From NCBI GenBank assembly GCA_030699685.1, contig JAUYLJ010000054.1, positions 309-64,308 of the forward strand: a stretch of DNA of 64,000 nucleotides, given 5' to 3'. The position numbers were made by a program, and so were the translations under genes. The notes beneath the pieces are model-generated. The model was given only the letters and a program-made list of their open reading frames with translations, was not told the origin of the DNA and made no database searches. Below are positions 1 to 64,000 of this stretch, in pieces (positions within the stretch are counted from its first letter, which is position 1; each line of letters opens with the position of its first letter). This DNA is from a bacterium. GTDB lineage: Bacteria; Patescibacteriota; Patescibacteriia; JAHIZJ01.

Positions 1-488
1 GTAGCGATCCAAAACGCTACGCACCGTCGATTTACGCGTTGATAAAGAGGGTGGCCAAGGGCGGAGAATTGCCCAGCATTAATCCTCTCGTTGACCTCTA
101 CAACATTGTTTCGCTGAAATACGTTGTTCCCATCGGCGGAGAAGATCTTGACGCCTGTGTTGGAGATATTCGATTGACGCGGGCGGCGGGAAGCGAGCAG
201 TTTATCGAGCTGGGAAAAAGCGAAGCCAGCCCGCCGGAAACAGGCGAAGTCGTCTATCGCGACGATCAGGGAGTATTGTGCCGGAAATTCAACTGGCGGG
301 AGGCGGAACGGACCAAACTGACTGAAAAAACAACCAACGCCGTGATTGTGATTGAAACCCTTCCGCCGGTCAGTTTCGAAGCACTTAGGGAGACGGTTGA
401 AGATCTTGCTCAACTCATTCAAACCCACTGCGGGGGAGTTGTTAAGCATCAGATTCTTGACAATAGCACTCAACAGTTTTCAGAGTAA
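1..488 (+). CDS. B3/4 (tRNA-binding, PheT-like) domain protein, 5-prime truncated by window edge
   Basis: Motif INPLVDLYNIVSL...PIGGEDLD matches the B3/4 domain core; the reading frame is open from the window start. Confidence 0.6.
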   Translation, partial: SDPKRYAPSIYALIKRVAKGGELPSINPLVDLYNIVSLKYVVPIGGEDLDACVGDIRLTRAAGSEQFIELGKSEASPPETGEVVYRDDQGVLCRKFNWREAERTKLTEKTTNAVIVIETLPPVSFEALRETVEDLAQLIQTHCGGVVKHQILDNSTQQFSE

Positions 489-552
489 ACAAAATCCCCA
501 GCCACAGAGCTGCGCAAGCGCAGATGTAGCTGGGGCGAAGATGCGAACCGAC

Positions 553-981
553 TCAGTAGTCGGTGCCGAAGCGGGCGTCGAGTGCGGCCTTCAGATTCTC
601 GAAGGTGACGCTACCTCGTGTGAGGTTTTCCCGAAAGACATACTCGGCGATGTCGGTTCGGGTGTTGAGTGCACCCGCGTAGTTCAGAAGCTCATCCCGC
701 GTGAGCATGAGCATCTGAACGTCGGCCCCGTACCAGACGCAGGCCAGCAAATGGGCATACGCCTTCGTGTCCAGCCCGCCGGAGCGAAGCTGGTCCAACA
801 CCGTGCTGGCCTCGAGAGTGAGGACTGCTCGGAGATTCTCCTCGGCGACCGTGGTGTTGCAGTGATCCTGCTCGACCGTCGAACGCAGGGCACAGCCTTG
901 GCCGAAAAGGATCAAAGAAAGCGCGAAGAGCGTGACCACAGTCCTGACTGCCTTCAGCATGAGACACCTCCCGGAACTCAA
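553..981 (-). CDS. hypothetical secreted/lipoprotein-like protein
   Basis: 142-aa ORF with N-terminal hydrophobic signal (LFGQGC lipobox-like); the antisense long ORF 352..1461 looks non-coding here. Confidence 0.4.
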   Translation of the reverse strand: MSSGRCLMLKAVRTVVTLFALSLILFGQGCALRSTVEQDHCNTTVAEENLRAVLTLEASTVLDQLRSGGLDTKAYAHLLACVWYGADVQMLMLTRDELLNYAGALNTRTDIAEYVFRENLTRGSVTFENLKAALDARFGTDY

Positions 982-1083
982 ACGTCTTTGATTGAAGGCA
1001 CGACAAGCGTGCCTGGTGTGCGATTGTTGCCTTTACATAGCAACCGCGTAGTGTATACTCAAAAAAGACTTTTGTCAAGCTTT

Positions 1084-1461
1084 ATGGGCTCAATCATCGA
1101 AACTAACGATACATTGCAAATCAGCCGGGAACAGGGATTTCCGACAGAATTGGATTACGAGAAACACCTTGAGCAGCCGTACACTGTCGACCAGTTTAAA
1201 GGCCGTGTCTTCGAGTTTCACGGCAAAAAAGACATCCGAATTTACCACGCGCCGCCGGTCCGGAATTTCTTGGCTGAAAACCGTGACGGGAAGTGGCTTT
1301 ACTGGGGTTTGGTGCACATTATCGAAGTAACACACGACATGGTAAAAAAAGAAACATCGGGGAAATTCGTAATCGAATACCTCTATACACCTGAAGAGAT
1401 GGAAAAAGCCCAGAGGTTAATTGATCGGCGGCCGAAGGTGGATTTTTTTTCCAAATCCTAA
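1084..1461 (+). CDS. hypothetical small protein
   Basis: C-terminal 125 aa of the 352..1461 ORF, starting at a Met 30 nt after a TTTACA-16nt-TATACT promoter-like element; protein-like composition. Confidence 0.4.
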   Translation: MGSIIETNDTLQISREQGFPTELDYEKHLEQPYTVDQFKGRVFEFHGKKDIRIYHAPPVRNFLAENRDGKWLYWGLVHIIEVTHDMVKKETSGKFVIEYLYTPEEMEKAQRLIDRRPKVDFFSKS

Positions 1462-1479
1462 ACATATCACAGCCAGCCG

Positions 1480-2442
1480 ATGAAACGCTTCTGGAACGGG
1501 CCATTTCTTATAATGATCGCGGCCACTCTCTGGGCGCTGGACGGCCTGTTACGTTCGCATTTGACCGAACGGATGCCTTCGATGGTAATTGTTTTTTACG
1601 AACACGCAGTTGGTTTTTTGCTGTTGTTGCCTTTCGTTTTCAAGTCGTTCGGTAAGATAAAAAAACTCAGTGGAAACGACTGGAGCAGGCTGGTCATTCT
1701 AGCCTTGGTTAGCAGCGTTCTGGGTACGGCCTTGTTCACGGAAGCGTTTGCCCGCAGCGCGGAATTTTTTGACTTTGCCACGCCGATTCTTCTCCAGAAA
1801 CTTCAGCCGGTCTTCGTCGTGTTCTTTGCCTGGCTGTCGTTGAAAGAGCGAATCACCTGGCGATTTGCGGGATTAGCGATAATCGCGTTACTGGGTAGTT
1901 ATCTGGTCAGCTTCGGCGGGGAGAAAATCGAACTGGATTTTACCGGACGCGAACTCGTGTATATTCTGGCGATTGGGGCGGCTCTAGCCTGGGGCTTGGG
2001 CACTATCCTCAGTAAAAGCATTCTGGAGAAGTTGTCTTTCTCGGAAGCGACTTCACTGCGTTTTTTATTGGCGATCCCCTTGAGCGCGCTTTTCATTACT
2101 GTTCAAGGAGGATGGTACAGTCCGGCGGAACTGGATGGCGGACAGATTTGGCGCTTCCTTGTCATCGGGTTGACCACCGGTATGGGAGCTATCTTGATTT
2201 ACTACCGGGGATTGAAAGTCACCCAGGCCAAAGTTGCAACCTTTGCCGAGCTGATGTTTCCGATAGTCAGCATTGGCATCGCCGTGACCGCGCTCAATCC
2301 TTTCGGCGAAGCTCAGACATTTTCCTTGGCCCAAGGGGCGGGCATTCTCTTGTTACTAGGGTCGATCTTGGCCATTAGCCTGACGGAAAGCATTTCAGCC
2401 CGTGAAAGACGCGGGTCGGATAGCGCATCATCGTATAACTAA
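1480..2442 (+). CDS. EamA/DMT-family transporter (10-TM permease)
   Basis: 320 aa, two repeated ~5-TM halves, typical DMT hydrophobic pattern. Confidence 0.7.
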   Translation: MKRFWNGPFLIMIAATLWALDGLLRSHLTERMPSMVIVFYEHAVGFLLLLPFVFKSFGKIKKLSGNDWSRLVILALVSSVLGTALFTEAFARSAEFFDFATPILLQKLQPVFVVFFAWLSLKERITWRFAGLAIIALLGSYLVSFGGEKIELDFTGRELVYILAIGAALAWGLGTILSKSILEKLSFSEATSLRFLLAIPLSALFITVQGGWYSPAELDGGQIWRFLVIGLTTGMGAILIYYRGLKVTQAKVATFAELMFPIVSIGIAVTALNPFGEAQTFSLAQGAGILLLLGSILAISLTESISARERRGSDSASSYN

Positions 2443-2519
2443 AAGCTCATTTGGAATATCACCGATATTCCTTGTACTGCGAATTTTACCTGGACATAAA
2501 ATGTTGTTAAGACGGCTCT

Positions 2520-2545
2520 AAAAAAACTCCCGGACCAACCGGGAG
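2520..2545 (-). terminator. intrinsic terminator (CTCCCGG-ACCAA-CCGGGAG hairpin, U-tract on minus strand)
   Basis: Perfect 7-bp GC stem followed by TTTTTTT on the minus strand just after the stop of 2554..3246; may also act on the plus strand. Confidence 0.7.
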
Positions 2546-2553
2546 TTTCGCGG

Positions 2554-3246
2554 TTATGCTTTGATTGATTCAAGATTGATGTCCGGCAGTCCCTCGGGCA
2601 GCTCACCCCAGCCATGAGCAGTTTCGGGTTTACCGAGAGTCATTTTCTTGCCATACACTGATTGTTTGTCCGGCGCCCGGTATTCGACTTTCACCGTAAT
2701 GACGGGTTCGGATTCGCCAGGTCTCTCGGCATGACTCGAGACAGGTTTTTCCGCTCGGTTCACGCTTGCGACTTTGACGTGGCCGTTGATCTGTTCGTAA
2801 GTCTTTGTCTCGTCCCATTGCTCGCCTTTTTTCTCGCCTTCGGTATTTTCCCCAAAGAAGCGTGTACAGTTGCCGTCCTCGTCGTATTCATAGTTGTTTT
2901 CCCAAGCGTGTTCCCGGGCCAGATGCTTGCCTATTTCTTTGGTTGGTTTTGTCGGATGACGTTTATCACCGTATTCCAGACGCCGTTGGCTGACTGATTT
3001 CAGTTCCTGTGAGTCTTTCCATTCGCCGTCAAATTGCGCCCGGTGATAGTCCCAGCGCTTCTCTGCCACCGTACGGCCCTCGGTGTCTTTATACGTTTCC
3101 AGTTTCGGATCGCCGTTTTCGTTTTCCTGCCTTTCCCACTGCATCTCCGCCAGCGACGGGTCCGTTTCTAGGGCACTGCGGCCGGGAATTTCTTCAACCA
3201 GCGGCCGAGGTTCGCCATCGATTCCTCCTCGTTCTTTTTCTGCCAT
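2554..3246 (-). CDS. hypothetical highly charged (E/K/D/W-rich) protein
   Basis: 230-aa ORF, low-complexity acidic with recurring W-[ED] motifs; followed by an intrinsic terminator. Confidence 0.5.
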   Translation of the reverse strand: MAEKERGGIDGEPRPLVEEIPGRSALETDPSLAEMQWERQENENGDPKLETYKDTEGRTVAEKRWDYHRAQFDGEWKDSQELKSVSQRRLEYGDKRHPTKPTKEIGKHLAREHAWENNYEYDEDGNCTRFFGENTEGEKKGEQWDETKTYEQINGHVKVASVNRAEKPVSSHAERPGESEPVITVKVEYRAPDKQSVYGKKMTLGKPETAHGWGELPEGLPDINLESIKA

Positions 3247-3308
3247 GGTTGTAAGGCTTAAGAATGATTGTTTCCATCTTATCGTGTATTGGGCCTCGAG
3301 GCAAGTAG

Positions 3309-3336
3309 TTGACTTTTTCAGAGTCTATGGTATGAT
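3309..3336 (+). promoter_or_regulatory. sigma70-like promoter (TTGACT-16nt-TATGAT) for leader ORF / tRNA-Asn
   Basis: -35 TTGACT at 3309-3314, -10 TATGAT at 3331-3336. Confidence 0.5.
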
Positions 3337-3345
3337 GTAGGAAGG

Positions 3346-3393
3346 ATGAAACATTTCGACAACAACTTAACTAACAACAATACCCAGTTCTGA
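3346..3393 (+). CDS. candidate 15-aa Asn-rich leader peptide MKHFDNNLTNNNTQF
   Basis: ATG right after AGGAAGG; 5 of 15 codons are Asn (AAC/AAT); the stop codon overlaps the antiterminator segment GACTGGC (3392-3398). Confidence 0.35.
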   Translation: MKHFDNNLTNNNTQF

Positions 3394-3421
3394 CTGGCAG
3401 CTTTTTGACTTGTTAGTAAGA

Positions 3422-3455
3422 GGCCAGTCGCGAAGAGACTGGTCGTTTTGTTTTT
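3422..3455 (+). terminator. intrinsic terminator / attenuator (8-bp stem, loop GCGAAGA, GTTTTGTTTTT)
   Basis: GGCCAGTC/GACTGGTC stem followed by a T-tract; the upstream GACTGGC can alternatively pair with GCCAGTC (3423-3429). Confidence 0.6.
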
Positions 3456-3548
3456 AGATCATCGTTTCGGGAGTAGTTCGGCCGGTAGAACCCCGTACAA
3501 CTGCTATGTAGTTTATGGGGCAAGCGCTCCGCATTTTGTCCGCCGTAC

Positions 3549-3620
3549 TCCGAGGTAGTTCAATGGTAGAACGCTGCACTGTTAATGCAGATGTTGGAGG
3601 TTCGAATCCTCCCCTCGGAG
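3549..3620 (+). tRNA. tRNA-Asn (anticodon GTT)
   Basis: 72-nt cloverleaf folded by hand: acceptor TCCGAGG/CCTCGGA, D-arm GTTC-AATGGTA-GAAC, anticodon arm CTGCA-CTGTTAA-TGCAG, T-arm GGAGG-TTCGAAT-CCTCC, discriminator G. Confidence 0.93.
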
Positions 3621-3679
3621 CTCGGCGGGAAAGGCTCCGGCGCTTACGTGAAATCTTTAGGCTATGCTACAATGCCAGC

Positions 3680-4432
3680 ATGAACCAGAAAATATTCAAT
3701 TCCAGAAAGGAAAAACTTGATACGCTGGTTGAGGGTCGCAATGGAAATTTGACCATTGTGATGGTCCATGGCTTTGGGACCAGCAAAGACGAGAACGCGA
3801 GAATGTTTATCGACATTTCCAAACGTCTTTCCGCTTACGGGCGGATCGTGCGTTTTGACTTTGCCGGTTACGGCCAGAGTGAAGGTCGTCAGGAGGACGT
3901 CAATCTGAATACTATGGCCGATGACCTGAAGTCAGTACTTGATTGGGTTCGAAAGAAATATGGAGGCCGTATTATGATCCTGGCGCATTCTTTTGGCACG
4001 CTTGTCACTCGCTATCTCTCTCCGGATAGTATTGAGAAGACTATTTTTACCGGTATCACTCCACCTGACGTGAAAGCGCATATGGAGTCAACCATGAAGA
4101 GAATTCAAAGTCGGGTCGGAGGAAGCCTGAGCGAAAACGGGGTAAGCATCTATCCCCGAAAAGATGGAGAAGTACAAAAAATCGGCAGTAGTCATTGGAA
4201 AATTCTTCGAGAAGTCGACCCTCTGAGATTGGCCAAGATACTCGCTCAAAAGACAGACTTAATCATCATTAAGCCCATGCAAGATGAGATTGTCGGCGGT
4301 GAAGCTACGACGGAGCAATATAAAACAATTTCCGGGATCAGATTCATCGAGCTTGACGGAGATCATAACTTTACCTCTCAGCGTGATAGGAGGGGATTGT
4401 TAAATACTCTGGAACGACTGATTGCTGGTTAG
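3680..4432 (+). CDS. alpha/beta-fold hydrolase
   Basis: HGFG oxyanion motif and nucleophile elbow AHSFG; the ORF-track start at 3515 runs through the tRNA and is an artefact; the real start is ATG 3680. Confidence 0.7.
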   Translation: MNQKIFNSRKEKLDTLVEGRNGNLTIVMVHGFGTSKDENARMFIDISKRLSAYGRIVRFDFAGYGQSEGRQEDVNLNTMADDLKSVLDWVRKKYGGRIMILAHSFGTLVTRYLSPDSIEKTIFTGITPPDVKAHMESTMKRIQSRVGGSLSENGVSIYPRKDGEVQKIGSSHWKILREVDPLRLAKILAQKTDLIIIKPMQDEIVGGEATTEQYKTISGIRFIELDGDHNFTSQRDRRGLLNTLERLIAG

Positions 4433-4433
4433 C

Positions 4434-4467
4434 ATAAAAAAAGCGTGTCACTTTTCTTCTGCCACGC
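4434..4467 (-). terminator. putative terminator of the copper operon (AAGCGTG...CACGCTT stem, T7 tract)
   Basis: 7-bp stem overlapping the copZ stop, followed by TTTTTTT on the minus strand; the loop is long (~15 nt). Confidence 0.45.
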
Positions 4468-4684
4468 TTGCCGTGTAGTCCAGTTTTTGTATTTCAGCAA
4501 TAATCGCATCGAGACTTTGCTGTCCAGGATCATAGGCTACGATAGTGGTAGATTTCGCGTAGCTTGTTTCACTTTGGATAACTCCTTCAAGATCCTCTAG
4601 GGCTCCGTCAATATTCATGGCGCAGCTCACGCAATGCATTCCCTGAATGTTCAGCTTCACTCGTTGTTCGTTTGTGTGTTCCAT
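4448..4684 (-). CDS. copZ: copper chaperone CopZ (HMA domain, GMHCVSCA)
   Basis: 78 aa with the MxCxxC heavy-metal-associated motif. Confidence 0.85.
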   Translation of the reverse strand: MEHTNEQRVKLNIQGMHCVSCAMNIDGALEDLEGVIQSETSYAKSTTIVAYDPGQQSLDAIIAEIQKLDYTASVAEEK

Positions 4685-4700
4685 AGATTAATCCAATATT

Positions 4701-5768
4701 TTATATAACCTCGAAGGTTCCCGTGTACATTCCCATCGAACAAGCGAATACATATTGCCCCTTCTTGGTTGGGGTAAAACGGAATGTTTCGCTGTCGGTT
4801 GGTTCCAACAACGCATAGATGCCAAATTGCCGGAAAGTGAAAGCGGAAGCGCAGCTATAAACGTCATTTGTTTCCACGGTGAGCTCTACCGGCACTCCGG
4901 CTTTAACTTTGATACGATTTGGTTTGTATCCATAATCCTGTACTTCAATATGTACTTTTTGGATCTCGGCTATGCTGATATCGGGACTGGAAAAATTCAC
5001 CTCTTCGCCATTGGATGAAGCGGATCCATTCGCGGAAAAAGCCAGCTGTATCCGCTGCCAGGAAATTGGCGCGTCCACTGCTTGCAAAACTCCGTTGAAG
5101 CTGTAGAGGGACATTCCCACCAACAGCAAGGCGGCAAATTTCAAAAATTTCACTTGCAACGATTCACTAAGTTTCGCCGTGGCAATGCCGATAAACCCGA
5201 AAATCGGCGCCGTGCCCAGCACGAAAACCATCATAATCAGCGCTCCCGTGATCGGATTTCCGCTGTTGATCGCCAGGACTTCCATGGCCTGGGTCACCCC
5301 GCAGGGAATAAAAACAGTGAAAACCCCGAGGATGGTCGGCGCGAAGAACGATGACGCCTTGCTGGATTGTCGCACCTTTCTTTGGATAAATTTCGGCGGT
5401 TGAAAAGCCACGAAACGGAAGATCGGGTGGACGTTGAAAAGATTAAGCGCCGTGGTCAGCATAAAGGCGGCGGCCAAAACCTGGAAAAAAATTTTCACGC
5501 CAAAACTGAGGGTGAAAACCGATCCCAAAGCTCCCAAAAGGAAACCAAGTATGCCGTGGACTACGAGTTTTGACCCCAGAAACATGACCACCGGCAGCCA
5601 GTCGCCCTTGTCAAAAGAACGAGACGCCAATTCCGGTGAATCGGGGCTGTCCCGAAAATCCTTTCGTTTTTGATTGGCGATAATGGACGCCAACAATCCT
5701 CCCTGAACGGCCAAGCACGCCAACCCGCCGGTTGTCAGGCCAGTCAGAAAAACAACCCAAAGGTTCAT
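4701..5768 (-). CDS. membrane permease (TauE/SafE-like) fused to a C-terminal cupredoxin-like metal-binding domain
   Basis: N-terminal [17 protein letters not shown] helix motif and multiple TMs; C-terminal ~90 aa beta-sandwich with Cys/Met/His (YSCASAF...[10 protein letters not shown]). Confidence 0.5.
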
Positions 5769-7972
5769 TGTTTTTGCAAGTTAACTTTTTTAAGTCTTAG
5801 CGCGTTTGCCACCACGGAAACGCTTGATAGCGCCATAGCCAGGCTGGCCAGCATGGGATTGAGCTGAGTGCCGGTCAGCGGATACAAGACGCCCATGGCC
5901 ACCGGTATCAAAATGATGTTATAGCTAAATGCCCAGACAAGGTTCTGGCGAATGTTACGCATGGTCGCTTTGGCCAAGGTGATGGACTGGGGAATCAGTG
6001 AAATATCACCTCGCAACAGCGTTATTCCGGCTGTTTCCATGGCGACATCCGTACCTTCTCCCATGGCGATTCCCACGTCAGCCACCGCCAAGGCCGGCGC
6101 GTCATTGATCCCGTCACCGGACATGGCTACGACATTCCCTTTCGATTGAGAATCTTTGATCCAGGCGGCTTTTTCTTCCGGTGAGACGCGGGCTCTCCAG
6201 GTCGTGATGGAAACGGTATTGGCGATCGCTTCAGCTGTTTTTTTATTGTCACCCGTGAGCATCACTGGCTCAATGCCCATCTGACTTAGCCTGGCAACCG
6301 CCGAAGCCGATTTTTCTTTTACCTGATCAAATACGGCGATATACCCCAAATATCTATTTTCTTCAGAAAGTAGCAAGACGCTTTCCCCGAGCGATTCATG
6401 TTCCGTTATCTTTCTCTGCTGTTCTTCAGTGATCTTTCCGTCATGTTGGAGAATAAAATCCAGAGTGCCGAGGCGATATTCTTTTCCCTTGATTGTGCCC
6501 AAGACACCTTTGCCCGACTCCGCGTGAAACGATTCAACGGGCTGAAGCGATAGTTTCATCGCATTTGTCTTTTGTATCACGGCTCCTGCCAGAGGGTGTT
6601 CTGATTGTTGCTCGAGGGAAGCGGCCAGGATCAATACCTCATCGGAAGAGTACGAATTAACCGCGGGTTTTCCTTCCGTCAGCGTGCCGGTTTTATCCAA
6701 CACCACTTGCGTTATGGCTTGAGACCGCTCAAGCGACTCCGCGTTGCGTATCAGGATGCCTTTTTTAGCTCCCCGGCCGATTCCCACGGTGAGCGAGGTG
6801 GGCGTGGCTAGGCCCAGGGCGCAGGGACAGGCGATAATCAAGACGGAAATCATACTAACCAGCGCGCGCGGCAGGCTCGGCTCTGGTCCAAAAATAATCC
6901 AGGCGATAAACGTAATTATCGACAGCGCTATCACGATTGGGACGAAATAGGACGAAATAGTGTCTACGAGTTTTTGGATTGGAGGTCGCGAACCTTGAGC
7001 CTCGCGAACCATTTGGACAATCCGTGAAAGTTTGGTGTTTTCCCCGACTACCGTCGCTCGCATTTCAAACGATCCTGAGGAATTCATCGTCGCCGCGAAG
7101 ACCGCGTCAGATGGCTTTTTTTCTACCGGGATACTTTCTCCCGTTAACATGCTTTCATCTACGGAACTGCCCCCCTTGAATACTATGCCGTCAACGGGAA
7201 TTTTTTCTCCAGGCTTTACCAATATTTCATCGCCAATCATTACGTTTTCGACTGGCTGATCTTGCCATTCTCCGTTTTTTCTGACATGGGCGATAGTTGG
7301 CTGGAGTTCTAATAATTCTTTGATGGCGGCGGAGGCCTGTCCCTTGGCCCTGGTTTCCAGGTATTTTCCCAATAATATTAATGTCAGAATAGTGGCCGAA
7401 GTTTCAAAGTACACGTACTGAGGAAGGCCCGAGTCTCCCAAACTGCCGGAAAAAACCGCGACAACAAGGGAGTAGCCATATGCCACCGAAGTTCCCAGGG
7501 CGACCAGGGTGTCCATATTGGTCGTTTTATTTTTCGCGGCCGACCAGGCGCTTAAGTAAAAATCCTTTCCCAGCCAGAATTGAATTGGAGTGGCCAAGGC
7601 CAGCATGAAGAGGGGATTGGCCATAAACGCGGGAGCGGCCGGGACCATAGCGGCAAAAAGAAGAACGGCTGACAAAATTATTCCGACAAATAATTTTCGC
7701 CGAAGCGAGTTCAGCCGGATAGCGTGATCATGTTCCATGGTCGAGTCGGTATCGCCGTGATCAATATGCGCTTTGTAGCCAAGCTTCCCCACAATATCGG
7801 CAATGCCGTCTGTTTTAATGGCTTTTGAGTCGTACGTGACATGGGCGTGTTCATTGCCATAATTTACCGTTGCTTGCGAAATGCCGTCTGCTTTTAACAA
7901 CTTTCTTTGTATATTGGCAGCGCAGGAGGCGCAATGCATTCCCGAAACGTAGAAATTAATTTTTTCAGACAT
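5765..7972 (-). CDS. copA: copper-translocating P-type ATPase CopA
   Basis: HMA domain [11 protein letters not shown] motif ([13 protein letters not shown]), [15 protein letters not shown]; start taken at MSEKINF, overlapping the regulator stop by 8 nt. Confidence 0.9.
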
Positions 7973-8441
7973 ATTTTTTCGGATGAAGAATAAAATTCTT
8001 TCGGCAGCCTGAAGCGCAAAAGTAGTAGGTAGTGCGTTTATACTCATGGGTAAAGACCGCGTGACGTGGTGAAACTGACATACCGCAAACTGGATCGGTA
8101 ATTTTTGGCACGGATGGAGCACTCAGCTTATGGCGCAAAGGCCGAATGCTTTTTCTATCAGAAAGAACCTCATGGATATTCTCCAGCAGTTTAATGAATG
8201 TCGGATGCGCGAGACGATATAATTTTTCTTTGCCTTGGCGCTTTGTTACCACTATCCCGTTTCTTCGCAAAACCTGAAGATGCTGGCTCACGTTCGACTG
8301 CGACATTCCAGACATGTGGATAAGTTCAGTGACGGTCACTGAGGTATCGCACAAAATACGCAATATCTCAATGCGTTTTTGATTAGCGAGCGCTTTCAAC
8401 AGCCGTGTGTATTGTTGGTACGTTGAAGAAGACATATTCAA
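7965..8441 (-). CDS. ArsR/SmtB-family metalloregulator with C-terminal YHS/TRASH copper-binding domain
   Basis: wHTH ...[12 protein letters not shown]...[18 protein letters not shown]...; C-terminal DPVCGM...YYFCASGCR (TRASH/YHS); TTG or ATG (8435) start. Confidence 0.75.
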
Positions 8442-8453
8442 TATCTTGAATAT
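8434..8453. promoter_or_regulatory. ArsR-type operator: inverted repeat ATATTCAA-gata-TTGAATAT over the regulator start and -10
   Basis: Perfect 8-bp arms with 4-bp spacer, in a 12-2-12-like arrangement typical of ArsR/SmtB operators; overlaps the minus-strand promoter TTGACC-17-TATATT (8449-8477). Confidence 0.55.
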
Positions 8454-8492
8454 ATCATTTCACGTAGAAGAGGTCAACCTGACTCTTGACTT

Positions 8493-8900
8493 CTAAGTGA
8501 AATCCAAGATCAAACCAATTAGCAACGCCAATCCCGAAGTAATAAAGATAAACACGTAGTTCCACTTCTCACGAGTTGTCTTCAGCGTGCGCAAAATGTA
8601 TCCGAGGGAAGCTTTGTCGTCTTCTGAGAGCTGGGTCAGACTGGAAACTTTTTCATCGAGTTTCTGCTCACGAATCAACCGAGCGCGTTTCTCGGAAATC
8701 TGATAGCGATGGATGAAGTAGATGATAAAGCCGATGGTACCGATATACCAGGAAATCGTCACCCAATACGCGCTATAGTTGTTAAGTACGATTATGATAC
8801 GGTAAGCGAGGGTGGCGATGATGCCGGCCCAGAAATAGAAGAGTCGGATGAATTTTGGATGGGCTTTGGGTTCGGGCATGACGAATAGTATAGTTAACAA
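8493..8900 (-). CDS. hypothetical membrane protein
   Basis: 135 aa, 3-4 predicted TM helices. Confidence 0.4.
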   Translation of the reverse strand: MLTILFVMPEPKAHPKFIRLFYFWAGIIATLAYRIIIVLNNYSAYWVTISWYIGTIGFIIYFIHRYQISEKRARLIREQKLDEKVSSLTQLSEDDKASLGYILRTLKTTREKWNYVFIFITSGLALLIGLILDFT

Positions 8901-8940
8901 TCTTGCAAGCTAAGTATAGCAGATTCACAGGAGCAGAGAA

Positions 8941-8971
8941 GCGGGATAGTAAGTCCCGCTATTGTTTTTTG
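8941..8971 (+). terminator. orphan hairpin + T-tract (GCGGGA-tagtaag-TCCCGC tattgttttttg)
   Basis: Stem-loop followed by a T-run with no upstream plus-strand gene; sits in the leader of the UbiA gene; the motif recurs at 12574-12592. Confidence 0.35.
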
Positions 8972-9035
8972 CCATTTTGGCTGTATACTCTTGATATCGC
9001 GTAACAGAAAGATCTTCGAAAAACTCATGAGGTAG

Positions 9036-9917
9036 ATGATGCTGTCAAAACACCCAGTCAACGGCCCAGACCGGCCAACCCGCCGTGTCAACAGCCGGAT
9101 AATGATCCGGGGGATGCTTGATCTGATCCGCTGGTTCAGTCTGTCGGGAATGGCGCTGCTTGCCTTGGTCAGCCTTCGTCTGGCTGGCCACTCTCCGTCC
9201 TCTGCCTGGTCAATCTACTTTGTCAGCGGCATCATCGTGGTAGCCGCCGCGGGATACGTCTGGAATGACTACCTTGATTACCGGATTGACGCAATCAACA
9301 AGCCTTCCCGTCCGCTGGTTCAGGGACTGATCAGCCTGCGTTTCGCCCGGACGATAGCCATTCTTTTGGGAGCGATTGGGTTGGTGCTGTATGTTCAACT
9401 CGGCATTTTTTTCTTCCTCTACAGTCTCTTTGTCGTGGTCGTACTGGCATTCTACAGCCGGGCGCTGAAAGACCGGCATGGAGTAATCGGTAATCTGGCC
9501 GTGGCGTTGCTGCTGGCCAGTATCCCGCTCACCGTCGGGGCCAAGCACGGCTGGACCCTGCCTTTGGCTGTTCTGGCCGGAGTTACGTTCTGTCTGGGCT
9601 TTGCCCACGAAGTGATGAAGGATGCGGAAGACGTGCCCGGTGACCGGAGGGGCGGAAGAAAAACTCTCGCCACCCACTACTCGCGCCTCGCCTTGGAAGG
9701 GGCGATCTCAACATCTCTGGCCTTCACGCTGGCGATTGGCCTCGTGCCGCTTGCTTTGGGATCGGCTCAATCGAAGCTCCTCGTTATTCCTGAAACAATG
9801 CTCGTAGCCAGCTTTGTCTTTTGGAAATTCGGAGGAATGAGGGATGCCGTATTTCGTCACCTGCTCAAGCTTAACGCTTTTGCCTACGTTATTGCCTATT
9901 TCATCGCCGGAGGGTGA
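9036..9917 (+). CDS. UbiA-family prenyltransferase (DGGGP synthase-like)
   Basis: NDYLDYRID (NDxxDxxxD) Mg-binding motif, 8-9 TM helices, second Asp-rich region HEVMKDAEDVPGD. Confidence 0.75.
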   Translation: MMLSKHPVNGPDRPTRRVNSRIMIRGMLDLIRWFSLSGMALLALVSLRLAGHSPSSAWSIYFVSGIIVVAAAGYVWNDYLDYRIDAINKPSRPLVQGLISLRFARTIAILLGAIGLVLYVQLGIFFFLYSLFVVVVLAFYSRALKDRHGVIGNLAVALLLASIPLTVGAKHGWTLPLAVLAGVTFCLGFAHEVMKDAEDVPGDRRGGRKTLATHYSRLALEGAISTSLAFTLAIGLVPLALGSAQSKLLVIPETMLVASFVFWKFGGMRDAVFRHLLKLNAFAYVIAYFIAGG

Positions 9918-10705
9918 CGATGGACAATGTGTGGAATTATCTTGAGCAACGAATCAGGGAATACGGTTGCGGTTTTCTGGCGATTGTTGACCCTGACAAG
10001 TATGTACTGTCGGATCTTTCCCGACTGTGCCGGGCGTTGAGAGCCGCAAACGTTGATGGGGTGCTGGTCGGAGGCACGATTCTAAAAAAAGGTCACGAGC
10101 ACTACGGTAAGATTGTGCTCGCATTGCGCCAGGGGTTGCCGGACGCGCCTGTCATTATCTTCCCTGGCGGTTCGGGCATGTACCGGTCATTGGTGCCGGG
10201 CGCGGACGCTATCTTCTTTCGTCAGCTGATCAGCGGGACGAACCGGAAGTATCTCTACACAGAACAATGCCTGGCTGGTATAAGGGCGAAACGGATGGGA
10301 ATCGAAGCAATCGCGGTGGGATACGTGTTTGTGCGTTCGCGGGCCATTCAAAGAGCGGCGGACATTACCAATACAACCCCGGTGCGTGAAGCAGACACGG
10401 AACGTGCCGTTGGGCTAGCAATACTCTCGGAGTCGACAGGAAAGCGCCTCATTTGGTTCGAGCGGGGAAGCAACGCCGAAGCACCTGTTCCCGAGCCGTT
10501 TATCAAAACCGTCTCGGCCCATCCCTTGGTGGAACTACCCATCATGGTTAGCGGCGGACTTCGCACTGCGGAAAATGTTCGAGCAGTGGTGCGCGCCGGT
10601 GCCAGGCTGACGGGAGTGGGAACGGTGATTGAACAAAGCAAGGATATTGAAGCTACGCTTAGTCCCTTGGTAAGTGCCGCTCATTGGCGCGCGTCGTCGG
10701 CTTGA
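9914..10705 (+). CDS. geranylgeranylglyceryl-/heptaprenylglyceryl-phosphate synthase family (GGGPS/PcrB)
   Basis: FLAIVDPDK, VLVGGT, IFPGG and MVSGGLRTAENV motifs match the PcrB/GGGPS TIM-barrel family; start overlaps the UbiA stop (ATGA). Confidence 0.7.
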   Translation: MTMDNVWNYLEQRIREYGCGFLAIVDPDKYVLSDLSRLCRALRAANVDGVLVGGTILKKGHEHYGKIVLALRQGLPDAPVIIFPGGSGMYRSLVPGADAIFFRQLISGTNRKYLYTEQCLAGIRAKRMGIEAIAVGYVFVRSRAIQRAADITNTTPVREADTERAVGLAILSESTGKRLIWFERGSNAEAPVPEPFIKTVSAHPLVELPIMVSGGLRTAENVRAVVRAGARLTGVGTVIEQSKDIEATLSPLVSAAHWRASSA

Positions 10706-11064
10706 TGCCTGATGATAGCGCGTTTTTATTTTTAGTATAAACACAACTTCTAGTCTTCGCGATTTCAGCGAAGCTTCGTTATTGACCCAGTCCATCAGTA
10801 TGCTACGCTTATCGTAAGCCATTCCAGCCAGTATGCCTTCGTTCCTAAAACGTTCCTGGTTCTTTCGGAGCTTTCGGCATCGTGATGCCGGGACGCGAAA
10901 GACAGCGCGGCCGTCAAGCAAACCGGCAGGCTGGGATGTCCTCCATATCTCATTCCGCAGGGTTTGCGAACGAGAGTAGGCCTGCTTACCATCCCAGGAA
11001 CTAAGGCTGCTGGCTCAGGGATGGCGAAGGATAGGGAGTTAGTTGGTGAATTAGTAATTGGGTA

Positions 11065-11337
11065 ATGATGGTGAACTGGAAGAAAAAAGTATATGTGGCG
11101 TTTTCTATCCTCTTGGGCATACTGCTTAGTCTATTGGCGCACGCTGGTATCGAAGCACTCTACTTGGGCTGGGCCGATGCAAACAATCAAGTAGTGACAT
11201 GGTACGGGGGCTGCTCTCTTCATCCCTTCATTCAGGCCGCAATCTTTGTTCTTGGAGCGGTGGGGGGATTCTTCCTGGGACTGTGGTGGTGGCGGATAGT
11301 CTACATTGAGAAGCGGCATTGGCATAAAAACAAATAA
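11065..11337 (+). CDS. hypothetical small membrane protein
   Basis: 90 aa, two hydrophobic helices. Confidence 0.3.
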   Translation: MMVNWKKKVYVAFSILLGILLSLLAHAGIEALYLGWADANNQVVTWYGGCSLHPFIQAAIFVLGAVGGFFLGLWWWRIVYIEKRHWHKNK

Positions 11338-11373
11338 CAAATTAGAAATAAGAAATAACAAACAACAGGCACT

Positions 11374-12558
11374 GTGGAGCTGAATTCTGACCAGCAGCAA
11401 GCTTTTAATAACGTGGTAGAGTGGATCGCCAAACCCTCAAGTCCTTTTTTGACTTTGGGGGGCTACGCCGGGACGGGAAAAACCACGCTACTCGCCTATA
11501 TTCGGAAACATCTCAAAAACGAGAAGAAGCTGAAAAAGCTCAGCGTCTCTTTTGTTTGTTACACTGGCAAAGCCGCGAACGTCTTAAAGCAGAAACTGGA
11601 CTCGCAAAACGCGCTGGGCCAGGATGACTCTGTTTCAACCATTCATCATTTGATTTACAAACCCGTCGAGGATGAGCAGGGAAATATCGTTGACTGGGTG
11701 CGGAGAGGCATGGAAGACGTCGCCGCCGACCTGATAGTCGTTGATGAAGGTTCAATGATTAATGAAACAATCTGGGGCGACCTGCTTTTCTTTGAAAAAC
11801 CGATTCTTGTGGTAGGCGATCATGGCCAGCTGCCGCCGGTTGAGGGCAGGTTTAACCTCATGGCCAACCCCGAAATCCGGCTGGAAACGATCGTGCGGCA
11901 ACAGGCCGAGAATCCCATCATCCGACTTTCCCAAATGGTCCGGCGAGGCTTACACATCCCCGTAGGGAAGTTTGAAAAGACCGTAGTGAAGCTGCCAAGA
12001 CTATCCCCAGAGGATGAACAAAAGATTTTCGCGAAGTACGATGAAAATTATCTTATTCTTTGCGGAAGAAACGCGACCAGAGTTCGTTTGAACATGGATG
12101 TCAGGCGGGCGCTTGGACACACGGGAGCAGAACCAGAGAAAGGGGAAAGAGTAATCTGCCTGAAAAATGATCGCGAAATCAACGTCTATAATGGTATGCT
12201 CGGCTGGATCCGCGAGCTGAGGCCGTATCGCAAACACTGGTATCGCGGCACGATCAAGCTCGACGGAGAGGAGATGTTTTACCGTGGAAAGTTTCTCAAG
12301 AATCAATTCGGCCTCGAAAAGACCATCCACAGCGATCGCGATCTTGGTATACTTGGCATCAGGACGTCAATGAAAAAAATGGGAAATCTTTTTGACTGGG
12401 GCTACGCGCTAACAGTGCATAAGGCTCAGGGCAGCGAGGCGCCGAACGTGATTGTGTACGAAGAGCGTTTGCCGGTCTACAACGATGAAATATGGCGCCG
12501 CTGGCTCTACACCGCGATTACTCGATCATCGGAAAAACTGGTGATAATAGGAAGCTGA
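11374..12558 (+). CDS. RecD/PIF1/Dda-like SF1B DNA helicase
   Basis: Walker A GYAGTGKTT, Walker B LIVVDEGSM, C-terminal YALTVHKAQGSEAPNVIV motif; GTG start. Confidence 0.75.
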   Translation: MELNSDQQQAFNNVVEWIAKPSSPFLTLGGYAGTGKTTLLAYIRKHLKNEKKLKKLSVSFVCYTGKAANVLKQKLDSQNALGQDDSVSTIHHLIYKPVEDEQGNIVDWVRRGMEDVAADLIVVDEGSMINETIWGDLLFFEKPILVVGDHGQLPPVEGRFNLMANPEIRLETIVRQQAENPIIRLSQMVRRGLHIPVGKFEKTVVKLPRLSPEDEQKIFAKYDENYLILCGRNATRVRLNMDVRRALGHTGAEPEKGERVICLKNDREINVYNGMLGWIRELRPYRKHWYRGTIKLDGEEMFYRGKFLKNQFGLEKTIHSDRDLGILGIRTSMKKMGNLFDWGYALTVHKAQGSEAPNVIVYEERLPVYNDEIWRRWLYTAITRSSEKLVIIGS

Positions 12559-12573
12559 ATTAGATAACAAAAC

Positions 12574-12592
12574 GGGACTCGTAATAAGTCCC
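12574..12592 (-). repeat. hairpin GGGACT-cgtaata-AGTCCC (second copy of the CGGGA...TAAGTCCC motif), T-rich on the minus strand
   Basis: Similar stem/loop to 8941-8959 in the opposite orientation, followed on the minus strand by GTTTTGTTAT. Confidence 0.3.
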
Positions 12593-12871
12593 AGGCTGGA
12601 AGGGCAGCTAACTGGAGCCGGCGTGGTTGTTCGGGCTAACAGTTTGGCGGATAGCAGCATCGCGGTCAGGCCTAAAGTGAAATTCGAAACGCATGATACT
12701 AACAAACACTATTTTTCCACAGAAAATAGTACTAATTTTGGCACTATTAATTGTAATATTCATATTTGCAATTATTTCTCAGAATACAAAACTGTACATA
12801 ATTTGGCACTAATCGTTGATATGAAAGAATCCTGAACGAAAGCGAATTCCATAATTTTACACAGGGCGTGC

Positions 12872-12901
12872 TTGACTAAACACACTACAAGGTGTAGTGT
12901 G
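12872..12901 (+). promoter_or_regulatory. promoter (TTGACT-17-TAGTGT) with embedded 9-bp perfect palindrome CACACTACA-agg-TGTAGTGTG
   Basis: Inverted repeat at 12881-12901 overlaps the -10 region, 20 nt upstream of the first gene of the 12921-16998 operon. Confidence 0.5.
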
Positions 12902-12920
12902 ATAGCAGAAGGCCAAAAAA

Positions 12921-13343
12921 ATGAAAGAAAGAAATTTCAAAACGGGAATAGCAGTACTGGTTATAGCATTTCTTGCCTATTCTGTTGTTGGATACTTAGG
13001 CATGAGTCTTACTCACCACTCGCAAGATAATGGGATGTGCCCGCTGGCGCCATTTTTGAATCAATCATGCGGCGTCACCGATATCGCCTCTGCTACAGGA
13101 TTACATCACTTGCTTGGTGGCAAGGCTTTTTTTCAATCCTGGCTCAGTTTTACCACAATCCTGATTGCTGCCGTACTGATGGTGCTTTCTTTCGCGGTCA
13201 TTAGCTCGACTGGGAACAGGCAGGTGGGAAGTTCTTGGTTTTTTTATTTCCAGCATTTCAAGTCGCAATTCAGACGGAAAGCCAATAAAAACTTTCTTCG
13301 CTGGTTAGTTCGAATACAATACGAATCTGCAGCTCCGATATGA
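12921..13343 (+). CDS. hypothetical membrane protein with Cys motifs (MCP...SCG)
   Basis: 140 aa, N-terminal and central TM helices, His/Cys-containing loop THHSQDNGMCPLAPFLNQSCG. Confidence 0.4.
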   Translation: MKERNFKTGIAVLVIAFLAYSVVGYLGMSLTHHSQDNGMCPLAPFLNQSCGVTDIASATGLHHLLGGKAFFQSWLSFTTILIAAVLMVLSFAVISSTGNRQVGSSWFFYFQHFKSQFRRKANKNFLRWLVRIQYESAAPI

Positions 13344-13420
13344 TGGGGTAGTGATGATTCCTATTCCCTTTGCGGAATAGCGCAATGTGCTGCTGCCCCG
13401 TCCGCTAACTGTCGGGGTTT

Positions 13421-13948
13421 TTGTATTTAACAAATCACATCATTATGAAAAAATTGCTTAATAAATACTTCTGGACCAGCGTGGTAGTCACTGTTGTAGT
13501 CTTACTGCTCATTGTGGCGGGCAATAGCGGTCAGGCTGGCCAGCAATCTACCACCGCGGGAGTGCTCACGGTTGCCGAAGCAATGCATGATTTCGGGACT
13601 ATCTCGATGCAAAACGGTACAGTCAGTTATCAGTATGAATTGGTGAACACGGGAACAGAAGCCGTGGTGATACAAGAGGCATATACCTCCTGCATGTGCA
13701 CGACCGCCACGATCATTGACTCGAAAGGAGAGCGTCATGGTGTTTTTGGCATGACGGGGCACGGTCTTCAGCGCAAGGCATCAATCGAAGTTCCGCCGGG
13801 AAAGTCCGTCACCGTTGAAGCGGTGTTCGATCCTGCCGCCCACGGGCCCAGCGGTGTCGGGACTATTGAGCGCACTGTCACGGTGGAAACAAACTCTGAA
13901 TCAGCGTCCGAAGTCAATCTGGACTTCCGCGCAACGGTAACGCGATAA
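13421..13948 (+). CDS. DUF1573 domain protein (secreted/anchored beta-sandwich)
   Basis: N-terminal TM/signal; HDFGTISMQNGTVSYQYELVNTGTEAVVIQEAYTSCMCT matches the DUF1573 core. Confidence 0.55.
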   Translation: MYLTNHIIMKKLLNKYFWTSVVVTVVVLLLIVAGNSGQAGQQSTTAGVLTVAEAMHDFGTISMQNGTVSYQYELVNTGTEAVVIQEAYTSCMCTTATIIDSKGERHGVFGMTGHGLQRKASIEVPPGKSVTVEAVFDPAAHGPSGVGTIERTVTVETNSESASEVNLDFRATVTR

Positions 13949-13950
13949 CA

Positions 13951-14862
13951 ATGGATATATTACTTACCGCCTCCATTCTCGCGGCGTTTCTAGCCGGAGC
14001 GGTGGCGCTCTTTGCTCCCTGCTGCATTACCGTGTTGCTGCCCGCGTACATGGCTTCCGCCTTTCGGCAAAAGCAGAACATGCTTCGGATGACTTTCGTG
14101 TTTTTTGCGGGCATTTCGGTTATCCTGGTGCCGATCGGAATGGGAGCAGCCGGGCTCGCGGCGGTGTTTGAAAATTACCATCGCGAACTCTACATCATCG
14201 GCGGCAGTCTGATGATTGTCTTTGCCGTGATGTCGGTTCTCGGAAAAGGTGTTAGTTTGCTTCCGTCGGTGAAACAAGCTCCAAAAAACCTGAACAAAAT
14301 GGGAGTGAAATCTGTCTTTGTTCTGGGAATATTTTCCGGTGCGGCCACTTCCTGCTGCGCGCCGGTTCTGGCTGGGGCGATGACGCTGGCTGTTATTTCA
14401 GGAGTATTCTGGAAAGGGGTGATAGTAACCTTTGCCTACGTGTTCGGAATGACGCTTCCGCTCTTTTTGACGGCGTATTTCTACGACCGTTTCCGGATCG
14501 AAAAATCTAAGCTGATCAGGGGAAAAATCTTCGAGTGGCGTATTGGCGGAAAACAGCTCTATGTCCACTCCACTAATCTCTTCTCAGGCTTCATTTTCGC
14601 GCTGATGGGCATAGCGTTGCTGGCCGTTGCGCTTTCCGGCAATCCTTTCTGGGCACCTGAGTATCAAGTGGCCATTGGGGAAAACATCACGGAATGGTCG
14701 AAAGGACTATTCACGGCACTGAGCGTTATTCCCGATATCGTTTGGGGGGCTATCGTGATCGGGCTTTTTATCCTGTTTCTCGTGACGGCTCTCAGAAAAG
14801 GTCCGGCATCCTCAAAAGAAAAGACTGAGGATACGCCATCCTGCTGCCGTGATTCATCATGA
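13951..14862 (+). CDS. CcdA/DsbD(SoxV)-like polytopic membrane protein with two vicinal Cys-Cys motifs
   Basis: FAPCCITVLLP in TM1 and ATSCCAPVLAG in a later TM, resembling the paired Cys-in-TM architecture of DsbD/CcdA (DsbD_2-like). Confidence 0.45.
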   Translation: MDILLTASILAAFLAGAVALFAPCCITVLLPAYMASAFRQKQNMLRMTFVFFAGISVILVPIGMGAAGLAAVFENYHRELYIIGGSLMIVFAVMSVLGKGVSLLPSVKQAPKNLNKMGVKSVFVLGIFSGAATSCCAPVLAGAMTLAVISGVFWKGVIVTFAYVFGMTLPLFLTAYFYDRFRIEKSKLIRGKIFEWRIGGKQLYVHSTNLFSGFIFALMGIALLAVALSGNPFWAPEYQVAIGENITEWSKGLFTALSVIPDIVWGAIVIGLFILFLVTALRKGPASSKEKTEDTPSCCRDSS

Positions 14863-15551
14863 AATTAACCACTAAGAAAAAAACCATGAGTAAGTACAAC
14901 GCATTCAATATCGTCGTGGCGAGCGTGTTAACGCTTGTGTTCGCGTTCAATCAGTCGCAGATAAGCATCATCCACACGTTCATGCATCCAGCGGACGCCG
15001 AGGCCAGCCAAGATTCCGCCGTCGAAACTGAAAAAAAGCCTTTGGCGGTTTCCAGTGGACTGGTTGAAGAAGCGATTGCGGCGGCTGTTCCTACCGGCAC
15101 GCCGTCTGTCGAGGGTTCGCAAGGGGTAATTAATTACGGTGCCGAACTAAAGATCAGCTATGATCAGGCGGCTCAGACGATTCCCGTGTTGGCTCCGCAC
15201 GAGCAGGATACCCGGACAGAAAAACTGACTGGCGAACTTCTGGAAAGATACGTTGATGTGGGGAGTAAAACCAGCTGCGAGTACTGCTGCGGCGCCCGGA
15301 CTATGGTGTTCCCTGACGGAAAAAAAGCCTGTGGCTGCGCTCATTCGGCAGCAATGAGAGGCCTGGCCGCCTATTTGCTCGATAATTATGGAGACCAACT
15401 GAGTACTGAGCAGATACTTGAAGAAGTCAACAAAGTTAAAGCAACGTATTTTCCCCGTCAGTCGGCAGAAAAGGTAATAGCCGCTTCACAGGGAGGATCG
15501 ATTGACACATCAGTATTAAATTCGCTTTCGCCCCAGGTCGGGGGCTGTTAA
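14859..15551 (+). CDS. signal-anchored Cys-rich protein ending in -SPQVGGC-COOH
   Basis: N-terminal basic stretch plus TM; CEYCCGARTMVFPDGKKACGC cluster; last residues QVGGC then stop; start overlaps the upstream stop. Confidence 0.5.
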   Translation: MKLTTKKKTMSKYNAFNIVVASVLTLVFAFNQSQISIIHTFMHPADAEASQDSAVETEKKPLAVSSGLVEEAIAAAVPTGTPSVEGSQGVINYGAELKISYDQAAQTIPVLAPHEQDTRTEKLTGELLERYVDVGSKTSCEYCCGARTMVFPDGKKACGCAHSAAMRGLAAYLLDNYGDQLSTEQILEEVNKVKATYFPRQSAEKVIAASQGGSIDTSVLNSLSPQVGGC

Positions 15552-15592
15552 CAAGCAAAGGTTCGAATAATAATCACAATTAACGCACAACA

Positions 15593-15910
15593 ATGACTGA
15601 CCAAAAACATTTTTGCACGAAGGTTCATCTTGATGACATTCTCCATCAGGAACAGCTCGAAAAAAAAGAAGAGCAAAAACGGAAATTTCGCTGGGATACC
15701 AATAGTATTCTTTCCGGCGTTATGGCCGTCCTGCTGGTAGTGAGTTTGGTTCAGGCGGTTCAGCTGTCCCGAGTTAAAAACATAGTATCGGCGCAGGAAA
15801 CTAATGCAGTAACCAAGGTCGCGCCGTCAGCAAACGCGGGCCAACAGCCAACCGCGCCTTCTTCAGCCAGCGGAACTAAGGCTTTGCCGGCACAAGTAGG
15901 GGGATGTTAA
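15593..15910 (+). CDS. small signal-anchored protein ending in -PAQVGGC-COOH (paralogous C-terminus)
   Basis: 105 aa, single TM, Ala/Ser/Pro-rich tail ending QVGGC then stop, identical to the C-terminus of the preceding gene. Confidence 0.5.
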   Translation: MTDQKHFCTKVHLDDILHQEQLEKKEEQKRKFRWDTNSILSGVMAVLLVVSLVQAVQLSRVKNIVSAQETNAVTKVAPSANAGQQPTAPSSASGTKALPAQVGGC

Positions 15911-16497
15911 GGATGGGCAAAGAAAGAATACTCAGCTGGGTGCTTGTGGTGTTGGCCCTTGCTAGCCTTCTCTGGACCGTCATAAGCTTTATCAATAGCC
16001 CCTCGGACGCAAAAAGTTTTTCCGGCGAAGAGGAGGACTTTGCCCGGGCGCTTGCCGACGAACTGCCAGACAAGTGTCAGACGCCTGAAGGCTACACCGA
16101 TGAAGAATGGCTCGAGCACATGGGCCATCATCCAGATCGTTATCAAGAATGCCTCAATGTTGCGGAAGCTGACGCGGCGGATCCAGGGTACCAGACGATA
16201 TCGGCGGATGATCTTGCCGCCATGATGCCATACAAGGATTTCACCATGATTGACGTCCATGTACCGGAACAGAAGCATATCTCGGGAACGGATGCTGTCA
16301 TACCGTATGACGATATTGCCGGCTACATCGACGAGCTCCCCAGCAATAAAAACGCGAAGATACTGTTATATTGCCGTTCGGGCAGCATGAGCGCCCAGGC
16401 GGCGGAAACTCTCGCTCAGATGGGATACACGAATGTCGCGCACTTGGCCGGAGGAACGAACGCATGGACTAATGCCGGCTATGAACTTGAGGACTAA
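15904..16497 (+). CDS. membrane-anchored rhodanese-domain sulfurtransferase
   Basis: N-terminal TM anchor; C-terminal rhodanese fold with active-site loop LYCRSGSMS and AHLAGG. Confidence 0.75.
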   Translation: MLRMGKERILSWVLVVLALASLLWTVISFINSPSDAKSFSGEEEDFARALADELPDKCQTPEGYTDEEWLEHMGHHPDRYQECLNVAEADAADPGYQTISADDLAAMMPYKDFTMIDVHVPEQKHISGTDAVIPYDDIAGYIDELPSNKNAKILLYCRSGSMSAQAAETLAQMGYTNVAHLAGGTNAWTNAGYELED

Positions 16498-16500
16498 GAA

Positions 16501-16998
16501 GTGATGATTTTTTCCGAAACAAGTCGTCGGAATGTGCCCGCGCGGTCTGTAGCGTGGGGTTCGGTGGCCGCGACAGTATTGTTCGGGCTATTCGCCGGAA
16601 TAGTCAGACTGGCTGAAGGAAACTGGCAGGCGGTGAGGATTCAGCTGGAGGATAACGGCGCATTCATCGTGTTACTGGCACTGGGTTTCGGCGTCCAACT
16701 TGGCCTGTGGTACTATCTGAAAACGGTTCGGAAAAGCCAGTCTGGAAAATACAACAGACTGGCTTCCGGGGCGGGCGCTTCTTCCACCACTTCCATGCTC
16801 GCGTGCTGCAGCCATTATCTCGTTAACGTGTTTCCTTGGCTGGGACTGGCCAGTGTCAGCGCGCAATTTATGCAGTACCAGAGGGAAATTTTGCTGATAG
16901 GAATCAGTATTAATCTCCTCGGTATTGCCTATATGCTTCGACATGTCTCACACTATCACCAGTCTATAAAAGCTTGTCCGAAGATTGAGTCAGCGTGA
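16501..16998 (+). CDS. hypothetical membrane protein with intramembrane Cys-Cys motif (LACCSHY)
   Basis: 165 aa, 4 TM helices, vicinal CC in a helix; last gene of the plus-strand block. Confidence 0.4.
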   Translation: MMIFSETSRRNVPARSVAWGSVAATVLFGLFAGIVRLAEGNWQAVRIQLEDNGAFIVLLALGFGVQLGLWYYLKTVRKSQSGKYNRLASGAGASSTTSMLACCSHYLVNVFPWLGLASVSAQFMQYQREILLIGISINLLGIAYMLRHVSHYHQSIKACPKIESA

Positions 16999-17002
16999 TG
17001 GG

Positions 17003-18295
17003 TTACGCTTCTCTCAAATAGCCCCAGGTATGCAATTTGTCGTTATCTTCGTACCAGCGGTCGCCGATATCCATGCGATAGTACATATTGGGAATCAGTA
17101 TATTCTGAATGCGGTTGTAGGCTTGTTGCTGGGCCTGTTTCATCGTGGTGCCCGTACCGGCGACAATTAATGCCACTCCCGCCGATCCTGTCACAACCCA
17201 TTGATCGTTGGTGAGTTTGACGTCTTCAATATGGATCCCCTCAAGGTTCTTTTTCTTGAAAACCACCGTCGCTCCCTTGGAATACGAATCAAAGGTTTTT
17301 TTATCACGATAGGGGAAAGGCGGAACCACGACGCGAATGCCTATTTGAAAGCCCTTTTTCACCTTCAGGTGAGGGTCGCGTCCATAGGCCAGATCGGCCA
17401 AGAACTCACCGATCGGAGTGATCATCCCTTCTTGCTGAACACTGATGGTCGGATAGCCGAAGCGAGGGGTGAACTCAAGGGGATAAATTCCATTGCCATT
17501 GACGATGCAGTTAAGATCGACATACCCCACGAAGCGCTCTTCGGCCAGCTTACTCTCCATCTTCCCGATCGTTTGATTGAAGAGCCGGTTTGGACCCGAC
17601 CAGAACATCGTCGCTCCCATGTCGCCAGTCGATGGGCCGAGGTTTCCCGGAAACAGCTTCTTAAATTCAAAATTTACGTTGATGGGCTGAACAAACTGCT
17701 TGCCGTTAAAGAATGCTCCTACAGCGATCTCTACGCCGCTCACCCGCTTCTGGATCTGGAAGACTTTTATATGACTACTCCAAACGCGCTTATACGCTTC
17801 TAGGACGCGGATGACATCGCTGCCATCTTCTTCTTGGCCGACAAAAAGGAGCCGTTTGATATTTTGTGCCTCGCCGCTAGGCTTGATAACGTATTTTTCC
17901 GGATGTTCGTGGACGTAACGAATGGCGTCATCAAAGTTCGTAAATTCTTGATAGGAAAGGATGGGAATGCCAAAGCGTTTGAGCTCTTCCTGCCCGAAAG
18001 ACCGGTCTTCTTCAAGTCTGTCAGTGTAAGGTGTGCCGCCGATTACCGCTTTTCCTTGCCGGCGAAGTTTGTCTGCTTTGACCCCCATCCCCAGCGTGTC
18101 GTCAAAGATGATTACATCAGCCCAGTCGACCCGCTTTCGCCAGTCGTCAGTTTTCGGCACGAAACCGTCGGCAATGTCCGCTTCCAGCTTATTCTCAATA
18201 TCATACAGGACGTCGTGGCCCTCTTTATGCGCCTGCCAGGCGATATCGCCGATCAGTCCGTCGTCGGAAACGAAAAGAAATTTGATGGGTTTCAT
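17003..18295 (-). CDS. ATP-grasp enzyme, PurD (phosphoribosylamine-glycine ligase)-like
   Basis: ~430 aa with PurD-like domain order, YVIKPSGEAQ nucleotide-binding strand and C-terminal PurD_C-like region; start taken at MKPIKF (ATG 18295). Confidence 0.55.
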   Translation of the reverse strand: MKPIKFLFVSDDGLIGDIAWQAHKEGHDVLYDIENKLEADIADGFVPKTDDWRKRVDWADVIIFDDTLGMGVKADKLRRQGKAVIGGTPYTDRLEEDRSFGQEELKRFGIPILSYQEFTNFDDAIRYVHEHPEKYVIKPSGEAQNIKRLLFVGQEEDGSDVIRVLEAYKRVWSSHIKVFQIQKRVSGVEIAVGAFFNGKQFVQPINVNFEFKKLFPGNLGPSTGDMGATMFWSGPNRLFNQTIGKMESKLAEERFVGYVDLNCIVNGNGIYPLEFTPRFGYPTISVQQEGMITPIGEFLADLAYGRDPHLKVKKGFQIGIRVVVPPFPYRDKKTFDSYSKGATVVFKKKNLEGIHIEDVKLTNDQWVVTGSAGVALIVAGTGTTMKQAQQQAYNRIQNILIPNMYYRMDIGDRWYEDNDKLHTWGYLREA

Positions 18296-18452
18296 GGCAA
18301 TGAAGTAATACAAAACAAAACCACTGGCGATGATTCGGTGTTTTGTTTAAATTCGTCTGTCATTAATATTGATACTGTTCCCACAGTATACAGCAATCGC
18401 TTATTGAATACCATACTTGTGCGTCCATCATTCCGACGCTATACTTCACCGT

Positions 18453-19490
18453 ATGGATATTCAAGATTTTCTGCGCCAAAAAATTCAGTCGTGCGCCATA
18501 TATTTGTTGACGGATTCTGATCAACGGCGCTTGGCTGAGGAAGGTGTGGAAAAATTCATAGAGCGGGCGTTGTTATCCAAGAAGTTTCGGAAATGGAAAG
18601 TAGGAGAAGAATACCAAGCTGAGATTCGCCAGAATATACATTTTTCCGTCTCGAAAAATTTACCTATTAAATTAACGTTCTTTTTTGGCGGCTACAAGCT
18701 CTGGCGTTTCGAATCGAGTCCTGAGGTTGATTGGGCCGAATTTTTCGCGATTGCCTATTACCTGAGTTACGCGGCGCCAATAGCCGCGGCCTATCAGCCC
18801 GGAGTTGTGCTTCAATTCTGGGCGGCACATCCTTCCATCATGAGTCGACAGAGCAATATCCCCGAAAACGATTGCCAAAAGTACCGTCAGTCGCTTGAAA
18901 AACTGCTTGAACAATTCCGCCCGTATTTGCCGGAAAACATCAAAGCTGAGCTCCATTCATTTGCGGAGCTTTACCCGAATGATGACGAATACACAAAGGA
19001 GCTTGAGTCTTTAATCGCCCAGGTAAACGAAGAATATCTGACAAGCTGGCCCGAGGCGCGGAAAGAAAAGAAAGCCCGCACTTCAAACTTAAACATCCAA
19101 TGGAAGGGCGCGGAAAATTGGGAAGTCCTGTCAGAAGAAGAAAAGAACGAGAAAGTGCGTCTTGGGCCTGTTGTGCATGACGGATACTGCCGATTGTCTC
19201 GGGTGAACAACGCTATCAAAGGAAAGGGCAGATTTAACCTGACAGCCACTCCATTACCGAAAGGAGATTCAATTCCCATTGGGACAACGCGACCATCCGT
19301 GACAAAGTTTTGGACAGGATTTGGCATCCTATCAAAAAAGGGGGATACATACAGCGACAGAATCCTTTCTCCTCAGCAGTTTGAGACAGTGAAGAATCAA
19401 CCGCATGATGTGGTGGCGAGCGATTTGATTCCACTCAAGAATTTCAGGAGGATTTTAGTGTTTCACGAAGAGCCGGACTTCTCTCAATAG
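18453..19490 (+). CDS. hypothetical protein
   Basis: Long ORF with protein-like composition; start at MDIQDFL. Confidence 0.4.
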   Translation: MDIQDFLRQKIQSCAIYLLTDSDQRRLAEEGVEKFIERALLSKKFRKWKVGEEYQAEIRQNIHFSVSKNLPIKLTFFFGGYKLWRFESSPEVDWAEFFAIAYYLSYAAPIAAAYQPGVVLQFWAAHPSIMSRQSNIPENDCQKYRQSLEKLLEQFRPYLPENIKAELHSFAELYPNDDEYTKELESLIAQVNEEYLTSWPEARKEKKARTSNLNIQWKGAENWEVLSEEEKNEKVRLGPVVHDGYCRLSRVNNAIKGKGRFNLTATPLPKGDSIPIGTTRPSVTKFWTGFGILSKKGDTYSDRILSPQQFETVKNQPHDVVASDLIPLKNFRRILVFHEEPDFSQ

Positions 19491-19607
19491 AGAAAATAGT
19501 ACAACCAAGTTTGTGTTTGTATTTTTTTGACATATTGACAAAAGATACTGTAAGAGTAAGATAGTCACGCTCGTGGTTTTTCCCTACACCCGAACCTGGA
19601 GTTACTG

Positions 19608-21125
19608 ATGAACCCTGAAAACGTCGGACAAGCGCTCTTTGAACAATTGATGCAAACCATCCGCCGGCCAGTCGAGCTGCAGGCGGCGTCGTCCCGACTC
19701 TGGTGGGACGGCAAGACGCATGTCCCGCCTAAGGGCCAGGGTGCTCACGGCATCGTCAAATCGAGGCTTGAGCGTGAGGCACACTCGGCCTTGATGGAGG
19801 GTGAGACGGGTGATATCCTCGCGCGGCTAGATGGCCGTATGGACATGCTTTCTGAAAAGCAACGTTTGCTGGTTGAACGGCTGCTCTGCAGTTTCAAACG
19901 GCAGTCGGCCTTGAATGAGGGATTCGTCGGCCGTAGTTCTATCGTGATAGAAGCGGCAGCAGCGGCCTGGGCGCGGGCCAGGGAGAAGCAGGACTTCGCG
20001 ATCTTCCAGCCCCATCTCGAGGCAGTAATCGGAATCCAGCGAGAACAAGCTCGCTTCATGGGAGCCAGCCCCGACAGCGTCTACGAAGTTCTGTTCCAGG
20101 GTTACGAGCCCGGCATGACCGTGACGCGTTTGCGGGAAATCATGGACCTGTCCCTGGACAGACTCCAGGCGCTCTATCACAGACTGGTTGCTTCGGAACG
20201 AGTTCCGAATGCTGGCTTTCTGTCGGGAGACTTCTCGCCGGGCAAACAGCGTAACCTGGGTTTGGCCCTGCTCCACACAATGGGTCTTGACATGGAAGCG
20301 ATCGACTATGACCAGTCGGCCCATCCATTCATGTCGGGACAGTCGCGAGGTGACTGCCGGGTAACTACCCGTTTTGACCCTCGGTATCTGCCAATGGCGC
20401 TTTTCAGTACCATGCATGAGGGTGGTCACGCCATGGTTGAGCAACAGACTGACCCCATGCTGGACTGGACGCAGATCCCGGGATTTGTGTACTCGCTCGG
20501 CCTGCACGAGTCGCAGTCGCGGCTTTGGGAGAATCTGATTGGTCGAAGCTTGGACTTCTGGTCGTACTTCTACCCTCAGCTCCGCGTTCTCTTCCCGCAA
20601 TTCCGCGGGGTACTGATAGGCGACTTCGTTCGCGGAGTGAACGCGGTCAGACGGCAGCCCATCAGAGTGCAAGCCGACGAAGTTTCCTACAACCTCCATG
20701 TCTTGATCCGCACCGAGATCGAGATTGGGCTTCTGTCGGGGGATATCGACGTCGCGGATTTGCCGCAAGTCTTCGCCGACAAGATGGAGGAGTATCTAGG
20801 TGTCCGTCCGGCCAACGTCTCAGAAGGCGCTCTGCAAGACATCCACTGGAGCATTGGCGCTTTCGGGTATTTCCCGACGTACATGCTCGGGAACTTCTGC
20901 AGCGGCCAGCTTTTTCATTCTTTCTGCGAAAAGATTCCAAACTGGCGCCGCGAATTCGATATCGGTGATTTCACCAGTCTGGCGCGGTGGCTCGGTGAGA
21001 ATGTACACCGTTTCCTGCCGGTAGCTACTCTGGATGACCTGCTGGTACGTGTGACCGGCGAACCCCTCAATCCCGACTACTGGTTTGAGTACGTCGAGAA
21101 GAAGATGGACTGGGTTTACCAATGA
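19608..21125 (+). CDS. M32 carboxypeptidase (Taq-type metallocarboxypeptidase)
   Basis: HPF motif (SAHPFMSG), HEGGHAM zinc site, DIHWSIGAFGYFPTYMLG. Confidence 0.85.
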   Translation: MNPENVGQALFEQLMQTIRRPVELQAASSRLWWDGKTHVPPKGQGAHGIVKSRLEREAHSALMEGETGDILARLDGRMDMLSEKQRLLVERLLCSFKRQSALNEGFVGRSSIVIEAAAAAWARAREKQDFAIFQPHLEAVIGIQREQARFMGASPDSVYEVLFQGYEPGMTVTRLREIMDLSLDRLQALYHRLVASERVPNAGFLSGDFSPGKQRNLGLALLHTMGLDMEAIDYDQSAHPFMSGQSRGDCRVTTRFDPRYLPMALFSTMHEGGHAMVEQQTDPMLDWTQIPGFVYSLGLHESQSRLWENLIGRSLDFWSYFYPQLRVLFPQFRGVLIGDFVRGVNAVRRQPIRVQADEVSYNLHVLIRTEIEIGLLSGDIDVADLPQVFADKMEEYLGVRPANVSEGALQDIHWSIGAFGYFPTYMLGNFCSGQLFHSFCEKIPNWRREFDIGDFTSLARWLGENVHRFLPVATLDDLLVRVTGEPLNPDYWFEYVEKKMDWVYQ

Positions 21126-21134
21126 TGGAGGCTA

Positions 21135-21159
21135 CCTCGTTGTCACAACGGGGTTTTTT
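21135..21159 (+). terminator. intrinsic terminator (CCTCGTTG-tca-CAACGGGG + TTTTTT)
   Basis: 8-bp stem with one G-U, followed by a T6 tract 10 nt after the carboxypeptidase stop. Confidence 0.6.
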
Positions 21160-21168
21160 ATTATAAAA

Positions 21169-21193
21169 ACATCCCAATCACTCGGACTGGGAT
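21169..21193 (-). terminator. terminator for ridA (CATCCCA...TGGGATG hairpin + T-tract on minus)
   Basis: 7-bp stem overlapping the ridA stop, followed by TTTTTATAAT on the minus strand. Confidence 0.5.
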
Positions 21194-21609
21194 GAGGGAC
21201 GACAGGCGTGAACTTCGATCTCAACTTGGGCGCCCTTGGGCAGCCAGGCAACGCCGATCATGGTACGGGTCGGCAGGTTGACGATGCCTACCCTTTCCAT
21301 GATCCTTTCATAGAGCCGATTGAAGGCTGCTTCGACCTCTGGTCCCGTGGCAAGGAATACGCGCAGATGGAAGACATCCGTCACATTGAGGCCGGCGACC
21401 TGAAGGCGTCGAGAAATTGCCTCGAAGATCAACGTGACCTGGGCGGCAAAGGCTCTCTCCCTGACGCGCCCATCATCCCCGAGAGGGGCGATGATGCCCG
21501 AGAGCTGTATGATGCCGCATGGAAGCTCAGCGGCGGGAGAAAAAGGCAAGGAACTGTCTTGCTGAAACCCATTCGGAACCTTCCAACAGTCAGTCGTACT
21601 CTTTGTCAT
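21178..21609 (-). CDS. ridA: RidA/YjgF/TdcF-family reactive-intermediate deaminase
   Basis: TDVFHLRVFL...AAFNRLYERIM...PTRTMIGVAWLPKGAQVEIEV signature of the Rid family. Confidence 0.8.
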   Translation of the reverse strand: MTKSTTDCWKVPNGFQQDSSLPFSPAAELPCGIIQLSGIIAPLGDDGRVRERAFAAQVTLIFEAISRRLQVAGLNVTDVFHLRVFLATGPEVEAAFNRLYERIMERVGIVNLPTRTMIGVAWLPKGAQVEIEVHACRPSSQSE

Positions 21610-21734
21610 CTGAAGCTCCTCTGTTTGTGTAACCGTAGATCGGGTATTGGCGGCATCATACTTTATTGATATAGACGTGTCAACAATGTATACTCAAGCC
21701 AAGAAAGATCGTTTCCAAAATCATTTACCGTGGA

Positions 21735-23831
21735 TTGATGGGAAGCCGCAGCAAACTTTTTCTGACTACCGCGTTCGCGCTATATCTCGAACTTATCGCC
21801 ATCCGCTGGCTGGGTTCGGAAATCAGAATTTTTTCCTTCTTGAAAAACATTCCACTGATTGTCAGTTTTTTAGGTTTGGGTTTGGGAGTTATGGCGGCTT
21901 ACCCTCGCTTTGATTTGCGGCGCTGGATTCCCTGGACGCTTTTTGTATTTGTATCGGTCTTGGCTCTGGCGCCGATTATCGGCTTGTCCAGCTTGCCTAT
22001 ACCTTCAGGCGATGATGTGTGGATTTGGGGTTCGTCAGGAAAATATCTTGCTCCGATTCTCCAGAGCCAGACGCTCAGTTTTGCGTTGGCAGTGCTGTTA
22101 TTCGCGGTTGTAATCACTTTTTTTACACTGCTGCTTTTTGTCCTGTTTTTTGGGATTGGACAGATTATTCGTGAACGGTTTTTGCCTTTTCGCCCACTCC
22201 AGGCATATAGTCTCGATTTATTGGGTAGCATGACGGGCGTTGCACTCTTTGGTGTGGTTTCCTTTTTACAGCTTTCCCCATTCTGGTGGTTTTTCATCGC
22301 GATCGCCATGTATTTTGTTGCATTCCCATGTCGAAAATCAACGCTTACTCTCTTCGTGGCAGCGCTAGGGCTGGTGTATGTGGGAACGATGGATACTCGC
22401 TGGTCGCCGTATTATCGGGTTGAGGTTCAGCAGATTACGGAGGAAAATACAAATGAAGTTTCAACCGTGGTTCTTGATGTCAACCACTCATTTTTTCAGC
22501 ATATGGGTAATCACAATGAAGAATTTTTATCCCGAAACCCGGATTCATTACTAAGCAAAACAGCGTTTGATTACAATCTCCCTTACCGATTTGTCACTCG
22601 TCCGGGTGATGTCTTGGTGGTTGGAGCGGGTACGGGCAATGACGTGGCCGCCGCTTTGCGCGCGGGGGCAACGCATGTTGACGCTGTAGAAATTGATCCG
22701 GTTATTCTCGAACTGGGATCCGAGATGCATCCGGAGGATCCATATCATGACCCGCGGGTGACATTAATCAATGATGACGCGAGGAGTTATTTCGAGAAAA
22801 CGGACCGCCGGTATGACACTGTAGTGTATGGGCTGCTGGACTCACACACGTCCGTTTCGGCTTTTTCCAATGTCCGTCTGGATAATTTCGTATATACGCT
22901 TGAAAGTTTTGAAGCGGCAAAAACTCACCTTCAGGATGACGGCAGTCTGATATTCAGCTTCGGTACGGGTAAATCTTGGATACACGAGCGTCTAAGTTCC
23001 ATGCTGTCACGGGTTTTTGGACAGCAGCCTTTTGTGTTTAAACGTTTGATAGGAGGAGACGGTGGAATTTTTGTCTTGGGTAATAATCTTGATCTGGATG
23101 CCTTGGGTGATCCTACGGTCTCTTCCCAGGTTCTGAACATTCCTGGGAACACTTCAAATGTTGTTCCAACCGATGACTGGCCATATTTGTATCTTGAATC
23201 TCGAAAAATACCAACACTGTATCTTGGCACGTTGGGATTAATTCTGGTCATTTTTGTTTTTGTTGTCTGGAAGCTGCTAGGCGCAAAAACATTCACAATA
23301 TTTCGGTCGCGTGACGGCAATGTCTGGCACTTCTTTTTCCTGGGTGCCGCCTTTCTCCTGATAGAAACAAAAAGTATCAACGAGATTGCTTTGCTTTTTG
23401 GTTCAACCTGGGTGGTAAATCTTTCGGTAATTTTGGGAATTTTGTTTATGGCTTTTTTGGCCAACAGTTTGCTACGAACAAGGTTGAGAATTCCACGCTG
23501 GCTTGTCATCGCGGGACTTTTTGGCTCTTTGGTGTTGATGTACCTTGTCCGGGTGAGCAGTTTTTCCGGAGCCAGTTTTGGCATGAAATTCGTTCTGGCC
23601 GGGCTCTTTATCGCTCTGCCGTTGTTTTTTTCCGGTCTTCTCTTTTCTCAATCCTTGAAACACGCCAACAACATGCCTGAAGCCTTTGGCGCTAATCTCT
23701 TCGGCGCTTTTGCCGGTGGGCTGCTCGAAAACACCGCGTTGATTATTGGCATACACGCGCTAGTATTTGTGGCGGCGGCGTTATATTTTACAGCGGTGAT
23801 ATTGAGTCCCAGAACCAGAGAGAGTTCCTAG
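21735..23831 (+). CDS. polytopic membrane protein fused to a spermidine-synthase-like (aminopropyltransferase/MTase fold) domain
   Basis: Many TM helices flank a central domain with VLVVGAGTGNDV...VDAVEIDPVILE (spermidine synthase-like SAM/dcSAM pocket). Confidence 0.55.
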   Translation: MMGSRSKLFLTTAFALYLELIAIRWLGSEIRIFSFLKNIPLIVSFLGLGLGVMAAYPRFDLRRWIPWTLFVFVSVLALAPIIGLSSLPIPSGDDVWIWGSSGKYLAPILQSQTLSFALAVLLFAVVITFFTLLLFVLFFGIGQIIRERFLPFRPLQAYSLDLLGSMTGVALFGVVSFLQLSPFWWFFIAIAMYFVAFPCRKSTLTLFVAALGLVYVGTMDTRWSPYYRVEVQQITEENTNEVSTVVLDVNHSFFQHMGNHNEEFLSRNPDSLLSKTAFDYNLPYRFVTRPGDVLVVGAGTGNDVAAALRAGATHVDAVEIDPVILELGSEMHPEDPYHDPRVTLINDDARSYFEKTDRRYDTVVYGLLDSHTSVSAFSNVRLDNFVYTLESFEAAKTHLQDDGSLIFSFGTGKSWIHERLSSMLSRVFGQQPFVFKRLIGGDGGIFVLGNNLDLDALGDPTVSSQVLNIPGNTSNVVPTDDWPYLYLESRKIPTLYLGTLGLILVIFVFVVWKLLGAKTFTIFRSRDGNVWHFFFLGAAFLLIETKSINEIALLFGSTWVVNLSVILGILFMAFLANSLLRTRLRIPRWLVIAGLFGSLVLMYLVRVSSFSGASFGMKFVLAGLFIALPLFFSGLLFSQSLKHANNMPEAFGANLFGAFAGGLLENTALIIGIHALVFVAAALYFTAVILSPRTRESS

Positions 23832-23846
23832 CCGTACTATTTGTGC

Positions 23847-24644
23847 TTACTTGTGCGGAAGTAATACTCCCAGCTGCCAGAAAATGCCCACTCCGACCAA
23901 CATGCAGACCAACTGAACAAGACTGCGGCTGATTTTGCGCTCATGCTGTATGGTGGGAACTAGATCGGCCAACGCAATATAGATGAAGTTTCCGATAACA
24001 AAACCTAACAGTGGAAGCTCAATGTCCGTGAAGAATTCACTGGAAAAATAGACAATCAGCGCTCCAAGCGGACTGATAGCGGCGCCGATAAAATTCCACC
24101 AGATAACCTTTTTTTTGGACATGCCGCTGTGAATAAGGATGCTGAAATCACCTATTTCTTGTGGTATTTCATGGGCAATGACGGCCAGGGCGGAAATGAA
24201 TCCCAAGCTTGGATCAGCCATAAAAGCGATGGCAATAATCGCCCCATCAAGCAAATTATGAAGCGCGTCGCCAATAATTATTAATGGCCTGGCTGAGGCC
24301 ATTTTGTGGTTATGGATGACAGTTTCGCCTTCTACCTCATCTTCGTGCGAATGATGATGCCAGACAAGCAGCTTTTCAAGTATAAAGAAAACTAATATCC
24401 CAATAAGCATCATCAGTATTACCATGCGGCCGCCGTCTTGATCTGAGTGTTCAAAGGCTTCGGGTAAAAGATTAAGAAAAGTCGCGCCCAGAATACTGCC
24501 CGCCGCGAAACTAATCAAATACCTGGCCCAGCGTTGTACAACAGACTCTTTCCAGATGAGAAAAAAACCGCCCAAGAGTCCGAGAAGACTGACGCCCAAG
24601 GTAATGAGAAGAATGCCGAGAAGAGAGGATGATTCGAATTCCAT
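23847..24644 (-). CDS. zupT: ZIP-family metal (Zn) transporter
   Basis: HEIPQEIGDF signature and His-rich loop HHHSHEDE. Confidence 0.85.
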   Translation of the reverse strand: MEFESSSLLGILLITLGVSLLGLLGGFFLIWKESVVQRWARYLISFAAGSILGATFLNLLPEAFEHSDQDGGRMVILMMLIGILVFFILEKLLVWHHHSHEDEVEGETVIHNHKMASARPLIIIGDALHNLLDGAIIAIAFMADPSLGFISALAVIAHEIPQEIGDFSILIHSGMSKKKVIWWNFIGAAISPLGALIVYFSSEFFTDIELPLLGFVIGNFIYIALADLVPTIQHERKISRSLVQLVCMLVGVGIFWQLGVLLPHK

Positions 24645-24656
24645 ATTCGTTCCTTA

Positions 24657-25076
24657 TTATTGACAATTATTACAATAACCGAAAAATTCCAACGCGTGCC
24701 GTTCTATGGCGAAATTAAATCTCTTGGCCAGGCGAGTTTCTTCCCGACCCAGATCCTGCTTAAGTTTAATATCGGTGATGGAATCACATTTGAGGCAGAC
24801 CAGATGGTGATGATGCTGTTGGGTGATTTCATAGCGTTTTTTTCTGTCGTGAAGTCTGACCTCAACGAGAATATCCTGGTTCATTAGGAAATCGATTTCC
24901 CGATAGAGAGTGGTCTTGTTTGGTTTGAGATTCTGCTGGCTGAGTTTCCCAATGATTTCAGGAACGGACAGGGGAGTGCTTGAATTCGAAAGCAGCTCGA
25001 GTAAACGAAACCGTACCGGCGTTTCTCGGAAGCCTCGCCGCTTTAGATTTTCAATAATTTCCGGGGCATGAACCAT
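24657..25076 (-). CDS. zur: Fur-family regulator (probable Zur)
   Basis: wHTH N-domain; HHHHLVCLKC and CNNC metal sites; operonic with the ZIP transporter. Confidence 0.8.
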   Translation of the reverse strand: MVHAPEIIENLKRRGFRETPVRFRLLELLSNSSTPLSVPEIIGKLSQQNLKPNKTTLYREIDFLMNQDILVEVRLHDRKKRYEITQQHHHHLVCLKCDSITDIKLKQDLGREETRLAKRFNFAIERHALEFFGYCNNCQ

Positions 25077-25252
25077 GCTTGTATATTAATGCAACTTAGT
25101 TGCGTTTGTCAATAATTCCACTGTGGACAACTGCGATACAGGACTTTACAGGCAGCCTTACTTGATTGAACATGGCTTGACGTGAGGGATCGCATAGGAT
25201 ACTGTTTCGAGGAAAATAACCGATCTCGAGGCGCCTTTTCATCGGAAGGAGG

Positions 25253-26431
25253 ATGGCCGTGAAAAAGTTCGGAGGCGGTTCTGAGCAGTGGCTGACGATT
25301 CGTGTCAAAGGAAAACAGCGCCGAATCTTGGTTCGGCTGGGAATCTACGGCCTGAGATGGTTTGGGGTGATCCAGCGTCCGTTGGGACTGGCTGGTCAGA
25401 TTGCTGTTTACAATCATGACAGGCAATGTTGGCAAGTGGTGGCCAGCATCTACCACGCTTACCGGCAGATTTGGCACATTCTTTGGCAGCATGGCGTGGA
25501 TGTTCACACGGGTGAAAAATCGCGTATCCTCAAAGTTATTGAATTGGCCCGTGAGCTGAACGCGGCGGCTTTGGGGGTAAGCGCCGCCACCGTCAGCCAG
25601 GCCGAACTTCGTCAGCAGCTCCGTCCCAAGATTTACGAGGCTTCGCGGCTTCTGGGTCGACCCTTGCGGCCATCGAAACAGAAAGCGAAGCAGCAGCTAG
25701 TAGCGATTGGCGCTGCGCAAGACAGTCGTGGCCGGATCAATCCTACCGTCCAGCAGGTGAGATCCATCTCCGCTGTCAATAGACTATGGGAAAGGCTGGA
25801 GGATGAGATACTGGTGATCGACCCCCAAATGAGACGCCGGCAAGAGGTCGTGGTCACACTGATTCAGTGGGCTGAACTAGTGGTGTGGACCACATATGAA
25901 TTCTTGCTGCTGCTTGTCAGAAATGGGGGAATGGTCCACCCCTTCCTCGACAGTCATCGAAGGGAGGTGGCCAGGTTGGCTATTTTTTACGCCCAAGGCG
26001 TAGAGAGAATCGACTATCTTCCTTTTCGCGGCACTTGCCATGAGACGGCGAGCGACTTGAGGAAGCTCGCGGCGATCATAGAAGCAAATAGAGGAGCCGA
26101 ACTGCAGAAACAGATTCCACCTATCGTTCGGGTCTGTCGGTCAGCGCTGTTGTTGAAGCGGATGCAGTTTCTTCTCGAGGACTGGATTGACGGAGTGGCA
26201 CGGGAATTGGCCGAAGCTGGCTGCAGCCGTTTCCCTTTCACTACGTTACGACGCGATCTCGAAGTGATGAGACGGGAGCTTCGTAAGATAGGTGATCGGG
26301 GATTCCGCAAACCGGTCTGCCAATCCGCGATTGCCGCGTTGGACGAGACTCTCACTCTATTCGTAGAAGATGGCCAACCCGAACTTGGCCGCTTGAAAGA
26401 CTCTCTCAAAGCGATTTCTTTCGTACTTTAA
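25253..26431 (+). CDS. hypothetical protein (Arg/Leu-rich)
   Basis: 392-aa ORF; no recognisable motif. Confidence 0.4.
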   Translation: MAVKKFGGGSEQWLTIRVKGKQRRILVRLGIYGLRWFGVIQRPLGLAGQIAVYNHDRQCWQVVASIYHAYRQIWHILWQHGVDVHTGEKSRILKVIELARELNAAALGVSAATVSQAELRQQLRPKIYEASRLLGRPLRPSKQKAKQQLVAIGAAQDSRGRINPTVQQVRSISAVNRLWERLEDEILVIDPQMRRRQEVVVTLIQWAELVVWTTYEFLLLLVRNGGMVHPFLDSHRREVARLAIFYAQGVERIDYLPFRGTCHETASDLRKLAAIIEANRGAELQKQIPPIVRVCRSALLLKRMQFLLEDWIDGVARELAEAGCSRFPFTTLRRDLEVMRRELRKIGDRGFRKPVCQSAIAALDETLTLFVEDGQPELGRLKDSLKAISFVL

Positions 26432-26434
26432 ACA

Positions 26435-26463
26435 GCCACTGGCAATTCCGGTGGCTTTTTGTA
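26435..26463 (+). terminator. intrinsic terminator (AGCCACTGG-caatt-CCGGTGGCT + TTTTT)
   Basis: 9-bp stem with one G-U, followed by a T5 tract right after the 25253..26431 stop. Confidence 0.7.
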
Positions 26464-26490
26464 ACTCAAAAGCGTCCTGGGAAGGACGCT
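26464..26490 (-). terminator. terminator of the infC-rpmI-rplT operon (AGCGTCC-tgggaa-GGACGCT + T-tract on minus)
   Basis: 7-bp stem downstream of the rplT stop, followed by TTTTGAGTT on the minus strand. Confidence 0.6.
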
Positions 26491-26510
26491 CTGCAAATTT
26501 CTATCGGCCG

Positions 26511-26852
26511 CTATCGTACTTCTTTCACGATTGCTTCAAACACTTTAGGGTGGTTCAGGGCGATTTCTGCCAGTACTTTTCGATCAAGCTCAATTTTCTT
26601 TTTCTTCAGCCCGTCAATAAACGTCGAATACGTCAGTCCATGAGGCCTGACGGCGGCGTTCAACCGAACTTGCCAGAGCTGGCGGACAGCGCGTTTCTTT
26701 ACGCGACGATCTCTATACGCGTAAACTCCTGCCTTCGTTACCGCGGTTTTTGCTTGCTTGATCTTGTTCTTGCGCCCCCATCGGTATCCTTTGGCTTTTT
26801 TGAGCAGATTGCGTCGTCTCTTGACGTGAGTGGTGCCTCTTTTGACTCGCAT
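26511..26852 (-). CDS. rplT: 50S ribosomal protein L20
   Basis: MRVKRGTTHVKRRRNLLKKAKGYRWGR... is canonical L20. Confidence 0.95.
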   Translation of the reverse strand: MRVKRGTTHVKRRRNLLKKAKGYRWGRKNKIKQAKTAVTKAGVYAYRDRRVKKRAVRQLWQVRLNAAVRPHGLTYSTFIDGLKKKKIELDRKVLAEIALNHPKVFEAIVKEVR

Positions 26853-26928
26853 GATTGTAATTCAGAGTTAAGAATCCAGAATTTATGTTTTTACCCTTTC
26901 GCAATTCTGAATTCCAAATTATTAATTC

Positions 26929-27129
26929 CTAATTTGTGTACGGCATCAGGCGTTTAAGCGCACGCGTGTTGCTTTTGTCGGCGGTTTGGTCCCGTCTCTT
27001 ATTCCGCGTAGTTCGTCCGCGTTCACGGGAATTGAAGTGGTCTTGTCCGGCAGTGCGCTGCAGAATTTTTTTCTTGCCGGTCATTTTGAAACGCTTGCGT
27101 GTTCCTTTGTGGGTCTTGAGTTTAGGCAT
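26929..27129 (-). CDS. rpmI: 50S ribosomal protein L35
   Basis: MPKLKTHKGTRKRFKMTGKKK... is canonical L35. Confidence 0.9.
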   Translation of the reverse strand: MPKLKTHKGTRKRFKMTGKKKILQRTAGQDHFNSRERGRTTRNKRRDQTADKSNTRALKRLMPYTN

Positions 27130-27131
27130 TA

Positions 27132-27611
27132 TTATTTTCCAATTATCATCGTATATCTGCGTCCTTGGCGGGACAAAGCTTGTTCCGGCTTGGCATCCCC
27201 GATGCGTTCAATAAATTCTTTAAATTTCTTTTCCGCCAGCTCCTGGTGCTGCATTTCACGCCCTCGTAGCAGCATCTCCACTTTCACCTTATCGCCTCCA
27301 TCAAGGAATTTCTGCGCTTGGTCGACCCGGTGATCAAAATCGTGCTGGCCCATTTTCAGCGAAAGTCTGATTCCTTTCACCTCAACCTTTTTTTGCTTTG
27401 ACTTCGATTTGCGCTCGGCTTTTTCCTGGCGGTATTTAAACGCGCCAAAATCCATCAATCGGCAGACCGGGGGCTGAGCGTTGGGCGCGATCTCAACAAG
27501 ATCAACTCCTCTCTCTTCCGCCATCTTTAAAGCCTCCTGAGTGGAGACAATACCGAGCTGGGTTTGATTTTCGTCAATCAGTCTGACTTGCGGGACGCGA
27601 ATATAATGATT
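27132..27611 (-). CDS. infC: translation initiation factor IF-3 with non-AUG start (AUC/AUU/AUA run)
   Basis: Conserved IF3 N-domain RVPQVRLIDENQTQLGIVSTQEALKMAEERGVDLVEI lies upstream of the first in-frame ATG (27524), so the start must be one of the ATC-ATT-ATA codons at 27603-27611. Confidence 0.8.
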   Translation of the reverse strand, partial: NHYIRVPQVRLIDENQTQLGIVSTQEALKMAEERGVDLVEIAPNAQPPVCRLMDFGAFKYRQEKAERKSKSKQKKVEVKGIRLSLKMGQHDFDHRVDQAQKFLDGGDKVKVEMLLRGREMQHQELAEKKFKEFIERIGDAKPEQALSRQGRRYTMIIGK

Positions 27612-27712
27612 GACGCGGGTACGGTGCTTAGCGATTGTGGACTGATTAGTTTATTAACTTTGTTCTTTATTTAGGGGCGCCCTGTACCATTCGCTGCGCA
27701 CAGTTACAGGGA

Positions 27713-28103
27713 TGGTGGAGATGAGGGGACTTTCACCCCTGTCTGAACAGGTATTTGCCAGCCGTCTACCAATGTAGTCTATTTCTTTGAGTTCGGGCGT
27801 CAAGCATCAAAACAGACAAAAGTGCTTATCGTCCTAGTTTCCGGTTGCCCACGATGATCCTCGGAAACAGCCGGATCATCAGCCCTGAAATGAATGACAC
27901 CCGATGGCCCCCTATCAGGAGTCAGAGGATCGGATGGTTACCGCGATTTAGGCGGCAACAGGAGCGAGATTGAATGACGCAAAAGCGTTCTTCAATTTCG
28001 CGAAATTTGACTTGGCATTTGTCGATTTTCCAGCTTTTTACAGAGCTCTGGTCTCTGATTGGCTAGTTGGCAAAGGTGCTATCCGTCGATTTATAACATC
28101 CCC
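27713..28103 (-). ncRNA. ssrA: tmRNA (ssrA) downstream of smpB
   Basis: 5-prime GGGGAUGUUAUAAAUCGACGGAUAG resembles the tmRNA consensus GGGGCUGAUUCUGGAUUCGACGGGAU. The 3-prime ...AGGGG-UGAAAGU-CCCCU-CAUCUCC-A-CCA pairs with the 5-prime end and includes a G3-U70 wobble. A GUAAAAAGC element and an internal tag-like ORF GCG UCA UUC AAU CUC GCU CCU GUU GCC GCC UAA ((A)ASFNLAPVAA) are present. An ORF-free 390-nt span next to smpB fits a tmRNA. Confidence 0.78.
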
Positions 28104-28168
28104 ATGAATCTACTGCGCTGTTATCGCGGCAAATAACGTCGCTTGGCACCGCAACACATCCATGAGGA

Positions 28169-28621
28169 CTACCTACTTTGTTTCATTGCTCGTTGGATAT
28201 TGCGATCAACTTCACGTTTCTTGATTGATTCGCGCTTGTCAGCCTTGCGTTTTCCGCGGCCAACTCCAATTTTTACTTTAATGAAACTTCCTCGAGTATA
28301 CAAGGATAGCGGCACCAGTGTCAAGCCCTCAGTCAGGCGTTTCCCGATCAGGTTTTTGATTTGATCTGAGCGCAGGAGCAGCCGTCGTTCACGGTCAGGA
28401 TTGTAGTCAGTCTGAGCCCCTTTGGCTTTGGCATAAGGCGAGATATGGCAATTCATGAGGTAGGGGATTTCTTCACGGAGCGTGATATAGCTTCCTTTCA
28501 GATTGATCTGGCCTAGTTTTACGGATTTTACCTCGGCGCCGGATAATACGATCCCAGCCTCGATTTCGTCGAGAATTTCGTAATGAAAACGCACTTCTTT
28601 ATTGTTGGCTAAAGTTGGCAT
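28169..28621 (-). CDS. smpB: SsrA-binding protein SmpB
   Basis: 150 aa; GIVLSGAEVKS...LLLRSDQI and a basic C-terminal tail typical of SmpB. Confidence 0.9.
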   Translation of the reverse strand: MPTLANNKEVRFHYEILDEIEAGIVLSGAEVKSVKLGQINLKGSYITLREEIPYLMNCHISPYAKAKGAQTDYNPDRERRLLLRSDQIKNLIGKRLTEGLTLVPLSLYTRGSFIKVKIGVGRGKRKADKRESIKKREVDRNIQRAMKQSR

Positions 28622-28778
28622 AGGCGGGATCAGTGTATCATGGATGGTGGCAACTGGTAACTGGGAAAGGGAAATTGTTTATCTATGCATAATAGGTTGG
28701 AAACAGACCTTCCTTCCTGAATAATACGACATTCATATTGCATTAATTAGTATACGCTATAAATCGCTCGATTAAGAT

Positions 28779-28809
28779 AAAAAAAGGAGCTGAAATATTT
28801 TTCAGCTCC
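28779..28809 (-). terminator. intrinsic terminator (GGAGCTGAA-atattt-TTCAGCTCC, T7 on minus)
   Basis: 9-bp perfect stem overlapping the stop of 28802..29731, followed by TTTTTTT on the minus strand. Confidence 0.75.
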
Positions 28810-29731
28810 CAAGCCTATCCAGGCTTTTTTGCAGTTCGTCGACAAAGCGTTCTGTTCCAGACGGCAAGCCGACAACCTGGCGTTCCAGGTCACGGCATTG
28901 GACTTCGCGCCCGGAGCATTTCTCGATTTCCCGAAAAAGATCAATGCTGATTTCCAGGCAGGTACGGGAAAAGGAAACCAGATGGCTGTCGGGGATTGAA
29001 GCCCAGTCTCCAGGACGACCGAAGGGAAGGATGTAGGGGAAGCCAGCGTTTCCGTCATGCGCCAGACTGCGGCCGCAAAGTGGTGTGCCGGGGATAAAGT
29101 CGCGTTCGCAGACTTCATCGATGAGGTTTTTGTAGCAGACGGATGCCAATGTCCTGACCTGCTGTTGATGAACGCGTTTCCAGCCCTCGTCAATCCAGAT
29201 TCCGGCAATCATGGCCCGTACCCTGATCTTGTGTCTCTTCAGACCCTCGATCACCTGGCAGGCCTGACCACCCGAGAAGACCACATCGTCGACCAGTACG
29301 ACATCGGTGATGCCTTGCTGAGCCAGGGACTGGTACTGGATATCCAGAGCCGCTGAGCCGGCACGGTGGAAACTGCCGACATCATTTCCTTCCTGATTCA
29401 CGGACCGACTGACATCAATGTGATATTGGCTGGTCCAATGAGACCTGGTCATGGACACGATTGCCATGTTCCCGTAATCGATGAACTCGCAGTCCGGCGG
29501 AACCTCATCGATTGGAAATTCGATTTTGCCAACCAGACCACGAATGGTTGATGAGAGCTTCTCCGCGGAAATCCACTCCACGACGGGAAAGATTCGGCAT
29601 AAAGCGTCGAGCAGACCTTCCCGCTTCTCAGCGAAATGTTCCGTCGGAGGGATCGTGAATCCTTTTTCTTCTGCCCAGCGACCAAGAAGCAATTCGGCGT
29701 CGCCTGACACAACGTAGGGTGGATTACTCAT
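28802..29731 (-). CDS. type-I phosphoribosyltransferase (PRTase)-fold protein of unknown specificity
   Basis: PRPP-binding motif VVLVDDVVFSGGQACQVIEGL; ~200-aa extra N/C regions. Confidence 0.6.
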   Translation of the reverse strand: MSNPPYVVSGDAELLLGRWAEEKGFTIPPTEHFAEKREGLLDALCRIFPVVEWISAEKLSSTIRGLVGKIEFPIDEVPPDCEFIDYGNMAIVSMTRSHWTSQYHIDVSRSVNQEGNDVGSFHRAGSAALDIQYQSLAQQGITDVVLVDDVVFSGGQACQVIEGLKRHKIRVRAMIAGIWIDEGWKRVHQQQVRTLASVCYKNLIDEVCERDFIPGTPLCGRSLAHDGNAGFPYILPFGRPGDWASIPDSHLVSFSRTCLEISIDLFREIEKCSGREVQCRDLERQVVGLPSGTERFVDELQKSLDRLGS

Positions 29732-30279
29732 TCGAAAGCTCCTTTCAGTAGATACCAGTACTCGTGAAGTACATCAGGCTTTAAACTACATGGCACCGTA
29801 ATTCCGGATCGCAGGAAACCCATCGCGTGATTCATCCTGATCATTGACGTATTGTCGTTTCTGATTCTCGTCAGGAAAAGTACCGAGTTTTTTGAAACGC
29901 AATGCTCGATCATCTTTTGTCGCAGCTGATGACCGATTCCTTGACCTTGTCGGTCCGGAAGAACGATCAGATCGCGAATCCAGACCAGTGTGGTGTTCCG
30001 CTCCAGGTGACGAACGGCGAATGCGGCTAGGGCTGTTCCGCGCTCGTTCTTCAGTTCCGAGATTGCCGGCGAATCCCACCAGATTGCTCCAACCAGGCGG
30101 TGGTCTTGCGTGGCAACCAAACAGTGAAATCCCCGGCGGCGCGTGGTCTCCACCCAGCGGGTGGCCGCTTCGGCAAAAGATAGTTCCTCAAACCATGGGT
30201 GACAGGCGAACGCTTCAACAATGCCTGTACAGATGTTGTGCGAATGCCGGAATCTGGCTCGACTGATATGCAATGGCAT
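29728..30279 (-). CDS. GNAT-family N-acetyltransferase
   Basis: VLPDRQGQGIGHQL acetyl-CoA binding motif; 4-nt overlap with the downstream PRTase gene. Confidence 0.75.
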   Translation of the reverse strand: MPLHISRARFRHSHNICTGIVEAFACHPWFEELSFAEAATRWVETTRRRGFHCLVATQDHRLVGAIWWDSPAISELKNERGTALAAFAVRHLERNTTLVWIRDLIVLPDRQGQGIGHQLRQKMIEHCVSKNSVLFLTRIRNDNTSMIRMNHAMGFLRSGITVPCSLKPDVLHEYWYLLKGAFE

Positions 30280-30445
30280 ACCCGTTTTCCTTTCTACGAA
30301 ATTGTTTAAAGGTCGATCCTTTCCTCGAAAAGAAAATCCCTTCTCGGAAGGGATTGACCGTTTTTGTGAACAAGCACAACCAATCTCTTCCTAAAAGAGC
30401 CGGTTGTGATGGTGTAATAGGTAAAATGAAAGTAAGGTCATGTGG

Positions 30446-31750
30446 TTAGTACTGAAATACGTTTTCAAGCTCTACCCGTTTCAGGGCATAGCACCAGTAG
30501 TCGGCATACTGACCGACGATAAAAGGGTACAGTATTTGGCCGTTAATGCTCGTTTTTTGAAAATCTTTCAATTGACGCGCTTCTTCAGGTGAGATGAATT
30601 CCTTTTCCACGCGGCCGTAGACTTGGAAAATGTTCTTTTCTCTCATCATGTTCAGAGTCGGCCTGATTCCTTGACTGACGATCTGATAAACGACTCGATA
30701 CAATTCTTGCTGGACTGCGGGATCGTTTTTCGGGCCGGCCTCAATTTCTACACCGCAAGGGACGAATCTGGTAATCGGACCACGGGCGGCCGATCGTTTC
30801 GACGACCAGATCACAATGTTTTTGACAGGCAACGCAGCGGCCAGAAGGAGGTTTTCAAGCGTCGGGTTGGTTACAATCGTGACGATTCCGGTCTTGGCAC
30901 CGGTGCCGTGCAGGTCGATGACGTAGCGGTAGTTTTGTGACGCCGATACCAGTTCGGCAGCCCGGCGTTCTTCGTAAGCTGGAGAGTTTTTGTCACCGGG
31001 TGCCGAACGGTTTAAGTCGGTGTCAACATATCGGGTGTTATTTTTCACGGCGCGTTCATTACCGATAAGCCAATCGTAATTAATGTTTTGAGTCTCTTGA
31101 CTGACTCGCCGTAATACCTCGGCACCGATAGTTTCATTGCCGTGTGTCGCGGCAATCAGAAGAATTTCTTTTGGGCGCTGGTCTCGAGTTCGGATCAGAG
31201 CCAGTGCCATGGTGACTGCCCGGGCTGGATCGGTCACCGTTTGAATCTTGAAGCGTTTCCGAGAATCAAGATAGTAGCCGGCCAATGAATCGCTCCAGCC
31301 GCCGCTGCCTTTGAGCGCGACCACCGGAATGCCGGCTTGATACGCGATCGTAATTTCGTTGAGCGTCCCGGAGCCCCCACCGATACTAATCACCACGTCG
31401 CAGCTTAAAACCAGCGGCAGTTCGCGCCCGCCACCACGCTCCATGCCGGTGGCTATGATTACATCCGCGTTTGACTCAGCCACGGTTAAGCCTTTCCCGT
31501 ACGTAACCCCGACCGTGAGACCTCCGGCCTTTTTTGCTCCACGGCAAGCCGCTGACGATAAGGAGTCGTAATCTTTTTCAGCGCCAAAGACAAGCGTGGC
31601 ACCATTTTTGGCGATTTCTTCTCCGATTGATTCCGCCAGCGATTCAATCTTTTTCGAATATTGGATATCGCCCATAGTACCAATGACGCCGATTTGAGGA
31701 GTGCGAGGATTGGTTGATTTGTTGGTGAGTGAATTAGTAAATTGTTTCAT
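30446..31750 (-). CDS. fusion protein: LOG/TIGR00725-like (SLOG) Rossmann domain + succinylglutamate desuccinylase/aspartoacylase (AstE/AspA) family domain
   Basis: N-terminal GVIGTMG...ISIGGGSGTLNEITIAYQAGIPVVAL (LOG-like PGGxGT); C-terminal ATHGNETIG...DLHGTG zinc-hydrolase motifs. Confidence 0.5.
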   Translation of the reverse strand: MKQFTNSLTNKSTNPRTPQIGVIGTMGDIQYSKKIESLAESIGEEIAKNGATLVFGAEKDYDSLSSAACRGAKKAGGLTVGVTYGKGLTVAESNADVIIATGMERGGGRELPLVLSCDVVISIGGGSGTLNEITIAYQAGIPVVALKGSGGWSDSLAGYYLDSRKRFKIQTVTDPARAVTMALALIRTRDQRPKEILLIAATHGNETIGAEVLRRVSQETQNINYDWLIGNERAVKNNTRYVDTDLNRSAPGDKNSPAYEERRAAELVSASQNYRYVIDLHGTGAKTGIVTIVTNPTLENLLLAAALPVKNIVIWSSKRSAARGPITRFVPCGVEIEAGPKNDPAVQQELYRVVYQIVSQGIRPTLNMMREKNIFQVYGRVEKEFISPEEARQLKDFQKTSINGQILYPFIVGQYADYWCYALKRVELENVFQY

Positions 31751-31857
31751 TGTGTCAGTGATTAGTAGCTTAGTAATTCAGAGCTGTGCATTATCCATTT
31801 TCAAAACCACCCTCTCTCTTCCGAGAAGGTAGTGGACGGCTTATTGTGACAATAAGA

Positions 31858-32202
31858 CTACTTCTTCCCGGAAGAAAGAGGACGGTGATGCAGTCGATGC
31901 AGCATGAGTCGATAGCCGCCTAAGCCACGATTAAGCCAGCGCGAGATTCGCGCCACGGTAGTTGAGCTTAAGCCTGTTTTCTTGACTATTTCCGAGTAGG
32001 GCACTTCGATATCAAGCATTTTCGCGGCTTGCCAGCGTTTGGCGAATTCGATAATTTCGGCTTCAGTCAAAAGATCTCTGAAAAAACGCTTGGTTTCGTC
32101 CAGATTGCGAAGAGCCAGGATCGTTTTCCAAAGCTCATCGGATTGTTTTGTGTCCCATTTGGCCATAGTTCTTACTTTATCGTAGTAAAGTACTTTAGTC
32201 AA
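31858..32202 (-). CDS. YerC/YecD-family TrpR-like DNA-binding protein
   Basis: ILALRNLDETKRFFRDLLTEAEI...VPYSEIVKKTGLSSTTVARISRWLNRG matches the YerC family. Confidence 0.65.
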   Translation of the reverse strand: MTKVLYYDKVRTMAKWDTKQSDELWKTILALRNLDETKRFFRDLLTEAEIIEFAKRWQAAKMLDIEVPYSEIVKKTGLSSTTVARISRWLNRGLGGYRLMLHRLHHRPLSSGKK

Positions 32203-32452
32203 GTAAAGTATATATCAATTCATAATCCTGTCAAGTGGATAACCCGTCTTGACCGGGAAATCAAAACAGGATACGGTGTTTTCATGCAAGAGACGCAAAA
32301 ACAACACCATAGTCTTTCTCAGAACCGGAATTTTGCCGGCTACTGGTTTTATGGCTTTTCTTATGAAAGCCGGTTTTTGCGTTAAGTAGTCACCAAGACA
32401 TTGACGAAGAAAACTGGCTCCGGCCAGTTTTTTAGTAATTATTTTCTTCAAC

Positions 32453-33382
32453 ATGAAATCACGCAACATAGCAATCGCTGACCTGGGTGGACATGACTTG
32501 TCCCTGCCTATGATTGAACACGGCTCCGGCCGCCCGGAAGTGCTAATTATCAACAATCTTCATGGCAATGAAATAACGGGCTTTTACGTTCTGGATGCCT
32601 TACTCCGTGAATTGCCTAACTCGATTCAGGGCCGGCTCAGGATTATCCCTTGCGCCAATCTATTAGGTTTGGTGGCAAAACAGCGCGCAAATCCGCTTGA
32701 CGGGGCCGATCTGAACAGAGGATTCCCTCCATCGGACAAAGAGCGCGGCGTCCAAGCAGCCATAAAAAGAGTCTTGTTAGAACTGTCGGGTTCAGCCCAA
32801 GTGTTGATCGATCTTCATACTTTCACGCGCCCATCCTTAAGCGCCGTGTTACGTTTGCCGCACCCTCCCAAGCAATCCCGGACATTGGAACGATGCTTGG
32901 CTGTTCTCAACGTGGAAACAGTGATCGACATACCCGACAACTTCGAGGAAAGACCGGTCCAGAGCGCGCTGGGATTTGCTTTGGTCCAAAAAGGAGTAAC
33001 TGTTATTCCGATTGAATTTCCTCCCGCTCATTGCGTAAAGGATAATGCTGAAATTGAATCATTTGCCGCCGGACTTCTGAGCGCGCTGGCTGAACTGGGT
33101 CTGATGAAAAAGATCGTCAAAAGAGAACAACATGTACCGCCATCGTTCCTTCGTCAGCAGGTGATCTCGGACGCGAGCGGATTGTTTTTACCGACAGCGA
33201 CATTGCGGCAAAGCGTGATGGTTGGAGATGTCTTAGGCTTCCTCATTCACCCGCGCAGTGTCACCAAGACGCCGGTAGTGTCGCCGTACAGAGGAATGTT
33301 GTTTGAATTAGCCCAGAGGCAGATGATCGTGTTTGGCGACAAAATAGCAACAGTGGCTCGATCATCAGGCTCAAAAGCTTAA
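32453..33382 (+). CDS. AstE/AspA-family zinc deacylase (succinylglutamate desuccinylase/aspartoacylase-like)
   Basis: LIINNLHGNEITG, DLNRGFP and LIDLHTF zinc-ligand motifs. Confidence 0.6.
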   Translation: MKSRNIAIADLGGHDLSLPMIEHGSGRPEVLIINNLHGNEITGFYVLDALLRELPNSIQGRLRIIPCANLLGLVAKQRANPLDGADLNRGFPPSDKERGVQAAIKRVLLELSGSAQVLIDLHTFTRPSLSAVLRLPHPPKQSRTLERCLAVLNVETVIDIPDNFEERPVQSALGFALVQKGVTVIPIEFPPAHCVKDNAEIESFAAGLLSALAELGLMKKIVKREQHVPPSFLRQQVISDASGLFLPTATLRQSVMVGDVLGFLIHPRSVTKTPVVSPYRGMLFELAQRQMIVFGDKIATVARSSGSKA

Positions 33383-33451
33383 AGCAGGGAGAGATCTTTC
33401 ACAACTCAACGATACCAAAGGCGTATTGTCCATGAAGGGAAAAAGCTTGTC

Positions 33452-34696
33452 ATGACCGCACAGAGTTTTCGATATGAGGTGGCTGGTGAGGAAGAGCACG
33501 GGAACGGGCTGGGATTCGGTGTCCTGCCCTCGGCCGTGCCCTTGAAACCAGACGAATGGGCCCGACTTGAAGAACTGGGACGTTTGAGCTACTCCGTTCT
33601 CAAGAAAGGTAACGCGCTGCTCGCCGAGTCGATTGAACGTCCTCAACAAGCGACTGACTGGCTGGCCAGGCTTTTCCTCGCTTCCGTCTCTCCAGAGCAC
33701 CGGTCGCTGGCCGCTCAGCTGTCTGTTGAAGCCAGTCACCGTTCCGCGCCCTTCGTACGGATGTTTCGCCTCGACGTGTTGCCGGATTTCACTGTTTCGG
33801 AGATTCAGTGTCCTGGAAGTGGCTGGCCTTTTGGCCTCAAATTGGAAGAGCTGTACCTGATCGCTGCAGATCAATCACCGACGCTGTCCGCGTACGCGCG
33901 GTGGATCGGCGGCAACCGCGCCGTTTGGTGGCTCTACAATGAGAGTTTTTCCGGAGCGGTGTCCCATATGGTCAGTCGCTGTCGTTCGGTCGGTTTGGAC
34001 GTCCTTTGCCAATCGGATGGTGAATTCAGCCCGGAAGACACGGCCGTGTCAGCTATCATCAAAAGGCCGCCATTGCCCGATCTCCTTTCCCGTCCTGCCG
34101 GCAGAAAGCTGGCTGAACGATGGCTCGAGGGCCGGGTGGAAATCGACCCCATGCCGTGCCAAGTGCCTGAGACGAAGTTCCTTCTCGCTTTGCTGCATGA
34201 TCCGCGCACGAGGGATCGTTTTACCGATGAGGAAAGGAGCCTGGCCAATCCAACCCATCTGATTGTTTCAGCCGATCAGCCAGTCGAGGTTCGGAACGGA
34301 AACGGACTGGTCACGGTTCCGTTCAGCCGCCTCGCCGAAATGAAAGCGCATTGCGTGGTGAAGTACGGTGGTGCCAGAGCCTGGGATCGTTTCGGCGGCC
34401 ACGCGGTCTACTGCTTGGCCAAAGAGAAGCCTCGAGATCGGCGGGCGGTCCTCGCGAGGGCGCTTCAAGAATGGCATCATGACGAAGAGGGCTGGATCCT
34501 CCAGCCGGCCGTGCTGGAAAAACGGCTATTTCCAGGAGGCGAGGCCAACGAGTACTTTGTTTGGCGTCCGGGATACTCCGTCAGCCAATCCGGTGAAGTG
34601 AGTCTGGTAAACGCGCAGATCAACACCCGTCCTAGCTGGAAAGTGCACGGCGCCACCGATAGCCGATTCGGATTGGGAGCTCTTTTTGGATCGTGA
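33452..34696 (+). CDS. hypothetical ATP-grasp-like protein (GC-rich gene)
   Basis: HCVVKYGGARAWDRFGGHAVY resembles the ATP-grasp VVKP...GG strand; C-terminal LVNAQINTRPSW resembles the E-x-N Mg loop with Q in place of E. GC is visibly higher than in neighbouring genes. Confidence 0.35.
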   Translation: MTAQSFRYEVAGEEEHGNGLGFGVLPSAVPLKPDEWARLEELGRLSYSVLKKGNALLAESIERPQQATDWLARLFLASVSPEHRSLAAQLSVEASHRSAPFVRMFRLDVLPDFTVSEIQCPGSGWPFGLKLEELYLIAADQSPTLSAYARWIGGNRAVWWLYNESFSGAVSHMVSRCRSVGLDVLCQSDGEFSPEDTAVSAIIKRPPLPDLLSRPAGRKLAERWLEGRVEIDPMPCQVPETKFLLALLHDPRTRDRFTDEERSLANPTHLIVSADQPVEVRNGNGLVTVPFSRLAEMKAHCVVKYGGARAWDRFGGHAVYCLAKEKPRDRRAVLARALQEWHHDEEGWILQPAVLEKRLFPGGEANEYFVWRPGYSVSQSGEVSLVNAQINTRPSWKVHGATDSRFGLGALFGS

Positions 34697-34769
34697 TTGA
34701 GGGAGTGGAATTTTCCACTCCTTTTATTTATCAATTGAAATTCCCGTGCACATCGGATATACTTGCCGT

Positions 34770-36419
34770 ATGCTGAAGCAGGAAATAGCTAAACAACTCG
34801 AACGAGTCAGCCGCGAACTCTGGCCCGAATATTCCTCGTCCCTATCGGGAGATTTTTTTATTCGGATGGTGGAATTCACCAAAGATGACAAGTACGGTGA
34901 CGTAACCAGCACGCTGGCTCTGCAACTGGCAAAAGAACTCAAAAGCAATCCGGCCGACGTCGCCGAGAAAATCATTGAGAACCTCAGCCAGAGCTTCCGA
35001 TCGCGCTTCAGTAAAATAGAAACCGTCATGCCGGGTTTCATTAACTTCACTCTGAGCAAGAAATGGTTGACACGACAAGCTGGGCTGATCGCGAACGACA
35101 GCCACTATGGCAAGAACGAAAAAAACGTCAATGAAAAAGTCCAAATTGAATTTATCTCTGCTAATCCCACCGGGCCGATTCACGTCGGCAACGGCCGGGG
35201 AGCCTTTTTGGGAGATACCCTGGCCAGGGTGCTGAGCAGCCAGGGGGCGACCGTGCGGAAAGAATATTATGTAAACGACGCCGGCAACCAAGTCGAATTA
35301 TTAGCTGAATCAGTCATCCGGCGCTATTTTCAGCAGAATGGGCTGTCTGTTGACTATCCTGAGCGTTGTTACCAGGGGGACTATGTCAAGGATTTGGCCA
35401 AGAAAATGCAGCTCGGGAATGTTCGCCTGAATGATATCAACCGAATCAAGCGTCGCGTCAAAACTAAAGTGCTCAAAATGATGGTAGCCGAGCTGGAAAA
35501 AACCGCCAATGAAGTCCTTGGGGTAAAATTCCATCGATGGTTCCATGAAAGTGAGTTGTACGCGGACGGAACCGTTGCCTCTGTGCTCCAGGAATTGAGG
35601 GAGCGGGATTTAGTCCATGAGGAAGGCGGCGCGACTTGGGTGAAGACTAGCCAGTTCGGAGATGAGAAAGATAGAGTGATTATCAAATCGAATAAAGAGT
35701 ACACGTATTTCGTTTCGGACATTGCCTATCATTGGAATAAATTTGTCTCCAGAAAGTTCGACCGGGTGATAAATATCTGGGGCGCTGACCACCAGGGGCA
35801 TGTGGCGAGAATGCAGGCGGTGAAGCAGGGCTTAGGGCTACCGGGCCAGCTTGATATCATTATTGTCCAGCTGGTGAGGCTCGTATCGGGAGGCAAGGAA
35901 GTGCGCATGTCCAAACGATCGGGGACCTTTGTCACTCTTGCGGAGCTGGTGGAAGACGTGGGACTCGACGTGGCGCGTTTTTTCTTCTTGATGCGAGCGG
36001 CCGATACGCACATGGATTTCGACGTTGACCTAGCCAAGGAAAAGTCTGAGAAAAACCCCGTCTATTACGTGCAGTATGCTCACGCTCGGATTTGTAGTAT
36101 ACTGAAACAGCCTGAGTTACGCCGCATACAGTCGTCTCACGCAAATGAGCAATTTGACCATCAGGCTGAAATCGCGCTTATTCGCGAGCTGATCAAATTT
36201 CCAGATCTGCTGGCTGACCTGAGCCAGACCTACGAAATACAAAGACTTCCTTTCTATACCGTACGCCTGGCTGAACTCTTCCACGCTTTCTATGTCCATT
36301 GCCGGGTGATAGACGGAGAAAACGTTCATCTCGCCAGGCTGGATCTGGTCAAGGCAACCCGTAATGTCCTGCGAATGGCGCTCAAATTGATGGGAGTGAC
36401 GGCGCCGAACAGCATGTAG
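34770..36419 (+). CDS. argS: arginine-tRNA ligase
   Basis: HIGH-class motif HVGNGRGAFLGD, anticodon-binding DALR region, KMSK-like RMSKRSG; alternative upstream start at 34746. Confidence 0.9.
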   Translation: MLKQEIAKQLERVSRELWPEYSSSLSGDFFIRMVEFTKDDKYGDVTSTLALQLAKELKSNPADVAEKIIENLSQSFRSRFSKIETVMPGFINFTLSKKWLTRQAGLIANDSHYGKNEKNVNEKVQIEFISANPTGPIHVGNGRGAFLGDTLARVLSSQGATVRKEYYVNDAGNQVELLAESVIRRYFQQNGLSVDYPERCYQGDYVKDLAKKMQLGNVRLNDINRIKRRVKTKVLKMMVAELEKTANEVLGVKFHRWFHESELYADGTVASVLQELRERDLVHEEGGATWVKTSQFGDEKDRVIIKSNKEYTYFVSDIAYHWNKFVSRKFDRVINIWGADHQGHVARMQAVKQGLGLPGQLDIIIVQLVRLVSGGKEVRMSKRSGTFVTLAELVEDVGLDVARFFFLMRAADTHMDFDVDLAKEKSEKNPVYYVQYAHARICSILKQPELRRIQSSHANEQFDHQAEIALIRELIKFPDLLADLSQTYEIQRLPFYTVRLAELFHAFYVHCRVIDGENVHLARLDLVKATRNVLRMALKLMGVTAPNSM

Positions 36420-36552
36420 AAAGCAAGCAACAAATAATAAGTAACAAGTAAGAAGTTAAGAGATGGGGGGATACTTAACATCAACACAGTGAAACGCGCT
36501 ACTTGTTATTTTTTATTTGTTAATTCTTACTTCTTAATTATTAATAAATTGT

Positions 36553-37719
36553 ATGCGTATCGGGATTGATTGTCGGACCATCCTAAACCCGAAGCGCGGA
36601 GAACGCGCCGGCGTAGGTCATTATTCCTACTATTTAGTAAAGACTCTCTTAGCCAAGGATAAGAAGAACTCTTATGTCTTATTTTTTGACTATCGTTTTC
36701 AGGACACGCGGGAATTTGAGCAGTCAAATGTCACGATACGGTACTTTCCGTTTTCGCAGTACAAAAAATTTCTCCCTTTCAGTTATTCCCACATGCTGAT
36801 CGCGGCCTTCCTCGCCCGGGAAAAACTGGATGTGTATCATTCGCCGGCCAACGTGATTCCCTATGGTTATCGGGGTTCTTCGATTGTGACAGTCCATGAC
36901 CTGGCCATCTATAAACACCCAGGTTGGTTTCCCCGAGGACAGAAATTCAGCGTGTCCGTGCTGGTGCCCCGCAGCCTGAACCGGGCGAAGCGAATTATCG
37001 CCGTGTCCGGATCCACAAGGAAAGACATCGTCCGTCTTTTCGACGAGCCTCAAGAAAAGATCAGGGTCATCCATGAAGGGGTGCTCTCGGAGCAATCCAG
37101 CATGACGGATATTGAGATTCGCAAAAAGCACGATATTGACGGACCGTATCTTCTGTACGTGGGTACGATAGAGCCGCGTAAAAATCTCGCCCTGCTTGTC
37201 TCGGCCTACGGCGCGCTAATTAGCAAAAATCCTCGTATGGCCAAATACCGCCTGGTGCTGGCCGGGCACAAGGGCTGGAAGAGCGACGACGTATTCAAAA
37301 CTATCAAAAAGCTCAAGCTGGAGTCTCAGGTTCGCTACCTCGACTATGTATCTCACGAAGACAAAATCGCGCTTCTTTCACACGCTACCTGTTTTGTATT
37401 CCCCACGCTTTACGAAGGCTTCGGCCTGCCGGTGCTAGAAGCCATGAACGTGGGGGCGCCGGTGATCACTTCGAATATCGCGTCGCTGCCGGAGATTACC
37501 GGTCAGGCGGCCTTACTGGTCAATCCCCGAAGCGAGAAGTCGTTGGCCGCCGCCTTGAAGAAGATGCTGAGTTCATCTTCGGTTCGAAAGAGATTTTCTC
37601 TCAAAGGACGGGAACAGGCAAAACAGTTTACTTGGACCAAATGCGCCTCTGAAACCTTGTCCGTGTATCGGGAAGTTGGGGGCAAAACTCGCGCGGCATC
37701 TGTTCGGAAGCAAAAGTAA
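36553..37719 (+). CDS. GT4-family glycosyltransferase
   Basis: EGFGLPVLEAMNVGAPVITS GT-B fold signature. Confidence 0.85.
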   Translation: MRIGIDCRTILNPKRGERAGVGHYSYYLVKTLLAKDKKNSYVLFFDYRFQDTREFEQSNVTIRYFPFSQYKKFLPFSYSHMLIAAFLAREKLDVYHSPANVIPYGYRGSSIVTVHDLAIYKHPGWFPRGQKFSVSVLVPRSLNRAKRIIAVSGSTRKDIVRLFDEPQEKIRVIHEGVLSEQSSMTDIEIRKKHDIDGPYLLYVGTIEPRKNLALLVSAYGALISKNPRMAKYRLVLAGHKGWKSDDVFKTIKKLKLESQVRYLDYVSHEDKIALLSHATCFVFPTLYEGFGLPVLEAMNVGAPVITSNIASLPEITGQAALLVNPRSEKSLAAALKKMLSSSSVRKRFSLKGREQAKQFTWTKCASETLSVYREVGGKTRAASVRKQK

Positions 37720-37796
37720 TAATATTTTTCCTTGATCTTTATGGCGGAATACGTCTGCCCGCTGTCAGCCGCGGCAGAATAGTATCGGCTTTTTCG

Positions 37797-38018
37797 ATGA
37801 TGGCATCTTTTTCGATCCGGGTTATTCCAAAATCTAAAACGCGCTCAGTATCGCGGCGCGGCGATGCTTTGGTTGTTCGTGTCCAAAACGCGCCAGAGAA
37901 AGGCAAAGCCAACAATGAAGCCATAAAGGCATTGGCTGAGTATCTGGGAGTGGCTTCGTCGCGGTTAACGCTGGTATCAGGCAAAGGTTCCCGTCTCAAG
38001 CGGGTGCGTTTCGATTGA
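37797..38018 (+). CDS. DUF167/YggU-family protein
   Basis: 73 aa; ...RGDALVVRVQNAPEKGKANNEAIKALAEYLGV...LVSGKGSRLKRV typical of UPF0235. Confidence 0.6.
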   Translation: MMASFSIRVIPKSKTRSVSRRGDALVVRVQNAPEKGKANNEAIKALAEYLGVASSRLTLVSGKGSRLKRVRFD

Positions 38019-38070
38019 ATCACCCTGTTATTTATGGTATAATTAAGGAACGGAAGATTTTCACGCAACT

Positions 38071-38445
38071 ATGGCTGAAAAAAAGACCATTCTGGTCGTG
38101 GAGGACGAAGAGTCGATCGCCAAATCCTATCTCAAACACTTTCATGATTTGGGCTGGGAGGTTGTAATCGCGATTGATGGAGAGGACGCTTTGGAAAAAC
38201 TCAAGAACGTCACGCCTGATCTGATCCTGCTTGACCTGATTTTGCCGAAGATGCACGGTTTTGAATTCTTAAGCCAGATAAAGCAGGACGAGAAATTGAA
38301 GAATCTGCCGGTGATTATCCTGTCGAACCTTTCGAGCTCTCGAAACAAGGACAAAGCGGTCGCTCTGGGTGCCGAAAAATATTTCGTAAAAACCGAAGTA
38401 ACTATCGGCGATATCGTGGAAATGGTCCAAGAACATTTTCGCTGA
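38071..38445 (+). CDS. stand-alone response-regulator receiver (CheY-like)
   Basis: VVEDEE...LILLDLILP...K receiver motifs with phospho-acceptor Asp; no output domain. Confidence 0.85.
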   Translation: MAEKKTILVVEDEESIAKSYLKHFHDLGWEVVIAIDGEDALEKLKNVTPDLILLDLILPKMHGFEFLSQIKQDEKLKNLPVIILSNLSSSRNKDKAVALGAEKYFVKTEVTIGDIVEMVQEHFR

Positions 38446-38448
38446 TTC

Positions 38449-38814
38449 ATGGCGCAAAAAATACTTATCATCGAAGACGAGCAAACACTGGCCCGTTCTC
38501 TCAAGGCTAAAATGGAGCGGGCGGGGTATGCCGTGGACAGGAAGATTGACGGTGTCCACGGATTGAAGCACGCGACTGACAAAAAGCCCGATTTCATCAT
38601 CCTTGACCTTATCTTGCCTGGTATGGGCGGACTGGAGGTGCTGAATGCGCTCAAGTCAAAAAAGGAGACAAAAATAATACCGGTGTTGGTGCTGAGCAAC
38701 GTTGACGATCCTAAAAGCTCTGACGAGGCTCTGAATTTAGGCGCGGTCAATTACCTGATCAAGACCCAGGTCACGCTCGAAAATATTCTCGAAGAAATCC
38801 GAAAACATATTTAA
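38449..38814 (+). CDS. stand-alone response-regulator receiver (second copy)
   Basis: IIEDEQ...FIILDLILPGMGG...K receiver motifs; 3-nt gap from the previous REC gene. Confidence 0.85.
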   Translation: MAQKILIIEDEQTLARSLKAKMERAGYAVDRKIDGVHGLKHATDKKPDFIILDLILPGMGGLEVLNALKSKKETKIIPVLVLSNVDDPKSSDEALNLGAVNYLIKTQVTLENILEEIRKHI

Positions 38815-39052
38815 TCCGACCGGTAAAATACCGGCCTGCTTGCGTCGGCGTTTCTTTTATTGTTTAGGATAGCGAGTGAAGGAATGTGTACCACGGCAGT
38901 CACTTCCGAGCGACGCAAGACAAAAACAGGGTCCATTTCCCCGTGGCTGGCGGCGTTTACCATCGCCCTGCTATAAATGGGGCTGGGGTTCAGGGCTTGC
39001 CCTGGGGTGTAATACCCTCTATACTCAACGCGTATTTTGCGATAACAAAACC

Positions 39053-41956
39053 ATGGCCACACCACAATTTTCTGAACTGGAGGAAGGGGTTCTTAAACGC
39101 TGGAAAGACAAGTCGATTTTCAAAAAATCCCTTGAGCAAACGGCTCAAGGTAAACGCTTTGTTTTTTTTGAGGGGCCGCCAACAGCCAATGGCCGACCCG
39201 GAATTCATCATGTTTTGGCCCGCGTTTTCAAGGATGTCATCCCTCGGTATAAAACGATGCGTGGTTTTTTTGTCGAGCGCAAGGCCGGCTGGGATACCCA
39301 GGGATTGCCGGTTGAGCTGGAGGTGGAAAAACAAATCGGGGTATCGGGCAAAGCTGACATAGAAAAATTCGGCGTGGAGAAATTCAACGCCGCTTGCCGC
39401 GCCAGCGTCTGGAAATACCAGGAAGAGTGGCAGCGAATGACCGAGCGAATAGGTTTCTGGCTTGATCTCGAACATCCCTACGTCACGTACCATAATGAGT
39501 ATATCGAAACGCTTTGGTGGATTTTTAAGCAATTCCGGGAAAAGGATCTTTTATACCGCGATTACAAGGTGGTGCCGCAATGCCCGCGGTGCGGAACGGC
39601 GCTCTCCTCACATGAAGTGGCTCAGGGCTATCAATCGGTAACCGAAGAATCGGTGTACGTGACTTTCCCCGTCAAAAATCAGCCCGATACCTACATACTG
39701 TCCTGGACTACCACGCCCTGGACCTTGCCTGGCAACGTGGCGCTGGCAGTCGGACCGCGCTTCACTTACGTCAAGATTTTGTTGAACGGGAAGGTGTACA
39801 TACTGGCTGAACAGCGGCTCAGTATCATTGATGGCGAATATGAGGTGCTGGAAAAGATGTCGGGCCAGGATTTGGCCGGGTTGGAATACGAGCCTCTCTT
39901 TGACGGTTTGCAAAAATCACTAAGCTCCAACGACAAGGCATTCTATCTGACGACGGCTGACTTTGTCACGGTGACGGATGGTACTGGCGTGGTGCATACA
40001 GCCGTCATGTATGGGGAAGACGACTATGTTCTGGGACAGAAGATCGGCTTGCCGAAAAAACACACGGTTAATCCCGACGGAACGTTTAACGAACTGGTGT
40101 CTAAGTGGCAAGGGAAATTCGTCAAAGACGTCGAGTCGATGATAATTGACGACCTTAGGACGCGCGATCTTCTTTTCAAAAGCGAAGAATACACTCATGA
40201 CTATCCTTTTTGCTGGCGCTGCCACAGCCCCTTGCTTTATTACGCGAAACATTCCTGGTTCGTAAGGATGTCCTCGCTTCGTGATCAGCTCATCGCCAAT
40301 AATGCAAAGATCAATTGGGTGCCTGAACACATCCGACGCGGACGTTTTGGCGAATGGCTCAGCGAAATAAAAGACTGGGCGATTTCCCGCGAACGCTACT
40401 GGGGAACACCCCTTCCCATCTGGGTCAATACGCAAGATGAAAATGACGTGATAGTTGTTGGCGGCTTCGCGGAGCTCAAATCCCTGGCGAAGGATCCTGC
40501 CGCACTGGGTGATAAATTTGACCCGCACAAGCCCTTCATTGACGAAATAATACTGAAGAAAGACGGACAAGAGTATCGCCGAGTGCCGGAGGTGGCCGAT
40601 ACCTGGTTTGATTCCGGTGCCATGCCCTTTGCCCAATGGCACTATCCATTCGAGAACAAAGAACGCGTCGACAAGGGAATGAGTTTTCCGGCAGACTATA
40701 TCTGTGAAGCGATCGATCAAACCCGTGGTTGGTTCTACACTCTATTGGCGGTGGCAACGGCGCTGGGGTACAAGGAGTCTCCCTATCGCAATGTCATTTG
40801 CTTGGGTCACGTGTTGGACGCCAAGGGCCAGAAAATGAGCAAGCATATCGGCAATGTCGTTGATCCCTGGCAGGTGATAGCAGAGTTTGGTATTGATCCT
40901 GTCCGGTGGTATTTTTACACGGTCAACCAACCGGGAGAATACAAACGTTTTGACCCTGAGGGGTTACGCGAGGTAGTGAAAAAGACTTTCATCATCCTTT
41001 GGAATGTGGTCAATTTTTACACGCTTTTTTCAAGTAAGGAAAACCTGGCTCAGCCGGCGCCTGATTCAAGTAATATCCTTGACCGCTGGATACTGGCGAA
41101 ACTTGATCGTCTGGTCGTCGATGTCACCGGCCGGTTGGAGTCCTATCAGATAACCGAAGGCGGCCGGGCCATCACCGAGTTTATTAACGATCTCTCGACC
41201 TGGTACGTCCGGCGGAGCCGTGACCGTTTCAAATCCAGTGAAGCTTCTGAGGTAAAGCCGGCTCTGCACACGTTGCGAACGATTCTGCTTGAGGTATCAA
41301 AACTGATGGCGCCTTTTGCGCCCTTTATATCCGACGCGGTGTACGAAACCGTCGGCGGCGAAAAAGAAAGTGTCCATCTCGAATCATGGCCTGAGCGTCA
41401 GGCAAATACGGACGATGAGCGTTTGCTGGGTGAGATGGAAGCGGTTCGTCAGGTGGTGGAGCTGGTACATGCCGCCAGGACTGAGCGGGCGGTGAAAGTG
41501 CGCCAACCATTGTCGCAGCTGGTCATTCAATCGAAAGAGTGGCGCACAGAACTCGTTGATATTCTGAAGGCCGAGGTCAACGTCCACGATATTTACTTTC
41601 GTGAAGAGATACCCGAATCATCGGACTGGCAGGTCCAACGGATAGACAAGCTGGCCATCGCGCTGGACGTGACCGTGACGGATGAACTCTATTATCAAGG
41701 GATGATCCGCGAGCTGATCCGGCGGATCAATGTTTTGCGCAAACGCTCGAAGCTGACAATCCAGGACCGCGTCGAATTGTACCTCGATACCCAGGCTGAT
41801 GATTTGCGCGAAGCCGTGAAGCAGCACGAGGAGTGGTTGCGCCGGGAGACGCTGGCTGACGCTGTCGTCCTGCGAACTTTTGACGATACAGTTGGAGAGA
41901 TCGACCAGGCTGAATTTGACGGCAAGTCCATCCGGCTTGGCATCAAGAAGCGCTAA
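39053..41956 (+). CDS. ileS: isoleucine-tRNA ligase
   Basis: HIGH (PTANGRPGIHHVLA), KMSKS (KMSKHIGN), CP1 editing domain, Zn-finger CPRCGT; start at MATPQF (ORF-track start at 38876 is upstream read-through). Confidence 0.95.
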   Translation: MATPQFSELEEGVLKRWKDKSIFKKSLEQTAQGKRFVFFEGPPTANGRPGIHHVLARVFKDVIPRYKTMRGFFVERKAGWDTQGLPVELEVEKQIGVSGKADIEKFGVEKFNAACRASVWKYQEEWQRMTERIGFWLDLEHPYVTYHNEYIETLWWIFKQFREKDLLYRDYKVVPQCPRCGTALSSHEVAQGYQSVTEESVYVTFPVKNQPDTYILSWTTTPWTLPGNVALAVGPRFTYVKILLNGKVYILAEQRLSIIDGEYEVLEKMSGQDLAGLEYEPLFDGLQKSLSSNDKAFYLTTADFVTVTDGTGVVHTAVMYGEDDYVLGQKIGLPKKHTVNPDGTFNELVSKWQGKFVKDVESMIIDDLRTRDLLFKSEEYTHDYPFCWRCHSPLLYYAKHSWFVRMSSLRDQLIANNAKINWVPEHIRRGRFGEWLSEIKDWAISRERYWGTPLPIWVNTQDENDVIVVGGFAELKSLAKDPAALGDKFDPHKPFIDEIILKKDGQEYRRVPEVADTWFDSGAMPFAQWHYPFENKERVDKGMSFPADYICEAIDQTRGWFYTLLAVATALGYKESPYRNVICLGHVLDAKGQKMSKHIGNVVDPWQVIAEFGIDPVRWYFYTVNQPGEYKRFDPEGLREVVKKTFIILWNVVNFYTLFSSKENLAQPAPDSSNILDRWILAKLDRLVVDVTGRLESYQITEGGRAITEFINDLSTWYVRRSRDRFKSSEASEVKPALHTLRTILLEVSKLMAPFAPFISDAVYETVGGEKESVHLESWPERQANTDDERLLGEMEAVRQVVELVHAARTERAVKVRQPLSQLVIQSKEWRTELVDILKAEVNVHDIYFREEIPESSDWQVQRIDKLAIALDVTVTDELYYQGMIRELIRRINVLRKRSKLTIQDRVELYLDTQADDLREAVKQHEEWLRRETLADAVVLRTFDDTVGEIDQAEFDGKSIRLGIKKR

Positions 41957-42756
41957 TGGCCTTCACGTACACGACTGAAGGGGTAATACTTCGGCGTATT
42001 GCCTATCGGGAATCAGACCGGAAGATCGTGCTGCTTTCGCCTGATCACGGCAAATTGGATTTGACGGCTCGAGGCGCGTCAAAAATTGTCAGCAAATTGG
42101 CGCCGCATTTGGAGCCCTATACGTATGTGCGGGTGACTGTCGCGTCGGGGAATATGGAAACCATCACCCATTGCCAGGTTAAAAAACGCTTTAGCACGTT
42201 TACCACGTCGTTAATGAAAAAGGCCTGGGTTGACTATACGGCCGAAGTAGTCGATCAGCTACTACGTACCAGACAAGTTGATCCGTCTGTTTTTCGGCTG
42301 GTGTTTGATACTTGGAACGTAATCGACGAGCTGCCCTCCGTGAAGAAGACGGCGCTGGTTGGCTATGTGGTCGTGGCCGGCTTCGTCTTGAAACTCTTAG
42401 GCTGCCTTGGTTACCGACCAGAGCTGACGCTTTGCGCCAGATGCGGTAAACGGATGGATCCGAGCGGAAACACTTTTGATTCCGTGAACGGAGCACTGAT
42501 TTGCCGGCGATGTAAAAAGCACTTTCCCCAATCTCAGCTCGTTGGCGTTTCCGTTTCCACCATCAAGTTGCTGCGTTTTTTACTTCAGGAAGGGTATCCT
42601 CAGATATTGCGCTTGAAACTGAACGCCAGACAGCTGGCCGAACTGCATTCCGTAGTGCAAAAATATTTAGGGCAACAACTGAATTTTCCGTTGCGGAGCG
42701 TGGAGTTTTGGCGCTGGCTCAATACTCAGCCGTCCTTTCAGCAGTCGATTCGTTGA
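41956..42756 (+). CDS. recO: DNA repair protein RecO
   Basis: OB-fold N-domain and C-terminal zinc finger CARCGK...CRRCKK; start overlaps the ileS stop (TAATG). Confidence 0.85.
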   Translation: MAFTYTTEGVILRRIAYRESDRKIVLLSPDHGKLDLTARGASKIVSKLAPHLEPYTYVRVTVASGNMETITHCQVKKRFSTFTTSLMKKAWVDYTAEVVDQLLRTRQVDPSVFRLVFDTWNVIDELPSVKKTALVGYVVVAGFVLKLLGCLGYRPELTLCARCGKRMDPSGNTFDSVNGALICRRCKKHFPQSQLVGVSVSTIKLLRFLLQEGYPQILRLKLNARQLAELHSVVQKYLGQQLNFPLRSVEFWRWLNTQPSFQQSIR

Positions 42757-42831
42757 GCTCCTAATGCGCGGTTGATGCTATTGACGACCGCATGGAGTTC
42801 GTGATATCCCATGTGAGTGCGTGAGTAAAGA

Positions 42832-43335
42832 TTGGAGGGGAGTTCCATGACAAGCGATGTAGGGGATGTTGGTAAGTTGACTGAGCGGCTTGTGGTAGAG
42901 CTTGGGCACTTAGAGGATGGCGTGCTCCGGGAAGAACTGAAGAACCTGCTGGCGCTGGGTGATCCTGATGGCCGCTGGCCCTATCCAGGTGATCCTTCTC
43001 CGTGTTCCAGGTTCTGGAGTGTCTACCAGGAAGCGAAGCAGATGGGTGAGCCTGGAAGAGCTTTCATTCGCGACTGCGCGCCGGCCTTGACGATTCTGGC
43101 TCGTGACTTCGACCCAGATATGGATCATCCGTCGCTCTTCTTCGAGCTAATCCCTTTGGCGATGTTGATGAGTGATGGCGAATTGCGACGGGCTCTGGCT
43201 GACAGGCGCGATTGCGACAGCTTGGAGTATCGCGGGATGTCTGGCACCGGACAGCTCGATCGGGTGAGGAGAGCTGTCGATCGTAAACTGCTCTCGAGGA
43301 CAGAAGCTCTGGAACGGGAGGAGAATTATGAGTAA
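42832..43335 (+). CDS. hypothetical protein (GC-rich)
   Basis: 167-aa ORF; no motif recognised. Confidence 0.35.
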   Translation: MEGSSMTSDVGDVGKLTERLVVELGHLEDGVLREELKNLLALGDPDGRWPYPGDPSPCSRFWSVYQEAKQMGEPGRAFIRDCAPALTILARDFDPDMDHPSLFFELIPLAMLMSDGELRRALADRRDCDSLEYRGMSGTGQLDRVRRAVDRKLLSRTEALEREENYE

Positions 43336-43483
43336 GAAGGAACGCCAGTTGGCGTTCAGAAGGGCGGCTGAGTACGAGATCAACAGCCAGCGCCTGGTGC
43401 TCAAGCGCTTGGGTGGATTCCTCCTTTTCACCGCCCTTGCCACGTTGGCTCTTTGGTACTTTTCGAATGGCTCCGTTCGTTGA
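43328..43483 (+). CDS. candidate small membrane protein (51 aa), not in the ORF track
   Basis: ATGAGTAA overlap with the upstream stop; MSKKERQLAFRRAAEYEINSQRLVLKRLGGFLLFTALATLALWYFSNGSVR has a basic N-terminus and one TM. Confidence 0.3.
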   Translation: MSKKERQLAFRRAAEYEINSQRLVLKRLGGFLLFTALATLALWYFSNGSVR

Positions 43484-43546
43484 CGACGACGGAGTTTTTG
43501 TTACCTGGTTGCCGAAGCAGTCAAAAAACGCTATACTTAGCTGACT

Positions 43547-46580
<3,034 letters not shown>

Positions 46581-46636
46581 CTGTCGCTTCCAGGAACCTT
46601 GGAAATATGGTATAATAGGGCAATAGGAAAGCCTTC

Positions 46637-46999
46637 ATGAGTTTCATTCTGACATCGTTCAAAATCGTATTCGTCGATATCATCGGCGGTGTCTTGTATT
46701 TTCCGGTCTGGTGGTATTCATCAGGCTTGGTGCTGGTTCTTAATAATATCAGCGCGAAGCTTGGTTCCACCGCGCGGATACTTGCCCTGGGCATATTGTT
46801 CCGGTATTTGTTTAAGCCCATGTATGCGGATTTTAGCAAGGAAGGGAGGGCGATCAGCGTCGTTATTCGCTTTGTGCATCTGATTTTTATGCTGGGCGTG
46901 TTTATCGTAGCGGTTTTCTTTTGGCTGTCGCTTCTTTTTCTCTGGCTCGTGCTGCCGCCGGCAGCGGTGTTTTTTATCTTTCGTAATTTTAGCGGCTAG
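46637..46999 (+). CDS. hypothetical small membrane protein
   Basis: 120 aa, 3 TM helices. Confidence 0.4.
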   Translation: MSFILTSFKIVFVDIIGGVLYFPVWWYSSGLVLVLNNISAKLGSTARILALGILFRYLFKPMYADFSKEGRAISVVIRFVHLIFMLGVFIVAVFFWLSLLFLWLVLPPAAVFFIFRNFSG

Positions 47000-47001
47000 T
47001 C

Positions 47002-49755
47002 ATGAGCGAAACCTCGGAAAAAAATCCATTGCGATTCTTCACCCTGGCGGAGTTATCCGGCGGCGGTCAGGCTCAGGCAGAAACAACTGATGAGCAGGGT
47101 CCGCTCTATGGATTGTATCAGGGGAGGGTATTGTTTTGGAACCGTTCAGTTGACGAAGTAAGTATCTGGTCGTCAACGCTGCGGAAGTGGAGTCAGGTCG
47201 GTTTTGTTCTGCTGTTGCTTTTGTTCGGAGTTTTTGGGCTGCTCCTGGGATTGATAGGTTTGAGCCAGGTTTGGGAAGATAGAATATCGTGGGAAGCGTT
47301 GTGGTCCTCGAGGACTGACCTTTTTGGCGTATTCTGGGTGTCGGTCCTGGTTGATCTGCTCGCTGTTTCTTTCCTGGCTCGTCAAGAGCAAAACAAGCGC
47401 GCGTTGCCAAGGTATCAAGAAGCCCCTTTAGCCGCCACGCAACTGGATGTTCAGCACCTTGCCAGAATTCCCTCCAAAGACTGGATAGACGTCGCACAAT
47501 ATTTTTCAGGTGATGCTATCAAGGCGGTTGAAGAATCAGCCAACCTTGCTTCATCCATGAAGCATGATCACATTGAACCAATTCACTTGCTAGCGGTGAT
47601 AGCCAGGCAGAAAGAGTGTGGATTGGTTTTTGCCAGGCTAGGCGTGAACCCAAGGGACTTTCGGGAACAAGTGGACCGCGCGCTCAAAAGAAAGACACGG
47701 CATCCTTCAACCGGGCCGGTATTGTCGTCAAGCATGTATCGTCTGCTTTTAGACTCGTACGCAGAAGCGTACAGACGAAGGGCGCGAGAAGTGACTACAG
47801 CTGATTTACTGACAGCGGTGATGGTAACGGGCAAGGAAGCGCAGAATATATTATATGACCTGAATATCGAGCTTGAAGAGCTTCGCAACGTTGTTGTTTG
47901 GGTGACTTTGCAGCAGGAGCTGCGTCAGCGGCTGAGCCGATTTCATTCTCTGTCAAGATTCAAACCAAAAGGCACTATGAACCGGGCGATGACGGCAATC
48001 GCCACGCCCTATCTTGATCGCTTCAGCCAAGACTTGACTTTGCTGGCCAGGGCGGGCGCACTAGAGTATTGCGTGAATCGGCACGACGAACACGAATCAA
48101 TTTTTCGCGCGATGGAGTCAGAAGCTTACGGCGTGGTACTGGTGGGGCAGCCCGGAGTTGGACGCAAAACAATCGTCAATGGATTGGCCCAGCGCATGGT
48201 AACCGAGGACGTGCCGCCCATGTTCCATGACAAACGTCTGGTCAGTGTCAGCCTGGGAGCGGTGGCCGCGGGAGCTTCAGCGCCGGGGGTGCTTGAAGAA
48301 CGGCTTTTTCGCCTCTTGTCCGAGGTAGCCCGATCGGGAAACATTATACTTTTCATCGAAGATATTCACAATATGGTAGGCATGAACACTGAGCAAGCCG
48401 AGGGGCTGGATTTCTCGGAAGTGTTCGCCCAGCAGTTGTCTCAACACCAGATATTAGTTATCAGCACGTCCAATCCTCTTGAATATCGTCGATATGTTGA
48501 AACTAGCGCCTTGGGCGACGCTCTCCACAGGATCGAAGTGGCGGAAATGGATGAGCAACAAACCATACACGTGCTGGAATCCAAGGCCGGCTTCATCGAG
48601 GCGCAGCAAAGAGTATTTTTTTCCTATGAAGCCATAGCTGCCGCGTATAGGCTGGCCAAGCGCTATGTGTATGACCGCTTTTTCCCTGACAAGGCTATCA
48701 GGCTTCTCGAAGAAGTGGCGGCCTTTGTCAGACGCACTAGGGGAAAAGACACGATAGTCGAAGCGAATGACGTGGCGCAAGTGATCGCCAGCAAGGTCAG
48801 GGTGCCAGTGACGGATGTGACCGAGAAAGAAAGCGCCAAGCTCATGCATCTTGAAGAGCGGATCCACGAACGTCTGGTTGATCAGGAGCCGGCCGTCAAG
48901 ATGGTGGCCGAAGCACTGCGACGTGCCCGGGCCGAACTGCGCGATGAGAAGCGACCGATTGTCAATCTGCTTTTCCTGGGTCCCACTGGCGTGGGAAAAA
49001 CTGAATTGTCCAAGACGGTGGCGGAAGTATATTTTGGTTCGGAAAACGCCATGATCCGCATCGACATGTCCGAGTATCAAACTAAAGACAGCGTCGACCG
49101 TTTGATTGGTTCACCGAATGAGCAAGCCTTTGGCGCGCGCGGCGGTTATCTGACTGAAGCCGTTCGCCGTAATCCATATTCGCTTATACTGCTTGATGAA
49201 ATAGAAAAAGCGCATCCGGACATCCTTAATATCTTTCTTCAGGTGCTTGATGACGGACGACTCACTGACTCGCTGGGACGGACGATAGACTTTACAAGCG
49301 CCATTATCATTGCCACGTCGAATGCCGGCACCCCGCTCATTCAACGTCGGGTCTTGGAAGGAAGAGAAATCGAAGCAATCAGGGATGAGCTGATCAACGA
49401 AGAGCTAAAAAATCATTTTCGTCCGGAGTTTCTTAATCGTTTTGACGGGGTGATGGTCTTCAGACCCTTAAGTCACGAGGATTTAACAAAGATTGCCAAT
49501 ATTCTATTGCGTAAAGTTGCTGCGCGCTTGCTGGAAAAGGGCATTCAGTTCCGGGCCACCGAAGAAGCGATTGAGGAACTGGTCAATGAAGGGTATGATC
49601 CGGCTTTTGGAGCCAGACCATTGCGCCGCGTCATCCAAAACACAGTCGACACGGCTTTGGCCAACTATCTGCTGTCCGGGAAACTTTCTCGCCGTGATGT
49701 AGCCGTACTTGAGACTGGCGGCAAGATTCGGGTGGAGAAGGCGGAAAGGCTATAA
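47002..49755 (+). CDS. Clp/Hsp100-family AAA+ ATPase with N-terminal membrane anchor and degenerate D1 site
   Basis: Two N-terminal TM helices, Clp_N repeats. D1 P-loop GQPGVGRKT (Lys replaced by Arg-Lys shift) and Walker B ILFIEDIH (ED rather than DE). D2 is canonical (GPTGVGKTELSK, LLDEIEKAH, sensor/arginine finger). Confidence 0.8.
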   Translation: MSETSEKNPLRFFTLAELSGGGQAQAETTDEQGPLYGLYQGRVLFWNRSVDEVSIWSSTLRKWSQVGFVLLLLLFGVFGLLLGLIGLSQVWEDRISWEALWSSRTDLFGVFWVSVLVDLLAVSFLARQEQNKRALPRYQEAPLAATQLDVQHLARIPSKDWIDVAQYFSGDAIKAVEESANLASSMKHDHIEPIHLLAVIARQKECGLVFARLGVNPRDFREQVDRALKRKTRHPSTGPVLSSSMYRLLLDSYAEAYRRRAREVTTADLLTAVMVTGKEAQNILYDLNIELEELRNVVVWVTLQQELRQRLSRFHSLSRFKPKGTMNRAMTAIATPYLDRFSQDLTLLARAGALEYCVNRHDEHESIFRAMESEAYGVVLVGQPGVGRKTIVNGLAQRMVTEDVPPMFHDKRLVSVSLGAVAAGASAPGVLEERLFRLLSEVARSGNIILFIEDIHNMVGMNTEQAEGLDFSEVFAQQLSQHQILVISTSNPLEYRRYVETSALGDALHRIEVAEMDEQQTIHVLESKAGFIEAQQRVFFSYEAIAAAYRLAKRYVYDRFFPDKAIRLLEEVAAFVRRTRGKDTIVEANDVAQVIASKVRVPVTDVTEKESAKLMHLEERIHERLVDQEPAVKMVAEALRRARAELRDEKRPIVNLLFLGPTGVGKTELSKTVAEVYFGSENAMIRIDMSEYQTKDSVDRLIGSPNEQAFGARGGYLTEAVRRNPYSLILLDEIEKAHPDILNIFLQVLDDGRLTDSLGRTIDFTSAIIIATSNAGTPLIQRRVLEGREIEAIRDELINEELKNHFRPEFLNRFDGVMVFRPLSHEDLTKIANILLRKVAARLLEKGIQFRATEEAIEELVNEGYDPAFGARPLRRVIQNTVDTALANYLLSGKLSRRDVAVLETGGKIRVEKAERL

Positions 49756-50064
49756 CAATAGAATAAAGGTAGTTGGTCCAGGATTGTTGCTCGGTCCTGA
49801 CTTCCGCTCGGAATGGAAGACTTAAAGACGCGCAACGACTTTTGTAATAAAGCCCAGTTCGAATCACATTCTCGACAAACTCTTCTCGACAGGCTCGAAC
49901 ATTATAGTAGGGTGTTGATGCTTTTGATAGGTTTTTTTGCAAAAGCATTTTTACATCCTCATTTCGGAGCTGAAATTTTCCGCGTTGACAGTAAAGGCTG
50001 CGTTGAAGTACGATAGCGTTGTCAAAGAGTTCCTTAAATCCGAAACCTCAACCTTGGGGGCAAG

Positions 50065-50913
50065 ATGCTTGGGTATATTACCGGGGCACTTGCCTCGGCT
50101 TTACTGCTGTACATGAACTGGCTGCTTGTCCGATCGTTGAGGTGCTATCCTCCAAACCCGACGCCGGTAACATTGCTGGCTATTTACCTGATCCTCAACG
50201 CGATCACCTATCAGCAATTCTCTTCCTGGGAGGCTCAACTCCATGCCTACACCGCGGTGTTGGCTGGATCATTCACGTGCATCGTCACCTGGCTACGCCT
50301 CAAGCGCCGAAGCTGGCGGTCAGTGAAGGCACTCCTGCGCTTCAACTGGGTTGATGCCATAGTCGCCGTGACCATCTTCATCATCCTGGTAGTCTGGGCA
50401 TTTCTGGATGCCCGATATGCCAACTGGGTCGGGCAGATTACGCTTGTGATCATCTTCATTCCGTTCATTAAGAAGGCATGGTGCAGCCAGGCGTCGATGA
50501 GCGTGAGGCCGTGGGTAGTGGGAATGATATCTTTTTGCCTTCAGGGTTTGGTGACCCTGGGTGGGGAATGGGAATCAATGGTTTATCCCCTCGTCGGCAT
50601 TGTCTGCTATCACAGCATCCTTGGCGTTTTGTTTTCACGGCCGCTGAGGTTCGAAATGGACGGGTGTTCTTTATTTAGATTATCTGAGGCTGATCGAGTC
50701 AGTATGGGAGATGTTCTGGCAACGGAGGTGGAACGCGGACTCGAGCGCTTTGCCGGACATTCGTTCTTCGTCCCGTGTCCGAATCCGGACTGTCAGTTGC
50801 GTGAAAGCGCGGAAGTGATCCCCTTTGGTCCATACGTGAGGATCTTTCACGCTTGCGGATATGAATATCGTTGTCATGCGCGGTTATCTGGGTCACTCTC
50901 AGAAATCATCTGA
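50065..50913 (+). CDS. hypothetical polytopic membrane protein with C-terminal Cys4 zinc-ribbon-like tail
   Basis: ~7 TM helices; C-terminus CPNPDC...CGYEYRC. Confidence 0.4.
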   Translation: MLGYITGALASALLLYMNWLLVRSLRCYPPNPTPVTLLAIYLILNAITYQQFSSWEAQLHAYTAVLAGSFTCIVTWLRLKRRSWRSVKALLRFNWVDAIVAVTIFIILVVWAFLDARYANWVGQITLVIIFIPFIKKAWCSQASMSVRPWVVGMISFCLQGLVTLGGEWESMVYPLVGIVCYHSILGVLFSRPLRFEMDGCSLFRLSEADRVSMGDVLATEVERGLERFAGHSFFVPCPNPDCQLRESAEVIPFGPYVRIFHACGYEYRCHARLSGSLSEII

Positions 50914-50922
50914 GAGTTTTTT
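50896..50922 (+). terminator. intrinsic terminator (CTCTCAGA-aatca-TCTGAGAG + TTTTTT)
   Basis: 8-bp stem overlapping the stop of 50065..50913, followed by a T6 tract. Confidence 0.75.
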
Positions 50923-51160
50923 ATTGGTTTTTTGGACTAGGCGCAGTTTTCGTGGGAAAATCGATTTTTTGCCAACTGCTTCATCCCGGATTTCTGGTTG
51001 ATAGGAACTGCTATTACGTGGATCATTGATTTCCCGTCTTGGGTTTTTTCCCGACGCCCATCAACTTTGATTTGGAACGGGGTAAGTCGTCTTAAAATCG
51101 AACACGCGGCCTCAAACCCAATTGTATCCTACGTTACACGGCATCCATGCCAGGTAAGAT

Positions 51161-51189
51161 TTGTGATCTGGCACTGAAATTGGTATAAT
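51161..51189 (+). promoter_or_regulatory. promoter with extended -10 (TTGTGA-17-TGgTATAAT) for glyQS leader
   Basis: -35 at 51161-51166, TGn at 51181-51183, TATAAT at 51184-51189; ~165-nt structured leader follows. Confidence 0.6.
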
Positions 51190-51356
51190 GGCTTCGATAC
51201 GCTAAGAAAAAAAATGGACCCGGCAGTCTCGCGGGGGTATATCTCGAGAATGGACCGGGCCCTTACTCTCTGCGCTGGGCAGAGAGCGGCGCCTCCTTGC
51301 GCCGACTGGAACTGGGTGATACGGAAGCGTGAAAATGCTAACACGGAAAAATAACC

Positions 51357-52709
51357 ATGTCAACAGATATTACACGAATGGAATCGATTGTTTCACTGGC
51401 TAAACGCCGGGGATTTATCTTTCCGACTGCCGAGAAATACGGCGGGCTAGGCGGATTCTGGGATTGGGGCGCTTTGGGGGTTGAATTCAAAAACAATATC
51501 AAGCAAGCCTGGTGGAAGAAATTCGTTCAGGGCCGGAGGGACGTGGTTGGGCTGGACAGCGCCATTGTCACCAATCCGACAGTTTGGGAGAAGAGCGGGC
51601 ACCTAAAAGGATTTACTGACAGCTTGATTGAGTGCAAGAAATGTCATAAGCGCTACAAAGCGGATGATCTCCATCCGCCGGGCAAAGCTGGACGCTCTTG
51701 CCCAAACTGCGACAGCATGGAATTTTCCGATGAAAGAGCTTTTAATACCATGTTCAAGACTTTTGTCGGGCCGGTGGAAGATTCGGCGTCGATTGCATAC
51801 CTGCGACCTGAAACCGCGCAGAACATTTTTGTGAATTTTGAAAGCGTCCAGACGAGCTCCCGTCTAAAGCTGCCCTTTGGCATTGCCCAGATAGGCAAAG
51901 CATTCCGGAATGAAATTACTCCTGGCAATTTTATTTTTCGGTCGCGAGAGTTTGAACAGATGGAGCTTGAATACTTCGTCAAACCGGGTGAAGACTCCAA
52001 GTGGTTTGAATATTGGGTTGAGGAAGCGTATCAGTGGTTTATTGGCTTGGGCATCAAGAAGGAGCATCTGCGTAAACATCCTCAAAGCAAGGGAGAGTTG
52101 GCCCACTACGCCAAAGCTACGGTTGATTTGGAGTATCGGTGGCCATTTTCCACCTCCGGAGGAGATGAAGGCTGGTCCGAACTGATAGGCGTTGCCAACC
52201 GGGGAGACTTTGACCTGAAGGCGCACGGTTTCAGCGTGAAAGACGAGACGGGCGAATTCGTGCCCTATGTAATAGAGCCGTCTTTTGGCGTCGAGCGTCC
52301 GGCGCTGGCGTTTTTACTCGATTCCTATGACGTGGTCAAGGGCGGGCGGACGACGACTACCGAGAGCAATAAGGAAGAAGAAATAGTACTGCGATTGCAC
52401 AAGAGCCTGGCTCCGGTTAAAGTGGCGGTTCTTCCGCTTTCGAAAAAAGAGCCGTTGGTGAAAGAAGCGGGAAAAATATTTGAGGAGATTGCATCGCGCT
52501 TTGCCTGCGCCTACGATGATACCGCATCTATCGGTCGGCGCTACCGGCGTCAGGATGAGATAGGCACGCCCTACTGTCTGACTGTGGACTTTGAAACCCT
52601 GGAAGACAAGAAGGTTACCATACGCGACCGCGACACAATGGAACAAGAACGGGTGGCGGTTGAAGAATTAACAATCTATTTAACAGAAAAATTCAATGCG
52701 TTTTCGTAA
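51357..52709 (+). CDS. glyQS: glycine-tRNA ligase (alpha2 dimeric type)
   Basis: Class II motifs and N-terminal FPTAEKYGGLGGFWDWGALG signature of GlyRS. Confidence 0.9.
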   Translation: MSTDITRMESIVSLAKRRGFIFPTAEKYGGLGGFWDWGALGVEFKNNIKQAWWKKFVQGRRDVVGLDSAIVTNPTVWEKSGHLKGFTDSLIECKKCHKRYKADDLHPPGKAGRSCPNCDSMEFSDERAFNTMFKTFVGPVEDSASIAYLRPETAQNIFVNFESVQTSSRLKLPFGIAQIGKAFRNEITPGNFIFRSREFEQMELEYFVKPGEDSKWFEYWVEEAYQWFIGLGIKKEHLRKHPQSKGELAHYAKATVDLEYRWPFSTSGGDEGWSELIGVANRGDFDLKAHGFSVKDETGEFVPYVIEPSFGVERPALAFLLDSYDVVKGGRTTTTESNKEEEIVLRLHKSLAPVKVAVLPLSKKEPLVKEAGKIFEEIASRFACAYDDTASIGRRYRRQDEIGTPYCLTVDFETLEDKKVTIRDRDTMEQERVAVEELTIYLTEKFNAFS

Positions 52710-53973
52710 GACTGTCTTGCCGAACGGATTACGCCTAGTCACGGTTCCGCGCACTGACTCTAAAGCCGTCACCGTGCTATTTCTCGTCAAAGTGGGTTCT
52801 CGCCAAGAAAGCTCCTCCATTAACGGTATTTCCCATTTTATAGAACATCTGATGTTTAAAGGGACGGAAAAAAGACCCACTACTCTTGACATCTCAAAGG
52901 CGCTTGATCAGGTAGGCGCCGAATACAATGCCTTTACCGGAAAAGACCACACCGGATATTACATCACTGTCAATAAAGCTAAGACCCGCTTGGCGCTCGA
53001 CATTTTATCGGACATGTTGCAGAACTCAAAATTTGATTCGAAAGAACTGGAGCGCGAGCGCACTGTTATTATCGAAGAGATCAACATGTACGAGGATAAC
53101 CCGATGATGTACGTGGAAGAGATTTTTGAGCAACTGTTTTACGGAAAGAACCATCCGTTGGGCCAGTTGATTGCTGGTCCACGCTCCGTCATCCGCAAAG
53201 TAAGCCGCGCCGACATGATGCGCTACATAGGCAAGCACTATTCAGCTCGGAACTCAGTGCTGGCGGTGGCGGGAGCGATTGACAAAACGCTGATGAAGCA
53301 AGCCAAAGAGCTGTTTGGCGGGATAGGCTCCGGAAGCGCGCCGAAACGTTTCAGCCAGGCGTCTCACCGTCAAACCGCGCCGCGTCTAAAAGTACTAGAG
53401 AAAAAAACTGAACAAATCCAGATTTGCTTAGGGTTCCCGGGACTCTCATATACTAACTCTCAGTATCCGGCGCTTGAATTGCTTAGCGTTATATTAGGCG
53501 GAAACATGAGCTCGCGGCTCTTCATCAATATACGCGAACGGCTGGGTTTGGCGTACTTCGTCAAAGCCAGCGCCAACGCGTATGAAGACAGCGGCACTTT
53601 CGCCATCCAGGCCGGTTTGGACAAGAAGCGCTTTGTCAAGGCAGTGGCGGCCATTTTGAAAGAGGTGACGATGGTGAAGAACGAAGGCGTCACCGAGGAC
53701 GAGCTGAAGAAGGCCCGTGATTTTCTCCGCGGCAAGATGGTGCTGGGATTGGAGGATTCGAGCAGTTTGGCTTCCTGGGCAGGCAAAATGGAAACCTTCG
53801 ACCATGAAATTCTCACTCCCGAACAACGCTATGCCCAGTACAGAAAAGTCACTCCCTCCCAGATTCAAAAGCTGGCCAATCGGCTCTTTTTGCCCAAGTG
53901 GCTGAATGTGGCTGTCATTGGTTCGGCGGGAAATCCCGCAGCTTTGCGTCAAATTATCCGCCAGCCGTTTTAA
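52696..53973 (+). CDS. M16-family zinc peptidase (insulinase-like)
   Basis: Inverted zincin motif HFIEHLMFKGT...E; 14-nt overlap with glyQS. Confidence 0.8.
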   Translation: MRFRKTVLPNGLRLVTVPRTDSKAVTVLFLVKVGSRQESSSINGISHFIEHLMFKGTEKRPTTLDISKALDQVGAEYNAFTGKDHTGYYITVNKAKTRLALDILSDMLQNSKFDSKELERERTVIIEEINMYEDNPMMYVEEIFEQLFYGKNHPLGQLIAGPRSVIRKVSRADMMRYIGKHYSARNSVLAVAGAIDKTLMKQAKELFGGIGSGSAPKRFSQASHRQTAPRLKVLEKKTEQIQICLGFPGLSYTNSQYPALELLSVILGGNMSSRLFINIRERLGLAYFVKASANAYEDSGTFAIQAGLDKKRFVKAVAAILKEVTMVKNEGVTEDELKKARDFLRGKMVLGLEDSSSLASWAGKMETFDHEILTPEQRYAQYRKVTPSQIQKLANRLFLPKWLNVAVIGSAGNPAALRQIIRQPF

Positions 53974-54016
53974 TGTTTGCTAATTTTGTCTTTTCTCGGT
54001 ATACTCAAAAGGCGAA

Positions 54017-55102
54017 ATGTACCACCAGATGAAAGATAAAGAACAAAAAAATTCCACTGTTTCGATCTCTACTGCGACCATTTTCAAGGTGATAGCGATC
54101 GGTTTGGCGATGTGGTTCCTCTACTCGATACTGAATGTGATCGGAATTTTATTTGTGTCACTGATTTTTACAGCTGGTATTGCACCATGGGTAGATTGGC
54201 TTGAAGACAAAAGAATTCCAAGGGTGATTGGGACAACAGTTCTGTATGTGATAACCTTGTCTATTTTCAGCCTGGTTATTATTTTAATCATCCCGCCGGT
54301 GACCGAACAAATCGGCCAGATCACCTCGGTTTTTCCGGAGTATTATAATCGCATTTCGCAGGACGTCGAGGCATTGCGCGAAAGCGGCGGGGACAATGCC
54401 TTTGTGACCACGGTTCAGGAGGCGTTGCGCACTGTTAATGAAAACCTTGGCCGGGCCGCTTCCGGCATCTTCTCCAGCCTGGTTACGATCTTTGGTGGCT
54501 TAGCTTCATTCCTCAGTATTGCCGTGATCACTTTCTACCTTATGTTAGAACGCAATGGCATGAAGAAAATTATCCATGCTCTTGCGCCAGCGCAGTACCA
54601 GCCCTACCTCACCCACCTGGGCAATCGAATCACCTTGAAGTTGGGCTCTTGGCTGCGAGGGCAGCTGATGCTGGGATTGATCATCTTCGTGATTACTTAC
54701 GTTGGTTTGCTGGTCTTGGGAGTGAAGTATGCTCTCGTGCTGGCGTTGATCGCCGGGATCCTGGAATTGATCCCCATCATCGGTCCCATCCTTAGCGCCA
54801 TCCCCGCCCTTTTCCTGAGTTTTGCCGAATCACCGGCCAAGGCGCTGCTGGTACTGATACTCTATGTCGTGATTCAGCAATTGGAAAACCAGATCGTCGT
54901 GCCGAAGGTGATGCAAAAGTCGGTTGGCCTCAACCCCGTGGTGGTCATCGTCGCCATGCTGATTGGAGCTAAGCTTGGCGGCCTGCTAGGAATTATCCTG
55001 GCGATCCCGACGGCTGCGATCATCCAGGTTTTCTCCAGTGATTTTTTCGGGAGTCAGCGTGACAAAGACAATGCACTCGAATCAGAAAGCCAGCCAAGCT
55101 AA
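54017..55102 (+). CDS. AI-2E family transporter (PerM/UPF0118)
   Basis: 8 TM helices and C-terminal VVPKVMQKSVGLNPVVVIVAML...LGIILAIP signature. Confidence 0.8.
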   Translation: MYHQMKDKEQKNSTVSISTATIFKVIAIGLAMWFLYSILNVIGILFVSLIFTAGIAPWVDWLEDKRIPRVIGTTVLYVITLSIFSLVIILIIPPVTEQIGQITSVFPEYYNRISQDVEALRESGGDNAFVTTVQEALRTVNENLGRAASGIFSSLVTIFGGLASFLSIAVITFYLMLERNGMKKIIHALAPAQYQPYLTHLGNRITLKLGSWLRGQLMLGLIIFVITYVGLLVLGVKYALVLALIAGILELIPIIGPILSAIPALFLSFAESPAKALLVLILYVVIQQLENQIVVPKVMQKSVGLNPVVVIVAMLIGAKLGGLLGIILAIPTAAIIQVFSSDFFGSQRDKDNALESESQPS

Positions 55103-55793
55103 ACCACCTGGCTCATTGGCCGTGGTGGCAACACCGATCGGTAATTTAAATGATGTCAGCAGGCGGGCGATCGAAACGCTGAGATCTGCAAACGCAATAA
55201 TCTGCGAAGACACCCGGGTAACACGCAAACTGCTCAGCCATCTTGAAATTTCCGTTCCGCTCATCTCGCTTCATCATCATTCCGGCCGTGAAAAATACGA
55301 AGAAGTCATCGAAAAAATTGCTGATGGCGGAAATTTGGCCATGGTCAGCGATGCCGGTACGCCCGGCGTGTCGGATCCGGGAAATATGCTGATACGAAAA
55401 TTAGTTGATTCGCTCGGTGAACGAGTGCGTATCACCGCTGTTCCTGGGCCGAGTGCGTTAACCGCCGCGCTGAGCATTTCCGGTTTGCCGAGCGACAGGT
55501 TTCTCTTCCTTGGCTTCTTGCCGCATAAGAAGGGAAGAGAAACGTTGTTTCGCAAAATTATTGAGAGCCAGGAAACGGTGGTATTTTTTGAGTCGCCGCA
55601 CAGGATACTCAAAACATTGGAGCGCTTAGATCAGCTGATGACTCCAGAGCGGCCAATGGTAATCGTGCGCGAAGCTACGAAAATGTATGAAGAGCGAGTG
55701 GGCGAGACGGTGAGCGAGTGCCACAATCTTTTTCAGTCCAATCCGCAAAAAGTGAAGGGAGAATTCGTCGTCATAGTCGGTGTGGAGAATTGA
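55071..55793 (+). CDS. rsmI: 16S rRNA (cytidine1402-2'-O)-methyltransferase RsmI
   Basis: LAVVATPIGNLNDVSRRAIETL...ICEDTR tetrapyrrole-methylase-fold signature; start chosen at Met 55071 (overlaps upstream gene). Confidence 0.8.
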   Translation: MHSNQKASQAKPPGSLAVVATPIGNLNDVSRRAIETLRSANAIICEDTRVTRKLLSHLEISVPLISLHHHSGREKYEEVIEKIADGGNLAMVSDAGTPGVSDPGNMLIRKLVDSLGERVRITAVPGPSALTAALSISGLPSDRFLFLGFLPHKKGRETLFRKIIESQETVVFFESPHRILKTLERLDQLMTPERPMVIVREATKMYEERVGETVSECHNLFQSNPQKVKGEFVVIVGVEN

Positions 55794-56018
55794 TAGGGAG
55801 CGGTAGACGGGGGGTGGTATTGCTGATAAGGTGAAATGGAAAGGGTAATGAACTGAGAGCAAATCAGTAAGCGGGTCTGCAGTCAGCGCGAAAACTCACA
55901 TTCAAGAATATGAAAAAGAAGTTCTATATCACCACTCTTATGTACTATATTAACAACTTCGCACAGTGTCCCTGCGCTTCAAGTACGGGGCGAAATTTAG
56001 TTTTAACGGAATTTCTCC

Positions 56019-57452
56019 GTGTCTAAAAGGTTTTACATTACAACACCAATTTACTATGTTAATGACCGGCCGCACGTCGGCACCGCCTATACCACGATTG
56101 CGGCAGACGTAGTCGCCAGATGGCATCGTCAGCGAGGGGATGAGGTGTTTTTTCTGACAGGTACGGATGAGCATGGGGCCAAGGCCGCCGAAAGCGCGGC
56201 TAAAGCCGGAAAATCTCCTGAAGAATTCACCGCTGAAATCGCCCAGCTGTTTCAGCTGGCCTGGAAGAACCTGAATATCAAATACGACGACTTTATCCGT
56301 ACGACGGAAAAAAGACACGCCCGTTCGGTGGAAAAATTTATGCAGCTTTTGAAGGATAACGACGCGATTTACAAAGGAACCTATGAGGGGCTCTACTGCG
56401 TCGGTTGCGAGAAGTTCATTACCGAAAAAGAACTGGTGGATGGCAAATGCCCCCTGCACAACCGCGTACCCGAGAAGATAAAAGAAAAAAACTATTTTTT
56501 TCGTCTGACAAAATACCTCGACACGGTGCGTCGCCTGATCGAAACCGACGAAATTGTGATTGAGCCGGTGGAGCGCAAGAAAGAAGCTCTAGGCCTCTTC
56601 CAGCAGGGTTTGGAGGATTTTTCGGTCTCGCGTGAAAAAGTGAAATGGGGCATTCCGCTTCCATTTGATTCGAAACAAGTGATTTATGTCTGGGTGGAAG
56701 CATTGCAGAATTATGTTTCTGCCATTGGTTACGGCGATGACATTGACCGCTTCCATCGATGGTGGCCGGTCGACGTGCAACTGATGGCCAAAGATATCTT
56801 GAAGTTCCACGCCATTTACTGGCCTGCTATGTTACTGGCGGTAGGGGAGAAAGCACCCAAAAAAGAATTTATTCATGGTTTTTTCTCGATCAACGGGAAG
56901 AAAATGGGCAAATCCTTGGGCAACACTATCGACCCCAACGACATGGTGGAGAAATTCGGGAGCGATGGCGCTCGCTATCTCCTTTTATCACAGTTTCCTT
57001 TCGGGCAGGACGGTGATATCCAGGAGTCGCGTTTTGTTGAGAAATACAATGCAGATCTGGCCAATGGCCTGGGCAATCTAGTCAGCCGCACGGCCAATCT
57101 GATGGAGAAATATGCTGTAGAAAATTCCATGACGGATCCGGGAATTGCCAGTGACAAAATCGAGGAAATTGAGTCGGCGATCCAGGAGCTGTCTTTGGAG
57201 AACGCGTTAAAGAAAATTTTCCAGCTGATAGCCGAAGTCAATAAATATCTCGATGCCGAGTCGCCCTGGAAAATGGACGACAGCCAGGCGGAAAAAAGAG
57301 CGGAGGTTTTACGGGATTGCGCCGCCAGAGTACGAAGGATCGCCCGGCTTGTCTATCCCTTTCTCCCTATCGCCAGTCGCAGAATCGAGCGTCAATTTTC
57401 GGAGTCGCTTGTAAAAAAAGAAGATCCTCTTTTCCCTCGCATTCAAGCATAA
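56019..57452 (+). CDS. metG: methionine-tRNA ligase (short form)
   Basis: PHVGTAYT (HIGH-like), zinc knuckle CVGCEKF...CPLH, KMGKSLGN (KMSKS). Confidence 0.9.
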   Translation: MSKRFYITTPIYYVNDRPHVGTAYTTIAADVVARWHRQRGDEVFFLTGTDEHGAKAAESAAKAGKSPEEFTAEIAQLFQLAWKNLNIKYDDFIRTTEKRHARSVEKFMQLLKDNDAIYKGTYEGLYCVGCEKFITEKELVDGKCPLHNRVPEKIKEKNYFFRLTKYLDTVRRLIETDEIVIEPVERKKEALGLFQQGLEDFSVSREKVKWGIPLPFDSKQVIYVWVEALQNYVSAIGYGDDIDRFHRWWPVDVQLMAKDILKFHAIYWPAMLLAVGEKAPKKEFIHGFFSINGKKMGKSLGNTIDPNDMVEKFGSDGARYLLLSQFPFGQDGDIQESRFVEKYNADLANGLGNLVSRTANLMEKYAVENSMTDPGIASDKIEEIESAIQELSLENALKKIFQLIAEVNKYLDAESPWKMDDSQAEKRAEVLRDCAARVRRIARLVYPFLPIASRRIERQFSESLVKKEDPLFPRIQA

Positions 57453-57455
57453 TCC

Positions 57456-57971
57456 ATGGCTATCTTCGATCTCATACTGCTGATTTTCCTTGGTGGCTTT
57501 ATCGTACTTGGCTTTTTTACGGGTCTGTTTCAGTCGGCCGGAGCGATCATGGGATTGCTGGTCGGGTACTGGTTTGCCAGCCGCTATTATCAGTCGCTCG
57601 GAGATTTCTTTGAGCCGATACTTTTCGGGCATTCGGGACTGTCGAACTTGATCGCTTTTGTCTTTATTCTGATGCTGGTCGTCCATCTGATCGGATTGAT
57701 GGTTTGGTTTTTTGCGAAGACGATGAAAATCTTGGAAAAGCATCCGTATTACCACCTGCTAAACCGGCTCGGAGGGGCGGTGCTGGGATTCGTCGAAGGG
57801 CTGTTTGTCATCGGAATCGTGCTGGTGGCGATAGAACAGATATCGCTTACTCCGGCGTTGGTTTCGGCGATGGCAAATTCCGCCTTGGCTCCTATATTTC
57901 TCCAGACAGCCGGACTGCTGGATTTTGTTTTGCCGGCGGCCTATTATGCTTTTGAGACTTTTGGGCCATGA
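57456..57971 (+). CDS. cvpA: CvpA-family membrane protein
   Basis: 171 aa, 4 TM, N-terminal IFDLILLIFLGGFIVLGFFTGLF typical of CvpA. Confidence 0.65.
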   Translation: MAIFDLILLIFLGGFIVLGFFTGLFQSAGAIMGLLVGYWFASRYYQSLGDFFEPILFGHSGLSNLIAFVFILMLVVHLIGLMVWFFAKTMKILEKHPYYHLLNRLGGAVLGFVEGLFVIGIVLVAIEQISLTPALVSAMANSALAPIFLQTAGLLDFVLPAAYYAFETFGP

Positions 57972-58756
57972 GGTTGATAGACTCGCACGCGCATTTGAAT
58001 TTTCGAGGTTTCCGAAAGAACCGGGAAGAGGTGATCGCTCAATGCATCGAGAGCGATATTCGCGTAGTCAACCCAAGTTCGCAGCTGACTACAAGTGAAG
58101 CGGCGGTAGAGCTGGCAAAGAAATACCCGGACTGGATGTACGCGGCTGTGGGATTTCACCCAGTCCATATCGGCGAACAGGAATACCGGCTGGGAGATTT
58201 TGACCGGCTGATCGCAAACAATCCACTTCTGGTACGGGCGATTGGTGAGATAGGTTTGGATTACTACCGTCTTCCGGAAAATGCCTCCAAGGCGCGGGAA
58301 ATCGTCGCTGACCAAAAGATCGCCTTTCGGGAACTTTTAGGCCTTTGCTTGCAATATGACAAAGCCGCCATTATTCATTGTCGGGAAGCCTACGACGATC
58401 TGGCTGATGAAACAGCCGATCATTTTGAAAAAGGCCGGGGTGTTATCCATTGCTATCTCGGGAACCGCGCTCAGGCACGACGTTTTCTGGACCAGGGATT
58501 TCTGCTCGGTTTTACTGGCATTATCACCTTCACTGACGATGAAGAGCTTATTCAGGTGATACGTGAAACGCCTCTTGATCGCGTGCTGGTTGAAACTGAC
58601 TCACCATATTTGGCGCCAGAGCCTGTCCGCCGGACAAAAAATACCCCGCTTAATCTGCATTATGTAGTGGCAAAGATCGCGGAAGTGAAACAGTTGCCCG
58701 TCGAAGAAGTAGCTCGAGCAACAGTAGAGAATGCCGAGAAGTTGTTTAGCCTGTAG
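57968..58756 (+). CDS. tatD: TatD-family metal-dependent hydrolase/DNase
   Basis: DSHAHL, IGEIGLDY, HCR and ETDSPYL motifs. Confidence 0.9.
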   Translation: MRLIDSHAHLNFRGFRKNREEVIAQCIESDIRVVNPSSQLTTSEAAVELAKKYPDWMYAAVGFHPVHIGEQEYRLGDFDRLIANNPLLVRAIGEIGLDYYRLPENASKAREIVADQKIAFRELLGLCLQYDKAAIIHCREAYDDLADETADHFEKGRGVIHCYLGNRAQARRFLDQGFLLGFTGIITFTDDEELIQVIRETPLDRVLVETDSPYLAPEPVRRTKNTPLNLHYVVAKIAEVKQLPVEEVARATVENAEKLFSL

Positions 58757-58902
58757 TCAAAAATATCCATGTTTGTAGCAACCAAGATGGCTCTGGGTAA
58801 CACCTTGAGCGTTTTCAGAAAATTTCGTGCCACTAGTTATGGCAATCCTTGTCATCACCGCCCAGAGCGAATTGGCGTGCCGGGCGATTAAAAAAACCAC
58901 TC

Positions 58903-59244
58903 CTATGAGGGAGCGGTACTGACAATGATCAAGACGCCATCGCGAAGAAGAAGCTGACGCTTGAGGTCGGAGTCAATGTTGGTTTCAACGACGCGAGCCC
59001 GGACGAAATCTCGGTCAAAGATCACGCTGGCTGGCTTCACCCCTGGACTCGACTTCAAGAAATCCCTGACCTTCTCAGCGTCTTCAGCCGGATTGTCGCC
59101 GGCTTGGAGCCAGATGGTGGCTGTATCCAGCATTCGGTGCTGGAAGACCATCTCAGGTGCGATGTGGTCGGATGTTGTGGTTAACGACGAATATGTTCCT
59201 GCCGCGGTGAGTAGCAGGAACCCCATTAGGACAACCCCCTTCAA
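58903..59244 (-). CDS. hypothetical secreted protein
   Basis: 113 aa with signal peptide. Confidence 0.35.
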   Translation of the reverse strand: MKGVVLMGFLLLTAAGTYSSLTTTSDHIAPEMVFQHRMLDTATIWLQAGDNPAEDAEKVRDFLKSSPGVKPASVIFDRDFVRARVVETNIDSDLKRQLLLRDGVLIIVSTAPS

Positions 59245-59436
59245 GTGCTTGCTCCAATCCTTAAAATGTACGGTACATCAATCCAATTCCCTGATTGATG
59301 CTGACATCCTACACTGTTCGCTTTTTTAACGCAAACGATATTTGCACATCTTCGTGATTTTTCCCCAAGCGCGTTGACTGGAAAGCGTCATTTACAGTAG
59401 AGTAAGAATACTGATGACTCGCGGTGTATTCAAGAA

Positions 59437-59751
59437 GTGAGAGGAACCATGTACATTTTCAGCGGATTGGTCTTCGGGCTTGGTGCCGCGTTTTTTTTCT
59501 GGAACACGGCGGAGTATGCGCTGGCCTTGATTGTCGGCACTTTCATCTTCCTGCTTTGTCTGCTGACACGGAACAGGAAAGGGGTTGGGCGCGCTTTTCT
59601 CATCGCAGGGCTGACTGGTGTCGTTTTCTGGTTTGTTACCAATCCAGCGTCCGCGGCCATCTACATGGCAGTAGTCTATCTCATGACAGTGGCTTTTCAG
59701 AACATGAACTGGGAAGCCGTCTCAGACATAAACCCCTTCGATATGTACTGA
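59437..59751 (+). CDS. hypothetical small membrane protein
   Basis: 104 aa, 3 TM helices. Confidence 0.3.
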   Translation: MRGTMYIFSGLVFGLGAAFFFWNTAEYALALIVGTFIFLLCLLTRNRKGVGRAFLIAGLTGVVFWFVTNPASAAIYMAVVYLMTVAFQNMNWEAVSDINPFDMY

Positions 59752-59916
59752 GGTCGCAAAGCAGAGACCTGGAATATCTAGCCCGGATCGCAAAAGGAGG
59801 GAATTCCATTTTGAACCAGAGGCAGGCAGAAGGACCGCATAGACAATGTGGTCCTATTTTTTTCCGCTTGCCAGTGAAGATGAATGTAGTCATACTGTAC
59901 ATATCTGAATTTTTCT

Positions 59917-60987
59917 ATGTCCACACCCGTTATCATCGCTATTATCGTTCTCATGACACTGGGTTTTGCCGTGGTGATTAGCGTGCTGATTTGGCAGTTC
60001 CGGCGTTTGCAGGATGTCCAGAAGCGCGCCAGCGAAATGCAAAAAGATCCTTTTTCGCTGATCAACCAGAATATCCAGGGTATCCAGCAGCGCATGGATG
60101 AGAGCGCCCGATCCATGCAACAGGCCATGCAGAGTCAGTTTGGCCAAAGCGCGAAAATTATTCAGGACGTGACCGAACGGTTGACCAAGCTTGATGAAAC
60201 CAACAAGCAGGTGCTGAATTTTTCCGGTCAGCTGCAAAACCTCCAGGACTTGCTTAAGAACCCGAAACAGCGAGGCGCGGTCGGGGAATACTATCTTGAG
60301 ACCGTACTGAAAAATGTGCTTCCGCCTGGAAGTTATCAGATGCAGTATCCGTTCAAAGACGGCGAAATTGTCGACGCGGTCGTGAAAGTGAAAAACCTGC
60401 TTATCCCGATCGACTCGAAATTCTCGCTTGAGAATTATAACCGATTGGCTGAAACGCACGAGGAGTTGGAGCGCGAAAGGCTGGAAAAGGCTTTTGTCAA
60501 CGATTTGAAATTGCGGATCCAGGAGACTGCCAAGTATATCCGCCCGGCCGAAGGCACGATGGAGTTTGCCTTCATGTTCATCCCGTCCGAGGCAATTTAC
60601 TACGATCTGCTCATCAATAAAGTCGGCGCGGTCAAGGAAAACACCGAAAACCTGATCCAGCGCGCCGCCGGAAAATACAAGGTCATTATTGTTTCACCGA
60701 CGTCGTTTTTGGCGTATCTGCAGACGGTTCTTCAGGGTTTGCGTGCTTTGCAGATTGAAGAATCGGCCAAGGAAATCCGCAAAAACGTGGAGCAGTTAAC
60801 GCGCCATCTGGCATCGTACGAAAACCACTTCACCCGGGTGGGCAACCATCTTGGCACGACAGTCTCGGCCTATAACACGGCTCGCAAGGAATTTAGCAAA
60901 ATCGATAAGGACGTGATGAGAATTACGGGGAAAGATTCGGGAGCTGAGGGTGTATTGTTGGAGAAGCCGGAGGAGGGGGAGGGGTAG
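59917..60987 (+). CDS. rmuC: DNA recombination protein RmuC
   Basis: N-terminal TM, long coiled coil, C-terminal FAFMFIPSEAIYYDL...VIIVSPTSFLAYL nuclease-like core. Confidence 0.8.
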   Translation: MSTPVIIAIIVLMTLGFAVVISVLIWQFRRLQDVQKRASEMQKDPFSLINQNIQGIQQRMDESARSMQQAMQSQFGQSAKIIQDVTERLTKLDETNKQVLNFSGQLQNLQDLLKNPKQRGAVGEYYLETVLKNVLPPGSYQMQYPFKDGEIVDAVVKVKNLLIPIDSKFSLENYNRLAETHEELERERLEKAFVNDLKLRIQETAKYIRPAEGTMEFAFMFIPSEAIYYDLLINKVGAVKENTENLIQRAAGKYKVIIVSPTSFLAYLQTVLQGLRALQIEESAKEIRKNVEQLTRHLASYENHFTRVGNHLGTTVSAYNTARKEFSKIDKDVMRITGKDSGAEGVLLEKPEEGEG

Positions 60988-61099
60988 TAAGTAGTAGCTA
61001 GTTAATTTGTTATTGGATAATTGGTTGATTGGGCAATAGCGGGCAGTGAGCTTGGGCCAACAATTATTCGTTGGTCTACGAATGACTTAAATACATGAG

Positions 61100-61456
61100 G
61101 TGTTTATGACCAATACAAAGCAGACAACACTCAATCCCAATACCATCCGTCATCTTCAGAATTACATAGCCGCAAAGGCAGAAGAACGCGGTTTTGCTGA
61201 TGAAACATTGCATGAACGGCTGGTGTTGTTGATGGAAGAAGTGGGCGAGTTGGCCAAAGCCTGTCGCAAGGTGTCTCATATGAATGTGGATGTTAATCGT
61301 GAAATTCACAACCATGTCGGTGAGGAGATCGCTGATGTTTTGAACATGATCTTCGCCGTGGGGATTGAATTGGGAGTTGATATTGAAAGTGAATTTCTGG
61401 ACAAAGAATCCGAAGTGGATAAACGGCACTATCAGCGCGTCGAATCTCATCAATAA
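61100..61456 (+). CDS. MazG-like nucleotide pyrophosphohydrolase
   Basis: LMEEVGELAKA...EEIADVLNMIFAVG EExxE/D motifs of the all-alpha NTP-PPase fold. Confidence 0.7.
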   Translation: MFMTNTKQTTLNPNTIRHLQNYIAAKAEERGFADETLHERLVLLMEEVGELAKACRKVSHMNVDVNREIHNHVGEEIADVLNMIFAVGIELGVDIESEFLDKESEVDKRHYQRVESHQ

Positions 61457-61476
61457 CAATCGAGTCATGCCGATAG

Positions 61477-61790
61477 TAAGGATTGATTACGATAACAAGC
61501 TTGTTAAACAGGACGAAGTTGAGAAATTGGCCAGGGCAGTGAAGGCAGTGGTGGCTGATAGTACGGGCATTCCCGAGGTCTATGTTTATGCTGATTGTCA
61601 TGATGTGACCATTGATATCGCTCCCATAGAAATCTTTGTTGAAATGAGCCGGGAAAAGATACTGGATCTGGATGAGCTTTTCACCGCAACGCGAAATAAA
61701 CTTTCTAAGTGGAAGCAGAAGAATAATTTCGAGCATCCAATTTCACTGACAATCATTCCCATGAACTGGAAGTTTGAAGTTGGTATATAA
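61477..61790 (+). CDS. hypothetical protein (Met-Pro N-terminus, possible tautomerase-like)
   Basis: 104 aa starting MPIVRIDYD; function unassigned. Confidence 0.35.
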
Positions 61791-61800
61791 TATACAATCA

Positions 61801-62160
61801 ATGTTTATCAAGACCCTCCAAGACTGTCCGGAATTCACCGCCGGGGATAACACTATCCTGCGCGAGCTTTTACATCCTGACAAAGACGATCTCAAACTTC
61901 GCTACAGTCTGGCTCACGCGGTCGTCAAACCGGGAAAGACGTCCTACGCCCACAAACTCAAAAGCTCCGAAGTGTATTACATTCTCGAGGGAGAGGGGAT
62001 GATGCATATTGGCGATGAATTCGCTGCAGTCGGCTCGGGACAAGCTATCTACATTCCGCCCGATACAAAACAATATATCCAGAATACTGGCGCCAAGGAT
62101 TTGGTTTTCCTTTGCATCGTTGATCCGGCCTGGCGCAAGGAGGATGAGGAGGTGTTATGA
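61801..62160 (+). CDS. cupin-domain protein
   Basis: Conserved cupin barrel with HAVVKPGKTSYAHKL...YYILEGEGMMHIGDE...GQAIYIPPDT. Confidence 0.7.
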   Translation: MFIKTLQDCPEFTAGDNTILRELLHPDKDDLKLRYSLAHAVVKPGKTSYAHKLKSSEVYYILEGEGMMHIGDEFAAVGSGQAIYIPPDTKQYIQNTGAKDLVFLCIVDPAWRKEDEEVL

Positions 62161-62645
62161 CAGATGCCATCATTTGTTTGGGAAACACTTTTCTCAATCA
62201 GCAAAAAATTGAACAGATGAGATTGAGGACTGAAAAGTCGTCTGAGCTTTACAAAAAGCGACAACGGAAAATTATTTTCACGGGTGGGTATAGAACGCGG
62301 AAAGATCTTTCTGAAGCAAAGTTCATGGCGGATTACGCGCTGAGCCTTGGCGTTCGTCCTGAGGATCTCCTTCTAGAAGAGCAAGCCAACACGACCATCG
62401 GAAATGCCGTGTATTCTCGAAAAATCATGGAAAAGCATGGCTTGGATTCAGCCATAGTTGTCACCTCCCCCCATCATTTGAGACGCAGTAGCTTTATTTT
62501 TGAAAAGATAATGCCTGAGAAAAAACTGAGTTTCGAAAGCTGCCGAAGCAACCTGCGCTTTATTGACTATTGGCCAGCCTACTACAAAGAGATACGCTTT
62601 TTAGTAAAAATGAAAATTTTTGGTATTGACATAACAAAAACATAA
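62157..62645 (+). CDS. YdcF/ElyC/SanA (DUF218) family protein
   Basis: IIFTGGY...ANTTIGNAVYS...IVVTSPHHLRRS motifs. Confidence 0.75.
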   Translation: MTDAIICLGNTFLNQQKIEQMRLRTEKSSELYKKRQRKIIFTGGYRTRKDLSEAKFMADYALSLGVRPEDLLLEEQANTTIGNAVYSRKIMEKHGLDSAIVVTSPHHLRRSSFIFEKIMPEKKLSFESCRSNLRFIDYWPAYYKEIRFLVKMKIFGIDITKT

Positions 62646-62689
62646 CCTTTAGCTCTATTCATCAACAAACTCAGTTTTCGTCGCAGGTT

Positions 62690-63169
62690 TTACCCAAATA
62701 ACGAATAGAGATTAATTTTTTCGAGTACAGTATAGAGAAGCGCTCCCATGAAGGAGCTAGCCAGGGTGAACAATGGCCATGCGATCAACTGAGCACCCCT
62801 CTTCCCTTGGCGGTATCGTATTAATCCGGCAATGATTATCGCTGAGTCCGCCAAACCCACTAAACTGAGTAGGACGCCTACTTGCCGTATCCGGAAAGTG
62901 GGCAGCAACAACATAAGAAGAAAAGCCGCTACAATCACTCCACACGCAAACAATAGAGGTTTCCTCAAAAGGTCCTTCCATCCTTTCCCTTTTTGATACG
63001 AATGGAGCCATACGATTGCTACTACGATGTGAAGAATTGTGAGCAGTCGTATAACAGGTTCAGTTATTCCGTCTAAGCCCGATATACCTGAACCCAGGAA
63101 TATAAAAAGCAGCAGACTAATGAACATGCCTATGTAAAAAGCCATTTTTTGAATATTAATACTAAACAC
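62690..63169 (-). CDS. hypothetical membrane protein
   Basis: 159 aa, 5 TM helices. Confidence 0.4.
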   Translation of the reverse strand: MFSINIQKMAFYIGMFISLLLFIFLGSGISGLDGITEPVIRLLTILHIVVAIVWLHSYQKGKGWKDLLRKPLLFACGVIVAAFLLMLLLPTFRIRQVGVLLSLVGLADSAIIIAGLIRYRQGKRGAQLIAWPLFTLASSFMGALLYTVLEKINLYSLFG

Positions 63170-63278
63170 TACTGCATACTATACATAGTACATCAGGTTA
63201 TGCTGATATTCCAGAAACTATGGCTCAATACTTTTGTAACTTCGAAACACAATACTTGCTCTCTGCGCGTCATAGTGT

Positions 63279-63776
63279 ATGATATATGTATATATTTTAA
63301 TAATTTTGCCCATGACTACCCAGGATCTTGAAACCATCGTTACATACATAGTGGATCAAGGGTTGAAAGCGATCCACGCCAATACGGACGAACGTGACCT
63401 GCTCCTGGACTATATGGGGATCTTCACCAAGAACAATGAAGAGTATTTACAGATGGTGAGTGTGGTAAAGACTCTGGGAGTACCGGCTGACAAGGTAGCA
63501 ACGACTTCAGGAGTTACGTATATATTGAATGAGCCGATCGTGACCGTAGCCGGCTCTCTCAAAGCGCTAAAAGTGAGAAAATACGATCCAAGCAGGCTTC
63601 AGCGCGGCGCGCCGGATTTCCAGGTGGAAGACTTCCAAGCGTTTAAGGAAAAATATTTGTCTCAGGGTCATAATTTTACTCTGATGGTGAGGAAGGAATT
63701 CGAAGCGCTGGAGCTCAAAGGGGAAGACGTGTTGGTGTATTTCCCGAATATTTTGTTTGAAGAGAGACAGCGCTAG
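63279..63776 (+). CDS. hypothetical protein
   Basis: 165-aa ORF (likely start MTTQDL at 63312); no motif recognised. Confidence 0.4.
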   Translation: MIYVYILIILPMTTQDLETIVTYIVDQGLKAIHANTDERDLLLDYMGIFTKNNEEYLQMVSVVKTLGVPADKVATTSGVTYILNEPIVTVAGSLKALKVRKYDPSRLQRGAPDFQVEDFQAFKEKYLSQGHNFTLMVRKEFEALELKGEDVLVYFPNILFEERQR

Positions 63777-64000
63777 AATTGAGCATAAGCCAGGAAAAAC
63801 AACCATTTTATTTTTTTGAAGACGCAAATTGAGTTTTGACGGAATTGACCTTCGCGCGGATTTACCGATCTTCTGATAACTAGCGATGACTTGTCCTTAT
63901 AATTGGTTTCACAAAATAAGGCAGTGGAATATTGCTGAATCTGGTTATATAGTAACCACAGAAATCAAATATTTTGTTTAATATTAGCCATTATTTGACA

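Follow-up and report, generated by a model that had tools for sequence, protein, structure and literature searches.

Leader-peptide attenuation is the textbook mechanism for amino-acid biosynthesis operons and for one synthetase operon. In E. coli, the pheM leader peptide controls pheST (phenylalanyl-tRNA synthetase). T-boxes respond to tRNA charging as well, by switching between a terminator and an antiterminator, and Asn-specific T-boxes occur upstream of asnS/asnA. The general view of bacterial tRNA genes is that they are promoter-controlled (growth rate, stringent control). In the model of leader-peptide attenuators, segment 2 has the stop codon at its edge, and the position of the ribosome picks the fold (PMC3082878). 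The pheL leaders are called by at least five cognate codons, at least two of them adjacent, in frame, together with a terminator and alternative structures (PMC3082878). In mycobacteria, polycysteine leaderless short ORFs are Cys-responsive attenuators (Canestrari et al., bioRxiv 10.1101/834739).

In the window (the whole stretch of 64,000 nt analysed here), a leader with a comparable layout is located upstream of the tRNA-Asn gene (Table 1). A promoter followed by a short ORF, clustered Asn codons, a terminator, an antiterminator sharing one strand with the terminator, and the stop-codon geometry of an attenuator are present both in the window and in a second genome. The features by which pheL is called operationally are all found in the Asn leader unit (PMC3082878). 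According to the sequence and the folding models, the element is probably a ribosome-mediated (leader-peptide) transcription attenuator regulating the tRNA-Asn gene itself. Slightly less firmly, we presume that the charged pool of one tRNA would feedback-control its own gene by means of a leaderless Asn-rich leader and a switch, and that this would be the first such tRNA gene.

Table 1. Features of the Asn leader unit and its neighbours in the window, with the leader promoter of the second genome (L132)
Feature	Position	Strand	Remarks
Divergent 230-aa gene, function unassigned	2554..3246	-	synteny anchor leading to L132
Leader promoter	3309..3336	+	-35 TTGACT 3309-14, 16-nt spacer, TG 3328-29, -10 TATGAT 3331-36
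Leader ORF MKHFDNNLTNNNTQF, 15 codons	3346..3393	+	ATG 3346, stop TGA 3391-93
Segment 1, CCAGT	3384..3388	+	within last ORF codons; pairs with ACTGG 3393-97
Segment 2, GACTGGC	3392..3398	+	overlaps stop codon; 5' strand of antiterminator
Spacer	3401..3420	+	small inner hairpin inside antiterminator loop; sequence not conserved
Segment 3, GGCCAGTC	3422..3429	+	common to antiterminator (with segment 2) and terminator (with segment 4)
Segment 4, GACTGGTC (3437-44), and T-tract, GTTTTGTTTTT (3445-55)	3437..3455	+	terminator 3' part
tRNA 5'-half remnant (acceptor strand, D-arm)	3466..3520	+	local alignment; within 94-nt terminator-tRNA stretch
tRNA-Asn, anticodon GTT	3549..3620/21	+	ARAGORN; Rfam 75.8 bits; no CCA encoded
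Alpha/beta hydrolase gene	3665..4432	+	ATG 3680; own extended -10 TGcTACAAT 3665-73, leaderless placement
L132 leader promoter			TTGACG-17-TATCAT; 10/12 match; ATG 7 nt past -10 box

The leaders trpL, hisL, pheL/pheA, thrL, leuL and ilvL of Proteobacteria show the same succession of promoter, cognate-codon ORF, 1:2 pause hairpin, and 2:3 and 3:4 pairings with a U-run. The attenuators of this type regulate biosynthetic enzymes, whereas the putative target of the Asn leader is a tRNA gene. Unlike the trpL-type leaders, the Asn leader ORF appears to be leaderless or near-leaderless, with no Shine-Dalgarno site. The 1:2 hairpin of the Asn leader is too weak for 'superattenuation', and read-through is predicted for the untranslated RNA, whereas the strong 1:2 hairpin of the trp type enforces termination. 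The Asn leader shows no sequence homology to the trpL-type leaders, and its host is a reduced, uncultivated bacterium. E. coli PheL also consists of 15 residues and begins with MKH; the resemblance is probably a coincidence. In logic, the pheM-pheST system is the closest, as a charged-tRNA-sensing leader controls a translation component of the same amino acid. The target of pheM is the synthetase, whereas that of the Asn leader would be the gene of the sensed tRNA, namely direct autoregulation.

In the mode of initiation, the mycobacterial poly-Cys ORFs are the closest, as they are leaderless, carry a run of a single codon, and remodel the downstream RNA upon stalling (10.1101/834739). The poly-Cys ORFs act on translation, whereas the output of the Asn leader would be an intrinsic terminator before a tRNA gene (10.1101/834739). 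T-boxes are RNAs of 200-300 nt with Stem I and the T-box sequence, bind tRNA directly, and regulate genes of synthetases, biosynthesis and transport; in contrast, the Asn leader has a conserved, putatively translated ORF and no T-box match. In the original prediction, the arrangement was not known to have been described before; in the literature, of which the coverage was incomplete, we likewise found neither an Asn leader peptide nor the control of any tRNA gene by leader-peptide attenuation. Thus, the new points here would be a tRNA gene as the target of a known mechanism, a leaderless leader ORF, and a host which probably belongs to the Patescibacteria.

The original prediction had proposed a promoter TTGACT-16-TATGAT followed by a 15-codon ORF with Asn at five codons, and both were located at the same coordinates. 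The promoter matches the consensus at 10 of 12 positions and has an extended -10 (TGgTATGAT, 3328-36). By the promoter scan, it is the top promoter-like site within 2500-5000. The transcription start is predicted near A3343. The Asn codons of the ORF are arranged as NN + NNN (AAC AAC at 3361-66; AAC AAC AAT at 3373-81). Such clustering is statistically rare. When ATG ORFs of 8-40 codons were counted in six frames over the whole window, at least four Asn residues in any 8 codons were found in 1 of 529, which is the leader ORF. Among 187 tRNA upstream regions, the distinct ones across all loci retrieved, only that of the window leader has a micro-ORF with at least five cognate residues in eight.

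The distance from the -10 box to ATG3346 is only 9 nt, and thus the ORF is plausibly leaderless or near-leaderless, with a leader of ~3 nt. The sequence GGAAGG abuts ATG3346 and is unable to serve as a Shine-Dalgarno site; the original prediction did not remark on the leaderless layout. Shine-Dalgarno sites are scarce at the window genes, and in several of them, among which are the Fur gene and the hydrolase gene starting at 3680, the -10 box is located 6-9 nt ahead of the start codon. Leaderless translation is therefore plausible in this organism.

The window leader contains four mutually complementary segments, giving a 1:2 / 2:3 / 3:4 layout. The original prediction had described a stop codon overlapping GACTGGC, the pairing of this segment to GCCAGTC and a strong intrinsic terminator at 3422-3455; the overlap and the pairing are present in the sequence, and the terminator was found by the scan. 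The antiterminator helix between GACTGGC (3392-98) and GCCAGTC (3423-29) is 7 bp. The terminator is composed of GGCCAGTC-GCGAAGA-GACTGGTC followed by GTTTTGTTTTT, with an 8-bp stem. The pairing energies in the window are -4.7 kcal/mol for 1:2, which is weak, -15.0 to -16.6 kcal/mol for 2:3, and -13.8 kcal/mol for 3:4. For the whole leader, less than 3 kcal/mol separates the conformer with the terminator from that with the antiterminator, and a few flanking bases decide the minimum, as would be expected of a switch. When the 76 nt upstream were shuffled, a perfect complement of at least 7 nt to the 5' arm of the terminator arose in 0.18% of cases; for window positions taken at random, the frequency is ~1%.

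Segment 1 (CCAGT, 3384-88) is absent from the description of the original prediction. CAGCUUUUUG comes after the 1:2 hairpin, which the terminator scan marked as terminator-like. By analogy with the classical attenuator layout, the 1:2 hairpin and CAGCUUUUUG are a candidate pause hairpin. As other explanations, a repeat-element origin of the stems and a terminator belonging to an upstream gene were considered and rejected. GACTGG is only ~2-fold over-represented in the window and lies outside any repeat family, and the upstream gene of the window is divergent.

The RNA outside the ribosome was folded with an assumed footprint of 13 nt from the first nucleotide of the A-site codon. A ribosome at the stop codon buries segment 2, so that the terminator alone forms, with energies of -12.8 (window) and -10.3 (L132) kcal/mol. 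When the A site holds Asn codon 6, 10, 11 or 12, 2:3 is the minimum before segment 4 emerges, and folds with -16.4 to -18.3 kcal/mol in both genomes. Once segment 4 has emerged, the antiterminator is still the minimum-energy fold in L132. In the window, with segment 4 out and the ribosome stalled at codons 10-12, the terminator with a local 2:2' hairpin is favoured by 1.3-3 kcal/mol. According to these models, antitermination in the window would depend on kinetics, namely the pre-formed 2:3 helix must persist for a few nucleotides up to the U-tract. The untranslated leader RNA folds into the 2:3 antiterminator. The conformers proposed for a switch by ribosome position are thus reproduced in both genomes, which supports the predicted logic and indicates that the switch is thermodynamically feasible.

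In the proposed mechanism, transcription would start from ~3343, and the AUG would be at the 5' end of the mRNA or at most 3 nt from it, so that the 15-codon ORF would be translated by leaderless initiation. The weak 1:2 hairpin and the U-run would probably pause the polymerase, letting the ribosome catch up. When Asn-tRNA(Asn) is plentiful, the ribosome would reach the UGA and cover segment 2. Segments 3 and 4 would then pair, and the RNA polymerase would stop at the U-tract, short of the tRNA. When Asn-tRNA(Asn) is scarce, the ribosome would stall while its A site holds one of the Asn codons 6-7 or 10-12. The stalled ribosome would leave segment 2 free, 2:3 would form as segment 3 emerges, and read-through into tRNA-Asn would follow. 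Untranslated transcripts would adopt the antiterminator; the default would be ON, and efficient translation of the leader would turn it OFF. The net outcome would be a negative feedback, in which the pool of charged tRNA-Asn holds down tRNA-Asn synthesis. As to a physiological benefit, more tRNA would bring no obvious gain where the shortage is one of free asparagine and not of the tRNA. A pay-off would be clear only if tRNA-Asn itself runs short, as it might in tRNA-dependent Asn synthesis.

The tRNA-Asn(GUU) gene located by the original prediction 94 nt past the terminator was identified by both ARAGORN and Rfam, and the window contains no other tRNA. In the stretch from the terminator to the tRNA (3456-3548), no promoter-like site was found by the promoter scan, in agreement with the original prediction. 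In this stretch, the alignment score of the tRNA remnant was matched by 12 of 2000 shuffles, and ARAGORN and Rfam call no tRNA there. The remnant occupies the place where L132 has its tRNA-Asn, and is probably a decayed older copy of tRNA-Asn.

The upstream 230-aa neighbour has one real homologue, P0055 (53% identity), on L132 (GCA_016294925.1), an 85.6-kb contig which is AT-rich in the stretch read. In L132, tRNA-Asn is located upstream of P0055 and divergent from it, an orientation shared with the window. A CorA gene is inserted between P0055 and tRNA-Asn; its best homologues, at only ~55% identity, belong to unrelated phyla, and thus it was probably acquired horizontally. L132 is the only orthologous locus keeping the upstream neighbour, and the micro-ORF expected there from the original prediction is present. 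The leader ORF MIRKTNNQANNNNQS has exactly 15 codons, of which six are Asn in an NN + NNNN arrangement. The length from ATG to TGA is 48 nt in both genomes, despite codons 2-5 sharing just 1 of 12 nt. The Asn residues at codons 6-7 and 10-12 are kept, and L132 adds Asn13. Two of the Asn codons differ between the genomes at the third position only (AAC to AAT), in agreement with the AT-richer sequence of L132. In the peptides, only the Asn residues and Q14 are conserved.

The putative switch is also conserved in this second, diverged genome. The TGA of L132 overlaps GACTGGC as in the window, and the stem segments are CCAGT/ACTGG, GCCAGTC and GACTGGTC. The terminator has a 7-bp stem followed by CATTTTGTTT, and the 2:3 antiterminator helix is 9 bp (-14.7 kcal/mol). 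L132 retains 19 of the 20 stem pairs, all with unchanged bases; the lost pair is the outermost one of the terminator, and all antiterminator pairs are kept in both genomes. The leader loops and the 24/25-nt spacer have diverged. Between the two sequences, no compensatory changes are found in the stems, and the support comes from conservation, not covariation. This is as expected, because each segment pairs with two partners and up to three simultaneous compensations would be needed. A pattern describing both leaders would be the -10, 7-9 nt, ATG, 4 codons, AAY AAY, 2 codons, three AAY, CCAGTNCTGACTGGC, 20-30 nt, GCCAGTC, 7 nt, GACTGGT and a T-run.

In L132, tRNA-Asn starts ~25 nt past the terminator stem. 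A gap of this length leaves no room for a separate promoter of the tRNA, which is therefore implausible, and read-through appears to be the only evident route to transcription of the tRNA. The downstream gene of L132 is a Na/Ca exchanger with its own promoter (TTGCAA-17-TATAAT), and the hydrolase does not adjoin the leader/tRNA unit. As the downstream genes differ between the genomes and have their own promoters, the tRNA is the conserved target of the putative attenuator. The hydrolase is probably not the main target.

The conservation without compensatory changes would also agree with a structured pre-tRNA 5' leader or a terminated small RNA independent of translation, in which the hairpins act in processing or stability or bind a protein or RNA partner, while the A/C-rich stretch is an unstructured spacer reading Asn in one frame by chance. 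The AAC/AAT-rich tract is of low complexity, and one frame in three would give Asn. The missing Shine-Dalgarno site points in the same direction, and attenuator RNAs can act in trans, as reported for rnTrpL. We consider this explanation unlikely, as it does not account for the in-frame 48-nt distance from ATG to TGA kept in both genomes although codons 2-5 share 1 of 12 nt, nor for the restriction of the Asn codon changes to the third position. The leaderless distance of the -10 from the ATG and the overlap of the stop codon with segment 2, both found in the two genomes, also argue against it, and the element precedes precisely the tRNA reading its Asn codons.

A peptide-coding function was considered as well. 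The ORF, together with the promoter and the terminator, could form a small-peptide gene in its own right, and transcription of the tRNA could depend on a second, unrecognised promoter past the terminator. The 94-nt distance in the window would allow this, a weak hexamer (TAGTTT or CATTTT) is imaginable there, and tRNA-Asn genes of relatives are directly preceded by promoters. This is very improbable in view of the scan of 3456-3548, which gave no promoter-like site, and of the ~25 nt between the terminator stem and the tRNA in L132; moreover, conservation of just the Asn residues and Q14 is unlike a functional peptide. The least probable explanation is a T-box-like RNA, in which AAC/AAU specifiers and the UGGC of segment 2 bind uncharged tRNA-Asn and stabilise the antiterminator. 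UGGC (3395-98) is in fact complementary to the discriminator G and CCA (the GCCA 3' end) of tRNA-Asn, Asn codons are present, and a terminator/antiterminator pair exists. However, the UGGC lies inside a helix, not in a bulge, the leader is only ~110 nt without Stem I or a specifier loop, and the conserved frame, start and stop of the ORF would be left unexplained. Induction by uncharged tRNA would also be a positive feedback. Rfam cmscan of 3100-3800 with E up to 10 gave only the tRNA and chance-level matches, with no T-box or other leader among them; a T-box riboswitch (RF00230) was rejected, as neither Stem I nor a T-box motif is found in 3100-3800.

If the attenuator reading is correct, a tRNA gene gauging its own charged product through the translating ribosome would represent a homeostatic circuit that is new and minimal. 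Reduced bacteria poor in transcription factors would then use translation-coupled RNA switches, and leaderless sensory short ORFs would extend beyond Actinobacteria. The compact unit could be reused as a sensor of Asn-tRNA. Speculatively, if Asn is made on the tRNA (non-discriminating AspRS and GatCAB), the tRNA itself would be a 'biosynthetic' component, and the element would do for Asn what the attenuators of trp, his and phe do for their amino acids. It is also speculated that cognate-codon leaders may precede other tRNA genes of Patescibacteria.

Among the 134 loci compared, the leader stem pattern was found only in the window and L132, and it gave no match in viral contigs. The exact 72-nt tRNA-Asn has no match in GTDB genomes and JGI metagenomes. 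No Asn-rich micro-ORF was found at 120 GTDB tRNA-Asn loci (mostly Alphaproteobacteria, with ~30 Patescibacteria) collected with a degenerate tRNA-Asn pattern. Four metagenome loci with the closest tRNAs (64-65 of 72 identical), collected with a D-arm-specific tRNA-Asn pattern, have short plain promoters and no leader. The leader is also missing where the tRNA-Asn is most similar (five loci), and overall ~125 other tRNA-Asn loci were negative. The third member of the 230-aa family (P0056/L134) has no tRNA nearby, the loci of the hydrolase homologues P0003, P0004, P0005 and P0008 have no tRNA, and using the L132 CorA as an anchor gave no relatives. The phage database search gave tRNA-level matches only.

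In more distant relatives (L003, L058 and L128-130), tRNA-Asn is located behind a plain promoter without the leader. L003 has the closest hydrolase homologue (63% identity), and the order from tRNA-Asn to the hydrolase is kept. Its tRNA-Asn is located 60 nt past a peptidase gene, with a plain promoter (TTGCGG-17-TATAGT) and no leader. The named homologues of the window hydrolase are from Moran-, Parcu-, Pace- and Woesebacteria. The window, from the contig of an uncultivated bacterium (MDP3964854.1), has the gene content of a reduced genome, with ArgRS, IleRS, MetRS, RecO, Tgt and ClpB among its genes. From the hydrolase homologues and this gene content, the host probably belongs to the Patescibacteria (candidate phyla radiation). 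The unit from the leader to the tRNA is compact (~310 nt, tRNA included). An inverted repeat, CCGCCG (3540-45) and CGGCGG (3623-28), flanks tRNA-Asn.

A stretch of sequence similar to a tRNA 5' half follows the terminator of the Asn-rich leader, the proposed attenuator upstream of the window tRNA-Asn. A second genome (GCA_016294925.1, contig L132) also carries this leader upstream of tRNA-Asn, and the stretch occupies exactly the position of the L132 tRNA-Asn, just after the terminator and a TTTAGAT common to both. When the stretch was aligned locally with the tRNA of L132, its score was attained by 12 of 2000 shuffles, and the same or a better score was obtained for 11 of 659 window tiles. 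Neither ARAGORN nor Rfam called a tRNA in the stretch. The present window tRNA-Asn (3549–3620) does not encode CCA, and its nearest relatives are tRNAs from other lineages. The sequence comparison suggests that the stretch is a decayed older tRNA-Asn, and that the present gene is its replacement, still located behind the leader.

The present tRNA-Asn is flanked by a 6-bp inverted repeat, whose pairing would lengthen the acceptor stem of the precursor. The repeat may be a processing helix, or it may be a trace of the route by which this tRNA-Asn copy arrived. CGGAGC (3616–3621) can also pair with GCTCCG (3634–3639).

Features at the window, L003 and L132 loci
Feature	Location	Strand	Description
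tRNA 5'-half-like stretch (TTCGGGAGTAGTTCGGCCGGTAGAACCCCGTAC...)	window 3466–3520		local alignment to L132 tRNA
Inverted repeat CCGCCG / CGGCGG	window 3540–3545 and 3623–3628		either side of tRNA-Asn
Hydrolase start	window 3665–3680		TGcTACAAT, 6 nt, ATG; no Shine-Dalgarno
Fur gene start	window 25076–25110	minus	TTGACA...TAATAT, 6 nt, ATG; no Shine-Dalgarno
AstE/AspA-domain gene	window 30446–31750	minus	succinylglutamate desuccinylase / aspartoacylase catalytic domain
AstE/AspA-domain gene	window 32453–33382	plus	succinylglutamate desuccinylase / aspartoacylase catalytic domain
Queuine tRNA-ribosyltransferase (Tgt) gene	window 45486–46580
tRNA-Asn and hydrolase start region	L003 2380–2540
CorA gene	L132 3807–4868	minus	inserted between 230-aa gene and leader promoter

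At L003, the locus with the closest homologue of the window hydrolase (63% identity), a CCA-encoding tRNA-Asn with a plain promoter (TTGCGG-17-TATAGT) lies directly upstream of the hydrolase gene. Since the hydrolase ATG is located 21 nt past the tRNA and has no Shine-Dalgarno site, the hydrolase may be translated from the tRNA-processed transcript. In the window, several genes lack a Shine-Dalgarno site and have a -10 box 6–9 nt ahead of the start codon, and only about one-fifth of the start regions (n = 55) contain a Shine-Dalgarno-like tetramer. Judging from these start regions, leaderless mRNAs are apparently common in the organism.

At L132, a single nucleotide separates the CorA stop codon from the -35 box of the leader. 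The best homologues of this CorA, from Nitrospirae, Zixibacteria, Anaerolineae and archaea, are only about 55% identical, and the gene was probably acquired horizontally.

The window also encodes queuine tRNA-ribosyltransferase (Tgt). Tgt modifies G34 in tRNAs with GUN anticodons, and because tRNA-Asn is among these substrates, the enzyme could affect the decoding of the leader AAC/AAU codons. The two AstE/AspA-domain genes, one of which also carries a fused SLOG (LDcluster4) domain, are an unusual pairing for a reduced genome, and the pair may be tied to aspartate supply.

What the first reader, a model, noticed from the sequence alone, without database searches (positions are those of the whole stretch)
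9036..10705. Overlapping UbiA-prenyltransferase and GGGPS/PcrB genes: archaeal-type ether-lipid pair in a bacterium
Two translationally coupled genes (ATGA overlap) make up the pair. The first is a UbiA-family membrane prenyltransferase with NDxxDxxxD, resembling archaeal DGGGP synthase. The second belongs to the PcrB/GGGPS family (FLAIVDPDK, VLVGGT, IFPGG, SGGLRTAE). In archaea this pair builds the sn-glycerol-1-phosphate isoprenoid diether core. In Bacillus, PcrB acts alone, on heptaprenyl. Co-occurrence of the two genes in bacteria has been reported for some FCB and CPR lineages and taken as capacity for mixed or archaeal-like membranes. No G1P dehydrogenase is in the window, so the glycerol-phosphate stereochemistry and chain length remain open.
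Basis: partly seen in the sequence, partly recalled or inferred. Interest (0 to 1): 0.62.

Follow-up and report, generated by a model that had tools for sequence, protein, structure and literature searches.

The report
Archaeal-type ether-lipid gene pair in CPR bacterium
A tiny uncultivated (Patescibacteria/CPR) bacterium carries two tightly coupled genes that look like the two enzymes archaea use to build their ether-linked isoprenoid membrane lipids; this is a kind of bacterial exception already described, but here it is a rare, divergent version that always travels as one unit and in one relative sits on a plasmid.

Summary
Window 9036-9917(+) encodes a 293-aa UbiA-superfamily membrane prenyltransferase. 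Its closest characterised relative is archaeal DGGGP synthase. Window 9920-10705(+) encodes a 261-aa group II GGGP synthase, not a Bacillus-type PcrB. The junction is TGAcgATG (or GTGA), not ATGA.

The host is bacterial (tmRNA, SmpB). The one marker tested, TGT, places it in Patescibacteria/CPR.

The GGGPS belongs to a very rare clade: five 90%-identity sequence clusters (four 50%-identity representatives) among about 15 billion proteins. The clade has 100% bootstrap support and at most 37% identity to any other GGGPS. In all five members a DGGGPS-like UbiA gene lies immediately upstream and is translationally coupled. Both genes are under purifying selection.

The clade has a 3-residue insertion beside the chain-length limiter. 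It also has changes at otherwise invariant acceptor-site positions (GGG to SGG; in three members Y to W and GSG to GSN).

No G1PDH, CarS, prenyl-diphosphate synthase or acyl-lipid gene is in the 64 kb.

One relative carries the pair, plus a DedA-like gene, on a circular plasmid-like replicon of about 24.8 kb.

Verdict: a new member, possibly a variant, of the known bacterial GGGPS+DGGGPS systems. The function is predicted, not shown.

The parts
9036..9917 (+). DGGGPS-like UbiA-superfamily membrane prenyltransferase, 293 aa (NCBI MDP3964861.1)
   Evidence: Pfam UbiA 4e-33. Best NCBIfam models are DGGGPS-type, about 1e-35, below cut-off. Best PDB hit is MjDGGGPS 6m31, 3e-18. The AF2 model has pLDDT 90.7 with an N-terminal helix plus 9 long helices; Foldseek best match is 6m31/7bpu.
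9264..9290 (+). First Asp-rich motif NDYLDYRID (N77-D85), the Mg2+/prenyl-diphosphate site
   Evidence: N77, D78, D81 and D85 are invariant across the clade UbiAs and the nearest homologues. Corresponds to motif 1 of MjDGGGPS (PMC9385802).
9453..9470 (+). Motif 2, Y140-x4-K145 (YSRALK)
   Evidence: Y140 and K145 are invariant. Corresponds to the conserved Y..K motif of DGGGPS.
9618..9644 (+). Second Asp-rich motif KDAEDVPGD (K195-D203)
   Evidence: K195, D196, D199, G202 and D203 are invariant. Corresponds to motif 3 of MjDGGGPS.
9909..9913 (+). GGAGG Shine-Dalgarno for the GGGPS gene, lying inside the end of the UbiA gene
   Evidence: Read directly from the sequence. It lies 6 nt upstream of ATG 9920.
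9920..10705 (+). Group II geranylgeranylglyceryl-phosphate synthase (GGGPS) homologue, 261 aa (NCBI MDP3964862.1). An alternative GTG start at 9914 overlaps the UbiA stop.
   Evidence: Pfam PcrB 1e-17. NF003198 2e-49, below cut-off. PDB hits are group II only. AF2 pLDDT 93.7, TIM barrel; Foldseek TM 0.83-0.88 to group II GGGPS.
10175..10183 (+). Clade-specific 3-residue insertion G86-M87-Y88 at helix alpha3', next to the group II chain-length limiter position (L91, nt 10190-10192)
   Evidence: The insertion is absent from all 96 other group II sequences aligned. AF2 places a short helix at 87-90. The limiter maps to I90 of FjGGGPS and V86 of MtGGGPS.
10454..10474 (+). Acceptor-site strand and loop WFERGSN (W179-N185), in place of the canonical YLEAGSG
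   Evidence: Among 96 other group II sequences: Y 92 and F 4 at position 179; A 82 at 182; G 96 of 96 at 185.
10550..10558 (+). Phosphate-binding loop SGG (S211-G213), in place of the canonical GGG
   Evidence: G at position 211 in 96 of 96 other sequences; S or C in all five clade members.
8901..9035 (.). Divergent intergenic region upstream of the pair, the presumed promoter region. It contains a GC hairpin plus T-run at 8940-8970.
   Evidence: ORF map. The consensus scan finds only matches at chance frequency. Function not shown.

Best explanation
The two genes form a translationally coupled operon. Its predicted product is an isoprenoid diether glycerophosphate, an unsaturated archaetidic-acid-like lipid, made in a Patescibacteria/CPR bacterium.

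Step 1 (inferred from homology). The soluble TIM-barrel GGGPS ionises a polyprenyl diphosphate with Mg2+. The donor is most likely C20 GGPP. The enzyme ether-links it to a glycerol phosphate.

Step 2 (inferred from homology plus conserved gene linkage). The 9-helix membrane UbiA enzyme adds a second prenyl chain to the free hydroxyl of that product, as archaeal DGGGPS does.

Head-group activation and attachment, and the supply of prenyl diphosphate and glycerol phosphate, would have to be encoded elsewhere in the genome or obtained from a host.

The stereochemistry of the glycerol phosphate (G1P or G3P) is open. The acceptor site is remodelled in this clade.
For: Family assignment.
- Pfam and NCBIfam.
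- The PDB sequence and profile searches hit only group II GGGPS, at 1e-29 to 4e-42, and MjDGGGPS at 3e-18.
- High-confidence AF2 models are closest to group II GGGPS (TM 0.83-0.88) and to MjDGGGPS.

Catalytic residues.
- All three DGGGPS motifs are invariant.
- In the GGGPS, D24/D26/K27, Y135, E181, S184, G212-G213 and T235 are kept.

Linkage.
- All five known clade members have UbiA directly upstream of GGGPS, with a 4-nt or 1-nt overlap or a 2-nt spacer. This holds despite 38-46% GGGPS identity and about 30% UbiA identity to the window's proteins, and unrelated flanking genes.

Selection.
- dN/dS is 0.10 for GGGPS and 0.22 for UbiA between two members.

Precedent.
- The Cloacimonetes pair makes GGGP in vitro and PG-archaeol in E. 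coli (PMC7852524).
- In the Cloacimonadota loci I fetched, the order is the same, UbiA then GGGPS.
- Those enzymes carry F and D at the 'conserved' Tyr and Glu positions. The W179 of the window enzyme therefore need not abolish activity.

Chain length.
- The limiter position is L/I, as in the C20-specific FjGGGPS.

Precursor supply.
- CPR bacteria are reported to have a mevalonate pathway (PMC11052028).
Against: - No enzyme assay or lipid data exist.
- Both proteins score well below NCBIfam equivalog or subfamily cut-offs (123 against 269-296 bits; 168 against 247 bits).
- Positions invariant in 96 other group II enzymes are changed: G185N, G211S and Y179W. A 3-residue insertion abuts the prenyl pocket. 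Acceptor, stereochemistry or chain length may therefore differ.
- No G1PDH, GGPP synthase, CarS/CdsA or head-group gene is in the 64 kb.
- CPR genomes are generally described as lacking lipid synthesis, so precursor supply is unproven.
- UbiA acceptor specificity cannot be read from sequence.
Confidence: 0.62

Rival explanations
1. The acceptor has changed. The GGGPS-like enzyme prenylates something other than sn-glycerol-1-phosphate, for example G3P or another small phospho-polyol or acid (MoeO5 uses 3-phosphoglycerate). The pair would then make a different prenylated phospholipid or glycolipid anchor, not an archaeal-type core lipid.
For: The clade changes positions that are otherwise invariant in the acceptor and phosphate site: GGG to SGG in all five members; GSG to GSN and Tyr to Trp in three. 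The review PMC9385802 assigns the Tyr/Tyr/Glu triad to stereospecificity. No G1PDH is in the window. GGGPS promiscuity for G3P has been reported. MoeO5 is the next-best structural match, TM 0.79.
Against: Two clade members (P0015, P0206) keep Tyr and GSG, so the ancestral site was canonical. Y135, E/D181, S184 and T235 are kept. MoeO5 similarity is far weaker (1e-7 against 1e-29 to 1e-42). The Cloacimonetes enzyme, with F and D at the same positions, still uses G1P.
Confidence: 0.15
2. The two enzymes are not a diether pathway. The GGGPS homologue makes a single-chain prenylglyceryl phosphate, as Bacillus PcrB does. The UbiA enzyme prenylates an unrelated acceptor, such as a quinone-like aromatic, a tetrapyrrole or phosphoribose.
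For: UbiA-superfamily acceptor specificity is hard to infer. The window UbiA is only 24-38% identical to any DGGGPS-like protein and sits below all equivalog cut-offs. The UbiA partner evolves much faster than the GGGPS: 51% against 83% identity between L001 and L011.
Against: The strictly conserved coupling across five divergent members is hard to explain if the two steps are unrelated. DGGGPS-type models beat all other UbiA subfamilies by more than 60 bits in four clade members. A CPR bacterium has no obvious use for quinones or chlorophyll. The same gene order occurs in Cloacimonadota, where the diether product was demonstrated.
Confidence: 0.1
3. Salvage or remodelling rather than de novo synthesis. 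The lipid-auxotrophic CPR cell uses the pair on precursors taken from a host, possibly an archaeon. It would re-assemble or modify scavenged isoprenoid and glycerol-phosphate units, or run the reactions in reverse to catabolise archaeal lipids.
For: CPR genomes are described as lacking lipid biosynthesis, and some are ectosymbionts of methanogens (bioRxiv 10.1101/2022.04.20.488981). Coleman et al. 2019 raised a catabolic role for bacterial GGGPS/DGGGPS without G1PDH. There are no precursor genes in the 64 kb.
Against: Prenyl transfer with release of diphosphate is effectively irreversible (established enzymology). No host is known for this MAG. The rest of the genome is unseen, so the absence of precursor genes is not established.
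Confidence: 0.1
4. Assembly or binning artefact. The pair belongs to an FCB bacterium or an archaeon and was joined to a CPR contig by mis-assembly.
For: The GC content of the pair (0.56) is above the window mean of 0.50. The nearest non-clade relatives are FCB bacteria.
Against: An independent Logan assembly from SRR13727534 has the same Cu-ATPase, regulator, hypothetical, UbiA and GGGPS arrangement. GC and GC3 are within the range of other window genes, for example the M32 peptidase at 0.573. No FCB or archaeal GGGPS exceeds 37% identity. The clade is separate with 100% bootstrap.
Confidence: 0.02

Closest known systems
Ca. Cloacimonetes (Cloacimonadota) GGGPS + DGGGPS pair (Villanueva et al. 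2021, ISME J, PMC7852524)
   Same: A bacterial host. A group II GGGPS plus a DGGGPS-like UbiA, co-localised in the same order (UbiA upstream, same strand). No G1PDH found. Non-canonical residues at the 'conserved' Tyr and Glu positions.
   Different: In Cloacimonadota there is a 72-120 bp gap instead of translational coupling, and a 307-aa ORF lies just upstream of UbiA in two of the three loci (not scanned here; the paper places a polyprenyl synthase gene on its scaffold). Identity to the window proteins is only 28-31%, both for GGGPS and for UbiA. The Cloacimonadota host makes normal fatty-acid lipids as well. Activity was shown experimentally there, not here. The window clade has the GM[YT] insertion, SGG and GSN.
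Group II GGGPS, archaeal IIa (M. thermautotrophicus 4mm1, Thermoplasma 6jo3/6nke) and bacterial IIb (F. johnsoniae 4jej) (Peterhoff et al. 2014, as reviewed in PMC9385802)
   Same: Fold (TM 0.83-0.88, rmsd 1.6-2.0 A). DPDK, FPG, GY, E-x-GS, GG and GT motifs. Thr rather than Asn in the beta-alpha-8 loop. L/I at the limiter position.
   Different: 25-31% identity. A 3-residue insertion at alpha3'. Y179W, A182R, G185N, G211S, S53T and loss of R107. No aromatic or His 'anchor' residue (Asp at the W141 position of MtGGGPS), so a dimer rather than a hexamer is expected; this is an inference.
Archaeal DGGGP synthase (M. jannaschii, PDB 6m31/7bpu; Ren et al. 2020, as reviewed in PMC9385802)
   Same: An N-terminal helix plus 9 transmembrane helices. 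All three catalytic motifs. It is the best sequence and Foldseek match.
   Different: 24% identity. TM-score only 0.70, similar to other UbiA homologues (4od5 at 0.73). Below NCBIfam DGGGPS cut-offs. A disordered, non-conserved N-terminal extension of about 20 residues.
Bacillales PcrB (heptaprenylglyceryl phosphate synthase, group Ib in the review PMC9385802)
   Same: The same superfamily and TIM-barrel fold. Bacterial host.
   Different: Not detected by sequence or profile search. 19-20% identity and TM 0.72. Per the literature, PcrB acts without a DGGGPS partner and uses C35.

Membership tests
GGGPS family (PF01884), group II | Sequence membership in the PcrB/GGGPS family | tested here: met
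   PF01884 at 64.4 bits against a cut-off of 23.9.
GGGPS family (PF01884), group II | Reaches the curated NCBIfam cut-offs for GGGPS subfamily or equivalog models | tested here: not met
   NF003198 at 167.9 against 247; TIGR01768 at 96.4 against 113; TIGR01769 at 90.8 against 161.6. This is a divergent member.
GGGPS family (PF01884), group II | Modified (beta-alpha)8 barrel, closest to group II rather than group I/PcrB structures | tested here: met
   AF2 pLDDT 93.7. Foldseek group II TM 0.83-0.88; PcrB 0.72. The PDB profile search lists only group II GGGPS; no PcrB or A. fulgidus GGGPS appears among the 60 best of 71 hits at E<=10.
GGGPS family (PF01884), group II | Conserved Tyr/Tyr/Glu triad proposed to set G1P stereospecificity and catalysis | tested here: not met
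   Y135 and E181 are present, but the second Tyr is W179. Among the 96 others it is Y 92, F 4. The F/D-carrying Cloacimonetes enzyme is nevertheless active.
GGGPS family (PF01884), group II | Standard phosphate-binding loops (GSG, GGG, G-T) | tested here: inconclusive
   S184, G212, G213, G234 and T235 are kept. G185N and G211S replace residues invariant in 96 of 96 others.
GGGPS family (PF01884), group II | Transfers GGPP to sn-glycerol-1-phosphate | not testable with these tools
   Needs an enzyme assay.
DGGGP synthase (UbiA superfamily) | UbiA superfamily membership with the two Asp-rich motifs and the Y..K motif | tested here: met
   PF01040 at 115 bits. N77/D78/D81/D85, Y140/K145 and K195/D196/D199/D203 are invariant.
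DGGGP synthase (UbiA superfamily) | Closest to DGGGPS rather than to the MenA, UbiA, CyoE, ChlG or EboC subfamilies | tested here: met
   DGGGPS-type NCBIfam models at 122-123 bits, against ChlG 57, EboC 44, UbiA 35 and no MenA hit. PDB 6m31 at 3e-18 against chlorophyll synthase at 3e-7. The same pattern holds in the L001 and L092 partners.
DGGGP synthase (UbiA superfamily) | Reaches curated NCBIfam DGGGPS equivalog cut-offs | tested here: not met
   123 bits against cut-offs of 269-353.
DGGGP synthase (UbiA superfamily) | N-terminal amphipathic helix plus 9 transmembrane helices | tested here: met
   The AF2 model (pLDDT 90.7) has helices 20-31, then nine long helices and short cap helices. 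Hydropathy agrees.
DGGGP synthase (UbiA superfamily) | Uses GGGP as prenyl acceptor | not testable with these tools
   Supported only indirectly, by strict coupling to GGGPS in 5 of 5 clade members.
Bacillales PcrB (heptaprenylglyceryl phosphate synthase, group I) | Clusters by sequence with group I / PcrB enzymes | tested here: not met
   No PcrB among the PDB hits listed (none at E<=0.01; none among the 60 best of 71 at E<=10 with the clade profile). 19-20% identity in the structural alignment.
Complete archaeal phospholipid pathway | G1PDH (EgsA/AraM), GGPP synthase, CarS, head-group transferases and GGR present | tested here: not met
   None in the 64-kb window. The rest of the genome was not available, so genome-wide absence is not established.
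Patescibacteria/CPR host | Phylogenetic marker genes nearest to Patescibacteria | tested here: met
   TGT (45486-46580): among the 120 best hits listed (51-65% identity), every hit with a taxonomically informative name is 'Patescibacteria group', Ca. Kerfeldbacteria or an ACD uncultured bacterium. Only one marker was tested. Bacterial identity is also supported by tmRNA and SmpB.

The most novel reading that the evidence does not exclude
The UbiA-GGGPS pair, with a DedA/VTT-like membrane protein in some members, is a self-contained, horizontally mobile 'isoprenoid ether-lipid cassette'. It moves between uncultivated bacteria on plasmids. It lets lipid-auxotrophic CPR cells build membrane lipids of archaeal chemistry. 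The remodelled acceptor site (W179, N185, S211) may have shifted specificity, for example towards bacterial G3P. If so, these would be natural bacteria whose bulk membrane, or a major part of it, is isoprenoid diether, acquired as a transferable module.
Probability: 0.2. Interest if true: 0.8.

Novelty: new member of a known kind. Interest (0 to 1): 0.52.

Why it matters
Bacteria that carry both ether-forming enzymes of archaeal lipid synthesis bear on the 'lipid divide' and on whether mixed or archaeal-type membranes exist in nature.

The published cases are FCB-group bacteria that also make ordinary fatty-acid lipids. CPR bacteria are thought to make no lipids at all. An operon that could build the lipid core in such a cell would change how their membranes are understood, and it is directly testable by heterologous expression.

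- the module is always coupled;
- it is under purifying selection;
- in one relative it lies on a circular plasmid-like replicon between 38-bp direct repeats, which suggests that archaeal-type lipid chemistry can spread horizontally as a unit.

The altered acceptor-site residues offer a natural experiment on what sets G1P/G3P specificity in GGGPS.

Tried and rejected
- Bacillus-type PcrB or MenA/UbiA identity: rejected.
- MoeO5-like enzyme: much weaker match, 1e-7.
- GTDB species-representative scan with clade-specific peptide patterns: 64 pattern matches, none a relative. A broader scan returned 80 loci, all FCB-type, KSB1, Zixibacteria, Poribacteria or archaea at 28-37% identity. None was Patescibacteria.
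- JGI metagenome scan: only one weak 27% hit.
- A resolved sister group for the clade: the NJ bootstrap gives 100% for the clade, but at most 19% for any placement inside group II. No ML tree or group I outgroup was available.
- Promoter and terminator scan around the pair: matches at chance frequency.
- Flanking repeats or mobile-element genes around the pair in the window: none convincing.
- Homologues of the plasmid's 248-aa and DedA-like genes in the window: none.
- GGGPS homologues on known plasmids (PLSDB): none. The plasmid's ATPase in the phage collection: none.
- Taxonomy of the relatives' contigs (L001, L010, L011, L092) could not be established.
- The Logan contig L097 ends exactly at the 38-bp repeats. 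I first read this as a cassette-less plasmid, then rejected that reading as a k=31 assembly break.
Full report

The ORF listing gives 9036..9917(+), 293 aa, and 9914..10705(+), 263 aa.

Pfam assigns the first ORF to UbiA (PF01040, 4e-33, 115 bits against a cut-off of 34). It assigns the second to PcrB/GGGPS (PF01884, 1e-17, 64 bits against a cut-off of 24).

The junction is GGAGGGTGACGATGGAC.
- The UbiA stop TGA is at 9915-9917.
- The second gene starts at GTG 9914 (a GTGA overlap) or, more probably, at ATG 9920.
- ATG 9920 is the NCBI start (261 aa, P0012). It fits the N-termini of the relatives. It has a GGAGG Shine-Dalgarno six nt upstream.
- 'ATGA overlap' is therefore a misreading for this window. 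Three relatives do have genuine ATGA overlaps, and a fourth has a 1-nt TGATG overlap. The genes are tightly coupled either way.

**2. Whose genome is it?**

Rfam finds a tmRNA (27713-28103, minus strand), next to an SmpB gene. The window also encodes bacterial housekeeping genes: ArgRS, IleRS, MetRS, RecO, TGT, a Clp ATPase, IF3, TatD and RmuC.

The proteins are on record at NCBI as 'MAG... [bacterium]' on a 65,583-nt contig (MDP3964861.1 and MDP3964862.1).

For the TGT protein, the 120 best database hits listed are 51-65% identical. Every hit with a taxonomically informative name is 'Patescibacteria group bacterium', Ca. Kerfeldbacteria or an ACD 'uncultured bacterium'. I take the host to be a CPR/Patescibacteria bacterium. 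This rests on one marker.

About a third of the larger ORFs have no Pfam hit, which fits such genomes.

The GC content of the pair is 0.56 against a window mean of 0.50. This lies within the spread of other window genes. An independent Logan assembly reproduces the local gene order. I reject mis-assembly.

**3. What are the two proteins?**

*GGGPS.*
- phmmer against the PDB hits only group II enzymes at 1e-29 to 1e-22: M. thermautotrophicus 4mm1 and its variants, F. johnsoniae 4jej, and Thermoplasma 6jo3 and 6nke.
- MoeO5 follows at 1e-7, then HisA-type barrels.
- A profile of the clade sharpens this: 4jej at 4e-42.
- No Bacillus or Staphylococcus PcrB and no A. fulgidus group I GGGPS appears among the 60 best of 71 hits at E<=10.
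- An AlphaFold2 model (pLDDT 93.7) is a (beta-alpha)8 barrel. It matches group II structures at TM 0.83-0.88 and rmsd 1.6-2.0 A. MoeO5 matches at 0.79 and PcrB at 0.72 with 19-20% identity.

*UbiA.*
- The best PDB hit is M. jannaschii DGGGPS (6m31, 3e-18). The next is chlorophyll synthase at 3e-7. MenA and UbiA proper are not hit.
- The best NCBIfam models are the DGGGPS-type PRK12884/12882 at about 1e-35 and 122-123 bits. Other scores: ChlG 57 bits, EboC 44, UbiA 35.
- The AF2 model (pLDDT 90.7) has an N-terminal helix followed by nine long helices, the architecture described for MjDGGGPS. 6m31/7bpu is the best Foldseek match. TM-scores do not separate UbiA subfamilies.
- The three catalytic motifs are invariant.

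Both proteins fall well below NCBI's curated equivalog or subfamily cut-offs. They are divergent members.

**4. A rare, distinct clade in which the pair is always coupled**

In the word-indexed search of 5.8 billion clusters, the GGGPS has only three relatives above 40% identity (P0013-15, at 44-45%). The next hit is at 36%.

An exhaustive HMMER search of 1.84 billion 50%-identity representatives with the clade profile gave:
- P0014, P0012 and P0015 at more than 435 bits;
- one intermediate protein, P0206, at 264 bits;
- then a drop to 175 bits for ordinary group II enzymes.

Two scans of GTDB species representatives and one of JGI metagenomes found no further member. The 80 best GTDB loci are KSB1, Cytophagia, Ignavibacteria, Calditrichota, Zixibacteria, Cloacimonadota, Poribacteria and a few archaea, at 28-37% identity. 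None is Patescibacteria.

In an NJ tree of 100 group II sequences, the four close members are monophyletic in 100 of 100 bootstraps. Their position within group II is unresolved, with at most 19% support.

In every member, a DGGGPS-like UbiA gene lies immediately upstream on the same strand: L001-L004, L011, L010 and L092-L095. The flanking genes are unrelated:
- UvrB and a 3-hydroxyacyl-CoA dehydrogenase in L001;
- plasmid genes in L092;
- a copper-resistance cluster and a RecD-like helicase in the window.

Between L001 and L011, dN/dS is 0.10 for GGGPS (83% amino-acid identity) and 0.22 for UbiA (51%). Both genes are maintained by selection. The membrane partner evolves faster.

Among the 80 GTDB loci, only the three Cloacimonadota loci have a DGGGPS-like gene within 5 kb. 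The order is the same, with a 72-120 bp gap. This agrees with Villanueva et al. [quoted passage not shown] Cloacimonetes'. They mention a single Parcubacteria genome that holds both genes.

**5. What differs from canonical group II enzymes**

Shared by all five clade members:
- GGS to GGT;
- a 3-residue insertion (G-M-Y/T/A) after FPGG. It lies at helix alpha3', directly before the position (L91) that aligns with the proposed chain-length limiter, I90 of FjGGGPS and V86 of MtGGGPS;
- GGG to S/C-GG in the beta-alpha-7 phosphate loop. This position is G in 96 of 96 other sequences.

Shared by four of the five members:
- Ala to Arg at position 182 (P0015 has Cys).

Only in the window, P0013 and P0014:
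- the 'strictly conserved' second Tyr is Trp (W179);
- GSG is GSN (G in 96 of 96 others);
- R107 is lost.

P0015 and P0206 keep Tyr and GSG, so the ancestral site was canonical.

The Cloacimonadota enzymes carry Phe and Asp at the Tyr and Glu positions. The Cloacimonetes enzyme is active and accepts both G1P and G3P. W179 therefore does not argue for inactivity. It does leave stereochemistry open.

The L/I limiter residue favours C20, but the adjacent insertion makes this uncertain.

Asp occupies the aromatic-anchor position (W141 of MtGGGPS). This suggests a dimer, as in bacterial group IIb. That is an inference.

**6. Context in the window**

No other lipid or isoprenoid gene occurs in 64 kb.
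- Upstream, divergently transcribed: a 135-aa membrane protein without family, then an ArsR/YHS regulator, a Cu P-type ATPase and a DsbD_2-cupredoxin protein.
- Downstream: a 90-aa membrane ORF and a RecD-like helicase.

Consensus promoter and terminator matches are at chance level. No flanking repeats or integrase were found.

**7. Mechanism proposed**

The following is inferred. The only experimental support comes from homologues.
- The GGGPS ether-links a prenyl diphosphate, probably GGPP, to a glycerol phosphate.
- The coupled membrane UbiA enzyme adds the second chain, giving a di-O-prenylglyceryl phosphate.
- Precursors and head-group chemistry must come from elsewhere. CPR bacteria are reported to have a mevalonate pathway. 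They are also generally described as lacking lipid synthesis.

I rate this at about 0.62. Rivals:
- a changed acceptor or stereochemistry (0.15);
- two unrelated prenylations (0.10);
- salvage or remodelling of host-derived precursors (0.10);
- artefact (0.02).

**8. A by-product: the pair on a plasmid**

P0206 lies on JGI contigs of 24,929 nt and 24,819 nt from different samples. These contigs are circular permutations of one another:
- L096 1-2467 equals L092 15359-17825, and L096 9445-19226 equals L092 1-9782, both at 100% identity;
- the implied circle is 24,802 bp;
- the contig lengths exceed it by 127 nt and 17 nt, as expected for terminal assembly overlaps.

The replicon encodes an integrase, an N6/N4 methyltransferase with an Mrr nuclease, MerR/HTH_17, ParA/ParB, a Replic_Relax protein, a DUF87/TrwB-like ATPase with weak similarity to plasmid VirD4/DUF87 proteins, RadC and an HTH/M78 pair.

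The cassette runs UbiA, GGGPS (ATGA overlap), a 248-aa polytopic protein, then a 239-aa protein. The last has weak DedA/VTT similarity (Pfam 6e-4, NCBIfam 8.5e-4, both below cut-off). A perfect 38-bp direct repeat brackets the cassette (L092 5934-5971 and 9504-9541).

The DedA-like protein has a 62%-identical homologue directly downstream of the pair in L010. There is none in the window.

The host of this replicon is unknown.

This supports the view that the pair moves as a module.

**9. Comparison and verdict**

This is the same kind of system as the bacterial GGGPS+DGGGPS pairs of the FCB group, and most like the co-localised Cloacimonetes pair. It is a new member in a different lineage (CPR). 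It is more tightly organised and sequence-divergent, with an altered acceptor site. It is not a PcrB-type system.

NCBI already annotates the two proteins generically. The papers I could search do not describe this clade, its strict coupling or a plasmid-borne copy.

Interest is moderate at 0.52. The kind is known and the function is only predicted. The CPR host, the rarity of the clade, the mobility of the module and the remodelled site make it a good experimental target.

Noticed in passing
L092 1-17825 and L096 1-19226 (JGI Ga0377233_004276, Ga0401391_003578): A relative of the pair (P0206, with UbiA upstream) lies on what assembles as a circular plasmid-like replicon of about 24,802 bp. 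It carries an integrase, a methyltransferase with Mrr, ParA/ParB, Replic_Relax, a DUF87/TrwB-like ATPase, RadC and an HTH/M78 pair. Contigs from different samples are circular permutations of each other at 100% identity. The host is unknown.
   Followed up: partly
L092 5934-5971 and 9504-9541: A perfect 38-bp direct repeat (AAACAGGGCCCCCAGGAGCCCCGCTGAGCGACGATCGC) brackets the four-gene UbiA-GGGPS-248aa-239aa cassette. It forms the 3' end of both the DUF87 ATPase gene and the 239-aa gene, which suggests insertion or excision of the cassette. The Logan contig L097 breaks exactly at these repeats, most likely a k=31 assembly effect.
   Followed up: partly
L092 8811-9530 and L010 1781-2467 (minus strand): A DedA/VTT-like membrane protein (weak hits only, below cut-offs) accompanies the pair in two of the five clade members, with 62% identity between the two copies. 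There is none in the window or in L001. It is a possible lipid-flipping partner.
   Followed up: partly
L001 9859-10800: A 3-hydroxyacyl/3-hydroxybutyryl-CoA dehydrogenase homologue (NF004474 1.5e-66, below cut-off) lies 288 bp downstream of the pair in the closest relative's contig. Its relevance is unknown.
   Followed up: no
L045 3068-5747, L072 2978-5756, L066 3391-5087: In the Cloacimonadota species representatives the order is also UbiA then GGGPS on one strand, separated by 72-120 bp. In two of the three loci a 307-aa ORF lies just upstream; I did not scan it. Their GGGPS has F and D at the 'conserved' Tyr and Glu positions.
   Followed up: partly
window 27713-28103 (minus strand) and 28169-28621 (minus strand): The tmRNA gene was found by Rfam (94.8 bits) but not reported by ARAGORN. 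It lies directly beside smpB. An IF3 gene is at 27132-27524 (minus strand).
   Followed up: no
window 3549-3621: tRNA-Asn(GTT) lies inside the mechanical ORF 3515-4432. The Pfam match of that ORF (alpha/beta hydrolase) begins at about residue 63-80, so its real start is probably downstream of the tRNA.
   Followed up: no
window 4701-8441 (minus strand): A copper-handling cluster lies immediately upstream of the pair and is transcribed away from it: a DsbD_2-cupredoxin protein, an HMA/P-type ATPase and an ArsR-type regulator with a YHS domain.
   Followed up: no
window 8940-8970: A GC-rich hairpin (AGCGGGA...TCCCGCT) followed by a T-run lies on the + strand in the divergent intergenic region, 65 nt before the UbiA start. 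No + strand gene ends upstream of it. It could be a leader or attenuator element, or chance (3 terminator-like sites found against 3.7 expected).
   Followed up: no
window 30446-31750 (minus strand) and 32453-33382 (+): A SLOG (LDcluster4) domain fused to an AstE/AspA-type deacylase domain, and a second stand-alone AstE/AspA-type gene nearby. A PRTase-CE-like gene and a GNAT gene lie at 28802-30279.
   Followed up: no
window 38071-38814: Two tandem receiver-only response-regulator genes (124 and 121 aa) lie directly upstream of IleRS. No histidine kinase was seen in the window.
   Followed up: no
window 9036-9101: The first 20 or so residues of the UbiA protein are not conserved in relatives and are predicted to be disordered (pLDDT 48-68). 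There are two adjacent ATGs (9036, 9039) after a GAGG. The true start may be 9039, or an internal Met.
   Followed up: no

Follow-up and report, generated by a model that had tools for sequence, protein, structure and literature searches.

Organization of the operon

The window analyzed here, a 64-kb stretch of DNA, was found by ORF calling to contain seven co-directional ORFs, g1–g7, on the + strand between positions 12921 and 16998. The features of this operon and of a neighbouring copper-efflux operon are the following.

4448–8122, − strand: copper-efflux operon neighbouring g1–g7 (Pfam)
4448–4684, − strand: CopZ-like HMA protein (Pfam)
4701–5768, − strand: DsbD_2-Cupredoxin_1 membrane protein (Pfam)
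5765–8122, − strand: CopA P1B-1 ATPase (Pfam)
12872–12877, + strand: TTGACT, a −35-like hexamer, candidate operon promoter (read from sequence)
12884–12898, no strand assigned: operator palindrome ACTACA-agg-TGTAGT with a TACA-N3-TGTA core (perfect palindrome)
12921–13343, + strand: g1, 2-TM protein with an outward loop HH..C-x9-C..HH and a cytoplasmic FLRWL tail (ORF and topology)
13421–13948, + strand: g2, signal-anchored DUF1573 Ig-like domain with the motif SCMCT (CxC) (Pfam DUF1573, E = 8e-16)
13951–14862, + strand: g3, CcdA-family membrane electron transporter with FAPCC in TM1 and ATSCCAPV in TM4 (Pfam DsbD_TM)
14859–15551, + strand: g4, signal-anchored CcmH-like helical domain (CEYCCG...ACGCAHSAAMRG), ending ...LSPQVGGC-COOH
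15593–15910, + strand: g5, tail-only protein with one TM helix, a low-complexity linker and the end ...LPAQVGGC-COOH (ORF)
16021–16173, + strand: g6 N-terminal domain (g6N), C-x2-P-x-GYT-x3-W-x2-H-[LM]-x-HHPD-x-Y-x2-C
16189–16497, + strand: g6 C-terminal rhodanese domain with the active-site loop CRSGSMS (Pfam Rhodanese, E = 6e-13)
16501–16998, + strand: g7, ~4-TM membrane protein with an intramembrane ACCSHY in TM3 (ORF and hydropathy)

The earlier note had described eight co-directional, tightly spaced genes. Co-direction and tight spacing hold, while the number is seven; the two intergenic gaps (77 and 41 nt) are too small for an eighth gene. The spacing is 2 nt between g2 and g3 and 3 nt between g6 and g7, and g5 and g6 overlap by 7 nt. 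The g3 and g4 genes overlap by 4 nt, or are separated by 23 nt if the NCBI start of g4 at 14886 is used; this start, which gives a protein of 221 aa, is the likely one. All the motifs quoted previously are present: FAPCC and TSCCAP in g3, ...SPQVGGC in g4, ...LPAQVGGC in g5, CRSGSMS in g6 and ACCSHY in g7. By hydropathy and the positive-inside rule, which are crude next to a trained topology predictor, the exported parts include the Cys-bearing loop of g1, the DUF1573 domain of g2, both body and tail of g4 and g5, and the domains of g6, in agreement with the outward C-termini proposed for g4 and g5. Three families score above the Pfam gathering score, namely DUF1573 in g2, DsbD_TM in g3 and Rhodanese in g6; Pfam and topology together bear out the DUF1573 protein and the outward-facing rhodanese, and the view of one operon of exported or membrane Cys-motif proteins is supported.

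The synteny suggested for the module was found in other genomes. The VGGC tail, the g4–g5 pairing and most of the partners are found again in 80+ independent loci, and the pattern is therefore far beyond chance. The operon belongs to a gene island that ultra-small CPR bacteria have in common with ultra-small DPANN archaea and whose centre is a pair of membrane-tethered proteins with an invariant ...VGGC end. Searches of Pfam, NCBIfam and the literature gave no account of it, so it is undescribed in these libraries, as had been supposed. Counts given below out of 28 refer to full-flank g4 loci of about 14–20 kb each, and those out of 81 to a wider set of loci.

The CcdA-family transporter and its partners

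The g3 protein scores 38.8 bits against Pfam DsbD_TM (cut-off 27.1) and aligns to CcdA of Thermus thermophilus (5vkv, E = 1.6e-8); in this alignment a catalytic Cys falls on the first Cys of either pair, confirming the proposed CcdA-type CC membrane protein. An extra Cys lies beside each catalytic Cys to form vicinal CC pairs, and both CC motifs are invariant among the 120 closest homologues.

Two further genes accompany this transporter. Homologues of g1, which has no match in Pfam or NCBIfam, are located directly 5' of DUF1573 and CC-CcdA genes in three loci, L087–L089 (E = 8e-10 and 9e-7), where the DUF1573 gene is directly upstream of the CC-type CcdA gene. The three genes form a conserved triad. 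The g2 protein shows a weak match to the OS_HP2 (seleno)protein family. Selenoprotein forms of DUF1573 bear a UGC motif (PMC9312934), which we infer to correspond to the CxC site of g2. L022 has a fusion of DUF1573 with a CPCCG...CCG domain, and on visual comparison this domain resembles the CcmH-like core of g4.

Soft-metal transporters, e.g. MerT and MerF, typically have vicinal CC pairs in their membrane helices, and g3 or g7 might therefore move metal rather than electrons. In such Mer-like handling of Hg, Ag or Cd, or in Cu uptake, the arms of g4 and g5 would play the part of MerP, taking up metal outside the cell, and g7 and g3 would receive it at their intramembrane CC pairs and carry it across the membrane. 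Consistent with this, CC pairs lie within TM helices of both proteins, related loci hold small MerF-like 'CC' membrane proteins and ArsR-like regulators, and Hg is acquired by flexible C-terminal Cys tails in MerA. The g7 family also shows a weak, sub-threshold similarity to Cation_efflux, in 5 of 29 members. However, the operon has no MerA, MerP, MerT or MerC family match in Pfam or NCBIfam, and g3 aligns as a CcdA with conserved catalytic Cys and Redoxin fusions. In the g7 family, found in 41 loci, most members have CCxH[HYN], but in a minority this position is taken by GCP[ST]CG, a redox-type CPxC motif in place of CC. In L001 the CC-type TM domain and a Redoxin domain with CYPAC form one fused protein, and a separate Redoxin gene comes next instead in L016, which argues that g3 delivers electrons rather than transporting metal. 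We regard Mer-like handling as very improbable.

The VGGC-tailed proteins

Among CPR bacteria and DPANN archaea, 403 species-level genomes have relatives of g4, and about 112 of the 120 homologues listed (about 93%) end in [QM]VGGC-COOH. The earlier note had named lack of conservation of the GGC tail as a ground for dropping its idea; the ...VGGC end is very strongly conserved in orthologues, and the idea therefore survived this test. Sequence searches with g4 gave no match in Pfam, NCBIfam or PDB, and the comparison with the Pfam CcmH model failed. The AlphaFold model of g4 is confident, and its best structural likeness is to the periplasmic three-helix thiol-oxidoreductase domain of CcmH, with CxxC placed on CxxC. 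The invariant residues of g4 are Cys, His and Met, the classic ligands of Cu(I). The tail residues 211–220 have a pLDDT of 92 in the model, which suggests that the tail docks on the domain. In two loci, L083 and P0305, g4 is fused to an FKBP foldase.

In 79 of 88 cases, as with g5 here, the gene after g4 has the same orientation and encodes a short [QM]VGGC-ending protein. The [QM]VGGC motif is never internal, and the stop codons after the tail are mixed. Only g4 and g5 are GGC-ending among the ORFs of the 64-kb window; a paralogous family with a GGCGV end is found in L088 and L089.

Regulation and genomic neighbourhood

The palindrome predicted as a promoter-proximal operator was found 37 nt 5' of the g1 ATG and just 3' of the TTGACT hexamer, which is a candidate −35 only, because a consensus scan called no full sigma-70 site there. 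The extended form reads CACACTACA-agg-TGTAGTGTG, and ACTACA-agg-TGTAGT is the sole zero-mismatch match within the 64-kb window. CPR loci that encode a BlaI-like/M56 pair have the same palindrome, CTACTACA-N3-TGTAGTAG, 29–52 nt upstream of g4, of the PenR gene or of a first gene of DsbA-like type, and in DPANN loci TTACA-Nx-TGTAA palindromes separate a divergent PenR gene from g4 in 17 of 19. Pairs of a Penicillinase_R repressor and a Peptidase_M56 membrane protein adjoin g4 in 35/81 loci, and the M56 sensors have ACGC motifs and Cys-rich tails. As no BlaI, M56 or CsoR gene is within the 64-kb window, regulation of the present operon is deduced from its operator alone.

CsoR/RcnR-like and BlaI/BlaR1-like regulators are common around related loci. 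The CsoR-family genes flanking the module have x-C-H-C or H-C-H-H fingerprints and retain the metal-ligand His, which is absent from the fingerprint of the persulfide-sensing CstR. The H-C-H-H regulators upstream of some modules look Ni/Co-type, not Cu-type.

The copZ, DsbD_2-cupredoxin and copA genes sit 5 kb upstream of the operon. The HMA motif CASC of CopA, together with CPC, NX6YNX4P and MALSS, is of the Cu(I) type. Copper-efflux gene types also adjoin g4 or the CC-CcdA gene in many other loci: a P1B ATPase (Cu(I)-type CopA) is present in 15/28 full-flank g4 loci, a co-location that is a statistical association, not proof. CsoR adjoins all three CC-CcdA loci, and two of these have an HMBD-ATPase next to them as well. 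Proteins of the thioredoxin-fold, DsbA-like and Redoxin types are often encoded nearby (TrxLong in 16/28 full-flank loci), and g1–g7 encode no thioredoxin-fold partner.

These neighbours could also indicate housekeeping oxidative folding or disulfide isomerization of surface proteins such as pili, adhesins or S-layer, with g3 feeding a set of CcmH-like, DUF1573 and FKBP-type foldase proteins and with no specific link to metal. The CcdA family, the CcmH-like fold, the thioredoxin-fold and DsbA-like neighbours and the FKBP fusions would all fit, as would the CxC motifs, which can mimic PDI activity. Yet the module lies behind dedicated repressors and operators, Cu-efflux genes adjoin it far above expectation, and a single-Cys tail-only protein and His/Met-rich invariant sites would be left unexplained. 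A housekeeping role appears unlikely.

The g6 domains and the sulfur relay proposal

The g6N domain, whose alignment shows invariant C58, W69, H72, H75, H76 and C83, has no Pfam family. It occurs as a stand-alone protein of 75–130 aa in 36/81 loci and in 16/28 full-flank loci. PspE is among the closest NCBIfam matches of the rhodanese domain, and 6mxv and PspE 2jtq are among its matches in PDB.

The earlier note had proposed, by analogy with Sox, a cysteine-persulfide or thiol relay. In a sulfur relay of this kind the rhodanese would load sulfane sulfur as a persulfide or thiosulfonate on the terminal Cys of g4 and g5, as on SoxY, and g3 would keep the carrier reduced as SoxV does. In formal terms, a terminal Cys flanked by glycines on a flexible tail is similar to the GGCGG arm of SoxY (PMC5336275, PMC6067878), and the GGCGV-ending paralogues are in line with such an arm. 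Rhodanese/DsbD fusions form the NCBIfam family TsoB, and exported rhodaneses of CPR as well as DPANN loci share a conserved CRSG[NSG]MS loop, found in only 8 related loci apart from the window. However, g4 is helical and CcmH-like rather than of the SoxY fold, neither g4 nor g5 matches the SoxY or SoxZ families of Pfam, and Sox or other sulfur-oxidation genes are missing among the called neighbours. The rhodanese is an accessory component, with single-pass rhodanese matches in only 10/81 loci and 6/28 full-flank loci (about 12–21%), and g6N mostly occurs without it. The conserved setting is one of Cu(I) efflux, metal or thiol-stress regulators, including CsoR-like proteins with the His that CstR lacks, and thioredoxin-fold proteins. 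The SoxY-like carrier stands only as an analogy, and a sulfur relay is quite improbable. A pure copper or redox model leaves the recurrent rhodanese and its unusual CRSGxMS loop unexplained.

Proposed function

Protection of cell-surface thiols under copper or thiol stress, rather than a relay of sulfur, is the most likely role of the operon. More specifically, we give about an even chance to the operon being a stress-inducible extracytoplasmic module for thiol reduction and Cu(I) buffering, which resembles Scs or CcdA-CcmH and has new single-Cys arm proteins. It would represent a repressor-controlled, thiol-based defence of CPR bacteria with a core common to DPANN archaea.

In the pathway we infer, thioredoxin in the cytoplasm would supply reducing equivalents, which the CcdA-type g3 would carry to the outer side of the membrane, thereby keeping the exported Cys-motif proteins reduced. 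These would be the DUF1573 CxC protein, the CcmH-like g4 (CxxCC / CGC-H-M), the C...HxxHH...C domain of g6 together with the rhodanese, and g7 as the membrane CC protein. In both g4 and the tail-only g5, the invariant C-terminal Cys with its flanking glycines might serve as a mobile thiolate that could dock on the g4 domain or reach the membrane-embedded CC sites, and the arm may be used for thiol-disulfide exchange or for the binding and hand-off of Cu(I). The net role would be the repair and shielding of surface thiols and the buffering of Cu(I) exported by the neighbouring CopA. A BlaI-family repressor on the TACA-N3-TGTA operator, answering a BlaR1-like membrane sensor with an exposed CGC, would switch the module on.

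Comparison with known systems

The regulation resembles BlaI/BlaR1 (MecI/MecR1, CopY) in the Penicillinase_R and Peptidase_M56 pairs by g4 and in the TACA...TGTA operators, including that of the window. In contrast to BlaI/BlaR1, the window has no regulator gene, and the M56 proteins expose CGC and Cys-rich segments and have no penicillin-binding sensor domain; the repressors of related loci are without the CxCx4CxC metal site of CopY.

SoxYZ/SoxV shares a glycine-flanked Cys at the extreme C-terminus of an exported protein, a CcdA-type partner and a rhodanese sometimes nearby. Unlike the beta-sandwich SoxY with its GGCGG arm, g4 is helical, and the tails of g4 and g5 end at the Cys on proteins anchored by an N-terminal TM helix. 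SoxZ, SoxAX and SoxB are absent, and the context is copper and thiol stress.

In the reducing branch of cytochrome c maturation (CcdA/DsbD to CcmG to CcmH), g3 has its homologue in CcdA and g4 is closest to the periplasmic domain of CcmH. The g4 protein differs from CcmH in an inserted CGC-H-M loop and the VGGC tail, and no CcmF, CcmE, CcmI or cytochrome c genes are in the operon or the neighbours examined.

In the Scs system of Proteobacteria (ScsB/ScsC/ScsD), a DsbD-like protein and thioredoxin-like partners give copper tolerance, and ScsC binds Cu(I) (PMC10907172, PMC3322552, PMC8900818). Whereas ScsB has three domains, g3 is a minimal CcdA with extra vicinal Cys; the operon has no thioredoxin-fold equivalent of ScsC or ScsD; its central players g4, g5, g6N and g7 are without Scs counterparts; and its regulation appears BlaI-like instead of relying on CpxR or CueR. 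Both systems are alike in that a DsbD-superfamily transporter supplies exported thiol oxidoreductases, with a tie to copper stress and a Cu(I)-binding partner in Scs, for which the counterparts here would be the CcdA-type transporter, the exported Cys-motif proteins and the CopA/CsoR neighbourhood.

Organization of the operon

An inspection of the plus strand between 12921 and 16998 indicated seven co-directional ORFs. The earlier note had counted eight genes, but the remaining 77- and 41-nt gaps are too small for another gene. The seven genes are as follows.

12921-13343, +, g1: 140 aa, two TM helices, outward loop HH..C-x9-C..HH
13421-13948, +, g2: 175 aa, DUF1573, SCMCT motif
13951-14862, +, g3: 303 aa, DsbD_TM, FAPCC and TSCCAP motifs
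14859/14886-15551, +, g4: 230/221 aa, CEYCCG...ACGCAHSAAMRG, ending in QVGGC
15593-15910, +, g5: 105 aa, TM helix and linker, ending in QVGGC
15904-16497, +, g6: 197 aa, new N-terminal domain and rhodanese with CRSGSMS
16501-16998, +, g7: 165 aa, about four TM helices, ACCSHY motif

The DUF1573 and rhodanese assignments and the DsbD/CcdA likeness proposed previously were confirmed, as g2 (DUF1573), g6 (Rhodanese) and g3 (DsbD_TM) score above the Pfam gathering thresholds. No match was obtained for g1, g4, g5 and g7 in Pfam, NCBIfam and PDB-sequence searches. These four proteins and the N-terminal domain of g6 (g6N) represent families absent from Pfam and NCBIfam. The outward topology suggested before also held in hydropathy and positive-inside analysis, which placed all Cys-bearing soluble parts outside the membrane. 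Only g4 and g5 end in GGC among the ORFs of the 64-kb window. The interval from a TTGACT hexamer to the start codon of g1 contains a perfect palindrome, ACTACA-agg-TGTAGT (12884-12898), and terminator-like matches within the operon are at chance level.

Three independent loci of CPR (ultra-small bacteria), picked through g3, carry a g1 homologue and then a DUF1573 gene abutting the CcdA gene, the same order as in the window. The window operon can therefore be described as two joined conserved sub-modules, g1-DUF1573-CcdA(CC) and g4-g5-g6N-g7. A CsoR-family repressor and a DUF5676 protein are encoded in 3/3 of these loci, an HMBD P-type ATPase adjoins in 2/3, and DUF302 and DUF305 occur in 1/3 each.

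Other features of the window deserve mention. The convergent gene 3' of the operon (17003-18313, -) encodes a PurD-like ATP-grasp protein which, at 118 bits, falls far under the 288-bit cut-off of the purD equivalog and so may not be a canonical GAR synthetase. A gene for a UbiA-family prenyltransferase (9036-9917, +) overlaps one for a PcrB-family protein of the GGGP/HepGP-synthase family (9914-10705, +), a pair of archaeal-style ether-lipid genes inside a CPR bacterium. The presence of a tmRNA (27713-28103, -) and a tRNA-Asn (3549-3621, +) confirms a cellular genome. As this tRNA lies within a mechanical ORF (3515-4432), the 5' end of that ORF is probably spurious.

The g4/g5 pair and its C-terminal tail

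The g4 family is small and specialised, with 309 homologues in a set of 5.8 billion proteins and 325 clusters at 50% identity in a profile search of 1.84 billion representatives. Among the species genomes of GTDB, 403 encode g4. The CPR hosts are Buchanan-, Falkow-, Kerfeld-, Magasanik- and Veblenbacteria, Microgenomates, Saccharibacteria and Parcubacteria, and those in DPANN (ultra-small archaea) are Woese-, Pace-, Aenigm-, Micr-, Iain- and Nanohaloarchaea. Outside these two groups, g4 was found in Hydrothermarchaeota and one Desulfobacterales MAG. Ten related loci (L007, L011, L032, L036, L051, L058, L062, L067, L071 and L072) belong to TPA MAGs labelled 'uncultured Gammaproteobacteria'; their islands contain the Penicillinase_R repressor (PenR) and BlaR1-like M56 genes, CC-type CcdA and DUF1573 typical of CPR, and the taxonomic labels look wrong.

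The GGC end noticed previously is conserved: about 112 of the 120 g4 homologues listed terminate in [QM]VGGC-COOH. An alignment of 52 sequences showed C131, E132, C134, C135, G145, C149, C151, H153, M157, R158, G159, K185, F189, P190, G219, G220 and C221 to be invariant. Across 87 loci, g4 is followed in 79 of 88 cases by a same-strand gene for a short protein, which has a TM helix, then a low-complexity linker, then [QM]VGGC. The pentapeptide is never internal and is followed by TAA, TAG and TGA at background proportions, which indicates that it is the true C-terminus. Those mixed stops also rule out a recoded UGA after the tail Cys (selenocysteine or read-through). A sortase-like signal was rejected as well, because no TM helix or charged segment follows the tail. 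In an AlphaFold2 model of g4 built with the alignment (pLDDT 90.8), tail residues 211-220 reach a pLDDT of 92, suggesting that the modelled tail is docked on the g4 domain and not waving free.

Variants of this architecture were also observed. FKBP_C is the sole fused domain found by a domain scan of long g4 relatives. In the Desulfobacterales MAG (L083:9062-10477, and P0305), an N-terminal FKBP-type peptidyl-prolyl isomerase is fused to the g4 domain, and a DUF1573 protein is encoded upstream of the fusion. Two loci with the g1-DUF1573-CC-CcdA arrangement (L088:6954-7934 and L089:6927-7853) encode a paralogous family of 308-326 aa, with the core RPCCGN...FPDCNHGMAMLGL and the C-terminus ...GGCGV, directly 3' of the DUF1573 and CC-CcdA genes. 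No significant Pfam match was found for these paralogues, and only that of L089 matched the g4 profile, weakly (3.7e-6).

A putative electron transporter and its partners

The Pfam DsbD_TM model (PF02683) matches g3 with 38.8 bits (cut-off 27.1), and phmmer aligned residues 7-218 with the T. thermophilus CcdA 5vkv (E = 1.6e-8). The catalytic Cys pair of 5vkv is matched by the first Cys of FAPCC in TM1 and of TSCCAP in TM4; the extra adjacent Cys is a peculiarity of the subfamily. The 120 closest relatives of g3 (55-64% identity) all keep FAPCC and A-T-[SA]-CCAPV, and those with a name carry a CcdA annotation. A role of g3 as the SoxV of a Sox system found no support, as neither the operon proteins nor the Pfam-annotated neighbours in six related loci gave a Sox-family match. 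The CC-type TM domain occurs as a fusion with a CYPAC Redoxin domain in Buchananbacteria and ahead of a separate Redoxin gene in a Microgenomates locus. This Rosetta-stone pattern is the one expected of an electron transporter, and g3 is thus a putative carrier of electrons from cytoplasmic thioredoxin to exported partners. Such a transporter could also serve housekeeping disulfide isomerisation, an explanation that we consider unlikely.

DUF1573 is a regular CcdA partner. The PF07610 model matches g2 with 58.3 bits (cut-off 26.1), and its SCMCT motif contains a CxC. Selenoprotein forms of DUF1573 have a UGC motif (PMC9312934), which we take to correspond to the CxC site of g2, and this correspondence points to redox chemistry. 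In Hydrothermarchaeales (L022:2435-3250), an N-terminal CPCCG...CCG domain is fused to DUF1573; by eye it looks similar to the g4/CcmH-like core, and Pfam detects the DUF1573 part only. Four consecutive DUF1573 genes surround g4 in the same locus.

The C-terminal domain of g6 matches the rhodanese model PF00581 (E = 5.8e-13, 49.6 bits, cut-off 22.2). It has the loop CRSGSMS, its PDB relatives include PspE, and rhodanese activity is predicted. The fusion of g6N to a rhodanese was found in the window and two other loci only, and g6N is a stand-alone protein in most loci, with invariant C58, W69, H72, H75, H76 and C83. A homologue search with g7 returned only g7 itself.

Genomic neighbourhood and a proposed link to copper

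We counted the neighbours of g4 in 28 loci with at least 6 kb of sequence on each side.

Neighbours of g4 in 28 full-flank loci
g5: 25/28
Any DsbD-like membrane protein: 17/28
g7: 17/28 (13 of CCxH type and 4 of GCPxCG type)
g6N domain: 16/28
Multi-thioredoxin-fold protein: 16/28
P1B ATPase: 15/28
BlaI-like repressor and M56 (BlaR1-like) protein: 14/28
DUF1573: 10/28 (single-pass search)
Rhodanese: 6/28 (single-pass search)

Genomes of about 1 Mb usually encode one or two P1B pumps. About half of the 14-20 kb stretches around g4 contain one, an estimated enrichment of more than ten-fold over this rough baseline. Most of the neighbouring ATPases carry Cu(I) signatures: CPC in 24/35, NX6YNX4P in 23/35 and MxxSS in 21/35. 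In the window, copper genes lie 5 kb upstream of the operon and encode CopZ, a DsbD_2-cupredoxin protein and a CopA with CASC, CPC, YN and MALSS. They form a complete copper-efflux operon (4448-8122, -) consisting of copZ, a DsbD_2-Cupredoxin_1 fusion and copA. This still uncharacterised DsbD_2-cupredoxin fusion, sometimes with an HMA domain, adjoins CopA in many CPR and DPANN loci.

ArsR-like regulators, cupredoxins and small 'CC' membrane proteins are further recurrent neighbours. Although Mer-like transport of a soft metal through the CC helices could be imagined, MerT, MerC, MerF and MerP profiles from Pfam and NCBIfam gave no match to g3 or g7 at E ≤ 1 and no MerA was seen among the neighbours examined, making this explanation highly improbable.

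A membrane-anchored HTH protein of about 170 aa stands beside g4 in 24 loci, mostly of DPANN (for example L034:9019-9531 and L003:5274-5780, both -). From its N-terminus, it comprises a TM helix, an exposed loop with C-x(9-11)-C-x-H, another TM helix and a winged-helix domain, and is a candidate one-component membrane-bound sensor-regulator.

Proposed regulation by BlaI/BlaR1-type and CsoR-type systems

CPR loci that encode BlaI-like and M56 proteins have a palindrome CTACTACA-N3-TGTAGTAG 29-52 nt 5' of g4, of the repressor gene or of an initial DsbA-like gene. It occurs 13 times in 1.25 Mb, the window operator included. In DPANN, TTACA-Nx-TGTAA palindromes are present in 17/19 intergenic regions between g4 and a divergent repressor gene. 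Operators of BlaI, MecI and CopY are characterised by a TACA/TGTA core. The window palindrome is of the same class as the operators of the PenR/M56 loci, and the 64-kb window contains no cognate repressor gene. Searches of the window for PenR, M56 and CsoR genes gave no match even at E ≤ 10, which rules out a hidden gene of these kinds.

The M56 proteins have no penicillin-binding domain. They carry a conserved, exposed ACGC motif after TM1 and exposed Cys-rich C-terminal tails, and may be sensors of thiols or metals. BlaR1-like proteases without a penicillin sensor thus appear to control a thiol or metal regulon. Genes of this type are found in loci L041, L068, L071, L072 (8776-9888) and L079. 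The BlaI-like repressors lack the CxCx4CxC motif, ruling them out as CopY-type metal binders. CsoR-family genes are of two kinds, x-C-H-C beside CopA and H-C-H-H immediately 5' of the g1 or g4 operon. With His at the Y position and the CstR fingerprint in neither kind, these regulators were ruled out as CstR-type persulfide sensors.

The fold of g4 and the sulfur-carrier alternative

The g4 model shows the three-helix fold of the CcmH/NrfF periplasmic domain. None of the 52 g4 members matches PF03918 (CcmH) or any other Pfam model, and a Foldseek search of the PDB with the model found nothing. Alignment by hhalign to 11 CcmH/NrfF sequences (E. coli and ten plasmid-borne genes) gave a weak pairing over 88 columns (P = 0.022, probability 2%), in which CE[YF]CC falls on RCxxC, S-x-AMRG on S-x-x-x-A-x-dLR and tDeqIL on sd-eI; the alignment A1 of g4 against the single E. 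coli CcmH sequence was not significant. g4 differs from CcmH by an inserted CGC-H-M loop, and no CcmF/CcmE heme-lyase or c-type cytochrome gene is found in the operon or the annotated neighbourhoods. g4 is therefore described as CcmH-like in fold and probably in chemistry, i.e. a thiol-disulfide oxidoreductase, and as a candidate member of the CcmH family at most. Five g4 islands encode PCYCGC-motif proteins (L070:2532-3038, L078:9252-9758, L022:5680-6225, L064:1546-1977 and L044:1376-1933). The PCYCGC profile aligns with the CcmH/NrfF alignment at 64% probability (E = 6e-5), suggesting from sequence profiles that this domain of unknown function is CcmH-like. A single superfamily may unite g4 with CcmH and the PCYCGC domain.

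The earlier note had read g4 and g5 as SoxY-like carriers in a sulfur relay. The arm indeed resembles the GGCGG of SoxY (PMC5336275), a GGCGV-ending paralogue is present in two loci, and the distinctive exported rhodanese is recurrent. The fold is different, however: the 52 members have no Pfam match, and the AlphaFold2 model is all-helical save for short strands, with no SoxY beta-sandwich. Nothing follows the Cys of [QM]VGGC-COOH, so that the tail is similar and not identical to the SoxY arm; the paralogues have GGCGV. No SoxZ is encoded in the operon or among the annotated neighbours. As the partners, the regulators and the rarity of the rhodanese also speak against it, a Sox-like sulfur carrier is very unlikely.

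Proposed function and comparison with known systems

We propose a CcdA-fed pathway for surface-thiol repair and Cu(I) buffering, with a mechanism inferred from the observations above; we consider this reading about equally likely to be right or wrong. Electrons would enter via g3 and keep exported Cys sites reduced in g2, g4 and g6 and in the intramembrane pair of g7. In both g4 and g5, the terminal thiolate with its flanking glycines would be small and flexible enough to reach into the outward-facing cavity of a CcdA-type protein or into the g4 groove, acting as a mobile element for thiol-disulfide exchange or for two-coordinate binding and hand-off of Cu(I). Since g4 and g5 nearly always co-occur, their arms could work in pairs, through an inter-arm disulfide or a bis-thiolate Cu(I) site. 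Such a system would repair and shield surface thiols and buffer the Cu(I) expelled by CopA. More tentatively, and on balance doubtful, g4 and g5 might be new membrane-tethered single-Cys 'swinging-arm' carriers common to CPR and DPANN, the tails of which thread into the outward cavities of g3 and g7 and the CcmH-like groove with electrons (as a mixed disulfide), Cu(I) or sulfane sulfur as cargo.

Much of microbial diversity belongs to the CPR bacteria and DPANN archaea, which live attached to other cells. To our knowledge, almost none of their envelope biochemistry has been characterised. The g1-g7-type module is one of few multi-gene systems common to both, and it appears to have dedicated regulation. 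If the CcdA-fed thiol and copper reading is true, the module would show thiol protection from copper in organisms without an outer membrane and with minimal metabolism, and copper would be a stress possibly met at the host interface. Single-Cys arms would then be a new solution added to the CcdA/DsbD repertoire. The possible CcmH/PCYCGC/g4 superfamily, the BlaR1-like proteases without penicillin sensor and the DUF1573-CcdA partnership are leads for annotation.

A CcdA/DsbD-fed extracytoplasmic reducing pathway linked to copper is a known logic; the novelty lies in an island that spans both domains and in its apparent BlaI/BlaR1-type control. Neither Pfam nor NCBIfam covers the central proteins, and the literature searched, including that on the tail motif and on DUF1573 with rhodanese, yielded no description of them or of such a system. 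The swinging-arm reading of g4 and g5 implies a mode of work like that of SoxY and DsrC and no relation to them. The closest precedent of the proposed mechanism is Scs, a copper-tolerance operon: its DsbD-like ScsB feeds the thioredoxin-like ScsC and ScsD, and ScsC is a tight Cu(I) binder (PMC10907172, PMC3322552, PMC8900818). The window operon has a DsbD-superfamily transporter and no thioredoxin-fold gene; such a gene is present in 16 of the 28 full-flank loci. A copper-induced role of g1-g7 in copper tolerance, as in an Scs-type system, would be in line with the co-occurrence of Cu(I)-type CopA and CsoR in the genomic neighbourhoods.
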